Of a stretch of DNA of 64,000 nucleotides, positions 1 to 64,000 are shown one piece after another. The DNA is from an uncultured Alphaproteobacteria bacterium (GTDB taxonomy: Bacteria; Pseudomonadota; Alphaproteobacteria; HIMB59; GCA-002718135). Position numbers and translations under genes: made by a program. The stretch lies in NCBI GenBank assembly GCA_902512325.1, contig CABXIT010000002.1, positions 5,009-69,008 on the forward strand. The letters are read 5' to 3'. The number at the start of each line of letters is the position of its first letter. Position 1 is the first letter of the stretch. The notes under the pieces are model-generated. The model saw nothing but the letters and a program-made list of their open reading frames with translations. It was not told the DNA's origin and did not search any database.

Positions 1-113
1 GTATCAATCTCACTTAATTTTCCACTCATAATTAATTCAAAAAGATAAGTCGATTCATCTGATGTTAAATCTTGCTGCGAGAATAATTTATTTTTAAAGC
101 TTTTAATTTCCAT
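1..113 (-). CDS. trpD: anthranilate phosphoribosyltransferase, first ~37 codons only (gene runs off left edge)
   Basis: Not in the ORF track because it is truncated. The reverse strand from ATG (113-111) reads MEIKSFKNKLFSQQDLTSDESTYLFELIMSGKLSEIDT, a TrpD-like N-terminal helix pattern. It overlaps the trpG stop by 11 nt and lies downstream of trpE-trpG. Confidence 0.55.
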   Translation of the reverse strand, partial: MEIKSFKNKLFSQQDLTSDESTYLFELIMSGKLSEID

Positions 114-681
114 AATTAATCAGTGTTAAGAAATTTTTTAGTAAATTTTTACCAACATCAGTCCCTATGCTTTCTGGATGAAATTGAAATCCATAAATAG
201 GTAAGTTTGAATGGGCGATACCCATAACAATATTTTTTTCAGTTTCTGCAGTTATAATAAATTCGGATGATAAGGTCTTTCTATCTATAATTAAAGAATG
301 ATATCTTGTTGCTGTGAAATTATTTTCAATATTTTTAAAAATTTTATGATTATTATGTTTCATTTTATCAATTTTACCATGCATGATTTCTTCACATTTT
401 ATAATTTTAGCACCAAAAGCCTGTCCTATAGATTGGTGACCTAGACAGATGCCAAGAATAGGTAATTTATTTTTAAATTTTTCAATAAGTTTAAGACAGA
501 TACCTGCTTCATTTGGTGTGCATGGGCCTGGAGAGAGTACAATCCCCTTAGGATGAAGTGCATTAATATCATTTAAAGATATTTTGTCATTTCTATATGT
601 TTCAACTTTTGCACCTACTTCACATAAATAATGCTTAACATTATAAGTAAAACTATCATAATTATCTATTAGTAGAATCAT
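103..681 (-). CDS. trpG: anthranilate synthase component II (class I glutamine amidotransferase; TrpG/PabA type)
   Basis: 192 aa with MILLIDNYDSFTYN, GICLGHQ (catalytic Cys) and FHPES motifs. It is translationally coupled to trpE by a 1-nt overlap. Confidence 0.85.
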   Translation of the reverse strand: MILLIDNYDSFTYNVKHYLCEVGAKVETYRNDKISLNDINALHPKGIVLSPGPCTPNEAGICLKLIEKFKNKLPILGICLGHQSIGQAFGAKIIKCEEIMHGKIDKMKHNNHKIFKNIENNFTATRYHSLIIDRKTLSSEFIITAETEKNIVMGIAHSNLPIYGFQFHPESIGTDVGKNLLKNFLTLINYGN

Positions 682-2153
682 TAATTATATTTGTATGAAT
701 CTTCTGCTGCAGCCATTAATGCACCAGCTTTATTAATTGTTTCTTGATACTCATCTTCTGGATTTGAATCATAAACTACACCTCCCCCAGCTTGGATATG
801 CAATTTTCCATTTTTTACCAATCCGCTTCTTAAACTAATGCATGTATCCATGTCCCCGTTAGAATCAAAATACCCCATACATCCTGCATAGAAGCTTCTA
901 TTAAGGTTTTCAAGTTCTTCTATTATCTCCATGGCACGAATTTTTGGAGCGCCAGATACGGTGCCAGCTGGAAAACCAGATTTAAGAGCATCAACTGCAT
1001 CGTATTTGTTATCTATTAATCCTTCAACATTTGAAACAATATGCATAACATGAGAATAATATTCTATAATCATTTTTTCTGTAACTTTTACTGATTTGTT
1101 CTGAGCAACTCTTCCAACATCATTTCTCCCTAGATCTAATAACATTAAATGTTCTGCCAGCTCTTTTTCATCTTGCAGTAAATCTTTTGATAGTTCTAGA
1201 TCTTCATTTGCATTTTTACCCCTTTTTCTTGTACCGGCTATAGGTCTTATGGTTATTTTTTTATTTCTTAATTGCACAAGTAATTCAGGACTAGAAGCAA
1301 CAAGTCCTATTCCATTAAAGTTTAAATTAACTAAATATGGTGAAGGGTTTAGTCTTCTTAATGACCTATAAAGACTCACTGCTTCAAGATCATATTTTGT
1401 TTCAAATCTTTGAGAGGTCACTACTTGAAAAACATCACCTTCTTCAATATATTTCTTAGCTTTTGAAATTATAGAAAAATACTCTTCTTTAGAATAGTTA
1501 GATATAAATTCTAAATTTGAGTTAATTTGACTAACTGGTTCTTGAACTAGACTTTCTTTAAGTTGATTTACTTTTAATTCTAACAATTCTTGAGCCTCAT
1601 TAAATGCTGTTTCATATTTTTTTTCCTCATTTGGGTAGACGGCTGTCATAACAGTAATTGTGTCTTTTATATTATCGAAAACAGCAACAATTTTTGGTCT
1701 GATCATAATAGAGTCAGGTATATTTATATTATCATTATTTTTTAATGATATTTTTTCCATATATTGAATCATTGGATATCCCAAATAACCAACCAGAATA
1801 GGATAGGGCACATCTATATTTCCTTTATCAAATTTTGAAAACTCTATTAAGTTTTTAAGAGATTCAATTGGCTCATTAGAAATTTTATAATTATAATTTC
1901 CAAAGTTATATTCTATTGAAGCTAAACTATTCTCAACTTTCCAAATTAGATCCGGGTCACATCCTAAGAGAGAGTATCTTCCTCTAATACTTCCCCCTTC
2001 AACTGACTCCAATAAAAAAGAGTAGTTTTGATTTTTTTTAATTTTAAGAAGAGATGATATTGGCGTTTCAATATCAGCAATTAAATTTTTAGTTAAAAGT
2101 TGAGGTTTATTGTTTTTTAGCCCCTCTATAAAATTATTTTTTATCTCATTCAT
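681..2153 (-). CDS. trpE: anthranilate synthase component I
   Basis: 490 aa with LLESVEGG near the N-terminus and the chorismate-binding C-terminal block GAPKIRAMEII...FYAGCMGYF. Confidence 0.9.
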   Translation of the reverse strand: MNEIKNNFIEGLKNNKPQLLTKNLIADIETPISSLLKIKKNQNYSFLLESVEGGSIRGRYSLLGCDPDLIWKVENSLASIEYNFGNYNYKISNEPIESLKNLIEFSKFDKGNIDVPYPILVGYLGYPMIQYMEKISLKNNDNINIPDSIMIRPKIVAVFDNIKDTITVMTAVYPNEEKKYETAFNEAQELLELKVNQLKESLVQEPVSQINSNLEFISNYSKEEYFSIISKAKKYIEEGDVFQVVTSQRFETKYDLEAVSLYRSLRRLNPSPYLVNLNFNGIGLVASSPELLVQLRNKKITIRPIAGTRKRGKNANEDLELSKDLLQDEKELAEHLMLLDLGRNDVGRVAQNKSVKVTEKMIIEYYSHVMHIVSNVEGLIDNKYDAVDALKSGFPAGTVSGAPKIRAMEIIEELENLNRSFYAGCMGYFDSNGDMDTCISLRSGLVKNGKLHIQAGGGVVYDSNPEDEYQETINKAGALMAAAEDSYKYN

Positions 2154-3991
2154 TAATATTGGCTTATTAAAGCCTGCATTAAATTATCATTTGTTGAGAT
2201 ATTCTTATTTTTAACAATCTCAGCTCCAAAAAAACTCCTTAATTCATTTCCTAAATCTAAATCTTGATTATTTATATTATCATCATCAGGAAAGGTTATT
2301 TTATTATTTTTAGCAAGATATATATCATCATTTGAAATGCTAAAATAAATTTTGTCTATATCATTATCAAAAACTTTATTTTTAAATGCCGAGGGGTAAT
2401 CATCACTATTGAATTTTAAATCAATATTAGAAGTTTCTGTTTTAAAATATAATGATAGATCTTTTATAAGTTTAGAATCGGCAATTGAATCATCTATATA
2501 ACTTTCAATCTCTTTTATTTTTAAAGATTTTATCCAATCTTCAGAAACTTTCTCAAATACTTGATTTAGTTCATATGGTTTTTCGTAAAGTATATTATCA
2601 ACGTTGATAATTATCGACTGATTTTCATTTATATCTTCAATGTCGCTTACAAAATCTTTATTTGAAGAAAAGGCTTTTGTAACAACTTCATTTTTCACTA
2701 AGTCATCCTGAATTGTGCCGAAATCTCTCTTTGCTTTGCTTATTTTTTTTATATTTAGTGAATTGCTGTTCGCGATCTCATTTAATGAAAGTCCATCAAG
2801 TATTTGTTGATTTATATTATTTTTTAAATCTAAAATAAAATTATTTAATTCAACATCAATTAGAGTATCAATAATTTTGCCTCTTGATTCTTCAATTGTT
2901 TTTTGGAATTCTGGATAAATTTTGCTAACTATTATGACATGTTTTGCTAATGCTGTTTCAACAATTGATGAAATATTATTTTCTTGTAGATTAAATATAA
3001 CATTTGACAACTCTTCTAAAACTTCATCCTTAGATACATTAGTAAAATTATTAAATGTAATATTATTTTTTTCTGCAAACTTAATAATATCTTCTGAGTT
3101 TAAAGATATTGTATTAGTTTTAAATTCTGATGCTTTTTCTAAACTCTTAAAATTAAATTGAAGAAAATCTCTTTTTTCCATTTCTAAAAACAGTTTTTTA
3201 TTGCTATTATAATAACTTTCAATTTGGTCGTTTGATGGCGTTAATTGATTTAAATAATCATTTTTATCAACTAATATATAAGAAACATCTCTCTTTTCTG
3301 GAACCATGTATGAATTGATATTTTTATTAAAATAATCAATAATTTTTTTATTGTTTATAGAAATGTCAAGATTTTCAATATTTTTTAATTTATACTCATT
3401 TAAGTTAAATTTAATTAAGTCTATATTTCTAGAGTGATTATTATGTTTGTTTATAATATTTGCAAATTTATTTGGGTATTTTACTCCTAAGAAACTTTCA
3501 TCAAAAATATTCGACCTTGTTTCATAATTTATAATTTTTACTAAATCGTCAATTTTTAATCTTTGTTGTTTAAGGAATTCATTCAATTCTTTTTCATTAA
3601 GTTTGTTATTTTTATCATAAAGATTAGGAAATCTTTTTTTTGTCTCAGAAGCTACCACTGTTTCATCTATAATAAAATATTGAGAGTCAAACTCATTTTC
3701 AAATACAGCATTATTAATTAAGCTCCCAAGCGCCATTGAATGTATTTGAAAAGCTTGAATCTCTTCGGATGTCAATTGCCGACCAAACATTTGGCTATAT
3801 TGATTAATATTCATATCTAATACTCGGAGGAACTTAGTTGTTGAGATTGGAGTTCCTGATACCGAAGCTACTACATTATCTGATTCAAAAAGTCCTGAGT
3901 ATCTTGATGAGCCTCTAAAAAAAAATAAACTGATTCCAAAGAGAATAGCTAATACGAATGCTATTTTTGATTTACCTAAACTTCTAAACAT
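2153..3991 (-). CDS. ppiD: PpiD-like periplasmic chaperone (SurA N-terminal domain family), membrane anchored
   Basis: 612 aa with a single N-terminal TM (IAFVLAILFGISLFFF) followed by a PpiD/SurA-N-like region (VASVSGTPISTTKF...). It lies divergent from tpiA and beside trpE, as in many alphaproteobacteria. Confidence 0.65.
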   Translation of the reverse strand: MFRSLGKSKIAFVLAILFGISLFFFRGSSRYSGLFESDNVVASVSGTPISTTKFLRVLDMNINQYSQMFGRQLTSEEIQAFQIHSMALGSLINNAVFENEFDSQYFIIDETVVASETKKRFPNLYDKNNKLNEKELNEFLKQQRLKIDDLVKIINYETRSNIFDESFLGVKYPNKFANIINKHNNHSRNIDLIKFNLNEYKLKNIENLDISINNKKIIDYFNKNINSYMVPEKRDVSYILVDKNDYLNQLTPSNDQIESYYNSNKKLFLEMEKRDFLQFNFKSLEKASEFKTNTISLNSEDIIKFAEKNNITFNNFTNVSKDEVLEELSNVIFNLQENNISSIVETALAKHVIIVSKIYPEFQKTIEESRGKIIDTLIDVELNNFILDLKNNINQQILDGLSLNEIANSNSLNIKKISKAKRDFGTIQDDLVKNEVVTKAFSSNKDFVSDIEDINENQSIIINVDNILYEKPYELNQVFEKVSEDWIKSLKIKEIESYIDDSIADSKLIKDLSLYFKTETSNIDLKFNSDDYPSAFKNKVFDNDIDKIYFSISNDDIYLAKNNKITFPDDDNINNQDLDLGNELRSFFGAEIVKNKNISTNDNLMQALISQY

Positions 3992-4038
3992 AATTAGTGT
4001 TGCTTCTATAATAATAGTTTCTATAAGGGAAAATAATT

Positions 4039-4767
4039 ATGATCAAATTAGATAGTTTTTCTTTGTTTTTTGTTGCAAATTGGAAATTAAATGGAAATTT
4101 TAAGTTTATTGATCAATTTATAAGTAATATTTCCTTACCAAGAGATAAATCTAAATGTGTAGTTATCTGCCCTACATCAATTCATTTGGACTATATGTCA
4201 AAAAACATAAATGATTTTTATTTAGGTGCTCAGAATGTTTCACAGCATAAAGATGGTGCTTATACTGGAGAAATTTCAGTTAACTCATTGTCCGATTTAA
4301 ATGTTAATTTTTGTATTGTAGGACATTCAGAGAGAAGGCAAATTTTTTATGAGAAGAATGAGGAAATAAATCTCAAATCCGTAAATTTAATCAAAAATAA
4401 TTTAGTACCTATAATTTGTGTTGGTGAAACATTGCAGGAAAAAGAAAAGGGCATTACAAATGAAATTTTAGAAGAGCAGTTAAAAAACAGTATCCCGATC
4501 TCATCTAATTTTCAAAATACCATTATAGCTTATGAACCTGTTTGGGCAATAGGAACAGGGCTAACCCCTACAATCGAAGAAATTGATGTTACTCACCAAT
4601 TTATAAGAGAGCATAATGTTAAATTTAATAAATTTAAAATTTTATATGGAGGCTCTGTAAAGGCTGATAATGTAAAATTGATTACATCTTTATTGAATGT
4701 TGATGGAGCTCTAATTGGCGGAGCATCATTGAAAACAGATGAATTTACAAAGATAATTCAGGATTAA
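4039..4767 (+). CDS. tpiA: triosephosphate isomerase
   Basis: 242 aa with NWKLNG, IVGHSERR and AYEPVWAIGTG motifs. Confidence 0.95.
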   Translation: MIKLDSFSLFFVANWKLNGNFKFIDQFISNISLPRDKSKCVVICPTSIHLDYMSKNINDFYLGAQNVSQHKDGAYTGEISVNSLSDLNVNFCIVGHSERRQIFYEKNEEINLKSVNLIKNNLVPIICVGETLQEKEKGITNEILEEQLKNSIPISSNFQNTIIAYEPVWAIGTGLTPTIEEIDVTHQFIREHNVKFNKFKILYGGSVKADNVKLITSLLNVDGALIGGASLKTDEFTKIIQD

Positions 4768-4805
4768 TATCTTGATTTATAATACTATATAAATATAAGT
4801 GCTAA

Positions 4806-5117
4806 ATGCTAACCTTAATAATAATTCAGCTGATTCTAGCAGTTCTTCTAGTAATATTTGTCTTACTTCAAGGTAGTGATAATGAGGGTTTAGGCCTAGG
4901 TGGTGGTGGTAGTATGGGGGGCATGATGTCTCCTAGAGGCTCAGCAAACCTATTATCAAGATTGACTGCATTAATAGCGACTTTATTTATGGTTATGAGC
5001 GTAATTCTGACAATTGTTGCCTCAGTAGGATCTGAGAAAAATGTCTTAGAATCCCTACCTTCTATCAATTCCAAAGAAGAAACATCACAAGAACCCGTCA
5101 TTCCTGAAAACAATTAA
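4806..5117 (+). CDS. secG: preprotein translocase subunit SecG
   Basis: 103 aa with two TM segments separated by a Gly-rich loop (GLGLGGGGSMGGMM). It occupies the conserved position after tpiA. Confidence 0.85.
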   Translation: MLTLIIIQLILAVLLVIFVLLQGSDNEGLGLGGGGSMGGMMSPRGSANLLSRLTALIATLFMVMSVILTIVASVGSEKNVLESLPSINSKEETSQEPVIPENN

Positions 5118-5167
5118 TATTATTATCTTGATATAGATTATTCAATTCTGTATCAGAGTTATCCGTA

Positions 5168-6778
5168 ATGCAATATGTATTTATTACGGGCGGAGTTGCC
5201 TCATCACTTGGGAAAGGTATAGCTTCCGCAGCAGTAGCATCATTACTTCAGCAAAGAAATTTTAAGGTCCGAATAAGAAAGCTTGATCCTTATCTAAATG
5301 TTGATCCAGGTACAATGAGTCCATATCAACATGGTGAAGTTTTTGTTACAGATGATGGCGCTGAAACTGATCTTGATTTAGGTCACTATGAGAGATTTAC
5401 AAATAGATCTGCTCAAAAAACCGATAGTATATCATCAGGAAAAATATACTCTAATGTTTTAAAGAAAGAAAGAAAAGGAGATTATCTTGGCGCTACTATA
5501 CAAGTTATCCCTCATGTGACAGATGAAATTAAGCTTTTTATAAATTCTAATTTTGAAGATGAAGATATTATAATTTATGAAATAGGTGGCACTGTAGGAG
5601 ATATTGAATCTCTTCCTTTTTTAGATGCAATAAGACAGATTAGAAATGATAAAAAAATATCATCAGCTTTAATTCACATGACCTATGTTCCTTATTTAAG
5701 TTCAGCTGGTGAATTAAAGACAAAACCTACCCAACACTCTGTTAAAGAGTTGCTAAATTCAGGCATTCAACCTGATATTATAATGTGTAGATGTGAAAAA
5801 GAAATTAATCAAGAATCTATTGAGAAAATATCGCAGTTTTGTAATGTAAAAAAAGATTCTGTAATTCCTGCCTTGAATGCTAATTCTATTTATGAAGTTC
5901 CATCAATCTATTCTCAAGCTGGTCTTGATAAAGTTTTACTAGAGCATTTGGGTTATGATGTTTCTAAACACTCTCTTAATTTAGAAGCTTGGAAAAATTT
6001 AACAAATAAAATTAATAATTTAAAAAAAGAAGTAACTATTGGTGTTGTTGGAAAATATACAAACTTAAAAGATAGTTATAAATCTCTAATAGAAGCGCTT
6101 AATCATGGAGGTATTGATAATAATGTTAAAGTTGAAATTAATTGGATAAATGCAGAAAAAATTAAAAAATCTGAATTAGTAAAAGAGCTTCAAAGTGTAG
6201 ATGGTATTTTAATACCTGGTGGTTTTGGTTACAGAGGTGTTGAAGGTAAAATTTTAGCAATAAAATATGCAAGAGAAAATAACATTCCTTTTTTTGGAAT
6301 TTGTTTAGGAATGCAATTAAGTGTGATTGAGATAGCAAGAAATGTTTTTGATTTGCCAGACTCTAATTCTACTGAATTTGAATCAACTAAAAATCCAGTA
6401 GTTAGTCTAATGACAGAATGGCATAATAAGAATAAAATTGAGAAAAGAGATCAGGCTAGTGATAAAGGGGGTACGATGAGGCTCGGAGCCTATAAAGCTA
6501 TACTGAAAAAAGACTCTAAAGTTAGTGAAATTTATAATGCAACAGAAATTTCAGAGAGGCATAGACATAGATATGAAGTTGATTTATCTTACACTAAAGA
6601 TTTTGATAAAAAAGGATTCCATTTTTCTGGCATGTCTCCTGATCAAGTACTACCAGAAGTATTAGAAAGCTCAAATCATAAATGGTTTATTGGTGTTCAG
6701 TTTCATCCTGAATTAAAATCTAGACCTTTAGCACCACATCCTTTATTTTCGTCTTTTATAAAACATTGCATAAAATGA
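5168..6778 (+). CDS. pyrG: CTP synthase
   Basis: 536 aa with [14 protein letters not shown] at the N-terminus and a GATase domain carrying GICLGMQ and FHPE. Confidence 0.97.
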
Positions 6779-7599
6779 AAACTATAAAAATAGCAGATTT
6801 TGAAACATCTAATCATAAGGATTTATTCTTAATTGCTGGTCCATGTGTAATAGAGAGTGAAAGTCACTCTTTGATGATGGCTGAAAAAATTGCTACAGTT
6901 TGTCAAAAACTTAAAATTAATTTTGTCTATAAGTCTAGTTTTGATAAGGCTAATAGATCAAGTATTAATAGCAATAGAGGTATAGAAATAAATCAAGCTG
7001 AAAAAATTTTTAATAAAATAAAATCTACTTTTAATTGCCCTATTTTAACTGATGTTCATAATGAAAGTCAGTGTGAATTTTTATCAAAATCTGAAAGTGT
7101 TGATATTCTTCAAATACCAGCATTCTTATGTCGACAAACTGACTTATTAATTTCAGCAGCAAAAACAAATAAAATTATTAATGTTAAAAAAGGTCAGTTT
7201 TTATCACCATATGAGGTTCCTAATATTTTTAAAAAAATTGAAAGTGCAGGTAATCATAATATTATGATTACAGAAAGAGGTACATCATTTGGCTATAATA
7301 ACTTAATTAACGATTTTAAATCTTTAGATATTATGAAAAAATATCTATACCCTGTCATTTTTGATGCAACTCACTCTGTACAAGAGCCAGGTGGTATGGG
7401 AGAAAAGAGTGGAGGCAAAAGAGAATTTGTTTCTACTTTATCTAAAGCTGCTGTTGCAGTTGGAGTTGCCGGTATTTTTATTGAGACACATAATGATCCT
7501 GATAATGCCCCAAGTGATGGTCCTAATATGTTGAATATTGAAAACTTAGAGAGTTTAATTTTAAAATTAATTGAATTAGATACTATTTCAAAAAAATAA
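6775..7599 (+). CDS. kdsA: 3-deoxy-8-phosphooctulonate synthase (KDO8P synthase)
   Basis: Carries [19 protein letters not shown] and DATHSVQ motifs. The ORF track starts at a TTG at 6766. The ATG at 6775 forms an ATGA overlap with the pyrG stop and is preferred. Confidence 0.92.
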
Positions 7600-7633
7600 T
7601 TTTTATTTAATTTTTTAGTATAGAAAGGCATAG

Positions 7634-8911
7634 ATGGAAAAAATAAAAAATATACATGCAAGAGAAATATTAGATAGTAGAGGAAACCCTACTGTGGAAT
7701 GTGATCTTGAATTACAAGATGGATCATTTGGTAGAGCTGCTGTACCAAGTGGTGCTTCAACAGGTATCCATGAAGCTTTAGAATTACGTGATGAAGATCA
7801 AAATAGATATCTCGGAAAAGGGGTAAAAAAAGCTGTTCAAAATATTAACGAACAGATTAAAAAAGAAATTGTTGGTAAGACTTTTGATAATTATAAATCT
7901 TTTGATAAGGTATTATTGAGCTTAGATGGAACAGAAAATAAGTCTAATTTTGGAGCAAACACAACGCTTGCTGCAAGTTTAGCTTTCGTAAAAAGTTTAG
8001 CAAATCATTTTTCCACTCCTTTTTATCAATATATCGCTGAAAATGAAATTTTTTTACTACCTGTCCCGATGATGAATATTGTCAATGGCGGATCTCACGC
8101 TGATAATGATGTTGATATTCAAGAGTTTATGATCGCGCCAGTTGGAGCAACTTCATTTTCTGAGGCATTAAGGTATGGATGTGAAATTTTTCATTCATTA
8201 AAATCAATTTTAAAATCTAAAAACCTTAATACTAATGTTGGTGACGAGGGAGGATTTGCTCCTAATGTAAATAGCTCTGCTGAGGTAATAGAAATAATCA
8301 TTAGTTCTGTAGAGAAGGCTGGTTTTAAAATGAATGATGATATTCTATTGTCACTTGATGTAGCTTCAACAGAATTTTATAAAAATAATAAATACGATCT
8401 TAAAGGGGAAGGAAAAACTTTATCCTCTAATGAAATGGTAAACTATATTGAAAACTTATCAAATAATTTTCCTATTTATTCAATTGAAGATGGTATGTCT
8501 GAGGATGATTGGGATGGATGGATAGAATTAACTAGAAGAATTGGAAATAAAGTTCAGTTGGTTGGAGATGATCTTTTCGTTACGAATATTAAAAGATTAA
8601 AAACTGGAATAGAGAAAAGTGCAGGCAATGCCATATTAGTAAAGTTGAATCAAATTGGAACTTTGTCTGAAACTATTGATGCTATTAATCTTGGAAAAAG
8701 AAATAATTTTTCTTCAATTATTTCTCATAGATCTGGAGAAACTGAAGATACAACAATTGCTGATTTGTCAGTAGCTGTTTCAGCTGGGCAAATTAAAACT
8801 GGATCTCTATCTAGAACTGATAGAACTGCAAAATATAATCAACTTTTAAGAATAGAAGAAATGTTAGGTTCAGAAGCTCAATACGCAGGAAAATCAATTC
8901 TAAAATATTGA
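7634..8911 (+). CDS. eno: enolase
   Basis: 425 aa with [20 protein letters not shown] and [11 protein letters not shown] motifs. Confidence 0.97.
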
Positions 8912-8946
8912 CATAAACGCACTTAATCTGATTAATTATATTTAAT

Positions 8947-9261
8947 ATGAATAAATCAGTGATTTTAAAAAATAAAATAATATTATATTTATCCTTTTTA
9001 ATTACTTTTTTTATTTTTATTTATCTTGTCTACTTTCTTATTAATGGACAGAGGGGTTTATTAAAGTATTTTTATCTTAATAATCAGGCAATAAAATATA
9101 ATCAAACTTTAACTAATCTAAAGACAGAGAATAATTATTATATTGATCGCGTAAAGAGACTAAAACCTAATGCAGTTGATTTAGATTTTTTAGATGAGCT
9201 AGCTAGAAAAAAGCTTGGATTAATTGATAAAAAAGAAATTGTGATTATTTTAGATAAATAA
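8947..9261 (+). CDS. ftsB: septum formation initiator family protein (FtsB/DivIC-like)
   Basis: 104 aa with one N-terminal TM followed by a short coiled coil. It sits in the conserved alphaproteobacterial slot between eno and pdhA. Confidence 0.6.
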   Translation: MNKSVILKNKIILYLSFLITFFIFIYLVYFLINGQRGLLKYFYLNNQAIKYNQTLTNLKTENNYYIDRVKRLKPNAVDLDFLDELARKKLGLIDKKEIVIILDK

Positions 9262-9265
9262 ATAA

Positions 9266-9293
9266 TTGACAAAAATTTACAATAAAATATTAA
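9266..9293 (+). promoter_or_regulatory. candidate sigma70-type promoter for pdhA operon (TTGACA-N16-TATTAA)
   Basis: A perfect -35 hexamer TTGACA lies at 9266-9271 and TATTAA at 9288-9293. -10-like strings occur by chance in AT-rich DNA, so this is weak. Confidence 0.3.
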
Positions 9294-9314
9294 AAAATTT
9301 ACAAAAATTTACAA

Positions 9315-10277
9315 ATGAAAAAAATATCAAAAAGTGACCATTTAAAAATATTCTCTTATATGTTGAAAATCAGACGATTTGAGGAGAGATCAGCCCAACT
9401 TTATGGAATGGGTCATATAGGTGGTTTTTGTCACTTATATATCGGTCAAGAAGCTGTCGTTGTTGGAGTATTAATGACAATTAAGAAAAATGACTCTGTT
9501 GTTACCACATATAGAGATCATGGCCATATGATCGCTAGAGGTCTAGATCCTAAAAAAATTATGGCTGAACTAACTGGAAGATCTGACGGTTATTCTGCTG
9601 GTAAAGGCGGTTCTATGCACATGTTTTCTAAAGAAAATAACTTTTATGGAGGTCATGGAATAGTAGGAGCTCAAGTTCCTATTGGAACAGGTATTGCATT
9701 TACTCACAAATATAATGGAGATAAAAATATTTGTCGAACATATATTGGAGATGGTGCAATGAATAACGGCCAGGTTTTTGAAGCCTTCAATTTGGCTGCT
9801 TTATGGAAACTTCCTGTTTTATATATAATAGAAAATAACAAATACGGTATGGGCACAGCTGTTGATAGAGCTGCCGCTGGTTCTGAATTATATAAAAGGG
9901 GAGAAGCATTTGGCATTAAAGGAGAGATACTTGACGGAATGAATGTTTATTCAATAATAAAAGCTGCTAAAAAAGCAGGTGAGTATGTAAGAGCAGGTAA
10001 AGGTCCTTATATTTTAGAAGTACAAACATATCGTTACAGAGGTCACTCAATGTCAGACCCTGCAAAATATAGAACAAAAGCTGAATTAGAAGAATATAAA
10101 AATTTAGATCCAATAGAAATTGTAAGAGAAGAAATTTTAAAAAAGAAAATTGCATCAAAAGATGAATTGGCAAAATTAAATAAAGAAATTATTGAAGAAA
10201 TTAAATCTGCTGCTGACTTCGCTCTTGAAAGTAATTTTCCATCCAGTGAAGAATTATATACAGATGTCTATATTTAA
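9315..10277 (+). CDS. pdhA: pyruvate dehydrogenase E1 component, alpha subunit
   Basis: 320 aa with YRDHGH, the ThDP motif GDGAMNNGQ...NN, and YRYRGHSMSDP. Confidence 0.93.
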   Translation: MKKISKSDHLKIFSYMLKIRRFEERSAQLYGMGHIGGFCHLYIGQEAVVVGVLMTIKKNDSVVTTYRDHGHMIARGLDPKKIMAELTGRSDGYSAGKGGSMHMFSKENNFYGGHGIVGAQVPIGTGIAFTHKYNGDKNICRTYIGDGAMNNGQVFEAFNLAALWKLPVLYIIENNKYGMGTAVDRAAAGSELYKRGEAFGIKGEILDGMNVYSIIKAAKKAGEYVRAGKGPYILEVQTYRYRGHSMSDPAKYRTKAELEEYKNLDPIEIVREEILKKKIASKDELAKLNKEIIEEIKSAADFALESNFPSSEELYTDVYI

Positions 10278-11624
10278 ATGAGTACTAAAATATTAATGCC
10301 TGCTTTATCACCCACTATGAAAGAGGGTAACTTAACGAAATGGTTAGTAAAAGTAGGCCAGGAAGTTAAAGCCGGTGATGTAATAGCAGAAATAGAAACT
10401 GATAAAGCAACCATGGAAGTAGAATCGGTAGACGAAGGTTTCGTTGAAAAATTATTTTTTAAAGAAGGGGATATTAATATACCTGTTAACAAACCTATTG
10501 CATTAATTTCAGGTCAAAAAGATTCATCTATTGAAAGTAATGATAAAAAAATAAAAGATTCTTCAAAAACAGAAAGCCAAGAAATAAATGAAACAAAAGA
10601 AAGTAATTCTACTCCTCAAGAAATAAATACAAATCTTGATAAAGACCAAATTACTATGAGACAGGCAATTAGAGATACAATTGCGGAAGAAATGAGAAAA
10701 GACAAAAAAGTTTTTATACTTGGTGAAGAAGTAGCAGAGTACCAAGGAGCATATAAAGTTACTCAAGGTCTTTTGGATGAGTTTGGTAAAAAAAGAGTCA
10801 TTGATACGCCTATTTCAGAGCATGGCTTTACTGGATTAGCCGTGGGAGCTGCTTTCAAAGGCTTGATTCCTATTGTTGAATTTATGACTTTTAATTTTTC
10901 AATGCAAGCTATTGATCAAATTATCAATTCAGCTGCAAAGACATTATACATGTCAGGTGGACAAATTAATTGTCCAATTGTTTTTCGTGGTCCAAATGGT
11001 GCAGCAGCTCAGGTTGCAGCCCAACATAGTCAAGATTTTTCATCTTGGTATGCTCATGTACCTGGTTTAAAAGTTGTTGCTCCATCAACATCTTTAAATG
11101 CTAAAGGTCTTCTTCGTGAAGCAATAAGAGATCCAAATCCTGTGATATTTCTAGAAAATGAAATACTATATGGCTTAAAAGGTGAAGTATCATCAGATGT
11201 AAATTTTACAATACCATTTGGTAAGGCAAATATTGCAAAAGAAGGAAAAGACACAACTATAGTTACTTATTCAATAATGCTTCATAAGTCTTTAGAAGCT
11301 GCAAAGATCTTAGAAGACAAACATAATTTAGATATAGAAGTAATTGATCTGCAGAGTTTAAGACCATTAGACTCAGAGACAATAATAAAGTCTGTAAAAA
11401 AAACAAATAGAATTATTACAGTAGAAGAGTCATGGCCATTTGCAAGTGTAGGATCAGAAATAGTGAATTTAGTACAAAAAAATGCCTTTGATTATCTAGA
11501 CGCTCCCATAATTAAAGTTAATAGCGCAGATGTGCCTATGCCTTATTCAAGTGAATTAGAAAAGTTATACCTTCCACAGGTAGATGATATTGTAAAAGCT
11601 GTTAAAGAAGTTAATTATATATAG
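10278..11624 (+). CDS. pdhB: pyruvate dehydrogenase E1 component, beta subunit with N-terminal lipoyl domain
   Basis: 448 aa. The N-terminal ~80 aa is a lipoyl domain ([12 protein letters not shown]), followed by a low-complexity linker and then the E1-beta core ([13 protein letters not shown]..., [14 protein letters not shown]). Confidence 0.93.
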
Positions 11625-11627
11625 ATT

Positions 11628-12857
11628 ATGTCATCAAAAATTTTAATGCCGGCTTTATCGCCTACCATGACTGAAGGTACAATAAATAAATGGTTAATAA
11701 AGATTGGTGATAATGTTAAAGCTGGAGATATTATTGCTGAAATAGAAACTGATAAAGCTACTATGGAAGTAGAGGCAGTTGATGAAGGTAAAATCACTCA
11801 TCTCCTTGAAGAAAATCCAAATAATCAAGTTCCTGTAAATAGTGTGATTGCTATCTTAGACGGTAAAGAGAGTGATTCTCTTGAAGATAATTCAAATACA
11901 AAAGATATCGTTAACGATGAAAAGGAATCGATAGATAACCAACCCTCTAAATTAAATGAAAAAAACGAGACTAAAAAAGATGTTGTTATTGATAAATCCA
12001 ATACTAAAATAAAAGCATCTCCTTTGGCAAAAAAAATTGCCAAGGATCAAATTATTGATCTGAATAAAATTAATGGATCAGGTCCAGATGGAAGAATTAT
12101 CAAAAGAGATATTGAGTCAAACACTACTTCTAATGCACAATCAGAGCAAAAAATTAATCAAGATTTTATTGTGCCTAGTATGATGCGTAAAGTAATAGCT
12201 AAACGAACAATAGAAGCAAAACAACAAATACCTCATTTTTATTTAACTATAGAGTCTAATGTAGATAAGTTAATTGATCTAAGAAAAAAAATTAATGATA
12301 ATAATTCTTTAAAGATTTCATTTAATGATCTTATTGTTAAAGCTTTAGGTATAGCAATGAAAAAAAACCCAAATACAAATGTATACTGGCAAGATAATAA
12401 AATTTATCAGTTGAAAGATATTGACGTATCAGTTGCTGTCGCAATTGATGAAGGTCTTATTACCCCAGTTATTAAAGCAGTTAATTCAAAAGGTCTTAAC
12501 GAAATATCACTTGAGATAAGGGAGTTAGCTAAGTTAGCCAAAACAAATTCTTTGGCTCCAAAGCAATATACTGGAGGATCTATAACAGTATCTAATTTAG
12601 GAATGTTTGGAATAAGTGAATTTGCCGCTATCATTAGTCCCCCACAAGCATCAATTTTAGCTGTTGGTAAAATTATTAAAAAACCTATTATATTAAATGA
12701 TTCTGTGAATATAGGTCATACCCTAAAATCTACTTTATCAGCTGATCATCGTGTTTTAGATGGTGCAGTTGCAGGTAAATTGCTAAAAGATTTTAATGAT
12801 ATCATTGAAGATCCATTTGAAATTTGGATGAATAGTAATGATATGGAAGTAATTTAA
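11628..12857 (+). CDS. pdhC: dihydrolipoamide acetyltransferase (E2 of pyruvate dehydrogenase complex)
   Basis: 409 aa with a lipoyl domain ([12 protein letters not shown]), a subunit-binding domain ([11 protein letters not shown]...GSGPDGRI) and a catalytic DHRVLDGA. Confidence 0.9.
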
Positions 12858-12858
12858 A

Positions 12859-13785
12859 ATGAGTGAAGTAAGACATCCAGAGAAAATTTTTCGTGTTTCA
12901 AATCCTATTCCTAAGAAACCTCCTTGGATAAGAGTTAAGGCCCCAACATCAAAATTTTTTAAATCAACAGATAAAATTTTAAAAAATAAAAAAATAATCA
13001 CTGTTTGTGAAGAAGCTGCATGTCCAAATATTTCTGAATGCTGGCAAAAAAAGCATGCTACATTTATGATATTAGGAGACATTTGCACAAGAGCCTGTGC
13101 ATTTTGTAATATAAAAACTGGTAAGCCTGGTTTTATAGATAAAGATGAACCAAATAAAATAGCAGAAGCAGTATCTGAATTAGGTTTAGAACATGTTGTT
13201 GTTACGAGTGTTGATAGAGATGATTTACAAGATGGTGGAGCAGAACATTTTATAAATGTAATTTCCTCAATTAGAAAATTAAATTCTAATTGCACAGTAG
13301 AAGTTCTAACTCCTGATTTTCATAAAAAATCTAAAGCTCTAGATATTCTTTCAAACGAGTTACCAGATGTATTTAACCATAATTTAGAAACTGTTCCTAG
13401 GCTATATTTAAAAATTAGACCAGGATCCAGATATTTTGTGAGTCTAAAACTTTTATCAGATATTAAAAAACTTAATCCTAAGATATTTACAAAATCTGGA
13501 TTAATGGTGGGTTTGGGTGAAACTAAAGATGAAATTTATCAAGTAATGGACGATTTACGAGCAGCTGATGTTGATTTTATTACAATTGGTCAATATTTGC
13601 CACCAACTCCAAAACACGCGAAATTAGAAAAGTTTATTACTCCTAATGAATTTAATGAGTACAAGAAAATGGCTATAGCAAAAGGGTTCCTGATGGTTGC
13701 ATCATCACCTCTTACAAGATCAAGTTATCATGCTTCTGAAGATTTTAGAGTGATGCAAAAAAATAGAGACTCTAAAAATATTTAA
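12859..13785 (+). CDS. lipA: lipoyl synthase
   Basis: 308 aa with two Cys clusters, [13 protein letters not shown] and the radical-SAM CTRACAFC. Confidence 0.95.
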
Positions 13786-14216
13786 TGAGAAATTCAAAAA
13801 GAGAGGAAGTAATTTCTCATTCAGCAACAAAAATTTTTAACATTGTCATAGATATAGAAAGTTATCCAGAATACATTCCTTGGTGTACTAGGATGGTGAT
13901 TAAGCAAAGAAAAAAAAATGAAATTTTTGCTGATATGTATGTAAAGTATAAATTCATTTTAACTCAAAAATTTGGATCTCATGTGAAATTTGATAGAAAT
14001 AATTTAATAATAGAGACTAGTTATATCGATGGCCCGCTTAAAGACCTTACTACCAAATGGAAATTTGAAGCAATTGATAAAACAAATTCAAAAATTTTTT
14101 TTGATGTAAATTTTGAATTTAAAAATTATCTTCATCAAAAAGTTGCAGAAACTTTCTACCCTTTAATTGAAAATAAGATGATAGATTCTTTTCGAAAAAG
14201 AGCAAATGATATTTAG
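13785..14216 (+). CDS. SRPBCC/START-fold protein (RatA / COQ10-like family)
   Basis: 143 aa. Size, the YPEYIPWC segment and the position right after lipA (1-nt overlap) match the family usually found there in alphaproteobacteria. No catalytic motif is available to confirm this. Confidence 0.55.
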   Translation: MRNSKREEVISHSATKIFNIVIDIESYPEYIPWCTRMVIKQRKKNEIFADMYVKYKFILTQKFGSHVKFDRNNLIIETSYIDGPLKDLTTKWKFEAIDKTNSKIFFDVNFEFKNYLHQKVAETFYPLIENKMIDSFRKRANDI

Positions 14217-14677
14217 ATTGAATTTGATAAGTATTTAAAAATTGAATTCACACATTTTTTTTGTATTTCTATTCTAGATCCTTTAAAATTTTTTTTTAAA
14301 ACTTCTATTTTCCCATTTACTTGTATTCCAATGTATACCAAACCTACGGGTTTGTTTTTACTTCCACCCCCAGGACCTGCTATCCCGGTTGTAGAAATGC
14401 AAATATTAGTTCTAGTTTTAAAAAATAATCCCTTTACCATTTCTTTAGCTGTTTCTTTACTGACTGCGCCATAATTTTTTAAAGTTGTTTTTTTTACATT
14501 AAGATCCTTAACTTTTAGATCATTAGAATAGGTTATGTATCCCCCTTTATATACTTTTGATGAATCTTTATTTTTAGTAATATTATAAGCTAAAAGTCCT
14601 CCAGTACATGACTCAGTAGTTGAAATTGTAATATTGTCTTTAATTAATTTACTTATTATTTTTTTATATAAATGCAT
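14213..14677 (-). CDS. CinA C-terminal domain protein / nicotinamide-nucleotide amidohydrolase (PncC-like)
   Basis: 154 aa with TESCTGGLL and TGIAGPGGG motifs typical of the CinA/PncC domain. Confidence 0.8.
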   Translation of the reverse strand: MHLYKKIISKLIKDNITISTTESCTGGLLAYNITKNKDSSKVYKGGYITYSNDLKVKDLNVKKTTLKNYGAVSKETAKEMVKGLFFKTRTNICISTTGIAGPGGGSKNKPVGLVYIGIQVNGKIEVLKKNFKGSRIEIQKKCVNSIFKYLSNSI

Positions 14678-15137
14678 TTAAAATTATCAATGTTAGGACT
14701 GTATATAAGCCTGCAATAATATCATCAAGAATTACACCATAGCCATTTTTATAGTGTTTATCAAAATAGTTAGCTGGAAAAATTTTTATGATATCAAAAA
14801 ATCTAAATATAAAAAAAATTAATATATAAGTGACTGTGTCATTATATAAAAATATTAAATCATAAAATAAAAATATTGTAAAAACACCAAGGAATTCATC
14901 TATAACAATATGTTTTGAATCTTCGGAGTTAGTGAAAGCAGAAAAATAATTTATTAAATAGTTTGAAATAAAAAATAATGAAATAAATATTATTGTTAAA
15001 ATTGTTAAAGACAATGCTAAAACATTAAATAAAATATACATTATTAATAAAGACAATAAGCTGCCCCAAGTACCTGAGGCAAATTTAATATATCCTACAA
15101 AAAAAATTGATACAAAAAGTTTAGTAAAGTTTTTCAT
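14664..15137 (-). CDS. pgpA: phosphatidylglycerophosphatase A
   Basis: 157 aa and polytopic, with GTWGSL near the N-terminus and DDIIAG near the C-terminus. Confidence 0.78.
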   Translation of the reverse strand: MKNFTKLFVSIFFVGYIKFASGTWGSLLSLLIMYILFNVLALSLTILTIIFISLFFISNYLINYFSAFTNSEDSKHIVIDEFLGVFTIFLFYDLIFLYNDTVTYILIFFIFRFFDIIKIFPANYFDKHYKNGYGVILDDIIAGLYTVLTLIILNAFI

Positions 15138-16260
15138 TTGTAATTTGTACTATTGATTCTGCAGCAATTCCATGTCCATCACCTATAAAACCTATTTTTT
15201 CATTTGATGTAGCTTTAATTGAAATAATCTTTTCAGGAATTTTAAGTATATCAGATATTTTTGATATCATTTTTTTTCTATATTTATTTATATTAGGTTT
15301 TTCACAAATAAAATTAATATCTAAATTAGCTATAAAAAATTTTTTTTCTTTAAGTTTAATTTTGGCAAATTTTAAAAAGTGTTCAGAATTTTTATTTTTC
15401 CATTTTATATCTTTGTTAGGAAAATAATAACCTATATCTTTCATTGATAATGCTCCAAATATACTATCACAAATTGCGTGAATGCCTACATCAGCATCCG
15501 AATGCCCAATTAATTTATTAAAATCAATTTTTACACCACATAATTTTAAGCCTTTTTTAGTATTAGTATCAATTCGATGAATATCGTAACCGATACCAGA
15601 TTTATATATTGGTTTTAAAAAAATTTTAAAGTAATTTAAATCTTCTGGATATGTTATTTTTATATTTAATTTTTCACCTTTAATAAAATTTAACTGTTCT
15701 TGAGAAATTAATTCTGAATCGTCTTTTGCATTGCTTATTTTAGAATTAGCATGAGATTTAAAAATTGTTTTGAAATTAAAGCCTTGAGGAGTTTGTATTA
15801 ATTTTAAATTTTTGTTAAATTCTTTTTTTAAAATTACTTTTCTATCAGGACTTATAACATAAGGTATAGCTGAATAGTTTTTATCAAGTTGCTTTAATAT
15901 TTTTGTTATTAATTTATTAGAACAAAAAGGTCTTGCAGCATCGTGAATTAAAATATTTTTAGGTTTGTATTTATTTAATTTTTTTATAGCGTTTAAGGAT
16001 GATAATTGTCTACTTTTGCCAGGCTCAGTATATATAAATTTTATTAAAGGGAAATTGTATTTTAGATTTTTAATATATTTTTGATGGTTTTTTTTAACCA
16101 CTATTAATATTAAATCAAAATTATTTGTATCTATACGGCTTAAAAAAAATTCTATTAGATTTTTTCCATTAATTTCATTAAATTGTTTAGGTATTTTTTT
16201 GTTAAACCTCCTACCAATTCCGCCTGCAAGGATAACGAGTGCATTTTTTGTTTTTTTCAT
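15121..16260 (-). CDS. ispDF: bifunctional 2-C-methyl-D-erythritol 4-phosphate cytidylyltransferase / MEcPP synthase
   Basis: 379 aa with an N-terminal IspD part (LAGGIGRRF) and a C-terminal IspF part (GIGYDIHR, GHSDADV). Confidence 0.92.
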   Translation of the reverse strand: MKKTKNALVILAGGIGRRFNKKIPKQFNEINGKNLIEFFLSRIDTNNFDLILIVVKKNHQKYIKNLKYNFPLIKFIYTEPGKSRQLSSLNAIKKLNKYKPKNILIHDAARPFCSNKLITKILKQLDKNYSAIPYVISPDRKVILKKEFNKNLKLIQTPQGFNFKTIFKSHANSKISNAKDDSELISQEQLNFIKGEKLNIKITYPEDLNYFKIFLKPIYKSGIGYDIHRIDTNTKKGLKLCGVKIDFNKLIGHSDADVGIHAICDSIFGALSMKDIGYYFPNKDIKWKNKNSEHFLKFAKIKLKEKKFFIANLDINFICEKPNINKYRKKMISKISDILKIPEKIISIKATSNEKIGFIGDGHGIAAESIVQITNEKLY

Positions 16261-16321
16261 TTATAGGATGTTTATATATTAGTTTATTATAGAATTAAAA
16301 ATATAAATAAAGCCTACCGCG

Positions 16322-18469
16322 ATGATTAGTTTAACTAAAATATTAAATAGATTATATCTTACTAAATTTTCATTTTATCTATTGTTAGGATTAATTCTTA
16401 TTAGTTTTTCAATTACTTTTTATTTAATGCTTCCAAATAATAATCTAGTTAAGAATCCTCTCCATTTACAATATTTTCTAATGGCAGATGTATTTTTTGT
16501 TATTTTACTATTAGCCCTTATAATTAGACAGCTGATTTTAATTATAATTTATAGAAGAAATCAAAAAGATGAGTCTAAATTATATATAAAATTTGTTAAT
16601 TTATTTACTGCAATGGCTGTTGGACCTTCTATTGGTTTAGTAGTAATTACATCTCTTTTTTTTAATTTAGAGTTCAGAACATGGTACGGTGGCGCCGTTA
16701 GAGATGTAGTAGTTAACTCCAATATAGTTGCAAGAGACTATGAAAACGAGATACAAGCTGAAATAATTTCTGATACTCAATTGATTATGAGAGAAATCGT
16801 AAAAGTTTCAAGAAACAATGAAGTGAATATAAACTCTATTAATCAAGGGTTAAGTGAATTTATAAACTTAAGAACAATATCAAATATTTACCTATTTAAT
16901 AAAACTGGTGAAATTTATTTAAATTTTAAAGATCAAGAAAATAAGAATTTTTTATTACCATCTGATAATATTTTCCAAATATTAGATCAAAACAGAGTGT
17001 ATATTTTTCAATTAAATAAAAATTCTATTTCTGCATATAAAAAAATTAATTTCTTAGGAGATATTTTTATGCAAGTTAACAGAGAACTTAATACTAATAT
17101 ATGGGAGCATGTATCAGCAACAAAAGATGCATACAAAATTTACACAGCTAAAGAAAATGAAAGTGCTGGAATTCAAATAACCTACTCAATGATATTTGTA
17201 TTATTTTCAATTGGTTTTATTTTAATTGCAGTTTTGATTGGTTTTAATTTAGCAAGAAGACTTTCAAAACCAATATCTAATCTAATTGAATCAGCAAATC
17301 AAATTTCTAAAGGCAATTTTGATGCAAAAGTTTCTGAAATTGATCAGTTTGAGGAAATAAAAGTTTTAATTTCTTCCTATAATAAAATGATAGGTGAAAT
17401 TGAAAATAAACAAAATCAGCTCATTTCAAAAAGTAACGAGGATGAAGAAAAAAGGTTATTTATTGAGGCTATTTTAAGTTTGCTTACTATTGGAGTAGTT
17501 TCATTAGATAGTAATTTTAATATTATATTTTTTAATCAAACAACCAACACTCTTTTTAAAGATACAAAAAAACTTCAGAATAATAATAATTTTTTATTAA
17601 CTTTTCCTGATTGGAAAATTATTTTTGATAATTTTAAAAAATCAAAAAAGATTCTTGAAAACTTTCAAACAGAATTACTTATCAAAGATGATCTTAGAAA
17701 TTTTAATGTTAGAATTATTAAAGAATTTAAAGATGATGTAATTAATGGATATATTATAGCAATTGATGATACTACTTCATTTATTTTAGCTGAAAAACAT
17801 GCAGCTTGGTCAGATATTGCTAGAAAGATAGCGCACGAAGTAAAAAACCCATTAACACCTATAAAATTATCCGCTGAAAGAATAGAAAAAAAATATATTA
17901 ATAAAGAATTTGAAAACGATGATATTAAAACACTAACAAGGACTATTTCAAGACAGGTTGATGACATAGGAAAACTAATTGATGAATTTTCTTCTTTTGC
18001 AAGAATGCCTGAGCCAGAAATTAAATTTGATAATTTATCTAAATGTTTGTATGAGTCTTTCTTGTTGTTTTCTAATTCACATAAAAACATTAAAATTAAT
18101 ATCAATAAAGATTCGCAAGATAATTATTATCAGTTTGACAAATTTCAAATGTCTCAATGTTTTAATAATCTTATTAAAAATGCAGTTGAAGCAGTTGAAA
18201 AGATACCTAATCCTTCAATATTTATTAATTTAATATCTGAAAAAAATAAAATTATTATTGAAATAATTGATAATGGAATAGGAATTTCTCAAGAAATGCT
18301 AAATAAAATATTTGAGCCATATTTTACTACAAAAAATAAGGGAACGGGTCTAGGTCTTTCAATAGTAAAAAAAATTATTGAAGATCATAATGGAAAAATT
18401 AGAATAGAAAAAAATAAGCAGATGGCAGGAACAACAAGTTCAATTATATTTGAAAATATAAATGCATAA
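16322..18469 (+). CDS. ntrY: NtrY-like sensor histidine kinase
   Basis: 715 aa with N-terminal TM segments, a HAMP-like linker, the H-box AHEVKNPLTPI and an ATPase domain with G-box GTGLGLSIV. It is followed by ntrX with an 8-nt overlap. Confidence 0.8.
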   Translation: MISLTKILNRLYLTKFSFYLLLGLILISFSITFYLMLPNNNLVKNPLHLQYFLMADVFFVILLLALIIRQLILIIIYRRNQKDESKLYIKFVNLFTAMAVGPSIGLVVITSLFFNLEFRTWYGGAVRDVVVNSNIVARDYENEIQAEIISDTQLIMREIVKVSRNNEVNINSINQGLSEFINLRTISNIYLFNKTGEIYLNFKDQENKNFLLPSDNIFQILDQNRVYIFQLNKNSISAYKKINFLGDIFMQVNRELNTNIWEHVSATKDAYKIYTAKENESAGIQITYSMIFVLFSIGFILIAVLIGFNLARRLSKPISNLIESANQISKGNFDAKVSEIDQFEEIKVLISSYNKMIGEIENKQNQLISKSNEDEEKRLFIEAILSLLTIGVVSLDSNFNIIFFNQTTNTLFKDTKKLQNNNNFLLTFPDWKIIFDNFKKSKKILENFQTELLIKDDLRNFNVRIIKEFKDDVINGYIIAIDDTTSFILAEKHAAWSDIARKIAHEVKNPLTPIKLSAERIEKKYINKEFENDDIKTLTRTISRQVDDIGKLIDEFSSFARMPEPEIKFDNLSKCLYESFLLFSNSHKNIKININKDSQDNYYQFDKFQMSQCFNNLIKNAVEAVEKIPNPSIFINLISEKNKIIIEIIDNGIGISQEMLNKIFEPYFTTKNKGTGLGLSIVKKIIEDHNGKIRIEKNKQMAGTTSSIIFENINA

Positions 18470-19796
18470 AGTTTTAATAATTGATGATGAGAAGGATATT
18501 TGTTTTTTAATATCTGAAATTTTAAAAGATGAAAATTATCTTACTTATTCTGCAATTAATTCTAGTGAGGCTATTGCACATTTTAACAAATATAACCCCG
18601 ATTTAGTGATTCTTGATGTCTGGCTGTCTAATAGCAAACTAGACGGTATTGAAATTTTAAAAGAATTCAAAAAAATAAGTAACAATGTGCCTGTAATTAT
18701 TATTAGTGGACATGGTACAGTGGATCTAGCTGTGAGTTCAATTAAAAATGGTGCCTATGATTTTTTAGAAAAACCCTTCAATAGTGACAAATTATTAATT
18801 TTAGCAAAAAGAGCTATTGAAAGTTCCAGGCTTTTAGATGAAAATAAAAACTTAAAAGAATTAGTATCTCCAGATATCAATTTAGTTGGTAATTCAAATT
18901 TTATTAATCAAACTAAAAAAAATATTGTTAACTTTTCAAAATCAAACTCACGTCTTCTAATTGAGGGACAATTTGGTGTTGGAAAAAAATTAATAGCCAA
19001 TCAAATTCATCAAAATTCAAAATATAAAGATAAAATTCCTATTAATATTGATTTTGCTACTTTGAATGAAAATAATCTTGAAGTTCTTTTCTCTGAAGAT
19101 ATTAAAAATTTTAATGATAATCTTTTTATTCGATCAAATATGAATACTTTGATATTATCAAATATTGATCAAATACCTCTTAATTTTCAAAAGCAATTTT
19201 TATTTTTTATTGAAAATTCAGATTTTTTTAAATCTTCAAATATTACTTTAGATCATAAAATTATAACAATTTCTGAAAAAAATTTAGAAGTAGAGATAGA
19301 AAACGGCAATTTTTTATCTAGATTGTATGAGCGCATAAAAGTAGATCATTTAAAGTGTCCAAATTTATCTGAACGAGTTTCTGATATTTTACCTATTTTA
19401 AATTATTATATATTAAAATTTAATTCTAGAAACATTGAATTAACCTTTTCTAAATCAGCAATTTCTAAATTAGAAATTTTTGATTGGCCTGGAAATGTTG
19501 CACAACTAGTAAACTATGTTGAAAAAACTGTTATCCTCAACCAGACCGCGACCAATGATTTAATACTTGATGTTGATAATATAGCTCTTGAAATGGGAGA
19601 TTACAACAAAGATCAAACCACTTCAAATAATTATGATTTATCCTTAAAAGAGGCACGAATGGAGTTTGAAAAAGAATATTTGATATCGCAAATAAAGAGG
19701 TTTAGTGGTAATATATCAAAAGTATCAGAATTTACTGGTATGGAAAGAACTGCCCTTTATCGAAAACTTAAATCATTAAATATTTCAGTTAAATAA
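18462..19796 (+). CDS. ntrX: NtrX-like response regulator (receiver + degenerate AAA+ + HTH)
   Basis: 444 aa with a receiver domain (IIDDE...DLVILDVWL), an AAA+-like centre (GQFGVGKK, WPGNVAQL) and a C-terminal Fis-type HTH (GNISKVSEFTGMERTALYRKLK). Confidence 0.75.
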   Translation: MHKVLIIDDEKDICFLISEILKDENYLTYSAINSSEAIAHFNKYNPDLVILDVWLSNSKLDGIEILKEFKKISNNVPVIIISGHGTVDLAVSSIKNGAYDFLEKPFNSDKLLILAKRAIESSRLLDENKNLKELVSPDINLVGNSNFINQTKKNIVNFSKSNSRLLIEGQFGVGKKLIANQIHQNSKYKDKIPINIDFATLNENNLEVLFSEDIKNFNDNLFIRSNMNTLILSNIDQIPLNFQKQFLFFIENSDFFKSSNITLDHKIITISEKNLEVEIENGNFLSRLYERIKVDHLKCPNLSERVSDILPILNYYILKFNSRNIELTFSKSAISKLEIFDWPGNVAQLVNYVEKTVILNQTATNDLILDVDNIALEMGDYNKDQTTSNNYDLSLKEARMEFEKEYLISQIKRFSGNISKVSEFTGMERTALYRKLKSLNISVK

Positions 19797-19801
19797 TTAA
19801 A

Positions 19802-21166
19802 ATGAAAACAATAATTTGTGGATCTGGTGATGTTGGATATAGTATAGCGGATAAATTATCAAAAGAAAATTTCGAAGTAACCGTTGTTGATGAACCATCT
19901 AAAAAACTAAATAAAATATCAGAAAACTTAGATGTAAAAGTGGTCACAGGTATTCCTAGCCTACCTTCTGTTTTATTAGATGCTGGTGCAAAAGATTGTG
20001 AAATTTTAATTGCTGTAACAAAAAGTGATGAAACAAATATGATTGCATGTCAAATTGGTCATTCGTTATTCAAAATACCAAAAAAAATTGCAAGAATTAG
20101 ACAGCAAGATTATTTAAAAGGTGAGTGGCAAAATTTGTATACAAAAAATGATTTACCCATTGATGCTATAATTTCGCCTGAACAAGAAGTTGCAGGAGCT
20201 TTTCATAGAAGAATTATTTCCCCCGGAACTATTGATATGGTTGAGCTATCAGAAAAGCAATTAAAATTAATTGGATTCAAATGTGACCATAATTGTAGTC
20301 ATATAGGGCTCACAGTTAGAGAGCTATCTAATAAATTTCCTAATTACTTAGCTAACATTCTATTTATTTTTAGAGGAGATAAAAAATTTATAGTTAATTC
20401 ATCAACAAAAATTGAAAATAATGACTTAATTTATATGGTTGTAGAAACACAAAACTTGAAAGATGTACTAAAAGAATTTGGTCATAAAGAATTGCAAGCA
20501 CAAAAAATTGTTATTATTGGAGGAGGAAATATAGGTTTCTCTCTGGCTGAGTTGATAGAAAAAGATGATAACGGTATTTCAACTGAGTTAATTGAGCTAG
20601 ATAAAGAAAGGGCACAATATTTAGCATCAAACCTTAACAATGTTACAGTTACTAATGGTGATGGTTTAGATAATCAAATCTTAGATGAGGTCAATATAGC
20701 TGAAGCTGGTTACTGTCTTGCTGTAACAGAAGATGATGAAGTAAATGTTTTGGCTTCATTACTAGCAAAAAGAGCAGGTACAAATCAGTGTATGGCTTTA
20801 ATTAATAATAGCTCATATACCTCATTATTATCAAATATAGGTATAGATATTACGATTGACCCAAAACTTATTACTATTTCTAAAATATTAGAAAAAGTAA
20901 GAGTTGGCGGAATTATGAATGATTATTCAATAGGTGATGGATTTGGTGAAGTAATTGAAGCTATGATAAAAAAACAATCACCACTATGTAATAAAAATTT
21001 AAAAGATTTAAATTTACCCAAAGGTATTAGAATTGCTTCTATTCTTAGAGATAGCAAAATAATTATACCTAATAGTTCAACTGATTTTAAAGAAAATGAT
21101 GATGTTGTATTTTTTGCAGAAACTCAGGACATAAATAGATTGGAAAAACTTCTCTCTACTAATTAG
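19802..21166 (+). CDS. trkA: Trk potassium uptake system protein TrkA
   Basis: 454 aa with two tandem RCK/NAD-binding modules (ICGSGDVGYSIA and IIGGGNIGFSLA). It sits in the conserved slot after ntrYX. Confidence 0.88.
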   Translation: MKTIICGSGDVGYSIADKLSKENFEVTVVDEPSKKLNKISENLDVKVVTGIPSLPSVLLDAGAKDCEILIAVTKSDETNMIACQIGHSLFKIPKKIARIRQQDYLKGEWQNLYTKNDLPIDAIISPEQEVAGAFHRRIISPGTIDMVELSEKQLKLIGFKCDHNCSHIGLTVRELSNKFPNYLANILFIFRGDKKFIVNSSTKIENNDLIYMVVETQNLKDVLKEFGHKELQAQKIVIIGGGNIGFSLAELIEKDDNGISTELIELDKERAQYLASNLNNVTVTNGDGLDNQILDEVNIAEAGYCLAVTEDDEVNVLASLLAKRAGTNQCMALINNSSYTSLLSNIGIDITIDPKLITISKILEKVRVGGIMNDYSIGDGFGEVIEAMIKKQSPLCNKNLKDLNLPKGIRIASILRDSKIIIPNSSTDFKENDDVVFFAETQDINRLEKLLSTN

Positions 21167-21169
21167 TTT

Positions 21170-22009
21170 ATGCCAAATTTTGTATATCTGAATAATAAAT
21201 ATGTAAATTTTAAAGATGCTAAAATACATATTGAAGACAGAGGCTTTCAATTTTCTGATAGTGTCTATGAAGTAATTAAGGTTTTAAATAATAAAATAAT
21301 AGACCTTGATTTTCATATTAGGAGATTAAAATATTCTACCAAAGAACTTAATTTTAATATTAGAATAAATAAAAATTTATTAACTGAAATTTTTATTAGT
21401 ATAGTTAAAAAAAATAAATTATCAAACGGAATAATTTATCTACAAATAACAAGAGGATTGCAGTCTCGTGAACATGCATATAAAAAAAATCTTAAACCAA
21501 ATATAATTATATATACTGCTAAGAAAAAATTTAATTTACCAAATAAAAATTACAAAGGATATAAAGCAATAACATACCCAGATATTAGATGGGGTAGACC
21601 AGATATCAAAACAACTTCATTGCTGGCAAATATTCTAGCAGCTACAGAGGCCAGTAAAAAAGGTGCTTATGAGACTATATTTTTTAAGGGTAAAAAAATT
21701 ACTGAAGCAGCTCATTCAAATGTTTGGATTATAAAAAATCATAAAATAATAACTCATCCGGCAAATAGAGAGATTCTTAAAGGTGTCACTAGAACCGTTC
21801 TTATAAATGTAATCAAAACTCAGGGGTTAAAATTAATTGAAAAAGAATTCTCATTAAATGAACTATTTAAATCAGATGAGGTTTTTATAACAAGTTCTGG
21901 CAGTCTTGTAACGCCGATTACTCAAGTTGATAAGACTAAAATAAATAAAGGTAAAATTGGATCAATCACCAAGGCTCTTGCTTTAACTTTCTATAAGTCT
22001 ATTACTTAA
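21170..22009 (+). CDS. class IV PLP aminotransferase, D-amino-acid transaminase-like
   Basis: 279 aa. EDRGFQFSDSVYEVIKV resembles the D-alanine aminotransferase N-terminus. Substrate specificity cannot be fixed from the sequence alone. Confidence 0.65.
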   Translation: MPNFVYLNNKYVNFKDAKIHIEDRGFQFSDSVYEVIKVLNNKIIDLDFHIRRLKYSTKELNFNIRINKNLLTEIFISIVKKNKLSNGIIYLQITRGLQSREHAYKKNLKPNIIIYTAKKKFNLPNKNYKGYKAITYPDIRWGRPDIKTTSLLANILAATEASKKGAYETIFFKGKKITEAAHSNVWIIKNHKIITHPANREILKGVTRTVLINVIKTQGLKLIEKEFSLNELFKSDEVFITSSGSLVTPITQVDKTKINKGKIGSITKALALTFYKSIT

Positions 22010-22014
22010 TACTT

Positions 22015-22809
22015 GTGGTAGATCCTAACGATTTAAAAGAAATTTTATATAATATTAGTAAAAAAATTATAGTTCCTAGCTTTGGTAATTTAAAGAGTAA
22101 TCAAATTTCTTACAAAAATGAAAAAGATATTGTTACGGAAATTGATTTTGCAGTTGAGCTAGAATTAAGCATCTTTTTGCCAAAAATACTTAAGAATGCG
22201 AATTTTATAGGAGAAGAGATATATGCCAAAAATCCTTCAATTTTAAAATATTATTTATCAGATAATTTTTGTTGGACTGTAGATCCTATTGATGGGACTA
22301 GTAATTTTGTTAAATCAAAAGATAGATTTGCAGTTATGGTAGCATTAACAAGAAATAAAAAAATCCTTCAATCATTTATTTATAAACCTATAACAGAAGA
22401 ATTTATGTATGCTGATCATACAGCTACTTTTTTAGATAATAAAAAAATAAAGTTAAATAAAAACACAAAAATTACAAACTCTATTGGATCAATAAGTACA
22501 AAATATTGGGATGAAGCTAAAAAAACAAAATTACTAGCTATTAAAGACATGTTTAAGAATATTAATTCATATGGATCTATTGGATGTGAATATTTTGATA
22601 TTGCTTTAGGAAAGAGAGATTTTGCTTTATTATCACGATTACATCCTTGGGATCATATACCGGGAGTATTTATTGTAAGACAAGCAGGAGGTCATGATTG
22701 TCATTTGAATAAAATAGAATATAAATTTTATGAGAATTCCAAAAACCTTTTAGTCAGTAATTCGCAGAAATTAAGTAATGAAATATTAAATTTAATTGGA
22801 GAAAAATAA
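22015..22809 (+). CDS. inositol monophosphatase family protein
   Basis: 264 aa with a GTG start, the metal-binding motif WTVDPIDGTSNF and a later WD..PG block. Confidence 0.75.
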   Translation: MVDPNDLKEILYNISKKIIVPSFGNLKSNQISYKNEKDIVTEIDFAVELELSIFLPKILKNANFIGEEIYAKNPSILKYYLSDNFCWTVDPIDGTSNFVKSKDRFAVMVALTRNKKILQSFIYKPITEEFMYADHTATFLDNKKIKLNKNTKITNSIGSISTKYWDEAKKTKLLAIKDMFKNINSYGSIGCEYFDIALGKRDFALLSRLHPWDHIPGVFIVRQAGGHDCHLNKIEYKFYENSKNLLVSNSQKLSNEILNLIGEK

Positions 22810-22810
22810 T

Positions 22811-23683
22811 ATGAAAACAAAAAATGTTGCTTTTATAGGTCTTGGTGTCATGGGTTATAATATGGCAGGTCATCTTAAAAAAAATAATTTTAATACAACT
22901 GTATATAATCGAACTATTTCAGTAGCTGATAAATGGGTTGATGAATTTTCAGGTATTTCAAAAACAACTCCAGGACAAGCTGCTTCTAATGCTGATATAG
23001 TTTTTATTTGTGTAGGAAGAGACGAAGACTTAATTTCTGTAATGGAAGGTGCTGATGGGATTATTCATAATATAAAGGATAATACTATTATTGTTGATCA
23101 CACAACAGCTTCTGCAGATATTGCTAGAAAATATTATATGAAAGCAACGGAAGGTAATTTTTCTTTTCTTGATGCTCCTGTATCAGGTGGTCAGGCTGGT
23201 GCAGAAAATGGCATTTTATCTGTAATGGTTGGTGGTGATGAAAGTCAATTCAATATAGCAAAGCCAGTCATGAGCGCATATGGAAAGACAATCGAATTAA
23301 TTGGTCCTGCTGGCTCTGGTCAATTGGCAAAAATGATTAATCAAATCTGCATTGCTGGTCTTGTACAAGGCTTATCAGAAGCAATGGCCTTTGGAAAAAA
23401 AGCTAATCTTGATATGGAGAAAGTTTTACAAGTCATATCAAAAGGTGCAGCTCAATCATGGCAAATGGAAAATCGTTATAAAACAATGCTAAAAGGTGAA
23501 TATGAATTTGGTTTTGCAGTTGATTGGATGCGCAAAGATTTATCTATTTGTTTTAATGAAGCTGAAACAAATGGCGCATCACTTCCTGTAACTAAGATAA
23601 TTGATAAATATTATGAAGATGTTCAAAAAAATGGAGGATCAAGATACGATACTTCATCTCTTATGACTTTAGTTGATGATTAA
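22811..23683 (+). CDS. NAD(P)-dependent beta-hydroxyacid dehydrogenase (3-hydroxyisobutyrate dehydrogenase family)
   Basis: Has the Rossmann motif FIGLGVMGYNMAGHL and DAPVSGG. The ORF track starts at a TTG at 22796. The ATG at 22811, 2 nt after the upstream stop, is preferred. Confidence 0.8.
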   Translation: MKTKNVAFIGLGVMGYNMAGHLKKNNFNTTVYNRTISVADKWVDEFSGISKTTPGQAASNADIVFICVGRDEDLISVMEGADGIIHNIKDNTIIVDHTTASADIARKYYMKATEGNFSFLDAPVSGGQAGAENGILSVMVGGDESQFNIAKPVMSAYGKTIELIGPAGSGQLAKMINQICIAGLVQGLSEAMAFGKKANLDMEKVLQVISKGAAQSWQMENRYKTMLKGEYEFGFAVDWMRKDLSICFNEAETNGASLPVTKIIDKYYEDVQKNGGSRYDTSSLMTLVDD

Positions 23684-24581
23684 GACAAAAAGTATTTATT
23701 TTGCTTTTATAATATTAATAGCCTCTTCTTTATTTTGGTCGGGTAATTTTTTTACTGGTAAAATTGCTTCACTGTATGATCTGACTCCTTTTAAATTAAG
23801 TTTTTTAAGATGGTCTTTAGCTTTTTTATTATTAATGCCGTTTACTTATAGAAAAATAGCTGAGGATTTTGATAAATACAAAAAGAATCTTCCATATATT
23901 TTAATTACTTCTATCCTTGGTGTAACTATATTTAATTCATTTACTTACTTATCACTTCAAACTTCAATGGTTATAAATTCTTCAATTATGGCATCTATAA
24001 CACCATTACTAATAATACTTTTTTCATGGTTAATATTTAAAACTCAAACATATTTCATGCAGTTTTTTGGTATAATATTATCAATTATTGGAGTATTATT
24101 AATTATTTCAAAAGCAAACCTCACTAATCTAATTGATTTAAATTTTACAACTGGTGATTTGTGGATGCTAGCAGCAGTTTTTTCATGGGGGCTTTATTCT
24201 GTTCTATTAAAAAAAATTGATAGTTCTTTATCGCAACTTGCAACTTTAGAAGTAATGATATTTTTTGGTTTGATTTTTATATTCCCGTTCTACTTATTAG
24301 AGTCTCTAAATAATTCTTTTTTACCTAAAGATACAAATGAAATATTAATGATTAGTTATGTTGCAATATTTGCAAGTATAACATCTTTTTTTGCTTGGAA
24401 TAAGGGTGTTGCCATTTTAGGTGCAAATAAAGCTAGTTTATTTTTGCATCTAATACCTGTTTTTAGCTCTTTGTGGGCTATACTTTTTTTAGGTGAAAAT
24501 TTTTCTTTCTTTCATTTTTTGGGAACAATTTTTATTGTTTTAGGAATTGTTTTATCTAATATAAATAAAAAAACATTATGA
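23676..24581 (+). CDS. DMT superfamily (EamA-like) transporter
   Basis: About 300 aa with ~10 predicted TM helices arranged as two EamA-like halves. Confidence 0.78.
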   Translation: MIKTKSIYFAFIILIASSLFWSGNFFTGKIASLYDLTPFKLSFLRWSLAFLLLMPFTYRKIAEDFDKYKKNLPYILITSILGVTIFNSFTYLSLQTSMVINSSIMASITPLLIILFSWLIFKTQTYFMQFFGIILSIIGVLLIISKANLTNLIDLNFTTGDLWMLAAVFSWGLYSVLLKKIDSSLSQLATLEVMIFFGLIFIFPFYLLESLNNSFLPKDTNEILMISYVAIFASITSFFAWNKGVAILGANKASLFLHLIPVFSSLWAILFLGENFSFFHFLGTIFIVLGIVLSNINKKTL

Positions 24582-24973
24582 ATAAAATTATTAAGTCAGA
24601 TCAAGAATGGCATGAAATACTCTCTGAAGAAGAGTATTATGTCACAAGACAGAAGGGTACTGAGCCAGCCTTTTCTGGGAAGGCTTTTGATATTTCTAAA
24701 GATGGAGTGTTTAAATGCAGATGTTGCGGAGTGCAATTATTTGAGAGAACATCTAAGTATGAATCGGGTTGTGGTTGGCCTAGTTTTTTTAAAGGGATTT
24801 CCAATGATGCGATTAAAACTAAACAAGATACTTCTCATGGAATGATCAGAACAGAAATAATGTGTTCTACTTGTAACGCACATTTAGGTCATGTATTTGA
24901 TGATGGCCCAGAACCAACAGGTCTACGTTACTGCGTAAACTCTCTATCTATTCAATATAAGGAATTTGAATAA
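24578..24973 (+). CDS. msrB: peptide-methionine (R)-S-oxide reductase
   Basis: 131 aa with CxxC pairs (CRCC...; CSTC), GWPSF and catalytic RYCVNS. Confidence 0.93.
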   Translation: MNKIIKSDQEWHEILSEEEYYVTRQKGTEPAFSGKAFDISKDGVFKCRCCGVQLFERTSKYESGCGWPSFFKGISNDAIKTKQDTSHGMIRTEIMCSTCNAHLGHVFDDGPEPTGLRYCVNSLSIQYKEFE

Positions 24974-24976
24974 AGC

Positions 24977-25204
24977 CTAATTTGGATTTTGTTTTAAAAA
25001 ATCTAAATATCTAACAACTTCATCAAAATTTTCATCTGGAATATCTTTATATGTCATTTTAAAATGTGTTTTAATCTCTAGTGCTACATGAGCATAAGGA
25101 TTACGCCCTTTTGGGTGATTAGGATGATTAGGAAGTTTTCCTAACAAGTCATCACCAGCTGCTTGTATTAGTTTCCAGAGTTTACTTGCGTTTTCTTTAT
25201 TCAA
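24977..25204 (-). CDS. small hypothetical protein, co-oriented 2 nt downstream of pepC
   Basis: A 75-aa ORF in the tight pepC-ORF arrangement. The segment YAHVALEIKTHFKMTYKDIPDENFDEVVRYLDFL loosely recalls C-terminal modules of phage antirepressor-like proteins, from memory only. Confidence 0.4.
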   Translation of the reverse strand: MNKENASKLWKLIQAAGDDLLGKLPNHPNHPKGRNPYAHVALEIKTHFKMTYKDIPDENFDEVVRYLDFLKQNPN

Positions 25205-25206
25205 AT

Positions 25207-26529
25207 TTATTTAGCTAATGCACCCATTGGATCCCAAGGAGCAAGAGTTATAGGTTCTAAATCAAGATATTTAAATATTTTTTTTCTAAGATATTTTTTG
25301 TCAACAACTACTTCGTAAGTATATTCATCAAACCATTCATCTGTCATCATCATATATCCTTTATTACCACTCTTTGTTCCCCAACTGTTTTCAATTTTCC
25401 ATTTCGTAGAATTACGTTTTTTAACATCTACACCAGTTAATAACATGGCATGTGTCATTTCACTATCCCCATACTCTAGTCTAGTTTGTTTATTCATTTT
25501 AAATGAAGTTTGAAAAACGTTTTCATAATCAAAAATACCCATATCAAGAACTCCCATATCTCGACTAAATCTTTTTCCAACATCACAACCAAACCATACT
25601 GCTTCATTATTTTTAATTGATTGCATCGCTGATTTTTTAAGTTCATCTATATTAATGTTTAGATATTTTATTTTCTGACCTTCAATAACATTACCCAAAT
25701 ATTCAACTGTGTATGTTTTATTGAATTTTTTGTTACTCATTGGTGCATGAATTAAGCAAACTTTATCTTTAATATTTATATCAGCATATTTTTTACAAAA
25801 TTCTTTAGGTGATATATTTGCAATTGTTATATATTTATTATCTTTGTCTCTGGATGACCAATTAACCATCGCTGGTGGCTGGCCTAAAAACATAGCTAAT
25901 AAATTATAAATAATTTCTATCATTTCTTTTTTAAGCTTTTCAGATTGCTTCGCAGGTTTTTTTCTTAAAATGGAAGCAAACTCTCGTAGTTTATGTGTTA
26001 AGATGTAATTCATTGCCATTGATTTACTACTATGGTTGGTTTCTGGCATAATATCTTTTGGAACTGCACCATATTTCTCTATGAGGTTAACAAACATGTC
26101 CCATTGACCTCCATCTTGAACAGGATCTTTGACAAGATGCATTATTAATCTGCTTTCGTAAGCATGATCTCTTGTTTTAATGATATTTTCTAAAAAGTAA
26201 TTTGCTTTTTCTAATTTGTCCCAAAACATAAAATAGTTTTGAGAAAATTCAAAATTAGTTAAACCTAATTTTTTAACTACTTCAAGCCGCATTAAATTTA
26301 AGCCTGCAAAACCCCAACATCTACCTGATGACATTTGATTAGTTGCTGGTAATTCTTTTTCAATTAAATGAGAAAAATGGTGATTAATTTGACTAAAATT
26401 TTCCCAGTTTAATGCAACTGTATTTAAGTCGTTTTTTATTAAAGCATTGCGTGATACTGTATTTTTATTATTTCTAAGAAATTTATTTTTGTATTTTTTA
26501 ACGTCGTTTAGAGATATATTTTTAGGCAT
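25207..26529 (-). CDS. pepC: aminopeptidase C / bleomycin hydrolase family (C1B cysteine peptidase)
   Basis: 440 aa with catalytic Cys in QMSSGRCWGFAG, His in THAMLLTG, Asn in ENSWG, and the family-typical extreme C-terminus WDPMGALAK. Confidence 0.88.
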   Translation of the reverse strand: MPKNISLNDVKKYKNKFLRNNKNTVSRNALIKNDLNTVALNWENFSQINHHFSHLIEKELPATNQMSSGRCWGFAGLNLMRLEVVKKLGLTNFEFSQNYFMFWDKLEKANYFLENIIKTRDHAYESRLIMHLVKDPVQDGGQWDMFVNLIEKYGAVPKDIMPETNHSSKSMAMNYILTHKLREFASILRKKPAKQSEKLKKEMIEIIYNLLAMFLGQPPAMVNWSSRDKDNKYITIANISPKEFCKKYADINIKDKVCLIHAPMSNKKFNKTYTVEYLGNVIEGQKIKYLNINIDELKKSAMQSIKNNEAVWFGCDVGKRFSRDMGVLDMGIFDYENVFQTSFKMNKQTRLEYGDSEMTHAMLLTGVDVKKRNSTKWKIENSWGTKSGNKGYMMMTDEWFDEYTYEVVVDKKYLRKKIFKYLDLEPITLAPWDPMGALAK

Positions 26530-26570
26530 AATATGTATTTAAGACTATTTTAATTTAAATCAATTTGATT

Positions 26571-29084
26571 CTATTTTTTCTTTTTTTTTAAACCCATTTT
26601 TAGTTTTCTATCATCAATTAATTTTATTGTATCTTCTAAGCTTAGACTATCAATTGTTTGATTGCCAAGAAGTGAGGCATTAATTTTCCCACATTTTACA
26701 TAAGGTCCATACTTGCCATCATGGGCTGTGATATTCTTTTTTTCTGTCGGATGCTCTCCAAAACTTTTAAGTGTAGCATTACCTCTTTGTGTAGGTTTGG
26801 CAATTAATTCAAGTGCTCTTTCTAATTCTATATCCAAAATATTGTCTGTTTTCTCTAAGGCTTTATATTTTTTATCATGAAGAATGTAAGGTCCATACAT
26901 ACCAATACCGGCACTTACTGTTTTATTATTCTCTGGATGAAATCCTAGTTTCCTTGGTAACCCTAATAATTGTATAGCTGTATTCAAACCTATTTCATCT
27001 GGTTCAAAATTTTTTGGGATTGATACTCTTTTAGGTTTTTTTTCAGATGTTCCCTCACCTACTTGCATATAAAAACCATACGGACCTTTTCTAAGAGTAA
27101 TCATTTCATTAGTTTCAGGATAAATGCCAATTTCTTTAGGACCACTTAAAGATGCTCCATCTTTGTCATTTAATTGATTAAATTGAACAGTGTATTTACA
27201 ATCAGGGTAATTAGAGCAACCCACAAATCCTCCAAACTTTCCAACCTTAATGCCTAGCCTACCATTCTCACAAGTTGGGCATTTTCTACTCTCATCCTTC
27301 CCTTCTGGAGGAAAGAAATGAGCACCTAATGCATCATCTAGTACATCAATAACCTCCCTATTTGATTTGCCGACAGTGTCATCACATAGTTTTTTAAAAG
27401 TCTCCCAGAATTTACTTAAAACTTCTTTCCAATCTAATTTTCCATCAGAAATCTCATCCAATTGATTTTCTAGATCTGCAGTGAAGTCATATTCTACATA
27501 TTGGTTAAAATATTTTTCTAGAAATATAGATACAATACGACCTCTATCATGAGGATTAAATCGTTTCTTATCTAAAACGACATAGTCCCTATCTTGTAAA
27601 ACTTTAATAATTGAAGCATATGTTGATGGCCTGCCAATTCCTAATTCTTCTAATTTTTTTACTAAACTTGCTTCAGTGTAGCGAGGGGGAGGCATTGTAA
27701 AATGTTGATTTTTATTTACTTCCTTTAGATCCAATTGTTCCCCTTCATTAATTGCAGGAAGTATTGTTTCTTTTTCTTCATCTTTATCATCATCCTTTGC
27801 TTCTTGATAAACCTTATACATACCTGAAAATTTTATAGTTGAGCCATTTGCTCGCAAACTGATTTGTTGATCTTCAGTCATTATGTCAACTGCTACTTGA
27901 TCTAAAATGGCACTAGACATTTGCGAAGAAACTGCTCTTTGCCAAATTATTTCATACAATTTAAACTCTTCTCCTGTGATGTATTGCTTAATATCTTTTG
28001 GAGTTAAGTTAATATTAGTTGGCCTTATACATTCATGGGCTTCTTGCGCATTTTTTGCTTTAGATTTATAAACCCTAGGGGTATCCGGAAGATATTCAGC
28101 TCCATAGTTTTCACTTACAAAACTCCGGACTTGATTAATAGCTTCACTAGACATTATTACGCTATCTGTTCTCATATAAGTAATTAAACCTGTGGTATCA
28201 CCATTGATTTCAGTACCTTCATAAAGTCTCTGTGCAGTACGCATTGTTTGGCTAGCACTTAGGCCTAATTTACGACTTGACTCAATTTGCATCGTAGAAG
28301 TTGTAAAAGCAGGGTAAGGGTTTCTTTTTGCTTCTTTTTTTGTAATATTATCAACTTTAAATTTTGAATTTTTAATCGTTTCATAAATATTAGTAGCTTG
28401 TTTTTCGTTTTTAATATCAAGCTTATCAATTTTATTTCCATCAAATATAGTTAAACGAGCATTGATGTCTTTTTTATCTTTATTTAAAAAATTACCTTTG
28501 ATAGACCAATACTCTTCAGGATCAAATTTCTCTATTTCTAATTCTCTTTCACTAATTATTCTTAATGCTACAGATTGAACTCTGCCTGCAGACTTTGAGC
28601 CAGGCAACTTTCTCCAGAGTACTGGTGAGAGAGTAAAACCAACTAAAAAATCCAAAGCTCGTCTAGCTAAATAAGCATTAACTAAATTCTCATCTATTTT
28701 ACGTGGTTCTTTAAGACTTTCTAAAACAGCATTTTTAGTAATTTCATTAAAAGTCACGCGGTGAATATTTAATTTAGATAAGGTCCTATTATCTCTTAAA
28801 AGTTTCTCAACATGCCAAGCAATGGCTTCCCCCTCACGATCGGGGTCAGTGGCTAAATAAAGATTTTCTGAATTTTTTGCTGCATCAATTATTTCTTTAA
28901 TAACTTTTTTCCCTCTATCACTAGTCTCCCATTTCATTTGAAAATCATTTTCAGTGTCAATCGCATCATTTTTTGCTGACAAATCTCTGACATGTCCTAC
29001 GCTAGCTAGAACTTTAAAGTTAGAACCTAAATATTTATTAATAGATTTTGCTTTTGATGGGGACTCTACAATTAAAACATTCAT
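26571..29084 (-). CDS. topA: DNA topoisomerase I
   Basis: 837 aa with a TOPRIM N-terminus (MNVLIVESPSKAK, ATDPDREGEAIAWH), active-site TYMRTDS and a C-terminal zinc-ribbon (CPTCENG...C..YPDC). Confidence 0.96.
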   Translation of the reverse strand: MNVLIVESPSKAKSINKYLGSNFKVLASVGHVRDLSAKNDAIDTENDFQMKWETSDRGKKVIKEIIDAAKNSENLYLATDPDREGEAIAWHVEKLLRDNRTLSKLNIHRVTFNEITKNAVLESLKEPRKIDENLVNAYLARRALDFLVGFTLSPVLWRKLPGSKSAGRVQSVALRIISERELEIEKFDPEEYWSIKGNFLNKDKKDINARLTIFDGNKIDKLDIKNEKQATNIYETIKNSKFKVDNITKKEAKRNPYPAFTTSTMQIESSRKLGLSASQTMRTAQRLYEGTEINGDTTGLITYMRTDSVIMSSEAINQVRSFVSENYGAEYLPDTPRVYKSKAKNAQEAHECIRPTNINLTPKDIKQYITGEEFKLYEIIWQRAVSSQMSSAILDQVAVDIMTEDQQISLRANGSTIKFSGMYKVYQEAKDDDKDEEKETILPAINEGEQLDLKEVNKNQHFTMPPPRYTEASLVKKLEELGIGRPSTYASIIKVLQDRDYVVLDKKRFNPHDRGRIVSIFLEKYFNQYVEYDFTADLENQLDEISDGKLDWKEVLSKFWETFKKLCDDTVGKSNREVIDVLDDALGAHFFPPEGKDESRKCPTCENGRLGIKVGKFGGFVGCSNYPDCKYTVQFNQLNDKDGASLSGPKEIGIYPETNEMITLRKGPYGFYMQVGEGTSEKKPKRVSIPKNFEPDEIGLNTAIQLLGLPRKLGFHPENNKTVSAGIGMYGPYILHDKKYKALEKTDNILDIELERALELIAKPTQRGNATLKSFGEHPTEKKNITAHDGKYGPYVKCGKINASLLGNQTIDSLSLEDTIKLIDDRKLKMGLKKKKK

Positions 29085-29149
29085 AAAAATTTAGTCCAAA
29101 TTTCAGTTTAAACTTACTTCGTCAAGAATTTTTTAAAAAACGTAGAATT

Positions 29150-29752
29150 CTACTTAGATAATTTTATTTTATTTTCTGTTCTTTTTATCAATCTTTTTAT
29201 ATTTTCACGGTGTTTAAGTATAATTATTAAAAATAAATATAATAAAAAAATACTAATATAGTTATTAAAATTGATGAAAAAATAAATTGGAGCAATTAAT
29301 GTTGCAACTATAGAACTTAAAGAAGAATATCTTGAAATCAAAGCAATAACCGTCCAGACAATAATAAAAGATAATCCTAAGAATAAATTAATTCCAAATA
29401 AAAAACCAATATATGTTGCTATACCTTTCCCACCTTTAAATTTTAACCAAACAGGAAAAATATGACCAAGAATAGCAAAGTGACATAAAAGAATTGCATG
29501 TAATAATCCAATATTATCAAAAAATGAATTTAGTAGAAGGAATGGTATTAATCCTTTTAAAACATCCAAACACAATACTCCAAAAGCAAGATATTTATTT
29601 CCAGTACGAAGAACGTTAGTAGCCCCAACATTTCCTGAGCCAATATTTCTTATATCTCCGAGACCAAATAATTTTGGAAGTATCAGTGCAAAAGGGACGG
29701 AGCCCATAAGATAAAAAATAATTATAAAAATAAAATTAATACTTAAGGACAT
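29150..29752 (-). CDS. plsY: glycerol-3-phosphate acyltransferase PlsY
   Basis: 200 aa and polytopic, with GSGNVGATNVLR and KGGKGIAT motifs. Confidence 0.92.
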   Translation of the reverse strand: MSLSINFIFIIIFYLMGSVPFALILPKLFGLGDIRNIGSGNVGATNVLRTGNKYLAFGVLCLDVLKGLIPFLLLNSFFDNIGLLHAILLCHFAILGHIFPVWLKFKGGKGIATYIGFLFGINLFLGLSFIIVWTVIALISRYSSLSSIVATLIAPIYFFINFNNYISIFLLYLFLIIILKHRENIKRLIKRTENKIKLSK

Positions 29753-30887
29753 TATCTCTATTTTTAATTAATATATCTAAGCAAGCCATTCTTATAGCTA
29801 CCCCCATTGCAACCTGCTCTTGAATTAAACTCCTGGTAACATCATCGGCTAGTTTAGAGTCTATTTCAACACCTCTATTCATAGGACCTGGATGCATCAC
29901 AAAGGCATTTTTTTTAGCATATTTTAATTTATTGTAATCTAATCCATATTTATTAAAATAAATATTTTGATTTGGAATGATTTTTCCAACAATTCTTTCT
30001 TTTTGGATTCTAAGCATCATCACAATATCACAATCTTTAAGACCTTTTTTCATATCAGTAAAAACTGTAACAGGAAGTTTCTTGATATTTTTTGGTAGCC
30101 ACTCTTTAGGTCCAATTACATTTATTTTAGCACCAAGTTTTGATAAAATTATAATATTTGATCTGGCAACACGACTATGCAGAATATCGCCACATATTGC
30201 AATTTGTAATTTTGAAAAATTTTTAAATCTATTTTTTATAGTTAGAGCATCCAATAAAGCTTGGGTGGGATGTTCATGACTTCCGTCTCCAGCATTAATG
30301 ACACAAGCATCAACGTTAATAGAAATTCTTTTGCTTATACCTTCTTCAGGATGTCTAACTATTAAAACATCAGGGTTCAATGAATTAATAGTTGTCATGG
30401 TATCTAGCAGAGTTTCACCTTTATTTATGGAACTATCCTTTACAGCAACATTTATTAGATCAGCCCCTAATCTTTTAGCGGCAACTTCAAAACTTGTTCG
30501 AGTTCTTGTTGAGTCTTCAAAAAATAAATTAAAAATAGTCCTTCCTTCAAGTATATTGTTTTTTTTAATTCTTTTTTTATTAAAACTAATAAATTTTCTT
30601 GCTTCATTTAAAAAAAATTCTATTTCTTTCTTATTTAGATCCGTAGTTTCAACTAAATGAATTTTTTTGTATATGTTTTTTGATCTCTTGTTTATTTGAA
30701 ATTTATTTTCTATACTTAATGACGAAAAATACTTAAGTGCTATTTTTTCTGATTCTTTTAAAATTTTTGAGCCTGTTGATGAACGTATAGCCTTTTGCTT
30801 TGGCAATTTAATTTTCATTTGCCAATATTTAGAGTTTTCTCTTTTATATAATTTAATATGACCTGATTCTAAAAATTTGGAATTCAT
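29736..30887 (-). CDS. pyrB: aspartate carbamoyltransferase catalytic chain with ~75-aa N-terminal extension
   Basis: 383 aa. The ATCase core has STRTRTSFE, HPTQALLD and HPGPMNRG motifs. The core would normally begin near KKIHLVETTDL, but no ATG/GTG/TTG exists there. The only canonical starts are at 30887 (MNSKF) or the internal M of YWQMKIK. Confidence 0.85.
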   Translation of the reverse strand: MNSKFLESGHIKLYKRENSKYWQMKIKLPKQKAIRSSTGSKILKESEKIALKYFSSLSIENKFQINKRSKNIYKKIHLVETTDLNKKEIEFFLNEARKFISFNKKRIKKNNILEGRTIFNLFFEDSTRTRTSFEVAAKRLGADLINVAVKDSSINKGETLLDTMTTINSLNPDVLIVRHPEEGISKRISINVDACVINAGDGSHEHPTQALLDALTIKNRFKNFSKLQIAICGDILHSRVARSNIIILSKLGAKINVIGPKEWLPKNIKKLPVTVFTDMKKGLKDCDIVMMLRIQKERIVGKIIPNQNIYFNKYGLDYNKLKYAKKNAFVMHPGPMNRGVEIDSKLADDVTRSLIQEQVAMGVAIRMACLDILIKNRDNVLKY

Positions 30888-30922
30888 ATGTGCTAATATT
30901 GTGCTAATATGTGTAAACTAAT

Positions 30923-31396
30923 TTAAATACTATTTCTATAATTATCTAAATATCCTTGTAATATATAAGCTGCAGATTGTTGATCTAGCTTTTTTTTAAT
31001 CTTTGTAGAGCTAAAATCAGATCTTCTCATTTCTTTAAATATAATATCAGATGAATATCTTTCATCCCAAAATTCAACGGGCGATGAAAAAAATAATTGC
31101 AATTGATTGCAAAATTTTCTTATTTTATTTGTTTGCTCATTTTCATTACCATCTAAACTTAAAGGTAATCCAACTATAAATCCCCCAATTTCATATTCAT
31201 TCAAATATACCTTAATTGTAGATAAGTCCTTATTTGTCCCTTTTCTGTTAACAGTATTAATGGGTGTAGCAATCGTAAAAGATCTATCAGATACAGCAAT
31301 TCCAATTGTTTTGTAACCTACATCTAGACCTACTAGAATTTGTGATGTAAGAAGTCGATCAATTAAATTGTTAGGTTTTTCAATCACTGGAGACAT
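30923..31396 (-). CDS. ruvX: Holliday junction resolvase-like protein RuvX (YqgF)
   Basis: Carries LVGLDVGYKTIGIAVSD, the RNase H-fold acidic motif. The start is trimmed to the ATG at 31396 (MSPVIEK...), because the longer track ORF would overlap gatC. Confidence 0.8.
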   Translation of the reverse strand: MSPVIEKPNNLIDRLLTSQILVGLDVGYKTIGIAVSDRSFTIATPINTVNRKGTNKDLSTIKVYLNEYEIGGFIVGLPLSLDGNENEQTNKIRKFCNQLQLFFSSPVEFWDERYSSDIIFKEMRRSDFSSTKIKKKLDQQSAAYILQGYLDNYRNSI

Positions 31397-31401
31397 ATAA
31401 A

Positions 31402-31689
31402 TTGAAGTTAGACATAAATACAATAAATAAAATTGCAAAACTTGCCAGAATAAGACTCTCTGAGGAAGAAGCAAAAGATTTACTCAAGGATATGAATTCA
31501 ATTTTAGACTGGGTTGAACAACTTAATGAAGTTAATACAGATTCAGTTGAGCCTTTAGCAAATATTTCATCATCAATTCTTCCGCAGAGAAAAGATGAAG
31601 CTAAGGATATAAACTCAGCCGATGAAATTTTAAAAAATAGCCCAGATAAGCTTGAAGGATATTTTGCAGTTCCAAAGGTAGTAGAATAA
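31402..31689 (+). CDS. gatC: Asp/Glu-tRNA(Asn/Gln) amidotransferase subunit C
   Basis: 95 aa with a TTG start. IAKLARIRLSEEEA...VEPL is the typical GatC pattern, and it overlaps gatA by 1 nt. Confidence 0.85.
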   Translation: MKLDINTINKIAKLARIRLSEEEAKDLLKDMNSILDWVEQLNEVNTDSVEPLANISSSILPQRKDEAKDINSADEILKNSPDKLEGYFAVPKVVE

Positions 31690-33113
31690 TGGACTTTAAA
31701 TCAATCTCTCAATTAAAATCACTATTAGATGAAAATAAAATATCTATTAAAGAAATTGCTGAGACATACATTAAGAGAATTAAAGAGAAAAAAGAATTAA
31801 ATATTTTTATTTATTTTAACGAAGATAAAATTTATGAACAGGTAAAAGAAATAGAAAAGTTACCAAATGATAAAACCTTAAAAGGTATTCCTATCAGTGT
31901 AAAAGATCTTTTTTGTACTTCAAATATGCCTACTACTGCTGCATCAAAGATATTAGAAAATTTTAAACCAACTTATGAATCTTTTGTTACTCAAAAATTA
32001 ATTGATCAAGGATCAATGTTTATTGGTAAAACAAATTTAGATGAATTTGCAATGGGTTCTGCTACTAATACTAGTTATTTTGGTAATACTATCAATCCCT
32101 TATCAAAAAATGATAATCCATTGGCTCCAGGAGGCTCATCAGGTGGGTCAGCTGCAGCTGTAGCTGCAGATTTATGTTTAGGTGCTACAGGAACAGATAC
32201 AGGTGGATCTATAAGACAGCCTGCTAGTTTTTGTGGTGTTGTTGGAATTAAACCCACCTACGGTTTATGTTCTAGATGGGGAATTGCAGCTTTTGCATCA
32301 AGTCTTGATCAAGCTGGAGTTTTTTCAAAGAATGTAACAGATGCATCAATATTATTAGAAGAAATAGCTGGTCACGATCAAAGAGATAGTACTAGTTCTA
32401 ATGTTCAAATACCAAGTTTCTCTAAAAATCTAAATCCTAGTTTAGAAGGTAAGATTGTTGGAATACCTAAGGAATATACTGTGGACGGAACATCAGATGA
32501 AATTAATGGAGTTTGGGAGGAGGCTATAAAGTCCTTAGAAAAAAAAGGAGCTAAAATAAAGTATATTTCATTACCTCATACTAAGTATGCTTTGCCAACT
32601 TATTACATAATTGCACCTGCTGAAGCTTCATCAAATTTAGCTCGATACGATGGTGTTAAGTATGGTTATAGAGCAAAAAATCCTAAAAGTTTAGATGATA
32701 TGTATGAGATAACTAGAAGTGAAGGTTTTGGAAAAGAAGTAAAGAGAAGAATATTAATCGGTACTTATGTTTTATCAGCAGGTTATTATGATGCTTATTA
32801 TTTAAAAGCTCAAAAAGTAAGAAAGTTAATTGCTAATGATTTTGTCCAGGTCTTTTCAGATTGTGATTTAATTTTAACTCCAACTGCCCCAAGTGCCGCA
32901 TTTCCTTTGAATGAAAAACAAAATGATCCTATTAAAATGTATTTAAATGATATTTTCACAGTACCGGCTTCGCTAGCAGGAATACCTGGTATTTCAATTC
33001 CATATGGTCATGATAAACAGGGCCTACCTCTTGGCATTCAACTTTTAGGTAAACACTATAATGAGCAAGAAATACTTAATGCCGCTTTTGCACTAGAGAA
33101 AGATTATGAGTAA
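31689..33113 (+). CDS. gatA: Asp/Glu-tRNA(Asn/Gln) amidotransferase subunit A
   Basis: 474 aa with the amidase signature GGSSGGSAAAVA...GTDTGGSIRQPA. Confidence 0.95.
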   Translation: MDFKSISQLKSLLDENKISIKEIAETYIKRIKEKKELNIFIYFNEDKIYEQVKEIEKLPNDKTLKGIPISVKDLFCTSNMPTTAASKILENFKPTYESFVTQKLIDQGSMFIGKTNLDEFAMGSATNTSYFGNTINPLSKNDNPLAPGGSSGGSAAAVAADLCLGATGTDTGGSIRQPASFCGVVGIKPTYGLCSRWGIAAFASSLDQAGVFSKNVTDASILLEEIAGHDQRDSTSSNVQIPSFSKNLNPSLEGKIVGIPKEYTVDGTSDEINGVWEEAIKSLEKKGAKIKYISLPHTKYALPTYYIIAPAEASSNLARYDGVKYGYRAKNPKSLDDMYEITRSEGFGKEVKRRILIGTYVLSAGYYDAYYLKAQKVRKLIANDFVQVFSDCDLILTPTAPSAAFPLNEKQNDPIKMYLNDIFTVPASLAGIPGISIPYGHDKQGLPLGIQLLGKHYNEQEILNAAFALEKDYE

Positions 33114-34581
33114 TTTAATTAAGGGAAAAGAACAAGAATGGGAAACTGTAATAGGTCTTGAAATACATGCTCAAGTAAAATCAAATTCAAAATTATTTAG
33201 CAGTTCCTCTTCAACTTTTGGCTCGAAACCAAATAGTCAAGTCTCTTTAGTTGATGCTGCTATGCCAGGTATGCTCCCAGTAATTAATAAATACTGTATC
33301 GAACAAGCAATAAAAACTGGAATAGGGTTAAATGCAAAAATAAATAATTATTCTGTTTTCGATCGAAAAAATTACTTTTATGCTGATCTTCCTCAGGGCT
33401 ATCAAATTAGTCAATACAAACATCCTATTGTGGGGGAGGGGAAAGTCACTATTGATTTCAAAGATGGTAGTTCAAAAGATATCAGAATAGTGAGGCTTCA
33501 CTTAGAGCAAGATGCGGGCAAAAGTATTCATGATCAAAATCCAACAAAAACATATGTTGATTTAAATAGGTCAGGAGTTGCTTTAATGGAAATTGTAAGT
33601 GAGCCAGATATCAGAAGCGCAGATGAAGCAGGTTTGTATATTTCAAAAATAAGATCAATTTTGATGTATCTTGATACTTGTGATGGAAACATGCAAGAAG
33701 GGTCTCTACGTGCTGATGTAAATATTTCAGTGAGAAAACTTGACGATAAATATGGGACCAGGTGTGAGATTAAAAATTTAAATTCCATTAAATTTATTAA
33801 ACAGGCAATTAATTATGAAGTAAAAAGACAGATTGAAGTTCTTGAGGAAGGGGGTGTTATTGAGCAAAACACGCTCTTGTTTAATACATCTACAGGCAAA
33901 ACAAGACCCATGAGAAGTAAAGAAGAGGCACATGATTACAGATATTTTCCAGATCCTGATTTATTGCCTTTAGAAATAGATCAAGAAGATATTGATAAAT
34001 TAAAAAAAACGATCACAGAATTACCAGATGATAGAAAAAAAAGATATGTAGATGATTACAATTTATCTAACTATGATGCATCAGTTTTAACTGCAGATAA
34101 ATTTGTATCTGATTATTTCGACAATGTAATTAAATTTGATAAAACACTTAAAAAGTCTTCAAAGATTGTTGTAAATTGGATTACATCAGAATTATTTTCA
34201 CTTTTAAACGAAAATAATATTGAAATTAATAATTCTCCAATAACTCCTCAGTATTTAGGTAAGTTAGTAAAATTATTAAAAGAGGATATAATCTCAGGTA
34301 AGATTGCTAAAGATGTTTTAGTTGAAATGTTTAATACAAAAAAAGATCCAGAAAAAATTATAGAACAAAAAGGATTAAAGCAGGTTACTGACACAAGTGA
34401 AATTGAAAATATTGTCAATGAAGTTCTTCAAGAAAATCAAAAAATGGTTGATCAATATTTATCAGGTAAAGATAAACTACTTGGGTTTTTTGTTGGACAA
34501 ACTATGAAAAAAAGTAAAGGAAAAGCTAATCCTAAAATTTTAAATGAAATTTTACAATCCAAGTTATCCAAGAAAAATTAA
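33106..34581 (+). CDS. gatB: Asp/Glu-tRNA(Asn/Gln) amidotransferase subunit B
   Basis: 491 aa with WETVIGLEIHAQ, DRKNYFYADLPQGYQISQ and a C-terminal YqeY-like tail. Confidence 0.95.
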   Translation: MSNLIKGKEQEWETVIGLEIHAQVKSNSKLFSSSSSTFGSKPNSQVSLVDAAMPGMLPVINKYCIEQAIKTGIGLNAKINNYSVFDRKNYFYADLPQGYQISQYKHPIVGEGKVTIDFKDGSSKDIRIVRLHLEQDAGKSIHDQNPTKTYVDLNRSGVALMEIVSEPDIRSADEAGLYISKIRSILMYLDTCDGNMQEGSLRADVNISVRKLDDKYGTRCEIKNLNSIKFIKQAINYEVKRQIEVLEEGGVIEQNTLLFNTSTGKTRPMRSKEEAHDYRYFPDPDLLPLEIDQEDIDKLKKTITELPDDRKKRYVDDYNLSNYDASVLTADKFVSDYFDNVIKFDKTLKKSSKIVVNWITSELFSLLNENNIEINNSPITPQYLGKLVKLLKEDIISGKIAKDVLVEMFNTKKDPEKIIEQKGLKQVTDTSEIENIVNEVLQENQKMVDQYLSGKDKLLGFFVGQTMKKSKGKANPKILNEILQSKLSKKN

Positions 34582-34902
34582 ACGAAGTGTAAAAATTCTA
34601 TATGATAAGAATAAAAAAGTTGCAACTACCCATATTATGCTTCCATTATAATTTTCTGCTGATCTCCAAATTCCCACAGTAATTAGAATTGTCCAAAAAA
34701 TTAATAAAAGTTTAGTAAATAATGTAAAATTGCTAAAATCTAAAAAAGGTAAATAGCTTGTAAATTGATTATTACCAAATGCATAAATCTCGAGATTAAA
34801 AATTACTAATGTAAATAAGGCATTTAATAATTCACCAACTAACCAATAAGATCTCCATAGAGTGATTTCCCCTCTCCAAAATCTGCTAATTATTTTTTTC
34901 AT
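34564..34902 (-). CDS. small hypothetical membrane protein (about 3 TM)
   Basis: A 112-aa hydrophobic ORF that converges on gatB with an 18-nt overlap. No recognisable motif. It is the last gene before the tRNA-Ser half-repeat. Confidence 0.45.
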   Translation of the reverse strand: MKKIISRFWRGEITLWRSYWLVGELLNALFTLVIFNLEIYAFGNNQFTSYLPFLDFSNFTLFTKLLLIFWTILITVGIWRSAENYNGSIIWVVATFLFLSYRIFTLRLIFLG

Positions 34903-35014
34903 ATTTTATTTCTTTTAAATTATTACATTAATAAAATCCTCAACTTAATTTAAATATTAATGAATATAGTTGAGTTTCTAGTTACATTTCATTAATAAGG
35001 ATATATGAATCATA

Positions 35015-35061
35015 TACAGGAGAGATGGGTGAGTGGCTTAAACCACAGGTTTGCTAAACCT
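35015..35061 (+). repeat. left direct repeat: orphan 5' half of tRNA-Ser(GCU) (4 upstream nt + tRNA nt 1-43)
   Basis: tacaggagagatgggtgagtggcttaaaccacaggtttgctaaacct is identical (47/47) to 37776-37822. Identity stops exactly at the 3' end of the anticodon stem. Confidence 0.95.
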
Positions 35062-35361
35062 TTGAATTTTGTACTTTCTTGTTAAATATTTCTCAGTAAT
35101 CCAACAAAAACATTTCCAATAACATCATTTCACGGCAACTGTGGACCACGTACGTATCACTTTGCTCTCAAAACTAGTATGAGGACACTAAGGAATTCGA
35201 AGCAACGAATTTGGGTCCCTTGTGCCCTCTATTTCCCTATAAAGATATTAAAAGAAATACCAAACGATTATGTAAATTAATCCAACTCACCAATTAAACT
35301 ACCCTTTCCCCTCGTTATTTTCCCTCTTAATCCCGTATCGGTATTGTGTTAGGTTATCGTG

Positions 35362-35865
35362 ATGAATAGAAAAGGTTTCTCTCTTATCGAACTCTTAGTT
35401 GTTGTTGCGATCATTGGTATCTTAGCAGCAGTAGGGATTGTAGCATATAGCGGGTATACAAATAGTGCTAAAGTTAATGCTGTGAAGGCAAATCATAAAC
35501 TTGCAGTAAAAATAATCAACCAAGAATTAATGCGTTGTCAGTTAGAGGATAAAATACAAATGTATAATGGGTCAACAAAAAAATGTGAAGATTCACCTTG
35601 TCAATGGTCACCTCACCCTTTTAGTTATAATTTTTATAAAATAAGTAGTTGTTTGGACAGCGGTGATACTTTTAAAAATAATCCTTTTAATAATGCAGAT
35701 CCTAATGGAGGATACCGCGCAACTTCAACAATACCAACTGTAGCTGAAATAGGAAGAACCCATTGCAATTTTGATAGTCTAAAAAATCCAGTAGTAATAT
35801 GTAGTTCTCGTTGGGGAACAGGAACTAATGATTATGAACTGACAAATATTTCAGATCCTTTTTAA
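35362..35865 (+). CDS. type IV pilin (prepilin with class III signal peptide), paralogue 1
   Basis: MNRKG|FSLIELLVVVAIIGILAAVGIVAYSGYT has a short basic leader ending in Gly, Phe+1 and Glu+5, and a hydrophobic alpha1-N helix. The Cys-containing variable C-terminus is similar to paralogue 3. An ATG at 35362 follows the track's GTG at 35359. Confidence 0.88.
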   Translation: MNRKGFSLIELLVVVAIIGILAAVGIVAYSGYTNSAKVNAVKANHKLAVKIINQELMRCQLEDKIQMYNGSTKKCEDSPCQWSPHPFSYNFYKISSCLDSGDTFKNNPFNNADPNGGYRATSTIPTVAEIGRTHCNFDSLKNPVVICSSRWGTGTNDYELTNISDPF

Positions 35866-35871
35866 ATAACA

Positions 35872-35922
35872 ATGAAAAAAGCTTTCTCTATTATTGAATT
35901 AAATGTTATAAATTGGTTATGA
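35872..35922 (+). pseudogene. truncated pilin 5' remnant (MKKAFSIIELNVINWL*)
   Basis: The first 29 nt (atgaaaaaagctttctctattattgaatt) match the pilin-2 start at 26/29 positions. The Gly(-1) is replaced by Ala and the frame stops after 16 codons. Confidence 0.6.
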
Positions 35923-36338
35923 TTGAAAATTTTGGTAATATTTTTTATCTGATCATTCACGTTTTAATTACTGGATTGTTTGGAGTTTATATTGTGAGAA
36001 TATATTTTGCTCCTGAAGGTCTAGTAAAAGAATTTAACATAGACAGGAGTGGTATCTATCTTATCAGGTTTATCGGAACCTTTGCATTTGGTTTCTTCTT
36101 AATGGGAATTTATATTATCTTTAGATCAGGCGGTCCTGAAGGAGCATGGATGTATTATAACTTGATTTTTATTATTGCAGCATCTCAACTTTTATATGAA
36201 TCTTTATTTTATTTTAAGTTAATAGATAAGGATCTCGAAGCTAAAAATAGCTTAACTGATCTAGTCCTTTCAGTGTTCATGGTTGTGGCACCGGCAATAC
36301 TTATATGGGGATTATCAGATAGAATTTATACAATATAA
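35919..36338 (+). CDS. hypothetical 4-TM membrane protein inside pilin islet
   Basis: About 139 aa from the ATG at 35919 (track TTG at 35913) with four hydrophobic helices. No recognisable motif. Confidence 0.5.
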   Translation: MIENFGNIFYLIIHVLITGLFGVYIVRIYFAPEGLVKEFNIDRSGIYLIRFIGTFAFGFFLMGIYIIFRSGGPEGAWMYYNLIFIIAASQLLYESLFYFKLIDKDLEAKNSLTDLVLSVFMVVAPAILIWGLSDRIYTI

Positions 36339-36377
36339 AAGATCCATATTAAAACTATCTCAAGATTATCAATATTA

Positions 36378-36545
36378 GTGGTGCAAATCTGTAATACTTG
36401 CTAACATTTTTTTTTAACAAATATTTGTTTTGGGTGTATCTTATTCCAATGAAAAAAGGTTTCTCTCTTATTGAACTCTTAGTCGTTGTTGCGATCATTG
36501 GTATTTTAGCAGCAGTGGGAATTGTTGCGTATAGTGGGTATACCG
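36378..36545 (+). repeat. pilin cassette repeat copy A (71-nt upstream region + first ~96 nt of pilin 2)
   Basis: gtggtgcaaatctgtaatacttgctaaca-T9-aacaaatatt... aligns with 36973-37140 with only a few substitutions. Confidence 0.9.
36398..36427 (+). promoter_or_regulatory. candidate promoter of pilin 2 (TTGCTA-N18-TATTTG) with T9 tract in spacer
   Basis: The hexamers are read directly and the T9 tract lies at 36407-36415. Its conservation in copy B is the main support. Confidence 0.3.
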
Positions 36546-36970
36546 AGAGCGCTAAGATTAATGCTGCTAAAGCAAATCACAAAGTAGTTGTTAATTTTGT
36601 AGCAACAAGTTTGGCAAAATGTGACACAGGCCAACAATTAATTTTAAAACAAAATCCTACTACAAATACTGGGGACTTGTGTTCTCTAGTTATATCTGGA
36701 AACGTTAATCAATTAGCTACTAACTTTGTTGGTCATTTTAGAAGTCTAAAGTGGTGTAATCCTTTTGGCTGGAGAGGAGGGAGCGTTTGTGCTGAAGCAG
36801 TAGAAGCGGGAGGCACAGTGGGAGAGGGAACTGTAGGTGCAACAAAAATAATTACTAAATCAGGTTCTAAAACTTTATATATTGATACAAAATATACGTG
36901 TGGAAGCAGTGGTCAGACAGAGCTTTGCAGAACAGGAGAAACCCTAACAGATTTTATGGAAGTAAAATAA
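36449..36970 (+). CDS. type IV pilin, paralogue 2
   Basis: Begins MKKG|FSLIELLVVVAIIGILAAVGIVAYSGYT. The divergent C-terminus has a terminal Cys pair (YTCGSSGQTELC), which is disulfide-loop-like. The track ORF start at 36398 reads through the duplicated non-coding leader and was trimmed. Confidence 0.88.
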   Translation: MKKGFSLIELLVVVAIIGILAAVGIVAYSGYTESAKINAAKANHKVVVNFVATSLAKCDTGQQLILKQNPTTNTGDLCSLVISGNVNQLATNFVGHFRSLKWCNPFGWRGGSVCAEAVEAGGTVGEGTVGATKIITKSGSKTLYIDTKYTCGSSGQTELCRTGETLTDFMEVK

Positions 36971-36972
36971 TT

Positions 36973-37140
36973 GTGGTGCAAATCTGTAACACTTGCTAAC
37001 ATTTTTTTTTAACAAATATTAATTTTGGGTGTATCTTATTTAAATGAAAAAAGGTTTCTCTCTTATCGAACTCTTAGTCGTAGTTGCAATTATAGGTATT
37101 TTAGCAGCAGTAGGAATTGTTGCGTATAGTGGGTATACGA
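36973..37140 (+). repeat. pilin cassette repeat copy B (71-nt upstream region + first ~96 nt of pilin 3)
   Basis: See copy A. It begins 2 nt after the pilin 2 stop codon. Confidence 0.9.
36993..37022 (+). promoter_or_regulatory. candidate promoter of pilin 3 (TTGCTA-N18-TATTAA) with T9 tract in spacer
   Basis: Same architecture as copy A, with the T9 tract at 37002-37010. Confidence 0.3.
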
Positions 37141-37541
37141 GTGGTGCAAAAGTTACAGCAACAAAAGCTAATCATGCACTAGTTGCTAAAATTATTCAAG
37201 CGGAAATTATGAGATGTAGTTTTGGTGAGGAACCACAGTTATCTCAAGGTATTAATCTTAAATGTAATGAAATTAGTCAGAAAAAAATTTCAGATCCTTG
37301 GTATCTAGCAACAAAGTTTGCTCAGCATTTTACAATTATACACAATAATACAGGAGAACAACAATGGAAAAATTTATTTGACAATGGAGCAGGAGTACAA
37401 CCTACTAAGAATACACAGTGTAATCTTAATACTTTAGGTCAATCAAGTATTGCGGGGAGAAAAAATGAAATAATTGTGATTACTAGATATGGAACAGGAA
37501 ATAACGATTGCCTTATTACAGTTGTATCTAGTGAGTTTTAA
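37044..37541 (+). CDS. type IV pilin, paralogue 3
   Basis: Begins MKKG|FSLIELLVVVAIIGILAAVGIVAYSGYT. The C-terminal half parallels paralogue 1 (EIMRCSF.. vs ELMRCQL..; RYGTGNNDC vs RWGTGTNDY). Confidence 0.88.
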   Translation: MKKGFSLIELLVVVAIIGILAAVGIVAYSGYTSGAKVTATKANHALVAKIIQAEIMRCSFGEEPQLSQGINLKCNEISQKKISDPWYLATKFAQHFTIIHNNTGEQQWKNLFDNGAGVQPTKNTQCNLNTLGQSSIAGRKNEIIVITRYGTGNNDCLITVVSSEF

Positions 37542-37775
37542 ATGAAAAAACTTTTTTTTAACCTTAGTGACGAGCGAAAAAAGAATCACTAATGAGGTCA
37601 CAATCAACGAAAAATCCATGGACCTCACACGTATCAATATAGTGTATTATTTATTAATATTTCATGCTAAATAATAATTAAGAAAGTAGAGCGATTACAT
37701 TGTGTGAAGTGCAGAATGTTATTGAGATACTTGGAAATTTTAACTAAGAGGGTTAATAGTTTACGATGATAAATT

Positions 37776-37822
37776 TACAGGAGAGATGGGTGAGTGGCTT
37801 AAACCACAGGTTTGCTAAACCT
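37776..37822 (+). repeat. right direct repeat (part of the intact tRNA-Ser gene)
   Basis: Identical (47/47) to 35015-35061. Confidence 0.95.
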
Positions 37823-37871
37823 GCGAAGAGGGTAACCTCTTCCGAGGGTTCGAATCCCTCTCTCTCCGCCA
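37780..37871 (+). tRNA. tRNA-Ser (anticodon GCU), class II with long variable arm, CCA encoded
   Basis: Manual fold: acceptor GGAGAGA/TCTCTCC, anticodon stem CAGGT/ACCTG with loop TTGCTAA, variable arm GAAGAGG-GTAA-CCTCTTC, T arm GAGGG-TTCGAAT-CCCTC, discriminator G and 3' CCA. Confidence 0.95.
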
Positions 37872-37880
37872 ATAAATAAA

Positions 37881-38753
37881 ATGTTTTTTGGAAGTATACC
37901 TGCAGTAATTACGCCATTTAAAAATAAAAAAGTTGATTACAACTCATTTGAAAAAATAGTTGATCATCTTATTTTAAATGGATCGAATGGTCTAGTGCCG
38001 TGTGGAACTACAGGTGAGTCTCCGACTTTATCACATGATGAACATAAAAAAATAATTGAAGAAACAATAAGAATTAATGATCAAAGAGTTTCAGTTATTG
38101 CAGGAACTGGATCAAATAATACTGAGGAAGCTATAGAATTTACAAAACATGCAGAAAGTGTAGGTGCGGATGCAGCTTTAGTTGTAACTCCATATTATAA
38201 TAAACCTACTCAACAAGGTCTATATACGCATTTTAAAAAAATTGCAGATTGCGTAACACTTCCAATCATAATTTATAATATACCAGGAAGATCTGTAGTA
38301 GATATGTCTATTGAGACAATGATTAATCTATCTAAGATTAATAATATTGTTGGCGTTAAAGATGCCACTAATGATTTATTCAGACCTCTACTTACAGCGG
38401 CATATATGGAAAAAGAATTTTGTTATTTATCCGGTGAAGATGGAACTGCCTTAGCTTTTCTTTCTCAAGGAGGTCATGGCTGTATATCAGTAACTGCAAA
38501 TGTTGCCCCAAAGTTATGTTCAGATATGCAATTAGCTTGGAGAGAAAAAAATATTCAAAAAGCACAAAAATTAAATTTACAATTAGCAAAGCTTCATAAT
38601 GCTCTTTTTTTAGAATCTAGTCCTGGACCAGTCAAATTTGCAGCATCTTTAATAGGTTTATGTAGTAGTGAAACAAGATTGCCTCTTGTAGAAATTAATG
38701 AAAATACAAAAAAAAACGTTTCTGATATTCTAAAAAATTTATCTTTAATTTAA
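37881..38753 (+). CDS. dapA: 4-hydroxy-tetrahydrodipicolinate synthase
   Basis: 290 aa with GTTGESPTLS, YNKPTQ and YNIPGRS motifs. Confidence 0.95.
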   Translation: MFFGSIPAVITPFKNKKVDYNSFEKIVDHLILNGSNGLVPCGTTGESPTLSHDEHKKIIEETIRINDQRVSVIAGTGSNNTEEAIEFTKHAESVGADAALVVTPYYNKPTQQGLYTHFKKIADCVTLPIIIYNIPGRSVVDMSIETMINLSKINNIVGVKDATNDLFRPLLTAAYMEKEFCYLSGEDGTALAFLSQGGHGCISVTANVAPKLCSDMQLAWREKNIQKAQKLNLQLAKLHNALFLESSPGPVKFAASLIGLCSSETRLPLVEINENTKKNVSDILKNLSLI

Positions 38754-38754
38754 A

Positions 38755-39201
38755 ATGAAAATCATAGCCAATAATAAAAAGGCAACTTATGATTATGATA
38801 TATCACTAAATATAAATTCAGGTTTAGTTTTAACTGGATCTGAAGTTAAATCATTAAGGAATAACTCTTCTTCAATTAAAGAAGCTTATATAGAGGAAAA
38901 AGGTGGAGAATTGTGGCTCTCTAACTGCTTTATAAAAAAATATAATTCATCCAGCCATAATGAAAATAATCCAACTAGACAAAGAAAATTGCTTATTTCA
39001 AAAAAAGAGCTTAATAAATTAATTGGTTCCATAAAAAAAGATGGCTTCACAATAGTGCCAATAAGTATGTACTTTAATGACAAGGGTCTTGTAAAACTCA
39101 ATATAGGACTTGGTAGAGGTAAGAAAAAATACGATAAAAGACAAAGTCAAAAATTAAAGGATTGGAACAAAAATAAACAACGATTACTTAAAAATAATTA
39201 A
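38755..39201 (+). CDS. smpB: SsrA-binding protein
   Basis: 148 aa with NKKATYDY, GSEVKSLR and a basic C-terminal tail. Confidence 0.93.
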   Translation: MKIIANNKKATYDYDISLNINSGLVLTGSEVKSLRNNSSSIKEAYIEEKGGELWLSNCFIKKYNSSSHNENNPTRQRKLLISKKELNKLIGSIKKDGFTIVPISMYFNDKGLVKLNIGLGRGKKKYDKRQSQKLKDWNKNKQRLLKNN

Positions 39202-39244
39202 TTTTATTTGCTTTTTTATAATTAGATATCTATAAGCCCTTCAA

Positions 39245-39673
39245 ATGGCCAGAATTACAGTAGAAGACTGCATTGATAAATTTGATAGTAGATTTGAGCT
39301 TGTTTTAGTAGCATCAAATAGAGCTAGAAAACTACACTCTGGAGAAGAACCAACTGTTGAAAAAAATAACGATAAAAACAGCGTTATAGCTTTAAGAGAA
39401 ATTGCAGAAGAAACTATTTCAGCTGATGAATTTAAGCAAAGTTTAGTTGAGGAATACCAATCAGTTTCCCCAATAGATGAAGAAGAGCTTGCTCTTGAGT
39501 TTGATAATGAGAATTGTGCTGAAGAAAATTCTGCAGCAGATGAATTTACTGGAGATCCTGTTGAAAGTAAATCAACTGAAGAATTAGTAGATATAAAAGA
39601 GACAATTACGGAAACAAATAATAATGAAGAATCTAATCCTGTCAGTGAGACCCAAACCGATCAATCTAGCTAA
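39245..39673 (+). CDS. rpoZ: DNA-directed RNA polymerase subunit omega with long acidic tail
   Basis: 142 aa with MARITVEDC and [12 protein letters not shown], located upstream of spoT. Confidence 0.9.
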
Positions 39674-39720
39674 TATTAGATCTTTCTTTTTTTTTTATTC
39701 AATTATTTTAATTTTTACAA

Positions 39721-41844
39721 ATGATACTTGAAAAGATTAAAGAACTTGAAGAATTGATTATTTATTTAAATGCTGATGATAAGTCAGTAGTATCTAAAGC
39801 TTTAAAGTTTAGTAATAATGCTCATAAACATCAAACTAGACATTCTGGTGATCCCTTTGTTACCCATCCTATTGAAGTTGCAAAAATATTAACCTCAATT
39901 AAACTTGACGCTTCTTCAATAGCTGCGGGACTTTTGCATGATACTGTCGAAGATACTGAAATTACTAATGAATCTATACAAAATGCTTTTGGAGATCAAA
40001 TTTCTCAATTAGTTCAAGGGTTAACTAAAATAAATAAATTTTCCCTAAAAGCTAATAAGTTAAAATTAGGAGAAAATTATAGAAAATTACTTTTAGCTGC
40101 AACAGAAGATTTGAGAGTTATATTAGTAAAATTAGCTGATAGACTTCATAATATGAGAACTATAGAATTTATAAAAGATGAAAATAAAAAAATTATTACA
40201 TCTATGGAAACCCTAGAAGTATTTTCTCCTCTAGCTCAAAGGCTAGGAATGAAGGAGTGGCAAGATGAACTTGAAGATTTGGCTTTTAAATCAATTAATC
40301 CTGAAGCTAGAAATTCTATTATAGATCGATTAGATTATTTAAAATCCAAAGATGAAAATATTGTTGATGAAATAAGATATGAGCTAAGTAATATTTTTTT
40401 ATCTGAGGATATAAATTGTAAAATAGAAGGTAGAATAAAATCTCCTTATTCAATTTGGAACAAGATAAAAAAGAAAAATATATCATTTGAACAACTATCA
40501 GATATCATGGCTTTTAGAATTATTACTAATTCAACAAGAGAATGTTATAAGTGTCTAGGAGTAATTCATAAAAAGTTTTCTTATATTCAAGGTAGATTTA
40601 AAGATTTTATTTCAGCTCCTAAATCAAATGGATACAGAGCTATTCATACTTCTGTTATGGGACCAAAAAATAAAAAAATTGAAATTCAATTTAGATCAAA
40701 TGTAATGAATCAAATTGCAGATTTTGGTGTTGCAGCTCATTGGAAATACAAAGATCCGAAAAAAATCAAAGACAATGATACAAAAGAATATAAATGGATG
40801 CATGAACTTTTAGATTTAATGAATTCTTCATTAAATCAAGACGAACTAATTGAGAATGCTAAAATAAATGTTTTTCAAAATGATATATATGTTTTTACAC
40901 CAAAAGGTGATGTAATAGAACTTCCAAAAAGCGCGACACCTGTTGATTTTGCTTATTCAATACATTCACAAATTGGAGATAAATGTGTTGGAGCTAAAAT
41001 AAATGGAAAGCTTCAACCTCTTAAAACTATTTTAAAAAATGGAGATCAAATTGAAATAATAACTTCTGAGGAATCACAACCTTCACCATTATGGCAAAGA
41101 TTTGCGGTAACTTCAAAAGTTAAATTTCAAGTAAGACGTTTTTTTAGAACTAAAAAAAGAGAAGAATATACGATATTTGGTAAACAAATATTAGAATCTT
41201 TTTTTGAGAAAGAAAATTATGAACTTAATAAATCTACAATAAATAAAATAAAAAAAGATTTCAAATTATCAGATATTGAAGACTTGTATGAGCTCGTTGG
41301 CTCCGGAAGTATGACTGCAGTTTCAGTTATAAAAAAAATTTATCCAGAATTTAATTATAAACCAACAAACAAATTTTTAAATGAGTCAGAAAAGGCTATA
41401 AAATTAAAAGGCCTTACAGCGGGTATGTCCTATCATTTATCTGGATGTTGTTCACCTATAAAAGGTGATACGATAGTAGGTATAGTTACCGCTGGCATTG
41501 GTGTAGCAGTTCATACAGTTGATTGCGAAATCTTATCATCCTATAATGATAATCCTGAAAGATGGCTTAACATTTCATGGGAAAATACAGGTAATAAAAA
41601 TATCGTCTCAAATTCTCGATTAAATGTTGTTCTTAAAAATCAGCCAGGCAGTCTTGGTAAAGTTACAACTATAATAGCTAAAAATAATGGAAATATTTCT
41701 AATATTAACTTTTCAATTAGAAAAGTTGATTTCTATGAAATAATAATAGATATTGAAGTTAGAGATGCTAACCATCTCAAAAATATTTTGGCAGCTTTGA
41801 GATTAGTTTCTGAAGTATCTTCTCTTGAGAGAATAAAAGGATAA
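39721..41844 (+). CDS. spoT: bifunctional (p)ppGpp synthetase/hydrolase (RelA/SpoT homologue)
   Basis: 707 aa with an HD hydrolase domain (HPIEVA, LHDTVEDT), a synthetase domain (GYRAIHT), plus TGS and ACT domains. Confidence 0.93.
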   Translation: MILEKIKELEELIIYLNADDKSVVSKALKFSNNAHKHQTRHSGDPFVTHPIEVAKILTSIKLDASSIAAGLLHDTVEDTEITNESIQNAFGDQISQLVQGLTKINKFSLKANKLKLGENYRKLLLAATEDLRVILVKLADRLHNMRTIEFIKDENKKIITSMETLEVFSPLAQRLGMKEWQDELEDLAFKSINPEARNSIIDRLDYLKSKDENIVDEIRYELSNIFLSEDINCKIEGRIKSPYSIWNKIKKKNISFEQLSDIMAFRIITNSTRECYKCLGVIHKKFSYIQGRFKDFISAPKSNGYRAIHTSVMGPKNKKIEIQFRSNVMNQIADFGVAAHWKYKDPKKIKDNDTKEYKWMHELLDLMNSSLNQDELIENAKINVFQNDIYVFTPKGDVIELPKSATPVDFAYSIHSQIGDKCVGAKINGKLQPLKTILKNGDQIEIITSEESQPSPLWQRFAVTSKVKFQVRRFFRTKKREEYTIFGKQILESFFEKENYELNKSTINKIKKDFKLSDIEDLYELVGSGSMTAVSVIKKIYPEFNYKPTNKFLNESEKAIKLKGLTAGMSYHLSGCCSPIKGDTIVGIVTAGIGVAVHTVDCEILSSYNDNPERWLNISWENTGNKNIVSNSRLNVVLKNQPGSLGKVTTIIAKNNGNISNINFSIRKVDFYEIIIDIEVRDANHLKNILAALRLVSEVSSLERIKG

Positions 41845-41848
41845 TTAA

Positions 41849-42250
41849 GTGATACTTACAAATGGCATAGATATAATTGATATTAGAAGAATAAAAAAAA
41901 CCATAGATAGATTTGGTTATAAATTTAAAAAAAGATGTTTTACTCATAATGAAATAATTAGATCTGAAAGTAAAATTAATTCATCAGAATCTTACGCTAA
42001 AAGATATGCTGCTAAAGAAGCATGTGCAAAAGCTTTAGGTTCAGGGCTTGCAAGAGGTGTTTTTTGGAAAGATATTGAAGTTTATAATGATAAACACGGC
42101 AAGCCAAAAATAAGATTATATAATCAAGCTCTTAAGTTTTTTAGAAAAATCAATAATGATTCAAATTGTTCTATTGAGGTATCTTTATCTGATGAAGCTA
42201 ATTATGCAATCGCAAATGTAATTATTTATGAAAACAAAAAAACAAAATAG
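41849..42250 (+). CDS. acpS: holo-[acyl-carrier-protein] synthase
   Basis: 133 aa with a GTG start, GIDIIDIRRI, and FAAKEA replaced here by YAAKEACAKA. Confidence 0.88.
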   Translation: MILTNGIDIIDIRRIKKTIDRFGYKFKKRCFTHNEIIRSESKINSSESYAKRYAAKEACAKALGSGLARGVFWKDIEVYNDKHGKPKIRLYNQALKFFRKINNDSNCSIEVSLSDEANYAIANVIIYENKKTK

Positions 42251-42962
42251 TTTTTTAAGTAATTTAAAATCAGTTTCTGTGGCAGTATTTATTGCTTTAT
42301 TAATAAGGTCATTCATAGCTGAGCCTTTTAATATTCCCTCAGGCTCAATGAAACCTACCTTGCTTGTTGGAGACTTTATTTTTGTTTCCAAGTGGTCTTA
42401 TGGATATTCCAGACATTCTTTACCATTTTCAATACCAATTATTTCAAAAAAAATTTTTGATAGAAATCCAAAAAGAGGAGATGTTGTGGTATTTAAAACT
42501 CCTGAAGATAATAGAACTGATTATATAAAGAGAGTTATTGGACTTCCAGGAGATAAAATTAAAATAATAAATGGTCAAATAATAATTAATGACAATAAGA
42601 TAATCAGAAAAAGAGCTCTTGATTTTATTGATAATGATAAAAATGTATCACTAAAACGTAATAGAAAGTACATAGAGTATTTCGATAATTTTCAAATAGA
42701 AGTATTAGATATAATGGATAATGGAATTGTCGATAACACTAAATTATATGAAGTACCAGAAGGTCATTTTTTTGTTATGGGAGACAACAGAGATAATTCA
42801 CAAGATAGCAGGTTTGATAATATTGTAGGCTATATTCCATATGAAAATTTGGTAGGAAAAGCTCGTTTTGTTTTTTTCTCTCTAGAAAATTCCCGTTTCT
42901 TGCAACTATGGAAGTGGCCAAAATCAATTAGAACAGATAGAATATTTAAGTCTATCAAATGA
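42228..42962 (+). CDS. lepB: signal peptidase I
   Basis: 244 aa with PSGSMKPTL (catalytic Ser), KRVIGLPGD (Lys) and GDNRDNSQDSR. Confidence 0.92.
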   Translation: MKTKKQNSFLSNLKSVSVAVFIALLIRSFIAEPFNIPSGSMKPTLLVGDFIFVSKWSYGYSRHSLPFSIPIISKKIFDRNPKRGDVVVFKTPEDNRTDYIKRVIGLPGDKIKIINGQIIINDNKIIRKRALDFIDNDKNVSLKRNRKYIEYFDNFQIEVLDIMDNGIVDNTKLYEVPEGHFFVMGDNRDNSQDSRFDNIVGYIPYENLVGKARFVFFSLENSRFLQLWKWPKSIRTDRIFKSIK

Positions 42963-43654
42963 TAAACAAAAAAAAAATTAATCAATTCGAGGAAATTATT
43001 TCCTATAGTTTTAAAAATAAGCAACTTTTAGAAAATGCTTTAGTGCACCCAAGTTATATTGCTGAAAATAAAAAAAAATTAGTTAAGGAAATTAGTGATT
43101 TTGAAAGATTAGAGTTTTTAGGAGATAGAGTCTTAGGCTTGGCAATATCTTCAATAATTTATAAAAAATTTAATAAAAATAATGAAGGAGATTTATCAAA
43201 AAAACTTTCATATTTGGTTCAAAAAAACTTTTTGCATAAAATCTCTGTAAATCTTAAAATTGATAGATTTCTTAAATTTTCATCAAAAAAAAATAATAAA
43301 ATGAATATTTCAATTTTAGCTGACTCTATAGAGTCATTGATTGGCGCTTTATATTTAGATGGAGGTTTTATAAGTGCAAAAAAATTTATACACTCTACTT
43401 GGGGACCTTATTTAAATATTGAAGATAAAAATATGCAGGATCCAAAAACTAAGTTACAAGAACTTTCTCAACAAAAATTAAAAAAATTACCTGAATATAA
43501 TTTAATTAAAAAAGAAGGGCCTTCACACTCACCTACTTTTACAATATCATTAAAAGTATTAAACTTAAAAAAAATAATAAGCAGTGGCTCTACAATTAGA
43601 GATGCTGAGAAAAATGCTGCATCTATTGTTTTAAAACTAATTAATGAAAAGTAA
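42959..43654 (+). CDS. rnc: ribonuclease III
   Basis: 231 aa with the signature ERLEFLGD and a C-terminal dsRBD. Confidence 0.92.
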   Translation: MINKKKINQFEEIISYSFKNKQLLENALVHPSYIAENKKKLVKEISDFERLEFLGDRVLGLAISSIIYKKFNKNNEGDLSKKLSYLVQKNFLHKISVNLKIDRFLKFSSKKNNKMNISILADSIESLIGALYLDGGFISAKKFIHSTWGPYLNIEDKNMQDPKTKLQELSQQKLKKLPEYNLIKKEGPSHSPTFTISLKVLNLKKIISSGSTIRDAEKNAASIVLKLINEK

Positions 43655-44486
43655 GATACTTAAAATTAGTATTGTTGGAAGAACGAATGCTGGAAAATCC
43701 ACTTTAATTAATAAAATTGTAGGTGAAAAAATATCAATTCAAAATAAAAAAATAAATACTACTCAGGAAACAATAATTGGAGTTAAAAATATCAAAAATA
43801 TACAACTACTTTTTTATGATACTCCCGGTTCTAATTTTATAAAAAATTCTAGTAATCAGGTAAAAATACTAAAAAAAAATTTATGGCATGGTATTGATGA
43901 GTCAGATTTAATTTTATATTTGATTGACTCACATACCATAAATATGAGTTTTCTGTATGATCAGTTAGGTAAAATTAAAGAGGTTAAAAAAAAAATATTT
44001 ATTATTTTCAATAAAATTGATTTGATATCCAAAAAAAAACTTTTACCAATTATTTCTGAAATTAATAATAAATATAAAATAGAGTCTTTTTTTACATTAT
44101 CGGCCAAAAAAAATATTGGTATTGAAGAACTTTTAACTGAATTAATCCAATATGCATATTCTTCTAAATGGATATATTCTGAGGATGAAATAACTAATAA
44201 AGATGATAAGTTTATTTTAAGTGAATTATTAAGAGAAACAATACTAACATATCTTCATAAAGAAATACCATATAATATTAATATTGTAACTTCCCATTAT
44301 AAAATATTGAAACACTCAGAAGTTAAAATTAAACAAAAAATCTATATTAATGAAAAAAGATATAAAAAAATTATTCTAGGAAAAAATGGCACCATGATTA
44401 AAAAAATAAGAGAGAATTGTCAAAAAAAAATAAAAAAAATTTTTAGAAAAAAAATACATTTATATCTTGAATTAATTAGTCAATGA
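43644..44486 (+). CDS. era: GTPase Era
   Basis: 280 aa with G1 GRTNAGKSTLIN, DTPG, NKID and a C-terminal KH domain. It follows rnc. Confidence 0.9.
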   Translation: MKSKILKISIVGRTNAGKSTLINKIVGEKISIQNKKINTTQETIIGVKNIKNIQLLFYDTPGSNFIKNSSNQVKILKKNLWHGIDESDLILYLIDSHTINMSFLYDQLGKIKEVKKKIFIIFNKIDLISKKKLLPIISEINNKYKIESFFTLSAKKNIGIEELLTELIQYAYSSKWIYSEDEITNKDDKFILSELLRETILTYLHKEIPYNINIVTSHYKILKHSEVKIKQKIYINEKRYKKIILGKNGTMIKKIRENCQKKIKKIFRKKIHLYLELISQ

Positions 44487-45187
44487 CAGAAAATAAAAGC
44501 AGAGGCATTCTATTATATAGCAAACTATCATCAGAAAATAATTTATTTTTAAAATTTTTAACTGAAAATGATGAAATATTAACCGGTATTTGTTTTGGCG
44601 GATCAACAAAGAAGAAAAAAAATATTTATCAGTTAGGATATTTTTTAAATTTAAATATTAAACTTAAAAATTCTAATTTCCCAAATAATATATCTGGAGA
44701 GTTATCCAAACCCTATATTTATGATATCTTTGTAGATAAATATAAATTGCATTCCTTACTATCAATTGTATCTTTATTAAATTTATCTATTATTGAAGGT
44801 CAAAAAATTAGAGGATTATTTGAAAGTACAAATAAAATAATTAATATAATCTCGGCACAAGAAAATTGGTTAGTTGATTATTTTTTATATTTATTAAATT
44901 TATTAAAATTAATAGGATATGAAATTGATTTTGCTAATAAACAATCACTAATTTATCTAAATTTAGATACATTGCAATTTGTTAAGAATAATTCTAATAA
45001 ATCTATTGTTTTTCCACATTATTTACTAAGCAAATTAAAAAAAATGAATTTTGAAGATGTTAATTCTTTTTTTAAAATATTTGAGATAATTTTGCAAAAT
45101 CATCATTTAAATAACATGAATCTTAATATACCTATTAATTATCTAAAGTTTAAAAAACTAATCTTAGGATTTTTGTCAAAAAAATGA
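44483..45187 (+). CDS. recO: DNA repair protein RecO (divergent)
   Basis: 234 aa in the conserved era-recO slot with an OB-fold-like N-terminus. The sequence is highly divergent, so the call rests largely on synteny. Confidence 0.6.
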   Translation: MTENKSRGILLYSKLSSENNLFLKFLTENDEILTGICFGGSTKKKKNIYQLGYFLNLNIKLKNSNFPNNISGELSKPYIYDIFVDKYKLHSLLSIVSLLNLSIIEGQKIRGLFESTNKIINIISAQENWLVDYFLYLLNLLKLIGYEIDFANKQSLIYLNLDTLQFVKNNSNKSIVFPHYLLSKLKKMNFEDVNSFFKIFEIILQNHHLNNMNLNIPINYLKFKKLILGFLSKK

Positions 45188-47376
45188 AAAGTATTATAAA
45201 GGATGATATTAATGAAATTTTAAAGAGTAGATATCTCTCCTATGCAGTATCTACTATTATTTCAAGATCTCTTCCTGATTTAAGAGATGGTTTAAAACCG
45301 GTTCATAGAAGAATAATTTATTCTATGTATTTATTAAAATTATTTAATAATTCACCTTTTAAAAAATCAGCACGAATTGTAGGTGATGTTATGGGGAAGT
45401 TTCATCCTCACGGTGATCAAGCTATATATCAAAGCTTGGTAAGAATGGCTCAGGATTTTTCTACACGAATTACTCTAATAGAGGGACAGGGTAATTTTGG
45501 AAATATTGATGGCGATAATGCTGCTGCTATGAGATATACTGAGGCAAGACTAGAAGATATAACAGAATTATTCTTTGATGGTATAGAGGAAGACTCTACT
45601 ACTTTTAGTGATAATTATGATGGGCAAAATTTAGAACCAGATGTTTTGCCATCCAAGTTACCTAATATTTTGTTAAATGGTTCGACTGGTATTGCAGTTG
45701 GAATGGCAACTAATATTCCTCCTCATAATTTATTAGAAATAAATGACTGTTTAATTAAAATAATACAGCAACCAAATACGTCTGAAAATGAACTTCTTAA
45801 AATAATTAAAGGTCCTGATTTGCCAACTGGAGGAGAAATTATATTAAGTTCTGAAGAAAAGAAAAATATCTATAAGAAAGGTTTTGGTTCTTTTCTTATT
45901 AATTCTAAATGGCATGATGAAAAAATCAAAAATGGTTTGTATGAGGTGGTTATTACTGAAATTCCATTTCAAGTAAACAAGGTGAAAATTATTGAACAGC
46001 TTGCCAATTTAATTAATCAAAAAAAAATACCATTAGATGATGTTGCTGATGAATCAGATGAAAATATAAGAATTGTTCTTAAACCAAAGAATAGAAATAT
46101 AGATAAAAAAAAATTAGTAGATTTATGTTTTAAACTTACTGACTTATCTATCAAATATTCTTGCAATTTTAATGTTCTAGAAAAAGGACGTATACCAAAA
46201 CAATTAGGTTTAAAATCAATACTTTCTCAATTTGTTGATTTTAGAAAAATTACTGTAAAACGTAAATCAAAATTTAATATAAATAAAAATAATCAAAGAT
46301 TAGAAATACTTAAAGGTTATTTAATTGTATTTGCTAATTTAGATAAAATAATAAAAATTATTCGAATCAAAGATGACCCTAAAAAAGAAATGATTAAAGC
46401 TTTTAAAATATCTGAAGTGCAGGCTGAAGCTATTTTAAATATGCGTCTTGGTTCATTAAAAAAATTAGATGAATTAAATATCAATAAAGAAATAAAAAAA
46501 TTAAAAGAAATTAATGCTGATCTTAAAAAACTTATAAACAATGATGATTATTTGAGTAAATTTTTAATTAAACAAATAAAAGAAATAAGTGACTCATTAA
46601 GTGAAAAAATAAAATTACGAAGAAGTAAGATTAATACAGCAGATGATTATGAATTAGATGTTAAAATTGATGAATTCACTGAAATTGAAAAATTTAATGT
46701 TTTGGTTACTAAGGATAATCTTCTTAAAAAAGTAAAAGATTATTCTGAAGATAATAAAGATAAAGATAATAACATTAAGACCTCCATACCTATTTCATCT
46801 AATCACAAACTTCTAATCTTTTTATCCTCTGGTAAAGTTTTAACCTTAGATCCAAATTTACTTCCAGGTGGTAAAGCTTCCCCAAAATCTTACATTGAAC
46901 TTATAAATGTAGGTGTTGATGAAAAATTAATTGCTGTATTTAATGCTAATACGCAAAGAAAATTGCTTCTTATCTCTAAATTTGGAAAAGGTTTTATTTC
47001 AATTTCTGAAAAAATCATTACCAATCAAAGAAAGGGTAAAAATATAATTAATCTTAAAAATAATGATCGGCTAATAAATGTTCATCATTTATATAGTAAT
47101 CACTTAGCTTTAGTATCCAAAAATGAAAAATTACTTATCTTTGAAACATCATCTCTTCCAACTTTAAACAAAGGGGCAGGGGTTCAATTAATGAAAATTA
47201 AGGATAAAGACTTTATTGTTGATAGTTACTTATTTGATCCAAAAGAAGGTCTGTTGTGGCACAAAGGGGCAAAACAAAAAAAATTAAAAGATATTGATTA
47301 TTGGATAGGTAAAAGAGCTCAAGTAGGTAAAAAAATTCCAAGGGGATTTAATAAAAATCTTAAATTTAATAGTTAA
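45184..47376 (+). CDS. parC: DNA topoisomerase IV subunit A
   Basis: 730 aa with RDGLKPVHRRI and AAMRYTEARL (active-site Tyr). Its size and position after recO favour ParC over GyrA. Confidence 0.87.
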   Translation: MKSIIKDDINEILKSRYLSYAVSTIISRSLPDLRDGLKPVHRRIIYSMYLLKLFNNSPFKKSARIVGDVMGKFHPHGDQAIYQSLVRMAQDFSTRITLIEGQGNFGNIDGDNAAAMRYTEARLEDITELFFDGIEEDSTTFSDNYDGQNLEPDVLPSKLPNILLNGSTGIAVGMATNIPPHNLLEINDCLIKIIQQPNTSENELLKIIKGPDLPTGGEIILSSEEKKNIYKKGFGSFLINSKWHDEKIKNGLYEVVITEIPFQVNKVKIIEQLANLINQKKIPLDDVADESDENIRIVLKPKNRNIDKKKLVDLCFKLTDLSIKYSCNFNVLEKGRIPKQLGLKSILSQFVDFRKITVKRKSKFNINKNNQRLEILKGYLIVFANLDKIIKIIRIKDDPKKEMIKAFKISEVQAEAILNMRLGSLKKLDELNINKEIKKLKEINADLKKLINNDDYLSKFLIKQIKEISDSLSEKIKLRRSKINTADDYELDVKIDEFTEIEKFNVLVTKDNLLKKVKDYSEDNKDKDNNIKTSIPISSNHKLLIFLSSGKVLTLDPNLLPGGKASPKSYIELINVGVDEKLIAVFNANTQRKLLLISKFGKGFISISEKIITNQRKGKNIINLKNNDRLINVHHLYSNHLALVSKNEKLLIFETSSLPTLNKGAGVQLMKIKDKDFIVDSYLFDPKEGLLWHKGAKQKKLKDIDYWIGKRAQVGKKIPRGFNKNLKFNS

Positions 47377-47411
47377 CTTATTATTATAATTCATTTAAAT
47401 ACTTTAGGGCT

Positions 47412-48524
47412 ATGAAAGATAATTATCTTAACACACAATCAAGTTTAGCAATGAAAGGTGCGGGTTATTATTCTGCAAAAACAGCAGGTGCTAAAAACGC
47501 TATAGATAAAACACAAAAAGTAATTGAGAATGCCCTAGAAACTATCCCATCAACGGAAATACTAAAATTTGCAGATTTTGGCAGTGCCGATGGCGGCACA
47601 AGTCAAGAAATGTGGAACAATATTATCAAATTAATTAGAGAGAAAGGCGACGATAGACAAATTGAAATTTTGTATACCGATTTAGCTTCAAATGATTTTT
47701 CAACTCTTTTTAAAACTATGCAAGGTATGTACAAAAATTCCCAATTTGCATTTCAAAAAAATTTTTCAAATGTCTATGTTCATGGATGTGGTACTGGTTT
47801 TCATCAACAATTAATGGCTAATAATTCATTAACATTAGGTTTTTCTGCAACAGCAATGCATTATGTTTCAGAAAGACCATGTTTAATAGAAAATCATGTT
47901 CATATGACTGGTGCAAATGAAAGTGAAAAAAAATTATTTAAAAATCAAGCACATAAAGATTGGGAAACTATTTTATTAAATAGATCAAAAGAAATGATAA
48001 ATGGAGGACGTTTTATCTGTATTAATTTTGGAATAGATGAACAGGGCAGATGTTTAGGCAATACAGGCGGTCATGTAATGTTTAATAATTTTGCTAAGAA
48101 TTGGAAATATCTTGAAAATCAGGGATTAATCACAAATCAAGAATTTATTAATGCAACTTTCACTCAGCATTATAGGACTGTTGAGGAATTTAAGATGCCA
48201 TTTGATGATAAAGACTCAGTTGTTTCAAAATCAGGTTTAATTCTTAAATCTTGCGAAACAATGATAACAGATTGTCCTTACAAAATGCATTATCTAGCGA
48301 ATAAAGATAATATGTCTTCAGAAGAATATGCAAAAACTCTAATTCCTACAATGCGAAGTTGGTCTGAGACAGTTTTTAAAAATGCATTAATTAATAGAAC
48401 TGAAAAAGAAATTAATGAGATTGTTGATAAATTTTACGATTTATACATCGAGGAAGTATCAAATAATCCAGAAGGCCACGCCATGGACTATGTTCATGTG
48501 ATTATGGATATAGAAAAGATTTAA
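47412..48524 (+). CDS. SAM-dependent methyltransferase of the SABATH (Methyltransf_7, carboxyl methyltransferase) type
   Basis: 370 aa. MKGAGYYSAKTAGAKNAI, FADFGSADGGTS, LYTDLASNDFSTLF and GCGTGFHQQLMANNSLTLGFSATAMHYVS parallel the remembered plant SABATH blocks (MNGGxGxxSYAxNS; ADLGCSSGPNT; LNDLPGNDFNxxF; GSFYxRLFPxxSxHFxHSSYSLHWLS). Confidence 0.7.
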   Translation: MKDNYLNTQSSLAMKGAGYYSAKTAGAKNAIDKTQKVIENALETIPSTEILKFADFGSADGGTSQEMWNNIIKLIREKGDDRQIEILYTDLASNDFSTLFKTMQGMYKNSQFAFQKNFSNVYVHGCGTGFHQQLMANNSLTLGFSATAMHYVSERPCLIENHVHMTGANESEKKLFKNQAHKDWETILLNRSKEMINGGRFICINFGIDEQGRCLGNTGGHVMFNNFAKNWKYLENQGLITNQEFINATFTQHYRTVEEFKMPFDDKDSVVSKSGLILKSCETMITDCPYKMHYLANKDNMSSEEYAKTLIPTMRSWSETVFKNALINRTEKEINEIVDKFYDLYIEEVSNNPEGHAMDYVHVIMDIEKI

Positions 48525-48525
48525 T

Positions 48526-51183
48526 TTAAAAATTAAGAGAAATATCTTTGTGTGTAGAACGACAAGCAGCAACATATATAGCTTGTTCTTTTGTTAATTT
48601 TTCCTGTTGTCTAAGACCAATAGTGGTTTTAATAGAATTATCAAATTTAACTAACTGAGGTAATAATTCTACTTCAGCTTTTTGACGCCATTCTTTTTCT
48701 AATAAGAATATCCCATAAGCTTCATCTATAAGTTTAATTATTTTATTAATATCAGCATCATCTTTTTTTAATGCTCTTCTTGCTTTGGAAAGTTTTTCTT
48801 GAATTAAATCAGCCCCAGCTATTTCATTCAATGCCTTTTCAATAGATTTAATTTCATTCATTCCATCATCTTTTGATACATTAAATATTTTTTCTTTTAA
48901 ATTTTGAATCTCATTATTTAGGTTATTAAGTTTATCTCTATCGATAATAATATTTTTTGTTAATTGAATATTTTCATAAATTGAATCAACATTTCTTCTA
49001 TATAAAGTTATAGCCATTTTATTTTTTAAAGCTAAATCTCTGTATTGATTATTTTCATTTTCCCAGTTAGGAGGAATTTTTTCGCCAATATCTATTTTTT
49101 CTCTATTTAATTTATCTATACGAGATTTAATCTTATCAGCTTTAATTGTTTCATTATCTCTTTCTAGATATTTTTTTTCTTTTTCTAATTTTTTAACTTT
49201 AATATCTATTTTATTTATTTTTTTTTGAATTTTTCTTACAGCTTGGTGCAATGATCTATAATCTATACTATATTCATTTAAATCTAATTTAGTTAATTTA
49301 ATATCTTCTACTAATTCAAAAGTTAAAATGACATTTGTAAAAGTATTTTCTAATAATTCTTTATTTTCTGTAGGCAAATAATTAAGATTAAGAGTGGTTA
49401 AATTATCAATATTGGCTTTAATTATACTTCCATTATTTTCATATAATTCAAATTTATATTCTTGAAGACAGTCTTGTAATCTAGGATTCATCGGAGGAGG
49501 AGATACTTCCGAAGTTAAGTAAGTTCTATATGGCAAATAGTTAACTAAAGAAGGGAAATAACCAACTATTCCTAACCCAAATAGTTGAAGAACTATAAAA
49601 GCTATCGCTCCTCTCCATATTTGAATAGTGGAAACAGTCTTAGGGGCTACTCCTCTTAAATAAAATAGAGAAAATCCAAATGGTGGAGTTAAAAATGACG
49701 TTTGCATATTTACACCTATCATAACGCCTAACCAAACTGCCGTTACGTTTGCATCAGTTTGTGCAAGCAGAATAGGAGCAATGATTGGCACTACAACAAC
49801 AGCTATTTCTATAAAATCAAGGAAGAAACCAAGAATAAAAATTACCGCCATAACTACGAAGAATTGAGTCCAAAAACCTCCAGGTAAACTTGTTAAAAAT
49901 TCAGTAACTAACTCTTCCCCACCAAATCCTCTAAAAGCAGCAGTTAACATAGCTGCACCAACTAGAATAATAAATACCATGGAAGTTGTTACACATGTTT
50001 CTAAAGCTACCCCTTTTAATGTATTATCAATTATTAGAGTTCTGTAAAAACTCCAGAATACAGAAATTGTTAAAGCAAAAACTGCTAAACTGGCTAAAGT
50101 AATTCCAATAACATCATTATAACTAGTTATATCTTTGACTCTCAAATCAAAATTACTCATAAGAAAATAAATTGCCACTAAAGAAAGAACAGCAATTATT
50201 GAAGGTGTGTATGCATGTTTTTTACCTTCATAAAGTCTATATCCGCCCATCATTGTGGCTCCTACAGCTCCAATCGCTCCTGCTTGATTTACAGTTGCTA
50301 TACCTAATATAATTGATCCTAAAACAATAAAAATTAAAGTTAATGGAGGTACTAAAGATAAAAAAACTTTTTTAGTAAAATCTAAATCGTATTTACCATC
50401 ATAAGGCACTGGTGGTGCTACACTAGGTTTAATTCTTGCATAAATTAAAACGTACAACATATATAAACCCACGAGAACTAAACCAGGTAAAAATGCTCCA
50501 AGAAACATATCTCCAGCACTTGTAGAAGATACAGAATATGATCCAGGCATGCTAAACTCACCTGTAAATAATTTATATTCCGCTTGTCTAGCAGTGTTAG
50601 CAACATCTGAGGCACTTGCTAATTGATCTGCAAGTATGATTAACACTATTGAAGGGGGGATAATTTGACCTAATGTTCCCGATGAGCACACTATTCCGCT
50701 TGCAAGTGACTTATCATAATTATTTCTTAACATTGCAGGAAGGGAAATTAAGCCCATAGCAACTACAGTTGCCCCAACAATACCTGTTGTTGCAGCAAGT
50801 AAAGCTCCTACAAATATAACAGAAGTACCAAGTCCTCCGGGAATAGGACCAAAAAGTTGCCCCATTGTAACTAATAAATCTTCAGCTATTTTTGATCTTT
50901 GAAGCATGATACCCATAAAAATAAACAAAGGTATTGCTATCAAAGTGTCTCTTTCAACTTCCCAATAAACAGCTCTAAAATTAGTTATACCTGCTGATAA
51001 CCATTGTATAGGACCATCTTGATGAAAATATTCACTTGGATTATTTGCAAATAAATAGCCAGCTAAAGCAGCCATTAAAATAGTAAGAACAGCCGAACCT
51101 GGAAGAGAAAAGGCAACTGGAAAGCCTGATCCAAGTGCTATAATCATTGTTAAAATGAGAATTAATAAAAATACAGTTTCCAT
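48526..51183 (-). CDS. dctM: TRAP transporter large permease (DctM family) fused to ~330-aa coiled-coil-rich C-terminal domain
   Basis: 885 aa. Residues ~1-555 are polytopic with DctM-like blocks (GFPVAFSL..., IPLFIFMG, GTLGQIIPPS, TPPFGFSLFYL). Residues ~556-885 are hydrophilic and K/E/N/I-rich with heptad-like stretches. Confidence 0.8.
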   Translation of the reverse strand: METVFLLILILTMIIALGSGFPVAFSLPGSAVLTILMAALAGYLFANNPSEYFHQDGPIQWLSAGITNFRAVYWEVERDTLIAIPLFIFMGIMLQRSKIAEDLLVTMGQLFGPIPGGLGTSVIFVGALLAATTGIVGATVVAMGLISLPAMLRNNYDKSLASGIVCSSGTLGQIIPPSIVLIILADQLASASDVANTARQAEYKLFTGEFSMPGSYSVSSTSAGDMFLGAFLPGLVLVGLYMLYVLIYARIKPSVAPPVPYDGKYDLDFTKKVFLSLVPPLTLIFIVLGSIILGIATVNQAGAIGAVGATMMGGYRLYEGKKHAYTPSIIAVLSLVAIYFLMSNFDLRVKDITSYNDVIGITLASLAVFALTISVFWSFYRTLIIDNTLKGVALETCVTTSMVFIILVGAAMLTAAFRGFGGEELVTEFLTSLPGGFWTQFFVVMAVIFILGFFLDFIEIAVVVVPIIAPILLAQTDANVTAVWLGVMIGVNMQTSFLTPPFGFSLFYLRGVAPKTVSTIQIWRGAIAFIVLQLFGLGIVGYFPSLVNYLPYRTYLTSEVSPPPMNPRLQDCLQEYKFELYENNGSIIKANIDNLTTLNLNYLPTENKELLENTFTNVILTFELVEDIKLTKLDLNEYSIDYRSLHQAVRKIQKKINKIDIKVKKLEKEKKYLERDNETIKADKIKSRIDKLNREKIDIGEKIPPNWENENNQYRDLALKNKMAITLYRRNVDSIYENIQLTKNIIIDRDKLNNLNNEIQNLKEKIFNVSKDDGMNEIKSIEKALNEIAGADLIQEKLSKARRALKKDDADINKIIKLIDEAYGIFLLEKEWRQKAEVELLPQLVKFDNSIKTTIGLRQQEKLTKEQAIYVAACRSTHKDISLNF

Positions 51184-52160
51184 TAATTTGATTTAGCTTT
51201 CAAAAGTTTAGAAGAATTACTCATAAAAAAGCTAGTAAACGTAATTAGCATTGTTAAAGCATAAATAGCAAGAAACCCTGCCATTAAATATTTAACCTGC
51301 ATCCCATAACCGCTCATAGATTGTTCAAAAGTTTTAATTGGAGCATTTAATATACATTGTTGGCACCACATTCCTCTAAGTAAAATTGTTGCACAAATTG
51401 GAATGCCCAGTAATAACGAACCTAAAAGATTTGACCACGCTTTTCCTCTTTCAGAAAAATTAGTATAGAGAATGTCAACTCTTACATGTCCTTCTTTTAA
51501 TAAAGCATAGGAACTAGCAAATAAAAAAAGAGATCCGTACCAAAATCTCACAAGATCACCCATAAAAGTTTGTTCATAAGAAAATATAAAACGTGCTACT
51601 ACAATTTGAAATTCAGCTATGACAACTAAAAAAGCTAGCCAAAAAAAACCAAGAGTTTTGGTAAAATAACCAATAATAAAAGCTAATATAATCAAAGGGA
51701 AATGAATATAAGTACCTCTAAAAACTGATTTACCCAAATTCATTCCTAAATTTTCTCCAAATAAAGGAATTAAAAAATCTTCAACTCTTAAAAAGGATAG
51801 AATCATATCGACTAATCCTACAATTAAAACACTCCAAAAACATGATCTGATAATATAAGCGGAAAAATTACTTAAGTATTCAGAATCTTTATTTATTTCA
51901 ACTTGATTATATAATTTAACATAAATGAATGAAATTAATATTGCGATTAAATAAATTAAAAACTGTATCCATGATTTATAAAATTCATTGGAGCTAAGTT
52001 CTTTATTATTTTCAAAAAAAAAATTATAACTTCCGAAAAATTTATCAACTCCTGGATAATCATACCAATGATTTAGTACATTATTAATTAAAAAAGCAAA
52101 TGTAAGAAAGATTATGGACCAACTAAATATTCTTATTGGATTATTTAATTTTTCAATCAT
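51183..52160 (-). CDS. dctQ: TRAP transporter small permease (DctQ-like) with ~150-aa N-terminal extension
   Basis: 325 aa. The C-terminal ~170 aa resemble DctQ (LLKEGHVRVDILY). It lies between dctP and dctM and overlaps dctM by 1 nt. Confidence 0.6.
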   Translation of the reverse strand: MIEKLNNPIRIFSWSIIFLTFAFLINNVLNHWYDYPGVDKFFGSYNFFFENNKELSSNEFYKSWIQFLIYLIAILISFIYVKLYNQVEINKDSEYLSNFSAYIIRSCFWSVLIVGLVDMILSFLRVEDFLIPLFGENLGMNLGKSVFRGTYIHFPLIILAFIIGYFTKTLGFFWLAFLVVIAEFQIVVARFIFSYEQTFMGDLVRFWYGSLFLFASSYALLKEGHVRVDILYTNFSERGKAWSNLLGSLLLGIPICATILLRGMWCQQCILNAPIKTFEQSMSGYGMQVKYLMAGFLAIYALTMLITFTSFFMSNSSKLLKAKSN

Positions 52161-52192
52161 AAATAATGAAAATTTTTACTTACTATAATAAT

Positions 52193-52221
52193 AAAAAAGC
52201 GGAGATTAACTCCGCTTTTTA
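52193..52221 (-). terminator. rho-independent terminator/attenuator between dctP and dctQ
   Basis: A hairpin GCGGAG-attaa-CTCCGC (52199-52215) is flanked by A6 and T5 runs. Read on the minus strand, the stem is followed by a U-run 8 nt after the dctP stop. Confidence 0.6.
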
Positions 52222-52228
52222 TTAAGAA

Positions 52229-53338
52229 TTAAACTCCCAGAGCTCTATTTCTTTGTTTTAAATAAGCTCCATCAGATAGTTTCATCCAAGCTCCAATTTC
52301 AGCACGAGCATTAACAAAACTTTCGTGGGTTCTATTAGCAAGATCGCTGTGTTCAACAACTTCTGCATACACTTCCTCAGAAGCTTCTGCAAAAGCATCG
52401 TAAACATCATCATTGAATTCCTTTAATACAACCCCTTGTTCATCAATAAGTTTTTTAAGCGATGAACCATTATTTGCATTATACTCTGACATCATGATAT
52501 CATTTTCACAAGTAGCAGCAGCCTCAATCAATGCTTGATCAGATGCTGATAAACTTGTTAACCAAGATTTGTTACATCCTGCTGCAAGCATGGAAGCTGG
52601 CTCATGCATTCCTGGATAATAATAGTATTTAGCTGCTTCATAAAATTTCATAAAAGCATCATTCCATGGACCAACCCATTCAGTAGCATCAATTGCTCCT
52701 GAGACAAGATTTTCATAAATTTGTCCACCTGGAAGTGATACTGGAGATGCTCCCAATTTAGCGATTACATCACCACCTAGTCCAGGCATACGCATTTTAA
52801 GTCCCTTAAAATCACTAGCTGAATTAATTTCTTTATTGAACCAACCACCCATTTGAACTCCTGTGTTACCACACATAAAGTTTTTAAGGCCGTATCCATC
52901 AGCAAGTTCATCCCAAAGTTCTTGACCTCCTGCAAATCTAATCCAAGCATTCATTTCTGAATAACTGAAACCAAATGGAACTGCAGTGAAATAAGCCCAA
53001 GCTGGATGTTTACCTTTCCAGTAATAATCAGCTGCGTGATACATTTGCGCATTTCCTGATGCAACTTCATCAAATGAATCAAAAGCACCTACACGTTCAC
53101 CAGCAGCAAAATATTCTACATTAAAGCGACCATCACTCAATGTACTTAATCTTTCTGCAAATCTTTGTGCGCCAGTTCCTAAGCCTGGAAAATCTCTACC
53201 CCAAGTTGCAACCATTGCTATATCTATTCTATCAGCAGCAATTGCTGGAGCAGGAAAAGCTGAAACAGCCGCAACCGCTCCACCTGCTATTCCGGCTTTT
53301 TTTAAAAAGTCACGACGTTTTACATTTTTTTTATTCAT
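52229..53338 (-). CDS. dctP: TRAP transporter substrate-binding protein (DctP family, Tat-exported)
   Basis: 369 aa with a twin-arginine signal KRRDFLKKAGIAGGAVAAVSAFPAPAIA|AD and a strong SD GGGAGGA 3 nt before the ATG. The mature part resembles the mannitol/chloroaromatic (TakP-like) DctP subgroup, from memory. Confidence 0.87.
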   Translation of the reverse strand: MNKKNVKRRDFLKKAGIAGGAVAAVSAFPAPAIAADRIDIAMVATWGRDFPGLGTGAQRFAERLSTLSDGRFNVEYFAAGERVGAFDSFDEVASGNAQMYHAADYYWKGKHPAWAYFTAVPFGFSYSEMNAWIRFAGGQELWDELADGYGLKNFMCGNTGVQMGGWFNKEINSASDFKGLKMRMPGLGGDVIAKLGASPVSLPGGQIYENLVSGAIDATEWVGPWNDAFMKFYEAAKYYYYPGMHEPASMLAAGCNKSWLTSLSASDQALIEAAATCENDIMMSEYNANNGSSLKKLIDEQGVVLKEFNDDVYDAFAEASEEVYAEVVEHSDLANRTHESFVNARAEIGAWMKLSDGAYLKQRNRALGV

Positions 53339-53498
53339 AATTCCTCCCGAATAAATGAAAATTATATAAATTAATCATAACTTTTATTATTAGAGATTAA
53401 TACTGATTTTTAAGGTTATTTAGTAATTTGACAAATTATTTGTTTATAAGATTTTTAGAATACATTTTATAAAAAGAGAATTTTTTTTGATATATATA

Positions 53499-54674
53499 TC
53501 AAAAAGATGGAATATTAGTCTGGTTTCTGCCTAAAATTAGAGAATGGATATCTTCCGTTCCCTCATAAGTTTTTACTGTTTCTAAGTTAACAAGATGTCT
53601 CATTATATGATAATCCTCTATTAATCCATTTGCACCTAGCATATCTCGACAATCCCTAACTATGTCTAAAGATTTTTTACAATTATTTCTTTTTAATATA
53701 GATATTGAATTGATTATATCCTTACCTTCATTCATTGCTTTTGCTGTTATATGACAAGCAGCTAATCCAAGATTTATTTCTGTTTGCATGTCAGCGAGTT
53801 TTTTTTGAATTAATTGATTTGCTGCTAGAGGTTTTTTAAACATAATTCTATTTTCAACATAATCTTTGGCAATCAACCAGCATTCAGTAGCAGAACCTAA
53901 AACTCCCCAGCTAATACCAAAACGAGCCTTATTTAAACAACTAAAGACTGAGCTCCATCCTTCTGTATTTTCAAGGCAATTTGAATTATGAAAATAAACA
54001 TTATCAATTAATATTTGACCTGTTGGACTAATTTTTAAACTTGTTTTATTTTCAATAATATTTGTTGAAAGTCCTTTTGTTTCTTTTTCTAGTATAAATC
54101 CCTTTATTGAATTTGTTTCATGTTTTTCATTAAGTGCCCAAACTATAAATATATCAGCTATAGGAGAGTTAGTTATCCAGTTTTTATTTCCATTTAAAAT
54201 ATAACCATCTTGATGTTTTTTATATGTGGTTTTCATTGATGATGGATCTGAACCGGCTTCACTCTCCGTTAAACCAAAGCATCCAATTTTATCTCCTGAT
54301 ATTAAGTCAGGAAGGTATTTATCTTTTTGTTCTTCATTTCCGAATGAATGTATTGGATGGATTACTAATGATGATTGAACTGAAATTGATGACCTGTAAC
54401 TACTATCAATTTTTTCTATTTCATATGCTATCAAACCATATGCCGTATCTGATGCTCCAGAACCACCATGACTATTAATAGTTGAACCGAGTAATCCAAG
54501 TTTACCAAATTCTTTATAGAGTTCTCGATCAAAATAATGATTTCTATTATGCTTTACAACATTAGGTTTTAGGATTGATTCTGAAAAATCTTTTACATTT
54601 TTTTGGATATGTAGGTCTTCTTCTGATAAATTTTCAAATATAAAAAAGGGATCAAACCAATTATTTTGTTTCAT
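53499..54674 (-). CDS. gcdH: glutaryl-CoA dehydrogenase-like acyl-CoA dehydrogenase
   Basis: 391 aa. GCFGLTESEAGSDPSSM and the C-terminal YEGTEDIH are typical of the GCDH subgroup. Confidence 0.82.
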   Translation of the reverse strand: MKQNNWFDPFFIFENLSEEDLHIQKNVKDFSESILKPNVVKHNRNHYFDRELYKEFGKLGLLGSTINSHGGSGASDTAYGLIAYEIEKIDSSYRSSISVQSSLVIHPIHSFGNEEQKDKYLPDLISGDKIGCFGLTESEAGSDPSSMKTTYKKHQDGYILNGNKNWITNSPIADIFIVWALNEKHETNSIKGFILEKETKGLSTNIIENKTSLKISPTGQILIDNVYFHNSNCLENTEGWSSVFSCLNKARFGISWGVLGSATECWLIAKDYVENRIMFKKPLAANQLIQKKLADMQTEINLGLAACHITAKAMNEGKDIINSISILKRNNCKKSLDIVRDCRDMLGANGLIEDYHIMRHLVNLETVKTYEGTEDIHSLILGRNQTNIPSF

Positions 54675-54727
54675 AGAAAGGTATGCAATATCATTATTTT
54701 ATTATAAGGGAATAATAATAAATAAAT

Positions 54728-55144
54728 ATGGAAAAGAAAATTTATATAGCGTCAGACCATGCTGGTTATGAAATGAAGTCTAAATTATGCGATTATTTTA
54801 AAACATTTATAGATTTGGGAACAAATTCAAATGACAGTGTTGACTATGCAGATTTTGCTCACAATTTAACAAACAATGTATCACAAAATGAGGAAAGTTT
54901 AGGTATTTTGATTTGTGGTACTGGAGTGGGGATGAGTATAGCTGCAAATAGGAAAAAGGGAATTAGAGCGGGATTAGTTAACAGTACTGAAATCACAAGA
55001 TTAATTAGACAGCATAACAATGCTAATGTATTGGTATTACCGGGAAGATTTATGGCAGAAGAAGAGGCAAAAAATTGTGTTCAAATATTTTTAGAAACTG
55101 AATTTGAAGCAGGTAGACACAAACTAAGGATTGAAAAGATATGA
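54728..55144 (+). CDS. rpiB: ribose 5-phosphate isomerase B
   Basis: 138 aa with [11 protein letters not shown] and [13 protein letters not shown]. Confidence 0.92.
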
Positions 55145-56430
55145 GTCAAAATTTTTTTAATGATGAAATTAAGTATGCAGATCCTGAAGTATATTTAACT
55201 TTAAAAAAAGAACTTGAGAGACAGCAAAATCAGATCGAATTAATCGCTTCAGAAAATATTGCTTCAAAAGCTGTTCTAAATGCTCAAGGATCTGTTATGA
55301 CTAATAAATACGCTGAAGGGTACCCTGGAAACAGATATTATGGCGGATGTGAATTTGTTGATGAAGCAGAAAATATAGCTTTGGAAAGAGTGAAGAAGTT
55401 ATACGGTTGTAAATTTGCAAACCTACAACCTCATAGTGGCGCTCAAGCTAACCAAGCTGTTTTTTTAGCTCTTTTGCAACCTCATGACACTATACTTGGA
55501 ATGTCGCTAGCGTCTGGTGGACACTTAACACACGGAGCTAAACCTAACTTATCTGGTAAATGGTTTAATCCAATTCAATATGGTGTTAAAAAAGATGGAA
55601 ACGATAAAGATTTAATTGATTACGAAGAAGTTGAAGTTCTCGCAATTGAACATAAACCTAAATTAATTATAGCTGGAGCATCAGCATATCCAAGAACTAT
55701 AGAATGGAAAAAATTTAGAGAAATAGCTGATAAGGTCGGAGCATATCTATTAGTTGATATGGCTCATTACTCAGGTTTGATAGCTGGTAAACAATATCCA
55801 AACCCAATAGAGCATGCTCATGTTGTCACTTCAACAACTCATAAAACATTAAGAGGGGCAAGAAGTGCAATGATTTTGACTAATGATGAAACATTAATAA
55901 AAAAAATTAATAGTGCCGTCTTTCCTGGATTGCAGGGCGGCCCACTTATGCACGTAATGGCAGCTAAAGCTGTTGCTTTTGGTGAGGCACTTAAGCCAGA
56001 ATTTAAGGACTATATAAAAAAAGTTATTGAGAATGCAAAAGTATTTTCATCTTCTTTGGTAAATAATGGGTTCAAAATTGTAACAGGTGGTACTGATTCT
56101 CATATTGTATGGTTAGATTTAACTCCCAAAAATGTTACGGGTGATAAGGCTGAAAAAATACTTGAAGAAGTTGGAATTGCTTGTAACAAAAATGCCATTC
56201 CTTATGATCCTAATCCACCAAAAATAACAAGTGGGTTGAGATTTGGCACAGCTGCTGCCACTTCAAGAGGCTTTAATGAGAATGATTTTAAGGAAATTGC
56301 TGATATTGTATCAGAAGTACTTGATAATATTAATCAAAATGCAGATAATAAAATAGAATTTATCTCTTCAATGAAAAATAAAGTTATTAGTATGTGTAAA
56401 AAATATCCAATTTATAATAAGGCTTTTTAA
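55141..56430 (+). CDS. glyA: serine hydroxymethyltransferase
   Basis: 429 aa with [21 protein letters not shown] and the PLP lysine block [10 protein letters not shown]. Confidence 0.97.
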
Positions 56431-56882
56431 TGAGATGCCCTTTTTGCAGCAATGAAGATTCTCAAGTAAAAGATTCAAGACCTACAGAAGATAATACTGC
56501 AATCAGGCGAAGACGTATTTGTGAACAATGTGGTTCAAGATTTACTACTTTTGAAAGAATTCAATTAAGAGATTTGATTGTTGCAAAATCCAATGGCCAA
56601 AAAGAAACTTTTGATAGAGATAAGATGTATAGATCCCTATCTTTAGCAGTTAGAAAAAGAAACATAGAAACTGAAAAAATTGAAAAAATTGTTAATGCAA
56701 TTGTTAGAAAGTTAGAGAATACTGGCGAAGGCGAAATTAAAACTGCATTAATTGGACAGTATATTATGGAGGCATTATCTAATCTTGATCAAGTAGCTTA
56801 TGTAAGGTTTGCTTCGGTATATAAAGATTTTAGAGAAGTAAAAGATTTTGAGGATTTTTTAGGAAATCTTGAAGATAAATAA
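56430..56882 (+). CDS. nrdR: transcriptional repressor NrdR
   Basis: 150 aa with a zinc ribbon MRCPFC...[12 protein letters not shown] followed by an ATP-cone. Confidence 0.93.
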
Positions 56883-56894
56883 ATATATTTTGTA

Positions 56895-57971
56895 ATGCTT
56901 AGTCATACAAAGTATATTAATAAAGCACATGATTTGGCATCAAAAAATTTAGGAAAAACTTTTCCTAACCCTACAGTCGGATGCATTATTGCTAAAAATA
57001 ATAAAATAATATCTAAAGGAGTAACTAGTAGTACCGGAAGACCACATGCAGAAGAAATAGCGCTTCAAAAAGCAGGTAAAAATGCAAGAGGAGCAACAAT
57101 GTATGTAACTTTAGAACCATGCTTCCATAGTTCACAAAATGGTTCCTGCACAGATCAAATTTTGAGATCAGGTATTAAAGCAATATATATTTCTTGCATT
57201 GATCAAGATCCTAGAACAAAAAATAAAAGTGTTAATAAGCTTAAACGAAATAAAATTACAGTTATTGTAGGTTTAGAAAAAAATAAAACATTAAGAACAA
57301 ATAAATTTTTTTTTAAAAGTTTAGTTAAAAAGAAGCCTTATACTAAAGTTAAAATGGCAATATCAAATGATGAAAAAATAGCCTGGGGTAATTATAAAAG
57401 TAAATGGATTTCAAATTCAAAAAGCAGGTCTTACGTTCATACTTTGAGATCTAAAAGTCAAGCAGTGTTAACTACATCAAAAACTATTATTAAAGACAAT
57501 CCAAGATTTACAGTGAGAAATAGAAATAAAATTATTAAGAGTCTCAATGTTGTTATAATTGATAAAAATTTAAATATTCCTATAAATTCCAGAATTTTAA
57601 AAAATTTACATGAAAAGAGAATTATAATTTTTACATCAAAAAATAATTCTAAATCTCAAAAATTAATTCAGCTTGGATGTGAAATTATTGAGATGAAAAA
57701 AGAAAATAATAAATTAAATTTAAAAAAAATATTTTATAATTTATATAAATTAAAAATTTCTGATTTAATTGTTGAGGCTGGAGGAGTTTTATTTGCTGAT
57801 TTGCTTAAAAACAACTTAGTTGACGAAATTCATTTATTTAAAGCCCCAATAATAATTGGAAAAAAGGGCATTCCTGTAATTAATGGAGAAGACTTGAAAA
57901 ATGTTCATAAGAAATTATTAGAAAAAATTAAATTTGATGATAATTTATATTTTAAATACGAAGTAAAATAA
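56895..57971 (+). CDS. ribD: bifunctional diaminohydroxyphosphoribosylaminopyrimidine deaminase / 5-amino-6-(5-phosphoribosylamino)uracil reductase
   Basis: 358 aa with the deaminase zinc motifs HAEEIAL and TLEPCFH....C, and a reductase half. Confidence 0.9.
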   Translation: MLSHTKYINKAHDLASKNLGKTFPNPTVGCIIAKNNKIISKGVTSSTGRPHAEEIALQKAGKNARGATMYVTLEPCFHSSQNGSCTDQILRSGIKAIYISCIDQDPRTKNKSVNKLKRNKITVIVGLEKNKTLRTNKFFFKSLVKKKPYTKVKMAISNDEKIAWGNYKSKWISNSKSRSYVHTLRSKSQAVLTTSKTIIKDNPRFTVRNRNKIIKSLNVVIIDKNLNIPINSRILKNLHEKRIIIFTSKNNSKSQKLIQLGCEIIEMKKENNKLNLKKIFYNLYKLKISDLIVEAGGVLFADLLKNNLVDEIHLFKAPIIIGKKGIPVINGEDLKNVHKKLLEKIKFDDNLYFKYEVK

Positions 57972-58565
57972 ATGTTTAGTGGAATAATTCAAAATTTAGG
58001 CAAAGTAGTTAATTTTTCTTATGGAGAGTTAGAAATATCAACTGCGCTTAATTTAAGTGATTGTAAAGTAGGTTCCTCTATTTGCTGTAATGGTGTTTGT
58101 TTGACTGCTACAGAAATAACTTTGAATTATAAAGAATATCATTTTAAAGTTAATGTTGGTGAAGAAACGCAACAAAGAACTACATTTTCTCCAAATCTTA
58201 TTAATAATTCTAATTTTATAAATTTAGAAAAGTCTCTCAAAGTTGGAGATGAAATTTCAGGACATTTTGTTTATGGTCATATTGATCGAACAAGTAAGTT
58301 AATAAAAATTAACTATCTGAAAAATAGTTGGGAGTTTATTTTTGAAAATTTTCAAGATGAAGATAAAATATATATAGTTGATAAAGCTTCAATAGCAATT
58401 AACGGAATTTCTTTAACTATTTCTAAGTCAACAAATGAAAATTTTTTTATTTCAGTCATTCCTCACACTTATGAAAATACTAACTTAAAATTCCTTAAAG
58501 AAAATGATATGGTGAATATTGAATTTGATTATTTAGCTAGATTTATAAAAAAAAGTAAAAATTAA
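57972..58565 (+). CDS. ribE: riboflavin synthase (alpha chain)
   Basis: 197 aa with the MFSGII start and an internal duplication (SICCNGVCLT / ASIAINGISLT). Confidence 0.9.
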   Translation: MFSGIIQNLGKVVNFSYGELEISTALNLSDCKVGSSICCNGVCLTATEITLNYKEYHFKVNVGEETQQRTTFSPNLINNSNFINLEKSLKVGDEISGHFVYGHIDRTSKLIKINYLKNSWEFIFENFQDEDKIYIVDKASIAINGISLTISKSTNENFFISVIPHTYENTNLKFLKENDMVNIEFDYLARFIKKSKN

Positions 58566-59668
58566 TGACTAATATTAAGAAAAAATACAATATTTCACCA
58601 ATTGAAGAAATTATTGACGAGGCTAAAAATGGAAGAATGTATATCCTTGTTGATGATCCAAATCGAGAAAATGAAGGAGATCTAATAATTCCCGCACAAA
58701 TGGCAACACCCGATGCAATTAATTTTATGGCTAAGTATGGAAGAGGGCTAATCTGTCTTTCAATGACCAAACAACGAATAGAAGAATTGGAACTACCTCT
58801 AATGAATCCAAATAATCAAAAAAATGATTTAACAGCATTTACAGTTTCAATTGAGGCAAGAGAAGGTGTGACTACAGGTATATCAGCTGCTGATCGTTCC
58901 CATACGATATCAGTAGCAATTAATCACAATAGGAAAAAAAATGATTTAGTTTATCCAGGCCATGTTTTCCCATTAATGTCATGGGATGGCGGAGTTTTAG
59001 TAAGGGCAGGTCATACTGAGGCTGCTGTAGATATTTCCAAGTTAGCAGGATTAAATCCTTCAGGAGTAATTTGTGAAATTATGAGTAACGATGGTGATAT
59101 GGCGAGATTACCAGAGATACTAGAATTTTCACAATTACATAATTTAAAAGTAGGAACAGTATCTGATTTAATAAAGTACAGATTAAAATATAATAAAATA
59201 ATTAAACAAATTTCAGAACGTTCTTTTGAAAGTAAAAAGGGCAGAGGTTTTATTCTAAAAATATTTGAAAATACTTTATCAAAAGAAAAACATTATGCAT
59301 TAGTAAAAAATATAACTGCAGTTGAAAATTTATATCCTGTTAGAATGCATAAACTTAATATAGAAAAAGATATTTTTGCTGAAAAAAATTTTTTTGGCGA
59401 TGAAATCAATCATTCATTTGATATGATTGAAAAAAATGGTTCTGGTGCAATAGTTCTAATTAATAGTGATATTGCACCAAATATTCTTAAAGCTTTTGAT
59501 CAAAGAAAAAAACAAAACAATAAATTAGAACTTCGTGAATATGGTGTTGGGGCACAAATTCTTAAAGATATTGGTATTAAGAAAATAATATTACTTTCAA
59601 ATTCAACTAAAAAAATTATAGCTTTAGATGGTTTTGATATTGAAATTATAAAACAACAAAAAATATGA
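58565..59668 (+). CDS. ribBA: 3,4-dihydroxy-2-butanone-4-phosphate synthase fused to degenerate GTP cyclohydrolase II-like domain
   Basis: 367 aa. The N-terminal RibB half is intact (DDPNRENEGDLI, RAGHTEAAVD). The C-terminal half aligns with RibA but has no Cys at the zinc site (VRMHKLNIEKDIFAEKNFFGDEINHSF). Confidence 0.87.
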   Translation: MTNIKKKYNISPIEEIIDEAKNGRMYILVDDPNRENEGDLIIPAQMATPDAINFMAKYGRGLICLSMTKQRIEELELPLMNPNNQKNDLTAFTVSIEAREGVTTGISAADRSHTISVAINHNRKKNDLVYPGHVFPLMSWDGGVLVRAGHTEAAVDISKLAGLNPSGVICEIMSNDGDMARLPEILEFSQLHNLKVGTVSDLIKYRLKYNKIIKQISERSFESKKGRGFILKIFENTLSKEKHYALVKNITAVENLYPVRMHKLNIEKDIFAEKNFFGDEINHSFDMIEKNGSGAIVLINSDIAPNILKAFDQRKKQNNKLELREYGVGAQILKDIGIKKIILLSNSTKKIIALDGFDIEIIKQQKI

Positions 59669-60063
59669 AAAATAAAATTTTAATTGTAAGTTCAAACTAT
59701 TATGCAGATATTAGTAGAAATTTAATTAAAGGCGCTACTGAAGAATTAAAAATGAACAATTTAGAGTTTGAAGTTCTATACGCGCCTGGTTGTTTTGAAA
59801 TTCCTTTTTTAATCTCTAAGAATATTAAAAAATATAGAGGTTTTATTGCTTTAGGATGTCTAATTAGAGGGGAGACTTATCATTTCAATTTAATTGCTAA
59901 TGAGTGTACAAGAAAAATTATTGATATTTCAAATAATTCATTGAAGCCAATAGGATTTGGAGTTTTAACATGTGAAAATTTAAAACAAGCAATAAATAGA
60001 AGTGATATTAGAAAAAAAAATAAAGGTAAAGAAGCGGCTAATGCTTGTATTAAACTTTTATAA
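59665..60063 (+). CDS. ribH: 6,7-dimethyl-8-ribityllumazine synthase
   Basis: 132 aa with APGCFEIPF and LGCLIRGETYHF. Confidence 0.88.
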   Translation: MKNKILIVSSNYYADISRNLIKGATEELKMNNLEFEVLYAPGCFEIPFLISKNIKKYRGFIALGCLIRGETYHFNLIANECTRKIIDISNNSLKPIGFGVLTCENLKQAINRSDIRKKNKGKEAANACIKLL

Positions 60064-60068
60064 TCTTA

Positions 60069-60533
60069 ATGCAAAATTATATTAAAACTGAAACTAGGCT
60101 TGTTTTTATTCAATTTATATTTTCTTCTTTATTTTCTAACTCTTCATTTAATGAAAATATTAATGATTTTGAAAATTACTTCTATAAGTTATCAGTTTCG
60201 TCAATTGAGCAGAAAAAAGAAACTCTTATTAATTTTAATAAAAATTATTTCAAAAAACTTACAAAAAGTTACGATGATTTTATTAAAAAAAATAATATTG
60301 AAGACATAATAAATTCTCTCATAAAGTTTGATAGAAATTATAAAAATTGGGATCAAATAAATAAATCAATAATTTTGTCTATTTTTTCTGAAATTGCAAT
60401 TACAAAAAAAGAAAAAATTAAAATATTACTAAATGATTATATAAACATTTCTAAAACTCTAATACCCAAAAAAGATCTTGGTATGATTAATGCAATTACA
60501 GATAAATATTTAAGTGATAAAAATATCTTCTAA
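60069..60533 (+). CDS. nusB: transcription antitermination factor NusB (divergent)
   Basis: 154 aa in the conserved ribH-nusB-thiL slot. The C-terminal pattern W..I...ILSIFSEI....K...LLNDYINISK.....DLGMINAITDK fits NusB. Confidence 0.62.
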   Translation: MQNYIKTETRLVFIQFIFSSLFSNSSFNENINDFENYFYKLSVSSIEQKKETLINFNKNYFKKLTKSYDDFIKKNNIEDIINSLIKFDRNYKNWDQINKSIILSIFSEIAITKKEKIKILLNDYINISKTLIPKKDLGMINAITDKYLSDKNIF

Positions 60534-61503
60534 TTCTAAATTATCGGAAAAAATAATAATAGATAAGTTTTTTAAAAAGCTTAACTTCAATAAAATTGGT
60601 ACTTATAATTTTGAAAATGATGCAGCTTATTTGAATATATCTAGTAAATATAAAACCGTCGTAACAACTGATACTATAGTTGAAAATACTGATTTTTTTT
60701 CAAATGATCCCCCAGAGTCAATTGCTCAGAAAATACTTTGTATAAATCTTTCTGATATTTCTGCAATGGGAGCTTTACCTAAAACTTATACTTTAAATAT
60801 ATCTATAAATTCTAAAATAAATTATCACTGGTTAAAAAAATTTACTGATACTTTAAACAAACTACAAAAAAAATATAATATTTATCTTCTGGGTGGAGAT
60901 ATTTCAAAATCTAAGGAAATTAGTATAACGGCCACTATATTTGGTGAAGCCAAGTTGAAGAATATTATATCTCAAAATAATTGTAATTTAGGAGATGATA
61001 TTTGGATAACGGGAAATTTAGGTAATTCTTATTTAGGTTATAGTATTTTAAAGAATAAAAATTTTAAGTTAGAAAATAAAAATTTATTATATTTTAAAAA
61101 TAAATATTTGTATCCTAAACCATGCATGTTTGGATCTAAAGCTTATAAATATATGAATTCCGCAAAAGATATCTCGGATGGTTTTTTTGGTGATTTATCA
61201 AAAATTCTTGATGGAAAATATGGAGCTAGAATAAATACAAAATTAATACCACTTTCAGATATCTTAAAAAAAATTTTAAATAAACATAATCCACTTATTA
61301 GACTTGAAGATATTTTAAATTGGGGTGATGACTATCAGTTAGTTTTTACTTCATATAAAAGAAATAGGGAAAAATTATTAAGTTTATCAAAAAAAAATAG
61401 AGTTAAGATTTCACTTGTTGGTTCTGTTATTAAAAAGACTGGAATTTTTGATGATTCTCTACAAATTATAAAAAATATCCATAGTTTTGATCATTTTTCC
61501 TAA
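60514..61503 (+). CDS. thiL: thiamine-monophosphate kinase
   Basis: 329 aa with DAAYL, TTDTIVENTDF and LSDISAMGA (AIR-synthase-like fold). Confidence 0.85.
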   Translation: MIKISSNSKLSEKIIIDKFFKKLNFNKIGTYNFENDAAYLNISSKYKTVVTTDTIVENTDFFSNDPPESIAQKILCINLSDISAMGALPKTYTLNISINSKINYHWLKKFTDTLNKLQKKYNIYLLGGDISKSKEISITATIFGEAKLKNIISQNNCNLGDDIWITGNLGNSYLGYSILKNKNFKLENKNLLYFKNKYLYPKPCMFGSKAYKYMNSAKDISDGFFGDLSKILDGKYGARINTKLIPLSDILKKILNKHNPLIRLEDILNWGDDYQLVFTSYKRNREKLLSLSKKNRVKISLVGSVIKKTGIFDDSLQIIKNIHSFDHFS

Positions 61504-61565
61504 AATCTTGATTTTTCCAAGACTTTCTGTCATATGAGCAAAAAAATTCAAGGAGATTAGCTACA

Positions 61566-63671
61566 ATGACAACAATGCAAATATTTATATTATTATGTGG
61601 TCTAGCTGCTGTTTTATACGGCTTAATTACATCTAGGCAAATTTTATCACTTAGTACTGGTAATGAAAAAATGGCAAGTATAGCAAGTGCAATCCAAGAG
61701 GGGGCAAGAGCCTATTTGAACAGACAATATTTAACTATCGGAATAGTTGGAATTGTTATTTTTTTATTCATATGGTTGTTATTTGGTCTATCCTCAGGTC
61801 TAGGTTTCTTAATAGGTGCAATTTTTTCAGGTGCTGCTGGCTATGTAGGTATGAATATTTCTGTTAGATCTAATGTAAGAACTACCCAAGCGGCAAGTTC
61901 AAGTTTATCTGAAGGCCTATCTGTGTCATTTAAAGCTGGAGCTGTTACAGGAATGTTAGTTGCAGGTTTCGCATTACTATCAATTGCGCTTTATTATTTC
62001 ATTTTAGACAATTCAGGCTTATTCCCAGGTAGAGAAATTGTTGCTCCATTGGTATCATTAGGTTTTGGAGCATCTTTAATTTCCATTTTTGCGAGACTAG
62101 GTGGTGGAATTTTTACTAAAGGTGCAGATGTAGGAGCTGACCTTGTTGGTAAAGTAGAGGCAGGTATACCTGAAGATGATCCACGAAATCCTGCAGTTAT
62201 AGCTGATAATGTAGGAGATAACGTAGGAGATTGTGCTGGCATGGCTGCTGACTTATTTGAAACTTATGTTGTAACTGTAGTTGCTACAATGGTTCTTTCT
62301 TCGATATTTTTTTCTGACCTTTCTTCTATGATGATGTACCCACTTGCAATTGCTGGGGTTTGCACTTTAGCAAGTATTGTTGGAACTTACTTTGTAAGAT
62401 TAGGTAAAAGTGAAAATATTATGGCTGCCTTATATAAAGGTTTTGCAGTATCTGCAATTTTATCAGCTGTACTATTATATTTTATAACTGATCATGTTAT
62501 AGGTTTAAATTCAGTTTTCTCTGTAGATGATAAAACATTTACTGGAATATCTCTTTTTTATTGTGGTTTATTAGGTTTAATTATTACTGGTTTAATTATT
62601 TGGGTTACTGAATACTATACAGGAACTAATTATAGACCTGTGCAAAGTATTGCTCAAGCATCTACAACTGGTCATGGAACAAACGTCATACAAGGTCTTG
62701 CAATAAGTTTGGAAGCAACTGCACTTCCGGCGATTATAATTGTAGCAGGTATAATAATAACTCATGCACTAGCTGGATTATTTGGAATAGCTATTGCTGT
62801 AACAACAATGTTAGCTTTAGCAGGAATGGTCGTAGCACTTGATGCGTATGGTCCTGTTACAGATAATGCAGGTGGTATTGCTGAAATGGCAGAATTAGAT
62901 GATAATGTTAGAAAAACTACTGATGCTTTAGATGCAGTTGGAAATACAACTAAAGCTGTAACAAAAGGATATGCAATTGGTTCTGCTGGATTAGGTGCAC
63001 TTGTTTTGTTTGCTGCTTACACAGAAGATTTAGAGCATTTTGCAAAAGATCCTAACAGTCCTCTATCCTTTGAGAAAATTGGACATGTTACTTTTGATTT
63101 ATCAAATCCATATGTAGTAGTGGGTTTACTGTTAGGTGGATTATTACCATTCTTATTTGGAGCAATGAGTATGACTGCTGTAGGAAGAGCCGCAGGTTCT
63201 GTAGTTGTTGAAGTTAGAAGACAATTCAAGGAAATACCAGGTATCATGGAAGGTACAGCAAAACCAGAATATGGAAAATGTGTAGATATTCTTACTAAAT
63301 CAGCAATTAGAGAAATGATTATACCATCTATGTTACCTGTTTTATCGCCAATCGTAGTTTATTTTGTAATCCTATTAATAGCAGGACAAGCAGCAGCCCT
63401 TTCTTGTTTAGGTGCATTACTTCTAGGAGTAATTATAACAGGTTTATTTGTAGCTATAAGCATGACTGCCGGTGGCGGAGCCTGGGATAATGCAAAAAAA
63501 TATATTGAAGATGGTAATCATGGTGGAAAAGGCAGTGAAGCACATAAAGCAGCAGTTACTGGGGACACTGTGGGAGATCCCTATAAGGATACAGCTGGTC
63601 CAGCTGTAAACCCAATGATTAAAATTACAAATATTGTTGCATTATTGTTATTAGCAGCAATAGCTATGTAA
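61566..63671 (+). CDS. hppA: membrane-bound H+-translocating pyrophosphatase, K+-independent type
   Basis: 701 aa with [16 protein letters not shown] and [20 protein letters not shown] (Lys rather than Ala) is the published signature of K+-independent enzymes. Confidence 0.95.
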
Positions 63672-63676
63672 ATAGT

Positions 63677-64000
63677 TTAATTACTGTTAGGGACTCTTTG
63701 AGTCCCTACACCACCAAAGATTTTTTCAATTAATCCCCTCCTTATAATTTCATTACTAGTTTTCATTTTATTAATTTTTATTTTTTCTACTTTGTTCAGA
63801 TTTAATACTTTTTTTCTAACTACATTATCATTTTGATCAAACTCAAAGACAAATATATAACTATATTCATTCTCTTTTGAAAAAAAATTATTTTCTTTTG
63901 TTTTTTGAGAATAGTAAAAATACTTATTTTCAATTGGATCAATAAAGCTAGGTTGTCCAAAACTTTCAATTAGATTATTTTTATTAGAAATATTTAAATT
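63677..64000 (-). CDS. C-terminal part of a BamE/SmpA-OmlA-like lipoprotein (gene runs off right edge)
   Basis: Not in the ORF track because it is truncated. The reverse frame is open from 64000 to a TAA at 63679-63677 and reads ...LIESFGQPSFIDPIENKYFYYSQ...EYSYIFVFEFDQNDNVV...FGGVGTQRVPNSN*. The LG.PS...P......W.Y pattern is BamE-like. Confidence 0.4.
   Translation of the reverse strand, partial: NLNISNKNNLIESFGQPSFIDPIENKYFYYSQKTKENNFFSKENEYSYIFVFEFDQNDNVVRKKVLNLNKVEKIKINKMKTSNEIIRRGLIEKIFGGVGTQRVPNSN

Follow-up and report, generated by a model that had tools for sequence, protein, structure and literature searches.

An integrase-less pilin islet at the tRNA-Ser(GCU) gene of a SAR11 genome, a probable derivative of small integrase-primase elements

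No bacterial group in the ocean is more abundant than SAR11. Its genomes have traditionally been portrayed as almost devoid of mobile elements, yet they contain islands of surface genes that vary from cell to cell. In streptococci, CIMEs consist of DNA that lacks recombination genes and is bounded by the attachment sites of an autonomous element, whose integrase moves them, and this mobilisation has been demonstrated experimentally. The pilin locus of Pseudomonas aeruginosa lies beside tRNA-Thr and carries divergent alleles and accessory genes that are exchanged horizontally; we are not aware that a partially duplicated tRNA or a family of integrases has been connected with it.

In Prochlorococcus, specific tRNA genes are occupied by tycheposons, small elements that encode a tyrosine recombinase together with a primase/helicase. 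They occur in tandem with partial tRNA copies between them, and their decay leaves cargo and partial tRNAs, such that additive islands grow through degenerate tRNA-targeting elements (Hackl et al., 10.1101/2020.12.28.424599); SAR11 goes unmentioned in the text of that paper. VEIMEs, small elements that encode a tyrosine integrase together with replication genes, have been found integrated in Pelagibacter genomes (Eppley et al., PMC9618062). Cultured pelagiphages often use the 5' ends of SAR11 tRNA genes, with integration cores of 11-46 bp (Zhao et al., bioRxiv 10.1101/410191; Du et al., PMC8477408). Seven SAR11 islands have been reported to adjoin tRNAs, four of the seven with a partial tRNA repeat that was read as cassette insertion; the islands lacked canonical mobile elements and had a single integrase among them (PMC11796062).

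Here we describe an islet of about 2.8 kb that carries three genes for pilins and comes from a SAR11 (Pelagibacter-type) genome. The islet lies within a 64-kb stretch of DNA, the whole of which was analysed (the window, to which all positions refer). We consider the islet a probable integrase-less, and hence non-autonomous, derivative of small SAR11 integrase and primase elements that target the 5' half of tRNA-Ser(GCU). Its features are collected in Table 1.

Table 1. Features of the islet and its borders in the window.
Feature	Position	Strand	Evidence
Native tRNA-Ser upstream flank (likely promoter region), stranded 5' of the half-copy	34903..35018	+	84-85% identity, spacing
attL core, tRNA-Ser(GCU) bases 1-43	35019..35061	+	47/47 repeat (35015-35061); no tRNA by ARAGORN; Rfam sub-threshold
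Element arm adjoining the core (P' arm)	35062..35111	+	Post-core bases common to the integrase-bearing family
Left-arm interior, conserved non-coding	35112..35306	+	96.4% to L104; 98.9% to L060 over that contig's 90 nt
pil1, type IV pilin-like	35362..35865	+	Pfam N_methyl, E = 1.4e-8
Truncated pilin start, 17 codons, MKKAFSIIELNVINWL*, cassette remnant	35872..35922	+	Direct sequence reading; repeat family D2
141-aa multi-pass membrane protein	35913..36338	+	ORF list; SLAC1 match sub-threshold only
pil2, type IV pilin-like	36449..36970	+	Pfam N_methyl; 96.7% nt identity to L060
pil3, type IV pilin-like, extra cassette	37044..37541	+	Pfam N_methyl; absent from L060
Right arm (P arm), now upstream region of the working tRNA	37552..37779	+	228/228 to L104; 96.1% to L060
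Functional tRNA-Ser(GCU), attR core bases 1-43 (37780-37822; repeat from 37776)	37780..37871	+	ARAGORN; Rfam 58.4 bits

The islet ends on both sides in a direct repeat of part of a tRNA gene, and on one side the intact tRNA has been re-formed. The two copies (35015-35061 and 37776-37822) were identical at 47 of 47 positions, and the bases bordering the left copy (ATGAATCATA / TTGAATTTTG) differed on both sides from those bordering the right copy (ATGATAAATT / GCGAAGAGGG), as stated in the initial annotation of the locus. Its placement of a complete tRNA-Ser at the right copy only also agreed with both programs used: the single tRNA that ARAGORN identified in the whole window was the tRNA-Ser(GCU) at 37780-37871, and the Rfam tRNA model scored the right copy at 58.4 bits and the left copy (35019-35094) at 23.7 bits, under the family threshold of 29 bits. 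The repeat comprises four upstream bases and tRNA bases 1-43, which had been recognised correctly, but the claim that it stops exactly at the 3' side of the anticodon stem did not hold, because the 3' strand of that stem, judged from the base-pairing of the sequence itself, is formed by bases 40-44 and the repeat thus ends one base short.

The perfect identity of the repeats is not evidence of recency, as the 5' half of this tRNA is widely conserved. Its 43 bases were matched exactly in 81 SAR11-type genome stretches; among lineages the 5' half is invariant and the 3' half varies in the variable arm. Based on the block common to related elements, which stops at tRNA base 42, the functional core is approximately bases 1-42. 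The ACA immediately 5' of the tRNA is shared by most flanks, and the lengthening of the repeat to 47 is partly coincidental.

To place the islet among its relatives, we compared 41 genomes in which a 112-aa neighbour gene and the tRNA were on one retrieved stretch. The site was empty in nine of these, the intact tRNA lying 111-209 bp from the 112-aa gene, and 1-5 kb of differing cargo separated the two genes in the other 32. The flank of the left copy in the window was 84-85% identical to the region upstream of the intact tRNA in three empty-site genomes (L014, L029 and L034), and the spacing from the 112-aa gene (113-116 bp) was the same in all. Judged from these comparisons, the islet is an insertion at the tRNA-Ser site, and cargo at this site is variable. 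An element-derived upstream region was present at tRNA-Ser in at least 29 of 78 sampled genomes, most of which had no left half-copy in the retrieved DNA. The initial annotation had read the locus as the footprint of site-specific insertion into tRNA-Ser, had called for a search for empty sites, and had offered a variable cassette site as one option; the empty sites, the native flank, the differing cargo in 32 of 41 genomes and the junction described below bear out this reading.

Sequence comparison assigned the islet junction to a family of small integrase-primase elements and not to phages. The 48 bases that follow the core matched L104 at 44/48, L098 and L105 (in which an integrase follows) at 38/48 and other family members at 27-34/48, versus 13-21/48 for phages and 16/48 for the tRNA itself. 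Alignment of the left arm to the integrase-bearing family gave z = 10 against shuffles for its first ~50 bases, and beyond these the similarity to the family was not significant (z = 1.3 and -0.3). The AG-893-O09 element (L097+L001, 7.4 kb) consists of a half-tRNA, a similar arm, an integrase (333 aa, PF00589, E = 7e-27), a primase (701 aa, DUF5906/VapE-type), a long arm and a full tRNA; for this element, as for L095+L031 and L096+L066, adjacent 8-kb stretches were assumed to be joined, with an ORF spanning each junction. In L098 the order is gatB, a 112-aa gene, the half-tRNA, the arm that matches that of the window at 38/48 and a 334-aa integrase, and L105, which begins at the half-tRNA, has the same arm and an identical integrase. 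Two integrase elements lie in tandem in L103, and L099, L102 and L107 have end-to-start junctions for which excised and tandem forms are both possible. The integrases of the family are tyrosine integrases.

The element family has counterparts among described systems. Tandem copies, tRNA targeting, decay and island building, as known for tycheposons, were all seen at the SAR11 site, a likeness that is architectural; the host differs, and the target is tRNA-Ser GCU whereas tycheposon targets include Ser TGA. The gene content of the AG-893-O09 element fits that of VEIMEs, whose defining trait is packaging in virus particles. Family junctions, arms and integrase relatives were not found among the viral contigs of IMG/VR, a collection that is not particle-resolved. 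The islet itself lacks the integrase, the replication module and the hallmark genes of a phage satellite (VEIME or PICI-like). It resembles a CIME in that attachment sites of an autonomous relative, recognisable over the core and the first ~50 arm bases, surround DNA without recombination genes; unlike that of CIMEs, its mobilisation is something we infer from the distribution of the arms.

One weak match (E=0.025), in an ORF whose translation reads as triosephosphate-isomerase-like, was all that ten integrase queries gave across the entire 64-kb window. The islet is classed as a non-autonomous derivative because it has no integrase and its relatives L097, L098, L099, L103, L105 and L107 carry one. 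The initial annotation had likewise reported no recombinase and had proposed a decayed integrative element, an option borne out by the integrase-bearing relatives that share the junction. It had regarded both the duplication of the 5' half and the absence of an integrase as unusual, and neither is: pelagiphages commonly target tRNA 5' ends (10.1101/410191; PMC8477408), and integrase-less SAR11 islands with partial tRNA repeats are on record (PMC11796062). The text consulted of the latter study names no source element family and no candidate attP-carrying phages, in which it differs from the present analysis. Searches with the window's arms, together with a metagenome scan that covered the left junction, identified no circular or attP form of the islet, and neither arm was found in viral contigs.

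The arms of the islet were 96-100% identical in two other assemblies, L104 and L060, versus 75-87% for the housekeeping flanks. L104 is an independent metagenome contig with both copies, the same arms and the full tRNA in one piece. Relative to the window, its right arm was 100% identical, its left-arm interior 96.4% and its 50 post-core bases 92%, compared with 86.4% for the native flank, 86.7% for gatCAB and 83.7% for dapA, and the 3' half of its tRNA differed at four positions. In L060, the only species-representative genome with the right arm, the arms were 96-99% identical and dapA 78.5%, and the junction from arm through leader to pilin, without an integrase, matched that of the window at 99.3%. 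The tract of high identity ends at the tRNA cores. Between the matching arms lie pilins in the window and L060 and a fatty-acid desaturase in L104. These identities indicate that the arms have spread horizontally, with sharp boundaries.

The cargo of the islet consists of a gene for a 141-aa membrane protein and three genes for type IV pilin-like proteins (Pfam N_methyl), with non-coding stretches of 301 and 238 nt, in keeping with the initial description of surface or membrane genes plus long non-coding DNA. PF07963 (N-terminal methylation motif and hydrophobic helix) scored above threshold in all three pilin genes; the 30 N-terminal residues 4-33 are invariant among the islet pilins and the C-terminal domains are divergent. 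Like the Pseudomonas aeruginosa pilin locus, the islet thus has divergent pilins at an exchanged site adjacent to a tRNA. Cassette boundaries are direct repeats within pilin start regions: the gap in L060 that corresponds to pil3 falls exactly between two TTTAAATGAAAAAA repeats, and repeat family D2 groups the truncated pilin start with real pilin starts. Nothing in the inverted-repeat list read as attC-like elements bounding the cassettes, as would be sought in an integron. The gene for the 141-aa protein is missing from the L060 version. A C-rich leader (about 35250-35361) precedes pil1 and is also found 5' of unrelated genes in L082 and L083, and a repeated intergenic module (36371-36448) precedes pil2; a 224-nt repeat occupies 36371-36594 and 36966-37189.

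Within the arms, positions 35233-35297, when inverted, were 97% identical to the 65 nt of L105 that start 36 nt past the integrase stop. The left-arm interior (35112-35306) had no significant fold and no Rfam match, and a possible integrase start-codon stub at 35190 was not supported. The right arm is unrelated to the native flank except for promoter-like motifs, and contains a CATGNTA block that also occurs in element-derived upstream regions of other genomes. The motif TGGACC..ACGTATCA, shared by both arms, was not above chance (z = 1.0) and lends no support to arm-type integrase binding sites.

Based on these observations, the islet probably arose from an element in which a copy of tRNA bases 1-42 was flanked by an arm on either side. 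An integrase would have recombined this copy with the chromosomal tRNA gene, displacing the gene's own upstream flank and 5' half to the left (35015-35061) and joining the right arm and 5' half of the element to the native 3' half, so as to form the working tRNA at 37780-37871. Genes for the integrase and for replication would since have been lost, leaving the arms (35062-35306 and 37552-37779) around swappable cargo. After that loss the islet may have been moved by the integrase of a resident relative acting in trans, which is plausible and was the third option of the initial annotation, or by a double crossover in cores or arms. The stranded native promoter may read into the cargo, all of which is on one strand. 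A further thought is that full elements entered the three carriers, each of which then shed the integrase on its own, but the window and L060 share the arm-to-pilin junction.

A reading that we consider unlikely, while taking it seriously, is that complete elements were acquired and lost their integrases independently in each lineage, the islet being a fixed, immobile relic with arms that are alike through recent acquisition. It would account for the missing integrase in islet and window and for the lack of an excised form among the sequences searched. The general scarcity of left half-copies beside element-derived tRNA upstream regions suggests that decay is the usual fate, and L096, which retains a 110-aa integrase fragment, shows such decay under way. 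However, the window and L060 share an integrase-less left junction at 99.3% when dapA is only 78.5% identical, the window and L104 share arm boundaries and not cargo, and endpoints at the same base would not be expected from independent deletions. Exchange of a variable region by homologous recombination in its flanks, without any integrase, with the half-tRNA produced by illegitimate recombination or by duplication and decay, is improbable. The interval is indeed variable in most genomes, mostly without a half-copy, and the invariant 43-nt tRNA half is a possible short homology anchor. Yet the half-copy ends within one base of the ends seen in integrase-bearing elements and phages, homology to those elements continues in the bases past it (z = 10), the tract of high identity does not trail into gatB or dapA but stops at the cores, and 47 perfect bases beside an unrecognisable 3' half are unexpected of a decaying duplicate. 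An assembly mis-join at the repeat is hardly credible. Short repeats can break or mis-join assemblies, and two contigs from a single MAG, L004 and L073, stop within tRNA-Ser, but L104 holds the left copy, arms and full tRNA contiguously and five other SAG or metagenome contigs have comparable half-copies flanked on both sides; the left half-copy, which the initial annotation had allowed might be an artefact, is real.

Integration of a pelagiphage at tRNA-Ser, followed by deletion of nearly all of the prophage, has to be weighed as well, since cultured pelagiphages integrate in a similar manner (10.1101/410191) and viral contigs of three groups have tRNA-Ser bases 1-42 beside an integrase, with a single mismatch in one group. 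In these pelagiphage-like contigs the 42 bases lie between integrase and RNA polymerase genes, an attP-like position and a layout shared with pelagiphages. In L085 and L092 the order is integrase, tRNA bases 1-42 (with AATCC for AAACC as the one mismatch in L092) and a T7-like RNA polymerase gene, the integrase being 57-58% identical to those of cultured Pelagibacter phages; an RNA polymerase gene also follows the tRNA half in L090, L093 and L094. We regard these 42 bases as a candidate attP. The proposal that the 47-mer might serve as a viral attP is therefore upheld for bases 1-42, whereas the exact 47-mer was absent from the viral contigs. No report linking pelagiphage integration to tRNA-Ser was found in the literature searched. 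As an origin for the islet, such a prophage is very improbable: neither phage genes nor fragments of them occur in the islet, its post-core bases match phages at background (13-21/48) and the small-element family at 27-44/48, and the integrases of phages and small elements share only 21-30% identity.

Island building by tRNA-targeting elements is already known in Prochlorococcus and noted for SAR11, and the islet, as a probable derivative of integrase-primase elements, is a clear worked example and not a new principle. Its value is that of a well-resolved example with sequences for direct tests. It offers a concrete route for variation of SAR11 surface genes, with a 42-base target in tRNA-Ser(GCU) and an identifiable integrase family that uses it; on viral contigs, these 42 bases accompany integrases of at least three more groups. 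Pilins are common phage receptors in other bacteria, and variation of the islet pilins may lead to phage evasion or an altered cell surface. The stripped-down pilin islet appears to have crossed species boundaries, and in a large fraction of the sampled genomes the upstream region and front half of tRNA-Ser have been replaced by element DNA. We tentatively speculate that SAR11 harbours “cargo shuttles”, integrase-less pairs of conserved arms around a copy of the tRNA-Ser 5' half that are excised and re-inserted in trans by the integrase of resident small elements and carry surface genes, pilin variants among them, between species. If this speculation is correct, an essential tRNA gene would, as a side effect, receive a new promoter and a new front half from each shuttle.

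The two repeat copies that bound the islet were identical over all 47 bases, and the adjoining bases differed on either side. Each copy consists of four upstream bases and bases 1-43 of tRNA-Ser(GCU), the single tRNA found by ARAGORN in the 64-kb window. Scored with the Rfam tRNA model, the right copy reached 58.4 bits and the left copy, at 23.7 bits, missed the threshold (29), in agreement with the initial annotation that the repeat is perfect and that only the right copy is a complete tRNA. The annotation had also placed the end of the repeat exactly at the 3' side of the anticodon stem; since manual base-pairing of the sequence assigned bases 40-44 to the 3' strand of this stem, the repeat falls one base short of the stem end.

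Four genes in one orientation lie between the repeat copies, three pilin-like genes and one for a membrane protein, and thus the enclosed genes are indeed only surface or membrane genes. Among the pilins, residues 4-33 were invariant and the C-terminal domains divergent. Non-coding DNA takes up 301 nt on the left side and 238 nt on the right side. None of the four cargo proteins had a record with exactly its sequence. As had been proposed for the islet, no integrase was identified in it or elsewhere in the window; one weak match (4255-4473) was inside an ORF read from its translation as triosephosphate-isomerase-like and was judged to be a chance match.

The pilin genes behave as cassettes: a truncated pilin start of 17 codons follows pil1, a promoter-plus-N-terminus repeat of 224 nt is found ahead of both pil2 and pil3, and pil3 is absent from L060, a single-cell genome stretch, with the gap exactly between two TTTAAATGAAAAAA repeats (repeat region including 37537-37555). 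The C-rich leader immediately 5' of pil1 recurs with 79-96% identity in two marine MAG contigs (L082 31-97 and L083 4539-4668), directly 5' of unrelated genes for an 89-aa protein and a 460-aa secreted protein. This leader had no Rfam match and may serve these genes as a common promoter or 5'-UTR module.

Features of the islet and its left flank (window positions)
Feature	Position	Strand	Domain
112-aa neighbor gene	34564-34902	-	
Native flank	34903-35018		
Left repeat copy	35015-35061		
Left arm	35062-35306		
Inverted 65-nt segment	35233-35297		
C-rich leader	35250-35362		
pil1	35362-35865	+	Pfam N_methyl
Truncated pilin start	35872-35922		
141-aa membrane protein	35913-36338	+	
224-nt repeat, ahead of pil2	36371-36594		
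pil2	36449-36970	+	Pfam N_methyl
224-nt repeat, ahead of pil3	36966-37189		
pil3	37044-37541	+	Pfam N_methyl
Right arm	37552-37779		
Right repeat copy	37776-37822		
tRNA-Ser(GCU)	37780-37871		

Searched as an exact string, the 43 tRNA bases were found in 81 stretches from SAR11-type genomes, 41 of which had the 112-aa neighbor gene on one stretch with the tRNA. In nine of these 41, the gap between gene and tRNA was only 111-209 bp, and these were therefore taken as empty sites. The other 32 held 1-5 kb of varied cargo, such as glycosyl- or sulfotransferase-like genes and a recurrent pair of 270-aa and 385-aa genes; pilin cargo at the tRNA-Ser site was found in the window and L060 only. Hence, the gatB-dapA interval, when compared across relatives, contained both empty sites and alternative cargo. 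The 116 bp 5' of the left copy were 84-85% identical, with equal spacing, to the DNA that precedes the intact tRNA in three empty-site stretches (L014, L029 and L034), and the sequence upstream of the right copy differed from this native flank. As the flank matches sit on the left, the left copy marks the ancestral tRNA position and the functional tRNA has acquired new sequence on its 5' side. Together, the empty sites and the native flank demonstrate insertion at the 5' half of the tRNA gene, as the initial annotation had suggested in reading the islet as a site-specific insertion. HVR4 of strain HTCC1062 contains pilins and a sulfotransferase and has flanking tRNAs (PMC2217521). We did not adopt the identification of the locus with HVR4, whose listed boundary gene is sarcosine dehydrogenase where the window has dapA.

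A pattern that excluded the normal continuation of the tRNA identified three more truncated halves in single-cell genomes, whose elements were assembled by joining neighboring 8-kb stretches, each join being spanned by an ORF. The element of AG-893-O09 (L097+L001, 7.4 kb) runs from a half-tRNA and arm through a 333-aa integrase (PF00589, E = 7e-27; PHROG integrase, E = 7e-64), small ORFs, a 701-aa DUF5906/VapE-type DNA primase and a non-coding arm of ~600 nt to a full tRNA. In that of AG-313-N13 (L096+L066, 8.5 kb), what is left of the integrase is a 110-aa fragment, after which come genes for an ABC transporter, an O-antigen-ligase-like protein and a cytidylyltransferase; that of AG-916-I08 (L095+L031, 2.2 kb) has one gene and no integrase. 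A degenerate junction pattern identified ten metagenome contigs. One of them, L098, has the order gatB, 112-aa gene, half-tRNA, arm and 334-aa integrase; another, L105, whose sequence opens with the half-tRNA, shares this arm and encodes an integrase identical to that of L098. Most integrases of this family were 74-96% identical to one another (about 50% for L103a) and 21-30% identical to the phage integrases. Two related integrase-primase elements lie in tandem in L103 (1-13485), and a half-tRNA bearing a 1-base insertion lies between them. In L099, L102 and L107 an element end leads into arm, core, arm and integrase, which would fit excised circles or concatemers, or tandems.

The origin of the left junction could be sought in this family or in phages, and the initial annotation had raised the 47-mer as a possible pelagiphage attP. 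Neither the exact 47-mer nor a 19-mer ending at base 43 had a match in viral contigs. The phage copies stop at base 42: a 5'-anchored 23-mer identified seven viral contigs with tRNA-Ser bases 1-42 and divergent sequence beyond, four of the seven with one mismatch. In L085 the tRNA half lies between a 320-aa integrase gene (PF00589) and a T7-like RNA polymerase gene (PF00940), and in L092 it is followed by the same polymerase gene. The L085 integrase was 57-58% identical to those of cultured Pelagibacter phages (e.g., HTVC134P, HTVC120P), and the layout is that described for HTVC019P-type pelagiphages, in which the integrase and RNA polymerase genes flank attP and the 11-46 bp core is often at a SAR11 tRNA 5' end (10.1101/410191). 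The exact 47-mer is thus not the phage sequence, but bases 1-42 beside an integrase occupy a candidate attP position. In an HTVC010P-type phage the core is 40 bp long and lies at the tRNA-Asn 5' end (PMC8477408). Because pelagiphage cores often occupy tRNA 5' ends, duplication of the 5' half, which had been regarded as unusual, is the local norm in SAR11. The GenBank phage collection, searched with the left junction, yielded only unrelated phage tRNA-Ser genes, and in the literature searched we found no paper tying pelagiphage integration to tRNA-Ser.

The sequence that follows the core distinguished the two sources. Over 48 bases, the window matched a relative's contig, L104, at 44, L098 and L105 at 38, other family members at 27-34, the degenerate copy in L030 at 22, the phages at 13-21 and the tRNA itself at 16. 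The first 50 arm bases of the window and L098 were similar with z = 10 against shuffles; beyond these, similarity to the family was not significant (z = 1.1-1.3). Both arms and the family junction had zero matches in viral contigs, and no relatives of the family integrases were confirmed there. On these sequence comparisons, the left junction belongs to the small integrase-primase element family and not to the phages. At least four tyrosine-integrase groups have tRNA-Ser bases 1-42 beside the integrase gene, one being the small-element family (L097-L107) and three being on viral contigs (L085, L089-L094), where the three viral layouts are counted separately and the groups are distantly related or unrelated. 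This points to convergence of integrase groups on one attachment site.

A 65-nt segment of the left arm was found inverted, at 97% identity, in L105 (1254-1318), 36 nt past the integrase stop, and at 88% identity, also inverted and after the integrase stop, in L098 (167-231). This hints at a rearrangement that may have removed the integrase. An integrase stub in the left arm was considered and rejected: an ATG at 35190, 129 nt past the core (123 nt in L097 and L098), is loosely integrase-start-like, but the best tblastn match had E = 0.99 and, as noted above, nucleotide similarity past the first 50 arm bases was not significant. Candidate arm-type integrase binding sites, TGGACC(N4)ACGTATCA, matching at 15/18 positions in the same orientation (35141-35158 and 37620-37637), were not above chance (z = 1.0), and the motif formed no within-element pattern across four elements. 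Searches for structured RNA in the arms gave the tRNA only in Rfam and fold z-scores of +0.70 and -0.92. A simple promoter and terminator scan left the tRNA promoters unflagged, found no terminators and placed weak promoter-like sites before pil2 and pil3 only.

The arms were also found around other cargo. L104 has the same left copy and both arms to their inner limits, which enclose a single fatty-acid desaturase gene (PF00487) and no pilins. L060 (SAG AG-319-E03) has the same arms with a different first pilin and pil2, without pil3 and the membrane gene. Cargo between shared arms is therefore variable.

Nucleotide identity to the window of two relatives of the islet
Region	L104	L060
gatCAB	86.7%	not on contig
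112-aa gene	75.0%	not on contig
Native flank	86.4%	not on contig
Core	100%	not on contig
Left arm, first 50 bases	92%	not on contig
Left-arm interior	96.4%	99.3% (35217-35362, arm interior + leader)
pil2	absent	96.7%
Right arm	100% (228/228)	96.1%
tRNA	95.7%	96.7%
dapA	83.7%	78.5%

Since the arms and core exceeded the flanking genes in identity, high identity begins and ends at the two cores; the four tRNA differences between the window and L104 are all in the 3' variable arm. Such limits are what site-specific recombination would predict, and not what homologous replacement via the flanking genes would. The integrase-less junction of arm, leader and pilin is common to the window and L060, which suggests that the stripped form may itself have been transferred. 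These identities show horizontal spread of the arms, and at the level of sequence cross-species spread of the integrase-less pilin islet is documented.

The upstream region of tRNA-Ser matched an element arm by BLAST in at least 29 of 78 genomes, compared with none of the nine empty sites, and we infer that, in a large share of the sampled SAR11 genomes, this tRNA gene owes both its front half and the sequence ahead of it to element DNA. Many of the element-derived regions share a conserved block ending CATGNTA, about 92-118 nt 5' of the tRNA. Within the DNA retrieved, few of these genomes kept a left half-copy; the left junction therefore seems to be lost as a rule, which makes the perfect pair in the window the rarer condition. 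Across L001-L081, the approximately 250 nt 5' of the tRNA fall into several unrelated sequence classes. In L030 (oriented, 4548-4584), a degenerate half-tRNA (bases 6-42, 92% identity) lies 2.5 kb 5' of the tRNA and separates two different cargo blocks, a layout that would fit repeated insertion, each event moving the older cargo farther from the tRNA. L004 and L073, from one MAG, both terminate inside this tRNA with an overlap of about 55 nt, a pattern that looks like an assembly-graph branch from population variation 5' of the tRNA.

We propose recombination by a family integrase between an arm-core-arm site and the tRNA gene of the chromosome, which would displace the native flank and 5' half and leave the tRNA served by the right arm and the element's own 5' half. 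Loss of the integrase and primase genes would follow, after which the stripped islet would spread, either with integrase provided in trans or by double crossover within the 43-base cores or within the arms of ~230-245 nt. An excised form would join the right arm, ...GATGATAAATTTACA, through tRNA bases 1-42 to the left arm, TTTGAATTTTGTAC..., and the 47-base repeats could permit RecA-mediated loss, restoring the empty site. As all cargo genes share the orientation of the stranded native promoter, read-through from this promoter into the cargo is plausible.

The tRNA-Ser element family matches, in architecture, the tycheposon model of Prochlorococcus, in which elements with an integrase and primase/helicase insert at tRNAs, tandems are split by partial tRNAs and remnants build islands (10.1101/2020.12.28.424599). 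VEIMEs are small integrase-bearing satellites integrated in Pelagibacter (PMC9618062), and additive islands of Methylophilaceae are marked by recurring tRNA-end repeats (PMC10872708). SAR11 islands that carry partial repeats of a tRNA and hardly any integrases have been reported (PMC11796062); the missing integrase, which the initial annotation had singled out as unusual, is likewise normal for SAR11. Because an autonomous element is expected to encode an integrase and the window islet has none, we class the islet as a non-autonomous derivative, for which cis-mobilizable elements are presumably the closest counterpart in concept. The islet names its target and identifies an integrase family and candidate attP-carrying phages, and it supplies the sequences for direct tests.

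Follow-up and report, generated by a model that had tools for sequence, protein, structure and literature searches.

A probable integrase-less island of mosaic type IV pilin genes at tRNA-Ser(GCU) in a HIMB59-like marine alphaproteobacterium

How do three type IV pilin genes that begin almost identically come to lie together, and does such a locus diversify within one genome or between genomes? An earlier note on the 64,000-nucleotide stretch of DNA studied here (the window) had described three pilin paralogues in tandem, remote from any pilus machinery, and had likened their diversification to that of pilE/pilS. We found all three open reading frames complete and on the + strand: P1 (35362..35865, 167 aa), P2 (36449..36970, 173 aa) and P3 (37044..37541, 165 aa). 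Each matches the Pfam N_methyl profile PF07963, with E-values of 1.3e-8 for P1 and 1.3e-7 for P2 and P3 (31-35 bits against a cut-off of 21.2). A leader of the form M(N)(R/K)KG precedes FSLIELLVVVAIIGILAAVGIVAYSGYT in all three, and the prepilin starts as MNRKG/FSLIE in P1 and MKKG/FSLIE in P2 and P3 (the slash marks the end of the leader), with Phe at +1 and Glu at +5. When compared with PDB sequences by phmmer, residues 2-40 match geopilin, PilE, PAK PilA and others (E 4e-8 to 1e-3), and the homology to the solved major pilins PilE, PilA and geopilin spans the N-terminal 35-40 aa.

AlphaFold2 modeled P2 (pLDDT 84.5) with a helix at residues 7-59, loop helices and four strands, and P3 (pLDDT 78.8) with the same topology, a 53-residue N-terminal helix and a four-stranded sheet. 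Foldseek searches of the PDB with both models returned no significant structure match, the best for P2 being the PAK pilin 1oqw (E 0.65, TM 0.26-0.29). Judged from their sequences, P1, P2 and P3 are genuine type IV prepilin genes, they are full-length, and they appear to be type IVa major-pilin-like. All three would presumably be expressed and assembled by machinery encoded elsewhere. As the earlier note had stated, the 64 kb hold no pilus machinery that we could recognize, either by Pfam on the 10 least obvious ORFs or by eye in the remaining translations, which were judged housekeeping; a regular-expression search of the whole window found no prepilin N-terminus besides those of the array. 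Exact-protein look-ups of P1, P2 and P3 in a contig index gave no match, probably because gene callers chose other starts.

The first ~32 residues are common to the three pilins. From GGTTTC on, these 5' cassettes share 88-93% of their DNA positions across 81 nt and 86-87% across 95 nt, with longest exact tracts of 20-30 nt, and every difference is synonymous. The claim of a shared prepilin N-terminus with near-identical DNA therefore stands. About one-third of the synonymous sites nevertheless differ between cassettes (pS 0.33-0.45, dS 0.43-0.69), which argues against recent homogenization. Beyond the cassette, P1 and P3 are related as proposed (42% identity, E 1e-37, including the motifs that had been quoted). 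The part of P2 that follows was described as unrelated to them, but P2 shares 41% identity with P3 across 152 aa (E 4e-29), and the P2 family profile aligns with the P1/P3-type profile at 100% probability to about residue 110. The difference in kind between P2 and P1/P3 is confined to the last ~60 residues.

These residues hold the C-terminal loop of P2, a candidate disulfide-bonded D-region, for which Cys-X9-Cys spacing had been given; the actual spacing is Cys-X8-Cys. Its two cysteines, C151 and C160 (of six in P2), are kept in at least 90% of 61 sequences, and the sole invariant cysteines in the P1/P3-type alignment are C58 and C74. P2 has relatives in more than 120 full-length clusters at 55-99% identity. 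The P1/P3 type is widespread too, with metagenomic orthologues of P3 ranging from 97% down to 66% identity and an orthologue of P1, in contig L217, with a single difference in 167 residues. When C-terminal domains were clustered by single linkage, 182 of 287 pilins fell into one group, so that no classes could be defined.

The array proved to be more than three pilins, and several of its features lay beyond the earlier account, namely two stubs, a membrane-protein ORF, a ~78-nt repeat before P2 and P3, and a tRNA-Ser gene with a 43-nt copy. Three pilins are present as described, but they are not strictly in tandem, since stub 1 and the membrane ORF lie between P1 and P2 and stub 2 follows P3. 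Stub 1 (35872..35922, +) is a truncated pilin 5' cassette of 16 codons, MKKAFSIIELNVINWL and a stop, identified by the repeat family and its translation. Its stop codon overlaps the ATG of an ORF for a 139-aa four-helix membrane protein (35919..36338, +). This orphan family has 85 representative relatives (E<=1e-3) among 1.84 billion proteins, and Pfam gives only a sub-threshold match to SLAC1. The protein is 99% identical in L217 and 88% identical in L219, where it stands behind a different pilin, and stub 1 accompanies it in both.

The promoter-like repeat units upstream of P2 (36371..36448, +) and P3 (36966..37043, +) are ~90% identical, and the second overlaps the last 5 nt of P2. Repeats of this type are 81-90% conserved before pilins in L092, L216, L218 and L219. 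The P2 unit contains TTAACA-17-TATCTT at 36414-36442, which is a consensus match only; a sigma-70 scan gave 26 matches versus 16.9 +/- 4.1 in shuffled sequence, so promoter calls here are weak. A sigma-54 promoter read by eye in the same repeat was dropped because its GG/GC spacing did not fit, and a scan for terminator-like sites found none. P3 forms a unit of 498 nt bounded by a 14-nt direct repeat, TTTAAATGAAAAAA, at 37039-37052 and 37537-37550. Immediately after it, stub 2 (37542..37592, +) is by translation a terminal pilin-start remnant of 16 codons, MKKLFFNLSDERKKNH and a stop, and the identical sequence directly follows P2 in the SAG AG-319-E03 (L093).

We then asked what surrounds the array. 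A gatB-based synteny search was swamped by universal peptide patterns (best 55-63% identity; gatB of the window is ~62% identical to Pelagibacteraceae), and exact DNA patterns were used instead. The order gatB-orf112-tRNA-Ser-dapA is kept in ~70 related HIMB59-type genomes (74 exact-core stretches). The last core gene on the left, orf112 (34564..34902, -), encodes a conserved 112-aa small membrane protein that adjoins gatB in ~35 related loci at 39-83% aa identity and has no Pfam match. On the right, an intact tRNA-Ser(GCU) (37780..37871, +; ARAGORN, Rfam RF00005 at 58.4 bits) is followed by the first core gene, dapA (37881..38753, +), which is syntenic in ~70 loci. In ~35 loci, orf112 and tRNA-Ser lie ~0.1 to 5.1 kb apart, and in six genomes the site is empty, with a gap of 113-217 nt. 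Among these relatives, L093 alone has pilins at this site, which makes two genomes counting that of the window.

The inserted DNA is bounded by a 43-nt direct repeat. Its right copy (37779-37821) comprises the first 42 nt of tRNA-Ser(GCU) and one upstream base; its left copy (35018..35060, +) is 100% identical, runs from 1 nt before the tRNA to the anticodon loop, and is not followed by a 3' half. These copies have the form of attR and attL. That the left fragment is a decayed second tRNA or the edge of a larger duplication was ruled out, as its flanks resemble those of the tRNA no more than shuffled sequence does (p ~0.2). Of the 110 nt to the left of the fragment, 89-90 match the DNA that precedes the tRNA in empty-site genomes. 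The 110 nt before the window's intact tRNA, in contrast, match empty-site genomes at only 45-66 positions and L093 at 101. A left non-coding arm (35061..35361, +) is absent from empty-site genomes, and its part at 35217-35361 is 98-100% identical to positions 1-145 of L093. The right non-coding arm spans 37593..37778 (+), and 37551-37779 is 96% identical to L093. Rfam found only the tRNA in the window, with no family match for the left arm, and L092 was likewise without a match.

The same 43-mer occurs exactly in viral contigs L094-L096, beside PF00589 integrases and with no full tRNA there. At the same chromosomal site, SAG AG-893-O09 carries an integrase right behind the fragment (E 7e-27) together with a DUF5906/VapE-like protein. 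We found no integrase, excisionase or other mobility gene in the island, where the ORFs between 35061 and 37778 are the pilins and the 139-aa membrane ORF, and tblastn with two phage integrases against host pilin loci gave no match. The island is non-autonomous or decayed at best. The block from P1 through the membrane ORF to P2 recurs in L217, where its flanks are different and the 2.9 kb of the contig contain no tRNA-Ser; the block is thus not tied to the tRNA-Ser att site.

How the locus varies can be read from its relatives, although the window's own lineage is represented by three or four contigs only. Pilin content differs between the window, L093 and L217, as expected from the variability that the earlier note had proposed. 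L093 has P2 at 98-100% identity and lacks P3, with a clean junction at the 14-nt repeat; its first pilin fuses the upstream region and 5' cassette of P1 (98-100%) to an unrelated body. L217 shares the block of P1 body, stub and membrane ORF at 98-100% identity, while identity is 83-93% in the 5' cassettes on either side and 58-77% in the body of P2. Contigs L082-L091 have an identical last cassette and vary in the one that precedes it.

Synonymous divergence locates the junctions. Between P2 and its counterpart in L093, dS is 0.99 in the 5' cassette and 0.021 in the body; the values are 0.77 and 0.079 for P1 versus L217, and 1.21 and 0.285 for P3 versus L082. For P2/L093 and P1/L217, the bodies are thus 10- to 50-fold less diverged than their own 5' cassettes, and dapA has a dS of 1.10 against L093. 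Bodies and downstream DNA that are 98-100% identical, next to far more diverged cassettes and dapA, indicate that modules have been exchanged, with junctions inside the 5' cassette. The near-identical unit runs from the end of one 5' cassette to the next, not from start to stop codon. These data bear out the earlier proposal that the 5' cassettes serve as recombination sites, and on sequence comparison they support cassette gain, loss and chimeras between genomes. A second proposal, that phages or grazers impose diversifying selection, found no direct sign in the orthologous bodies, whose pairwise dN/dS is 0.04-0.32 (0.16 for P2 versus L217).

Such pilin arrays are common in SAR11-like genomes. 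We found the pilin family in at least 119 stretches, mostly of Pelagibacteraceae and often in arrays of 2-8 or more copies, with up to ~13 copies in relatives. In at least 6 loci, pilins lie between a tRNA and its 39-56-nt copy, and contigs L082-L090 have tRNA-Leu and tRNA-Thr fragments between pilin genes. Most contigs with such pilins are under 3 kb long, an indirect hint that metagenomic reads may be under-recruited here compared with the flanks.

We consider it probable that the locus is an integrase-less, att-flanked island at tRNA-Ser(GCU) made of mosaic pilin modules that are swapped between genomes at their 5' cassettes. A block of ~2.7-2.8 kb (35061-37778), carrying three pilin genes and one gene for a small membrane protein, would have inserted into the 5' half of tRNA-Ser(GCU) through site-specific recombination of the tyrosine-integrase type, with an integrase presumably acting in trans. 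Temperate podovirus-like phages and a further integrative element found in this order (HIMB59 / AEGEAN-169-like marine alphaproteobacteria) would use that tRNA half as their attachment site. Each module would comprise the end of one 5' cassette, the body and the downstream DNA up to the next 5' cassette, and homologous recombination would carry such modules from genome to genome. The ~100-nt segment for the leader and N-terminal helix, conserved for protein function, may double as a portable patch of homology, and cassettes could in this way be gained, lost and made chimeric across the population and across species. Such turnover may be favored because it alters the pilus surface that phages, grazers or partners encounter.

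Alternatively, P1, P2 and P3 could be a fixed set of distinct subunits (a major pilin with accessory or minor ones, or alternative pili), with the differences between genomes being ordinary gene-content variation. The pilin classes do look old and conserved, given the many P2-type clusters and the dN/dS of P2 against L217. The P1/P3 type is widespread as well, arrays in Pelagibacteraceae usually mix classes, and Streptococcus sanguinis has tandem major pilins that co-polymerize. A fixed set is hard to square, however, with close relatives that differ in composition at the same locus, with the variable cassette before an identical last one in L082-L091, or with the lack of any pilin at the tRNA-Ser site in most genomes of the order. 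In addition, the first 32 residues of P1, P2 and P3 are identical, unlike those of the typical minor pilins FimU, PilV, PilW and PilX. We regard this explanation as unlikely.

Programmed antigenic variation as in pilE/pilS, by which one clone would switch its pilin through intragenomic conversion or unequal crossing-over, appears very unlikely. The locus does offer three direct repeats, which measure ~100 nt (170-220 nt between P2 and P3) and include perfectly matching tracts of 20-30 nt, and the paralogous cassettes (dS 0.43-0.69) are somewhat closer than the orthologous ones (0.77-1.21), a comparison that involves only ~25 synonymous sites. Yet none of the copies is without a start codon, a leader or a full body, and promoter-like units precede P2 and P3 as well. 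Silent, truncated cassettes like those of pilS are absent, and the only truncations, the 5' stubs, have the opposite polarity. We found no G4 motif (G3+N1-7 x4) on either strand between 34500 and 38000 and no inverted repeats around a promoter. All observed variation is between genomes and none within one. With no start-less silent cassettes, no G4 and variation only between genomes, the parallel with pilE/pilS drawn in the earlier note does not hold.

That the pilins are morons of temperate pelagiphages that integrated at tRNA-Ser and lost the remainder is the least probable reading of all. In its favor, the repeat at the ends of the island is exactly the attP core of phage contigs, and pilins of this family (GFTLIELLVVVAIIGILAAVGTVAY...) are encoded on low-GC T7-like phage contigs, of which one also has a T7-type RNA polymerase and a Gp2.5-like SSB; PHROGs, too, includes a phage 'pilin' moron family. 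Against it, phage pilins are just 32-46% identical to the host pilins compared, we detected no remnant of a phage gene in the window, the pilin-bearing phage stretches examined have no integrase or tRNA-matching core, and a stricter pilin DNA pattern had no match in viral contigs (the phage pilins carry Thr where that pattern demands Ile or Val, and a peptide-based scan found them).

Returning to an island of exchanged modules, a broader idea is that pilin cassettes of SAR11 and HIMB59-type bacteria are non-autonomous, att-flanked modules that the integrases of temperate pelagiphages, acting in trans, integrate, accrete and move between tRNA sites and species. This idea is speculative, and we hold it to be doubtful. 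It would explain how bodies reach a dS of 0.02 between genomes whose core dS is ~1.1, and why pilin-only islands are bracketed by tRNA fragments at at least 5 different tRNAs. It would also account for tRNA fragments amid pilin genes and for pilins on T7-like phage contigs. Such modules are possibly co-excised and transduced with temperate pelagiphages. If so, viruses that possibly use the pilus would be vehicles that shuffle its subunit genes.

The role of the type IV pilus in SAR11 has been called 'unclear' (PMC12789548), and understanding of such pili in the ocean's most abundant bacteria is poor. The locus shows turnover of pilin subunit genes at base-pair resolution, with gene bodies swapped even across lineages that have reached synonymous saturation in their core genes. 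It suggests a concrete route to rapid surface change in genomes known for streamlining and conserved gene order, and it physically links pilin diversity to temperate-phage integration sites. If these pili are phage receptors or DNA-uptake organs, the arrangement matters for the dynamics of phages and hosts and for the flow of genes in surface waters of the ocean.

Several known systems resemble the locus in part. Like Neisseria pilE/pilS, it has several pilin copies with conserved segments capable of recombination, and the result is pilin diversity. In Neisseria, however, pilS copies are without promoter and 5' coding region, and exchange is intragenomic and G4-dependent, whereas here the copies are complete, the shared segment is at the 5' end and exchange is between genomes. 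In Pseudomonas aeruginosa, the type IVa pilin island reportedly holds pilA alleles and tfp accessory genes between pilB and tRNA-Thr. Both are tRNA-adjacent major pilin loci with horizontal exchange of modules that combine an allele and accessory genes, both have an N-terminal coding region common to the alleles, and both have a small membrane protein with some of them (compare TfpX/Y/Z). The P. aeruginosa locus differs in having one pilin per strain and abutting pilB, whereas the present one has three pilins, lacks machinery next to it and is marked by an att-type repeat; its 139-aa ORF has no detectable similarity to any named accessory protein.

Cis-mobilizable elements (CIMEs) are integrase-less derivatives of islands integrated at tRNA genes. 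In common with the tRNA-integrated genomic islands for which the Islander criteria were devised (PMC4383910), the locus is bracketed by an intact tRNA and a displaced tRNA fragment, its site is empty in relatives, and an integrase-bearing element occupies that site in another genome. It is atypical in being without an integrase, only 2.7 kb long and loaded almost solely with pilin genes, and its mobilization would presumably have been in trans. A similar evolutionary unit is described for the lpl cluster of Staphylococcus aureus, where it takes in the 3' part of an ORF, the spacer and the 5' part of the following ORF (Tsuru & Kobayashi 2008, PMC2568036). There too the unit runs from one conserved 5' region to the next, although the genes encode lipoproteins in another organism and lie in no att-flanked island.

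With its conserved flanks and a gene content that differs among relatives, the locus fits a hypervariable or flexible island. Wilhelm et al. 2007 (PMC2217521) found pilins in HVR1 and HVR4 of 'Candidatus Pelagibacter ubique', with HVR4, which holds a sulfotransferase and two pilins, described as one that 'is flanked by tRNA genes'. These too are strain-variable regions with pilins in streamlined marine alphaproteobacteria, and a sulfotransferase lies among the pilins in related contigs L092 and L219, as in HVR4. In the literature we searched, none was found that describes these pilin arrays as att-flanked islands. The lineage of the window is HIMB59-like, unlike Pelagibacter, and its site is tRNA-Ser GCU between gatB and dapA. 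Since tRNA-linked SAR11 pilin arrays have been known since 2007, the locus is not a new type of system; it is a well-resolved variant, in which, unlike in the 2007 report, an insertion signature, a phage attP core and intragenic junctions are resolved.

Three complete type IV prepilin genes lie in series on the forward strand at 35362-37541: P1 (35362-35865, 167 aa), P2 (36449-36970, 173 aa) and P3 (37044-37541, 165 aa). The ORF list gives P1 a GTG start 3 nt earlier and also contains a longer, TTG-initiated P2 from 36398; the starts of relatives are MKKG or MNKG. In each product, a short basic leader with Gly as its last residue precedes FSLIELLVVVAIIGILAAVGIVAYSGYT, and each exceeds the curated Pfam threshold for N_methyl, in agreement with the shared N-terminus described in an earlier note on this DNA. 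When the PDB was searched by sequence, matches were confined to the first 35-40 residues and were to major pilins of Neisseria, Pseudomonas and Geobacter. In AlphaFold2 models (pLDDT 84.5 and 78.8), made from input alignments of 57-61 homologues, the N-terminal helix spans 53 residues and is accompanied by loop helices and four strands, a predicted topology that is the one expected for pilins. Foldseek with these models returned PDB neighbours, none of them significant.

The 5' cassettes, the conserved first ~100 nt encoding leader and N-terminal helix, are nearly identical among the three genes, as had been noticed. Counted from the Gly codon, DNA identity is 88-93% for the first 81 nt and 86-87% for the first 95 nt, and the differences are synonymous without exception. 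Exact tracts extend to at most 20-30 nt, and the cassettes differ at about one third of synonymous sites (pS 0.33-0.45, dS 0.43-0.69). P1 and P3 are related as claimed (42% identity). P2, whose globular part had been called unrelated, shares 41% identity with P3 across 152 residues, and the P2 and P3 family profiles can be aligned at 100% probability as far as residue ~110. P2 differs in kind from P3 solely in its last third. Its C-terminal loop is Cys-X8-Cys, not Cys-X9-Cys.

The three pilins do follow one another, but the tandem array is interrupted by a truncated pilin start and a membrane ORF. Six bases past the P1 stop lies stub 1, a 16-codon pilin-start remnant (35872-35922, forward strand; MKKAFSIIELNVINWL and a stop codon), and its stop shares bases with the ATG that opens the membrane ORF (139 aa, four helices; 35919-36338, forward strand). 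This ORF belongs to a small orphan family, for which a search of 1.84 billion proteins gave 85 representatives at E<=1e-3, and a Pfam search gave one sub-threshold match and nothing above threshold. It accompanies pilin cassettes in three different contexts; that it is accessory to the pilins is our guess. Stub 2, a second pilin-start remnant, lies 3' of P3 (37542-37592, forward strand). A repeat of ~78 nt, ~90% identical between copies, precedes both P2 and P3 and is conserved upstream of pilins in four further contigs. It contains a sigma-70-like match, from a promoter scan that as a whole barely exceeds shuffled expectation.

As previously stated, pilus machinery is absent from the 64 kb: Pfam searches of the ten least obvious ORFs and reading of the other translations found housekeeping genes only. 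Elsewhere in the window, an 885-aa DctM-type TRAP transporter permease (48526-51183, reverse strand) carries a seemingly charged and coiled-coil-like C-terminal extension of ~330 residues, which is unusual for DctM. An ORF at 47412-48524 matches Methyltransf_7 (E 8e-35), a family of SAM-dependent carboxyl methyltransferases known mostly from plants.

The sole tRNA of the window is an intact tRNA-Ser(GCU) (37780-37871, forward strand), called by both ARAGORN and Rfam. A 43-nt fragment at 35018-35060 on the same strand is 100% identical to its 5' half up to and including the anticodon loop, and no similarity between fragment and tRNA was found on either side of this core. The decisive comparison concerns the flanks. 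Of the 110 nt left of the fragment, 89-90 agree with the sequence that precedes the intact tRNA where the site is empty. Of the 110 nt left of the tRNA in the window, only 45-66 agree with the empty-site genomes, but 101 agree with the contig L093. This pattern is the attL/attR signature of site-specific integration with core duplication. Within the island between fragment and tRNA, the ORF list includes no integrase, and no phage DNA is detectable besides the core.

An exact search for the core, with one genome per species, yielded 74 stretches. Nearly all are from single-cell genomes labelled uncultured Alphaproteobacteria, and one is from the MAG HIMB59-LRMED-199. MarineAlpha5, the source of the related contig L092, has been placed with HIMB59 (PMC8879329). 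Wherever flanks are present in the core loci, the gene order gatB, orf112 (a conserved 112-aa small membrane ORF), tRNA-Ser, dapA, smpB is kept, with 113 nt to ~5 kb between orf112 and the tRNA. The site is empty (113-217 nt) in relatives whose gatB is 60-92% identical. Among the core loci, one genome besides the window has pilins at this site, the single-cell genome AG-319-E03, which contains L093.

Three or four comparison contigs come from the window's own lineage. The first 145 nt of L093 correspond to the region upstream of P1, and identity to the window is 98-100% up to ~35400; it then falls to background within the P1 5' cassette, and the pilin ends in an unrelated 189-aa body. The next gene in L093 is P2, with a 5' cassette 83-93% identical to that of the window. 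From its body through the following upstream repeat and the stub, as far as ~37700, identity is 98-100%; to the right of this point (tRNA flank, dapA) it drops to 72-85%. P3 is absent from L093, and the junction lies at a 14-nt repeat, TTTAAATGAAAAAA, which in the window stands on both sides of the P3 unit (498 nt).

A second contig, L217, is 98-100% identical to window positions 35462-36390, from the end of the P1 cassette to the start of the P2 cassette, while both 5' cassettes are 83-93% and the P2 body 58-77% identical. Its outer flanks are both unrelated to the window, and the right one enters a large opposite-strand ORF, not tRNA-Ser. In a third, L219, the stub and membrane-ORF module (92% nucleotide identity) stands behind a different pilin, and a sulfotransferase is located between pilins. 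Contigs with an 83% P3 orthologue have the same last cassette after at least three different preceding cassettes. These comparisons support the gain, loss and chimerism proposed for the 5' cassettes.

We estimated dS by the Nei-Gojobori method for codons 1-34 and for the rest of each gene. The values were 0.99 and 0.021 for P2 (window against L093), 0.77 and 0.079 for P1 (against L217), and 1.21 and 0.285 for P3 (against L082). For dapA, the whole-gene dS against L093 was 1.10. Since dS is low in the bodies and high in the 5' cassettes and dapA, the bodies are recent imports on older cassettes. The exchange unit spans one cassette to the next.

Pairwise comparison of orthologous bodies gave dN/dS values of 0.04-0.32, so the diversifying selection also suggested earlier is not demonstrated. 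A programmed intragenomic switch of the pilE/pilS type has no support: the locus has no start-less silent pilin copies, no G4 motif near the array and no inverted repeats bracketing a promoter, and the exchange observed is between genomes. The observation in the earlier note is real with corrections, and its interpretation is half right.

A repeated element of ~90 nt with a tRNA-3'-half-like end (...GGAGGTTAGGAGTTCGACTCTTCTCGGGCGCGCCA) occurs upstream of pilin cassettes and flanks a sulfotransferase gene on both sides (L092 3128-3190; L216 1288-1377; L219 863-964 and 1981-2068; L218 1-29). It is absent from the window and drew no call by ARAGORN or Rfam; possible readings are a further att scar and a mobile repeat.

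The 43-mer also occurs, as an exact match and without a full tRNA, in three IMG/VR viral contigs (L094 1879-1921; L095 4696-4738; L096 321-363), where it adjoins tyrosine integrases (PF00589, E 1e-27 and 1e-6). In HTVC019P-type pelagiphages, attP lies between the integrase and RNA polymerase genes, with a core that can correspond to the 5' end of a tRNA of the host (bioRxiv 10.1101/410191; PMC8477408). The order in L094, MarR-like gene, integrase, core, is the layout published for these phages. Temperate podoviruses infecting HIMB59-type hosts, with tRNA-Ser(GCU) as the integration site, are the probable source of the three contigs. The attP-bearing phage contigs include IMGVR_UViG_3300000117_000186 and 3300049812_005365. 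A different element occupies the same site in the single-cell genome AG-893-O09 (contig CACNUO010000013.1; L315 6424-7591 and L245 1-5853). There the fragment is followed at 124 nt by an integrase (E 7e-27), and the intact tRNA is preceded by a 696-aa DUF5906/VapE-like protein. Fragment and tRNA are both present in the single-cell genome AG-916-I08 (L295/L272).

Low-GC, T7-like IMG/VR phage contigs (L222-L231) encode type IV pilins of the host-array family, 156-170 aa long and 32-46% identical to those of host arrays (for example L225 3442-3972). L225 also encodes a T7-type RNA polymerase and a Gp2.5-like SSB. Neither integrase nor att core was seen in the examined stretches of these contigs.

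Related loci were sought with a degenerate DNA pattern for AAVG[IV]VAY[SN]GYT. Among the matches listed, at least 119 stretches carry it, nearly all from Pelagibacteraceae genomes, and several loci have 2-8 matches in series, ~500 nt apart. By a broader motif, the 8-kb Pelagibacteraceae stretch L197 has 13 pilin starts. Four others of this family (L113, L102, L171, L206) have 6-9 each, and such runs are striking given a SAR11 genome size of ~1.3 Mb. At no fewer than six loci, pilins are bracketed by a tRNA gene (Leu-UAA, Leu-GAG, Thr-UGU or Ser-UGA) and a 39-56-nt partial copy, with little or nothing else between. One such island, beside tRNA-Leu(UAA) and with three pilins, also encodes a 503-aa multi-pass membrane protein without a Pfam match (L126 663-2174), a candidate pilin-modifying enzyme. 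In L082-L090, two fragments from the 3' part of tRNA-Leu(GAG) and an inverted one from the middle of tRNA-Thr(UGU) are placed among and beside pilin genes, and no full tRNA is present (in L082, at 65-92, 793-841 and 2074-2114 around three pilin genes), which suggests repeated integration events. An integrase was found in none of the host pilin loci. Movement of pilin modules in trans by phage integrases is conceivable, and we consider it unlikely.

Variable pilin islands beside tRNAs and tRNA-integrated islands are both broadly known. SAR11 hypervariable regions with pilin genes, one of them tRNA-flanked, were tabulated in 2007 (PMC2217521). Our literature search found no description of SAR11 pilin regions as att-bracketed islands, nor of their recombination junctions. 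The process documented here is exchange between genomes, inside a small island inserted at a phage attachment site, rather than a switch like that of Neisseria. An exchange unit likewise running from one cassette to the next has been described for a tandem lipoprotein cluster of Staphylococcus aureus (PMC2568036).

What the first reader, a model, noticed from the sequence alone, without database searches (positions are those of the whole stretch)
48526..49515. TRAP large permease fused to a ~330-residue coiled-coil-rich soluble domain
The DctM-type membrane domain ends around ...GYFPSLVNYLPYRTYLTSEVSPPP. The same frame then continues for about 330 more codons without a stop, which is very unlikely by chance in AT-rich, stop-prone DNA. 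The extension is hydrophilic, K/E/N/I/L-rich, with long heptad-like stretches (RKIQKKINKIDIKVKKLEKEKKYLERDNETIKADKIKSRIDKLNREKI...; LNNLNNEIQNLKEKIF...). It has one Cys near each end (LQDCLQEY ... YVAACRSTH). I know of no TRAP DctM subunit with such an appendage. If the C-terminus of DctM is periplasmic, as current SiaQM structures suggest to me, this would be a periplasmic stalk or scaffold that might tether or organise the highly abundant DctP. If cytoplasmic, it might couple transport to a partner enzyme or the cytoskeleton.
Basis: partly seen in the sequence, partly recalled or inferred. Interest (0 to 1): 0.65.

Follow-up and report, generated by a model that had tools for sequence, protein, structure and literature searches.

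The report
TRAP permease with periplasmic helical appendage
The large membrane subunit of a nutrient-uptake (TRAP) transporter carries a conserved, folded 330-residue helical domain of unknown function on its periplasmic end. This marks a widespread but undescribed transporter subfamily in marine bacteria.

Summary
Window 48526..51183 (-) is one 885-aa gene: a DctM core (residues 1-555) followed in frame by a 329-residue hydrophilic domain (557-885).

- **Real gene, not an artefact.** More than 100 protein clusters of 883-895 aa, 119 genomes and 53 of 54 informative metagenome loci keep the fusion. dN/dS on the domain is about 0.2.
- **Folded and new.** AlphaFold gives a confident all-helical fold (pLDDT 94, pTM 0.86) around a 71-residue helix. 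Pfam, NCBIfam, the PDB (sequence and Foldseek) and BFVD give no match, and I found no description in the literature I could search.
- **Periplasmic.** It starts where the solved SiaM structure (N-out/C-out) ends. Its only two cysteines are essentially invariant, and the single exception has lost both, which points to a disulfide.
- **Part of a subfamily.** It always co-occurs with an enlarged DctQ (about 150 extra N-terminal residues) and a tight group of TakP-like (alpha-keto-acid type) binding proteins. TakP-like systems with ordinary Q/M lack it.

The function is inferred only. The most likely role is a fixed periplasmic platform that handles the binding protein. Rivals are scaffold bracing or oligomerisation, sensing, and envelope tethering. 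I rate it a new variant of a known kind, interest about 0.6.

The parts
48526..51183 (-). Complete gene for the long TRAP M subunit (885 aa): DctM core plus C-terminal appendage, ending in a TAA stop at 48526..48528
   Evidence: ORF. Pfam DctM 222 bits. More than 100 clusters of 883-895 aa at 59-93% identity.
49519..51183 (-). DctM membrane core, residues 1-555
   Evidence: Aligns to PpSiaM 7qha_B up to chain residue 420 of 427. It is 40% identical over residues 1-552 to the 515-aa appendage-less M of a Phaeobacter plasmid.
50050..50244 (-). 65-residue insertion (residues 314-378) relative to SiaM, containing two extra hydrophobic helices (329-347, 358-376). An even number keeps the C-out topology.
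   Evidence: Gap in the alignment to 7qha_B between chain residues 250 and 253. Hydropathy peaks 2.0 and 2.4. Helices 326-344 and 355-384 in the full-length model, at low confidence.
49468..49518 (-). Linker and invariant entry motif L-TSEVS-PPP-x-NP-x-LQ-x-C (residues 556-572), including Cys572 (49468..49470)
   Evidence: P562, P563, P564, N566, P567 and C572 are 99-100% conserved in 111 genome sequences. C572 was not part of the search pattern. The independent set shows the same.
48529..49515 (-). Periplasmic all-helical appendage, residues 557-885
   Evidence: AF2 pLDDT 94.4, pTM 0.86, eight main helices. 511 cluster representatives with E<=1e-3. dN/dS 0.19-0.24. No Pfam, NCBIfam, PDB or BFVD relative.
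49159..49371 (-). Central 71-residue helix H2 (residues 605-675, about 105 Å if straight). H3 and H4 run back along it antiparallel.
   Evidence: DSSP of the AF2 model. DCA pairs 655-698, 660-696, 667-693 and 621-731 have a constant i+j of about 1352-1360. Conserved Y642, H646 and R650 lie at its middle.
48604..48618 (-). Invariant loop motif G856-x-R858-x-Q860
   Evidence: 83/83, 82/83 and 81/83 in the homology-retrieved set A2.
48529..48564 (-). Invariant C-terminal tail C874-x3-H878-x-D880-x-S882-L883-x-F885-COOH. Every family member ends exactly at this Phe.
   Evidence: C 82/83, H 80/83, D 78/83, S 80/83, L 83/83, F 82/83 in set A2. Mean conservation 0.81, the highest of any segment.
51183..52160 (-). 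Enlarged DctQ (325 aa). The canonical DctQ domain is residues 186-309, preceded by a conserved hydrophobic N-terminal extension of about 150 residues. Its TAA stop overlaps the M start codon by one base (TAATG).
   Evidence: Pfam DctQ at 186-309 only. Residues 183-260 align to residues 35-112 of a 171-aa Q. The extension is conserved (A5). It co-occurs with the M appendage in both directions. Junction.
52229..53338 (-). TakP-like DctP solute-binding protein (369 aa) with a twin-arginine signal
   Evidence: Pfam DctP and TIGR01409 TAT signal. PDB 5cm6, 4pet, 2hzk (TakP) and 7ug8 at E 1e-65 to 1e-73. TakP Arg177 and Tyr100 are conserved, and the alignment runs into the swapped-helix region.

Best explanation
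SHOWN. This is the M subunit of a distinct, vertically conserved TRAP transporter subfamily, which I call 'long-Q/long-M'. It has three parts:
(i) a TakP-like, probably alpha-keto-acid or organic-acid binding protein exported by Tat;
(ii) a DctQ with a conserved membrane extension of about 150 residues at its N-terminus;
(iii) a DctM with two extra TM helices and a 329-residue C-terminal domain.

The C-terminal domain lies in the periplasm. It is a folded, elongated all-alpha bundle built around a 71-residue helix. Its first and last helices are probably stapled by a C572-C874 disulfide. Constraint is concentrated at the two chain ends (PPPxNPxLQxC and GxRxQ...CxxxHxDxSLxF-COOH) and at mid-helix sites, while the helical arms drift and take indels only at turns.

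INFERRED. Together with the extended Q, the domain forms a permanent periplasmic superstructure on the QM complex that takes part in handling the binding protein. It may dock, orient or retain the (probably dimeric) TakP-like SBP next to the translocation site, raising delivery efficiency at the very low substrate concentrations of seawater. It is not catalytic.

The confidence given is for the whole statement including the inferred function. For the architecture and location alone I would give about 0.9.
For: - **Single gene.** One stop-free frame. The fusion is kept in every genome locus with enough upstream DNA among 119 GTDB species, in more than 100 clusters of 883-895 aa, and in 53 of 54 informative loci reached independently through the Q extension. 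dN/dS is 0.19-0.24.
- **Periplasmic.** SiaM is N-out/C-out (PMC9971032). The alignment to 7qha_B ends at residue 552. The insertion has two hydrophobic helices. There are exactly two Cys in 111/111 and 82/83 domains, and the one exception has lost both. A DCA contact L569-A872 lies next to the Cys pair.
- **Folded and unknown.** pLDDT 94.4, pTM 0.86. No hit in Pfam or NCBIfam, in PDB sequences, or by Foldseek against PDB or BFVD.
- **Subfamily link to the SBP.** SBPs of these systems are 55-77% identical to each other across phyla, but only 37-49% identical to TakP and to SBPs paired with ordinary Q/M.
- **Room for contact.** In docked TakP dimers the second protomer points away from the membrane (10.1101/2021.12.03.471092). 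Gonin et al. proposed that the TakP dimer stays bound at the membrane complex (PMC1839085).
- **Length is held.** The 5th-95th percentile range is 324-334 aa, while sequence identity falls to 26%.
Against: - No direct evidence of any contact between the domain and the SBP. Multimer modelling was not available.
- The full-length model was too poor (pLDDT 64.8, pTM 0.51) to place the domain relative to the core.
- TakP-like SBPs at 44% identity work with a 171-aa Q and a 515-aa M that lacks the domain. None of 72,556 plasmids carries the domain although 167 carry TakP-like SBPs. SBP dimerisation therefore cannot be the sole reason for it.
- Net charge of the domain ranges from -22 to +15 with no consistent complementarity to the acidic SBPs.
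- The domain evolves 2-3 times faster than the core and the SBP, which is unusual for a tight, specific interface except at the conserved ends.
- The disulfide is inferred from covariation, not observed.
Confidence: 0.45

Rival explanations
1. Scaffold brace or oligomerisation module. The extra Q helices and the periplasmic bundle enlarge and stiffen the static scaffold against which the elevator (transport) domain moves, or they hold two or more QM complexes together through helix-helix contacts. There is no specific contact with the SBP.
For: - The Q extension and the M appendage co-occur strictly in both directions, as expected if they form one structural unit.
- In TRAPs, Q substitutes for the second protomer's scaffold of dimeric elevator transporters, and HiSiaQM self-associates (PMC9971032; PMC10942642).
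- Long amphipathic helices with variable surfaces and conserved attachment points fit a structural strut.
- The appendage attaches directly after the last scaffold-side TM.
Against: - Ordinary TRAPs, including the 40%-identical Phaeobacter M, need no such brace.
- Coevolution signals are intramolecular hairpin registers, with no sign of a homo-oligomeric interface (noisy).
- The invariant free C-terminal tail and the GxRxQ loop look more like a binding site than a strut.
Confidence: 0.25
2. Periplasmic sensor or regulatory domain. The helical bundle binds a small molecule or ion (for example at the conserved H646/R650/R858/Q860/H878/D880 cluster) and gates transport allosterically, like the four-helix-bundle sensor domains of chemoreceptors and kinases.
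For: The conserved polar residues (His, Asp, Arg, Gln) appear to cluster near the chain termini and mid-H2. Among the non-significant Foldseek hits are a chemoreceptor ligand-sensing domain (8f7n) and other helical sensors.
Against: - No significant sequence or fold similarity to any sensor family.
- There is no output domain, and a secondary transporter regulated by its own periplasmic sensor has no precedent known to me (own knowledge).
- Foldseek TM-scores are at most 0.26.
Confidence: 0.1
3. Envelope tether or spacer. The helical hairpin of about 100 Å reaches across the periplasm to peptidoglycan or an outer-membrane protein, as the alpha-hairpins of membrane-fusion proteins do. This would position the importer under an outer-membrane entry point or keep space open for SBP traffic.
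For: The 71-residue helix with an antiparallel return resembles adaptor hairpins in size. Domain length is tightly conserved. There is a very weak NCBIfam match to the EmrA adaptor (E 0.95).
Against: - The EmrA match is at noise level, and no peptidoglycan-binding or adaptor domains were found.
- The hairpin tips are the least conserved, indel-prone parts, the opposite of what a specific distal contact predicts.
- DCA suggests the chain termini sit near the middle of the long helix, which fits a beam better than an upright stalk (tentative).
Confidence: 0.08
4. The extension is cytoplasmic and couples transport to a cytoplasmic partner.
For: The domain is rich in Lys.
Against: - Canonical M is C-out, and the extra insertion adds an even number of helices.
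- An invariant, covarying Cys pair is typical of oxidising compartments.
- Net charge is not consistently positive.
Confidence: 0.02
5. Artefact: two genes joined by a sequencing or assembly error, or a non-coding open frame.
For: One close relative (L001) has an in-frame TGA in place of Arg510. L069 and L195 have frameshifts.
Against: - Thirteen clusters at 92-93% identity are all exactly 885 aa, and more than 100 further full-length clusters exist.
- The fusion is universal in 119 genomes.
- The L001 change is a single base inside the last-TM region of the core, not at the junction, and the downstream frame stays under purifying selection (dN/dS 0.24).
- The 321-aa 'stand-alone' calls are contig-edge truncations.
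Confidence: 0.01

Closest known systems
SiaQM sialic-acid TRAP transporters (PpSiaQM 7qha/8b01; HiSiaQM 7qe5, 8thi)
   Same: Homologous DctM elevator-type core, with E 4e-17 to 7e-16 and alignment through the last TM. It is a tripartite P-Q-M system with Q and M genes translationally coupled, and M is N-out/C-out.
   Different: SiaM ends about 7 residues after the last TM. Here 330 more residues follow. The core has two extra TM helices, Q has about 150 extra N-terminal residues, and the SBP belongs to the TakP group rather than SiaP.
TakPQM alpha-keto-acid TRAP system of Rhodobacter sphaeroides (TakP, PDB 2hzk/2hzl)
   Same: The SBP is a clear TakP homologue (E 4e-70). Arg177 and Tyr100 are conserved and the C-terminal helix region is present. 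It is probably a dimeric organic-acid binder.
   Different: SBPs of long-Q/long-M systems form their own group, 55-77% identical to each other against 37-41% to TakP. I could not check whether R. sphaeroides TakM carries the appendage. The ligand here is unknown.
Phaeobacter inhibens pDOK1-1-2 TRAP (SBP WP_076621016.1, Q WP_076620635.1 at 171 aa, M WP_076620633.1 at 515 aa)
   Same: Nearest appendage-less relative examined. M is 40% identical over residues 1-552 and the SBP is 44% identical.
   Different: M stops right after the last TM (...WLPYALR), Q is of normal size, and no appendage is present anywhere on the plasmid.
ABC importers with substrate-binding domains fused to the membrane subunit (for example OpuA, GlnPQ)
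   Same: An analogy only, for the proposed function: a permanent periplasmic or extracellular addition to the translocator that keeps substrate capture next to the pore (discussed in PMC1839085).
   Different: In those systems the fused module is the SBP itself. Here the appendage is an unrelated helical bundle and the SBP remains a separate, Tat-exported protein. No homology.
Alpha-helical hairpins of periplasmic adaptor (membrane-fusion) proteins and ClyA/YaxB/XaxA-type helical bundles
   Same: Elongated antiparallel helical hairpins of similar length. These are among the top (non-significant) Foldseek hits.
   Different: E >= 0.3 and TM <= 0.26, with no sequence similarity above noise. This is a resemblance of shape only.

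Membership tests
TRAP transporter large permease, DctM (Pfam PF06808 / TIGR00786) | Match to the DctM profile above the curated threshold | tested here: met
   PF06808 scores 222 bits against a cut-off of 23.8. TIGR00786 scores 264.5 bits, just under its 268.45 subfamily cut-off, consistent with a divergent subfamily.
TRAP transporter large permease, DctM (Pfam PF06808 / TIGR00786) | Encoded with DctQ and DctP partners in one operon | tested here: met
   P (52229..53338), Q (51183..52160) and M (48526..51183) lie on the same strand with a Q/M start-stop overlap. The same P-Q-M order occurs in the genome loci.
TRAP transporter large permease, DctM (Pfam PF06808 / TIGR00786) | Full-length homology to a solved M subunit, including the last TM (C-out) | tested here: met
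   Three collinear segments cover 7qha_B residues 47-420 of 427.
TRAP transporter large permease, DctM (Pfam PF06808 / TIGR00786) | Na+-coupled, SBP-dependent transport activity | not testable with these tools
   Needs reconstitution or uptake assays.
TakP-type (alpha-keto-acid) TRAP systems | SBP homologous to TakP and retaining the carboxylate-binding Arg177 and Tyr100 | tested here: met
   E 4e-70 to 2hzk. 'GLKMR' and 'YYW' align with TakP R177 and Y100.
TakP-type (alpha-keto-acid) TRAP systems | C-terminal swapped helix that makes the SBP a dimer | tested here: inconclusive
   The alignment runs to TakP residue 350 of 365, inside the 326-365 helix (PMC1839085). The dimer itself was not tested.
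TakP-type (alpha-keto-acid) TRAP systems | Binds alpha-keto acids | not testable with these tools
   Needs a ligand screen. SBPs of this subfamily are only 37-41% identical to TakP.
Any described periplasmic helical or coiled-coil domain family (Pfam/NCBIfam models; adaptor hairpins, 4HB/HBM sensors, ClyA-like) | Significant profile or fold match for residues 557-885 | tested here: not met
   - Pfam: best hit 16 bits against a 33-bit cut-off, and no family matched by more than 6 of 22 members.
- NCBIfam: nothing near its cut-offs.
- PDB profile search: only coiled-coil noise.
- Foldseek: best E 0.31 against PDB and 0.066 against BFVD, TM <= 0.26.
'Long-Q/long-M' TRAP subfamily (defined here) | M ends with PPPxNPxLQxC ... 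GxRxQ ... CxxxHxDxSLxF-COOH, and Q carries the conserved N-terminal extension | tested here: met
   All motifs are present in the window protein. The Q extension aligns with A5. The two co-occur.

The most novel reading that the evidence does not exclude
The appendage plus the extended Q form a permanent periplasmic cradle that keeps a TakP-like SBP dimer bound to the transporter. That would make it a 'captive-SBP' TRAP, as Gonin et al. speculated for TakP. In this reading the invariant, flexible C-terminal ...H-x-D-x-S-L-x-Phe-COO- tail acts as a latch or pseudo-substrate, its free carboxylate and aromatic side chain mimicking an organic acid, and it occupies the SBP cleft or the translocation site between cycles. 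This would be a new coupling mechanism for SBP-dependent secondary transporters.
Probability: 0.12. Interest if true: 0.85.

Novelty: new variant of a known kind. Interest (0 to 1): 0.6.

Why it matters
TRAP transporters are major nutrient importers of marine heterotrophs, and their SBPs are among the most abundant proteins in ocean metaproteomes. All current mechanistic models come from SiaPQM-type systems, which have bare periplasmic faces.

This subfamily adds about 480 conserved residues: a folded periplasmic domain on M and extra membrane helices on Q. It is present in Pelagibacteraceae, Rhodobacterales, Roseibium, SAR116, several Gammaproteobacteria and Desulfofustis. That implies an additional, undescribed layer in how the binding protein and translocator are coupled or organised.

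It also bears on an open question, namely how dimeric TakP-type SBPs engage QM. The domain has no database model, so defining it would improve annotation of hundreds of 'DctM' entries. Cultured carriers (Loktanella salsilacus DSM 16199, Roseibium suaedae DSM 22153, Sedimentitalea arenosa) make it directly testable.

Tried and rejected
- **Two genes or frameshift.** Rejected. The 321-aa calls (P0001, P0002) start 8-54 nt from contig edges. L001 has a single AGA>TGA change inside the core, while 13 clusters at 92-93% identity are intact.
- **Automatic back-translation of the domain alignment for the genome scan.** This failed because no stretch was conserved enough. I replaced it with a hand-made degenerate pattern of the C-terminal signature. 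The invariance of those pattern residues in that set is therefore circular, so I re-checked it on the homology-retrieved set.
- **Full-length AF2 model to place the domain on the core.** Unusable: pLDDT is below 50 for residues 1-305 and pTM is 0.51.
- **First DCA run.** Dominated by gap artefacts. The filtered run gives register-consistent hairpins, but Meff is about 170, so individual pairs are unreliable, and the invariant Cys pair cannot score.
- **TakP-type dimeric SBP as a sufficient explanation.** Rejected by plasmid-borne TakP-like systems with normal Q/M.
- **Apparent appendage-less partner in L146.** It is an unrelated upstream paralogue at 33% identity.
- **Electrostatic complementarity between domain and SBP.** No consistent pattern.
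- **Conserved neighbours as a substrate clue.** Nothing is universal.
- **Hemagglutinin HA2 and myosin hits of the profile against the PDB.** Treated as coiled-coil composition noise.
Full report
**1. The observation**

Window 48526..51183 (-) is a single 885-codon ORF. It sits downstream of a 325-aa DctQ (51183..52160) and a 369-aa Tat-signal DctP (52229..53338) on the same strand. The Q stop overlaps the M start (TAATG).

Pfam recognises DctM only in the N-terminal part (222 bits). Alignment to the solved PpSiaM chain 7qha_B runs in three collinear blocks and ends at query residue 552, which is chain residue 420 of 427.

The frame then continues for residues 557-885 (nt 48529..49515). At the local composition, 330 open codons have a probability of about 4e-16, and the other five frames contain 13-61 stops. 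The segment has no hydrophobic stretch, is rich in K/L/I/N/E, and has exactly two cysteines.

**2. Is it one gene?**

Searching with the extension alone found 50 clusters and 511 representatives at 50% identity (328 with E<=1e-10). Nearly all align up to their own C-terminus.

Three 321-aa hits at 85-88% identity looked like stand-alone genes. Two of them start 8-54 nt from a contig edge. The third, L001, has a single AGA>TGA substitution at Arg510, inside the last-TM region of the core rather than at the junction, with the frame otherwise continuous.

Against that one contig:
- 13 clusters at 92-93% identity are all exactly 885 aa, and more than 100 further clusters are 883-895 aa.
- L002, a GC-rich 94-kb contig, has an intact 843-aa fusion whose gene call was shortened only by a run of N.
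In every locus with enough upstream DNA, the domain is in the same stop-free frame as the DctM core (884-934 aa stop to stop). The only break is a frameshift in L069.
- dN/dS of the extension against three relatives is 0.19-0.24.

It is a real, selected, single gene.

**3. What the domain is**

No Pfam or NCBIfam model matches the window sequence or any of 22 diverse members. There are only scattered sub-threshold coiled-coil hits. A profile search of PDB sequences gives only coiled-coil noise beyond the TM overhang.

AlphaFold2 with an 83-sequence alignment gives a very confident all-helical model: pLDDT 94.4, pTM 0.86. The helices, in full-protein numbering, are 567-596, 605-675 (71 residues), 679-700, 707-747, 749-786 (broken), 792-806, 812-851 and 865-875. 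Foldseek finds nothing significant in the PDB (best E 0.31, TM <= 0.26) or BFVD (best E 0.066).

I could not read the coordinates, so I ran a mean-field DCA. After removing gappy columns (Meff about 170, so it is noisy), it shows register-consistent antiparallel pairings:
- H2/H3 and H2/H4 pair with i+j of about 1352-1360.
- H5/H7 pair with i+j of about 1600.
- There is an H1/H2 contact, 592-618.
- There is an H1-H8 contact, L569-A872, right beside the two cysteines.

The domain is thus a folded bundle of intramolecular hairpins rather than a classical intermolecular coiled coil.

**4. Conservation pattern**

- **Rate.** The domain evolves 2-3 times faster than the core. For example, core versus domain identity is 0.77 vs 0.43 for P0256 and 0.57 vs 0.26 for P0125.
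- **Length.** The 5th-95th percentile range is 324-334 aa. Indels occur only at three turn or loop hot-spots: 673-684, 766-772 and 807-811.
- **Where constraint falls.** It is strongest at the entry linker PPPxNPxLQxC572 (0.80), the G856xRxQ860 loop (0.71), helix 8 (0.63) and the terminal C874xxxHxDxSLxF885 (0.81). Secondary peaks lie at mid-H2 (Y642, H646, R650), P704/W707, mid-H4 (Y728, D733, Y736) and W832/R833.
- **C-terminus.** Every member ends exactly at the Phe.

The C-terminal motif was part of my DNA pattern, so I verified it on the homology-retrieved set: G 83/83, R 82/83, Q 81/83, C 82/83, H 80/83, D 78/83, S 80/83, L 83/83, F 82/83.

**5. Location**

The solved M subunit is N-out/C-out with 12 TMs (PMC9971032). 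Relative to it, this core has a 33-residue loop insertion and a 65-residue insertion (residues 314-378). The latter contains two strong hydrophobic segments, which is an even number, so the C-terminus stays periplasmic.

Independently, C572, which was not in the search pattern, is present in 111 of 111 genome-derived domains, and every domain has exactly two Cys. In the independent set, 82 of 83 have exactly two, and the single exception (P0082) has lost both (C>S and C>D). That covariation is what a structural disulfide predicts, and it fits an oxidising compartment. I consider the periplasmic location about 90% secure. The disulfide itself is an inference.

**6. Context: a distinct subfamily**

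- **The SBP.** Its best solved relatives are the TakP group (5cm6, 4pet, 2hzk/2hzl, 7ug8 'ketoacid-binding protein'; E 1e-65 to 1e-73). TakP's Arg177 and Tyr100 are conserved, and the alignment extends into the helix that is domain-swapped in the TakP dimer (PMC1839085).
- **The Q subunit.** It is twice the normal size. Only residues 186-309 match DctQ, and residues 183-260 align to residues 35-112 of a normal 171-aa Q. The extra N-terminal region of about 150 residues is hydrophobic and well conserved, with invariant R10, P36, F108, G115, D118, E127, H153 and P155.
- **Co-occurrence, from M to Q.** In the genome loci, long Q and P always precede long M.
- **Co-occurrence, from Q to M.** I used the Q extension as an independent probe of metagenome contigs and recovered 80 loci. 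Of these, 48 have the core plus a complete appendage in one ORF, 5 have partial appendages running off the contig, 25 are uninformative, one has a frameshift in the core (L195), and one apparent exception (L146) is an unrelated upstream paralogue. So 53 of 54 informative loci carry the appendage.
- **SBP grouping.** SBPs of these systems are 55-77% identical to one another across Alpha-, Gammaproteobacteria and Desulfobacterota, but only 37-49% identical to TakP and to SBPs paired with ordinary Q/M.
- **Negative control.** None of 72,556 plasmids encodes the domain, although 167 encode TakP-like SBPs. In Phaeobacter pDOK1-1-2 the 44%-identical SBP is paired with a 171-aa Q and a 515-aa M that is 40% identical over residues 1-552 and stops right after the last TM.

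The appendage is therefore a trait of one orthologous 'long-Q/long-M' lineage, not of TakP-type systems in general.

**7. Distribution and annotation**

Carriers include:
- Pelagibacteraceae single-cell genomes and 'MarineAlpha5' MAGs. The MarineAlpha5 MAGs are the closest named relatives among the GTDB species representatives scanned, at 48-50% identity in the domain.
- Loktanella, Sedimentitalea, Lentibacter, Roseibium and Hoeflea.
- Kiloniellaceae and Puniceispirillaceae.
- Granulosicoccus, Leucothrix and Oceanospirillaceae.
- Desulfofustis.

GenBank entries such as PPR49771.1 (85% identical overall to the window protein, from an 'Alphaproteobacteria bacterium' MAG) are named simply 'C4-dicarboxylate TRAP transporter large permease protein DctM'. 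Five full-text searches and the key TRAP structure, TakP and SAR11-TRAP papers yielded no description of the appendage or of the long Q. Subscription-only literature was not searchable, so prior mention cannot be excluded.

**8. How it most likely works**

Shown:
- It is a periplasmic, folded, probably disulfide-stapled helical domain, fixed to the C-out end of M.
- It co-inherits strictly with extra Q helices and a specific SBP lineage.
- Its conserved residues concentrate where the chain leaves and re-approaches its start.

Inferred: it forms, with long Q, a permanent periplasmic superstructure that participates in SBP handling (docking, orientation or retention). Two points from the literature are compatible with this. 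In the AlphaFold tripartite model, a docked TakP dimer has its second protomer pointing away from the membrane. Gonin et al. proposed a membrane-resident TakP dimer.

I give this functional reading about 0.35-0.45. Rivals are:
- a scaffold brace or oligomerisation module (0.25);
- a sensor or regulatory bundle (0.1);
- an envelope tether or spacer (0.08);
- a cytoplasmic location (0.02);
- an artefact (0.01).

Points against the favoured reading:
- There is no direct interface evidence.
- The full-length model was unusable.
- The helical arms evolve fast.
- There is no charge complementarity.
- Related TakP-like systems manage without the domain.

DCA tentatively places the chain termini near the middle of the 71-residue helix. 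That would make the long helix a beam with two arms rather than an upright stalk. This needs the coordinates or an experimental structure.

**9. Verdict**

This is a genuine, widespread, previously unremarked architectural variant of TRAP transporters with an uncharacterised periplasmic domain. Its 'tether for DctP' idea remains a reasonable but untested hypothesis.

Noticed in passing
window 51183..52160 (-): DctQ is 325 aa, about twice the normal size. A conserved hydrophobic N-terminal extension of about 150 residues (3-4 extra TM segments; invariant R10, P36, F108, G115, D118, E127, H153, P155) precedes the canonical DctQ domain. It co-occurs strictly with the M appendage. There is no detectable internal duplication (N half against C half by BLASTP gives nothing).
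   Followed up: partly
window 52161..52228 (between dctP and dctQ, minus strand): A GC-rich stem-loop (GCGGAG-TTAAT-CTCCGC) followed by a T-run lies directly after the dctP stop. It looks like an intrinsic terminator or attenuator, which would give excess SBP transcript relative to Q/M. This was read from the sequence only, and the promoter/terminator scan was not run.
   Followed up: no
window 47412..48524 (+); L022, L055, L068, L015, L001, L003, L004: A SABATH-type SAM-dependent carboxyl methyltransferase (Pfam Methyltransf_7, 121 bits) abuts the M gene tail to tail, with the two stop codons separated by a single base. The same family lies immediately downstream of M on the same strand in three distant lineages (Chromatiales, Gammaproteobacteria, Pseudomonadota; 41-47% identity), and convergently in AT-rich alphaproteobacteria. 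This may be a functional link to the transported carboxylate.
   Followed up: partly
L001 525..527 (equivalent to window codon Arg510, about 49654..49656): A close relative (85-86% identity in the appendage) has AGA>TGA in frame within the last-TM region of DctM. The rest of the frame is intact and under purifying selection. This could be a sequencing error, a recent pseudogene or a population variant.
   Followed up: partly
window 50050..50244 (-) and about 50533..50631 (-): The DctM core is 555 aa, against 427 in PpSiaM. It has a 65-residue insertion with two extra hydrophobic helices (residues 314-378) and a loop insertion of about 33 residues (residues 185-217). The TIGR00786 score falls just below its subfamily cut-off (264.5 against 268.45).
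   Followed up: partly
window 43644..47376 (+) and loci such as L045, L088: The TRAP operon lies next to era-recO-parC here. parC, recO and era neighbours recur in 12, 8 and 5 other loci respectively, across lineages, which suggests old, vertically kept synteny. Other recurrent neighbours are an AMP-dependent ligase (16 loci), a PanE-like 2-dehydropantoate reductase (14) and an MFS transporter (13). The family names for these clusters are my reading of the representative sequences; they were not scanned against Pfam.
   Followed up: partly
L146 1..771: A second, appendage-less DctM paralogue (33% identical to the core) ends just upstream of the long-type P-Q-M operon, so the two TRAP systems are in tandem.
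   Followed up: yes
P0047, P0050, P0180, P0187 (database proteins): Some database entries join fragments of the appendage to unrelated sequence: a short-chain dehydrogenase, a protein with Pfam PF02511, or GC-rich out-of-frame tails. These are probably chimeric contigs or frameshifts rather than alternative architectures.
   Followed up: partly
window 44000..45250 and 48750..49500: GC content is extremely low (19-22%) in several genes, including the appendage, against 31-37% in the membrane core and the SBP gene. The soluble, fast-evolving parts appear to have drifted furthest toward AT.
   Followed up: no
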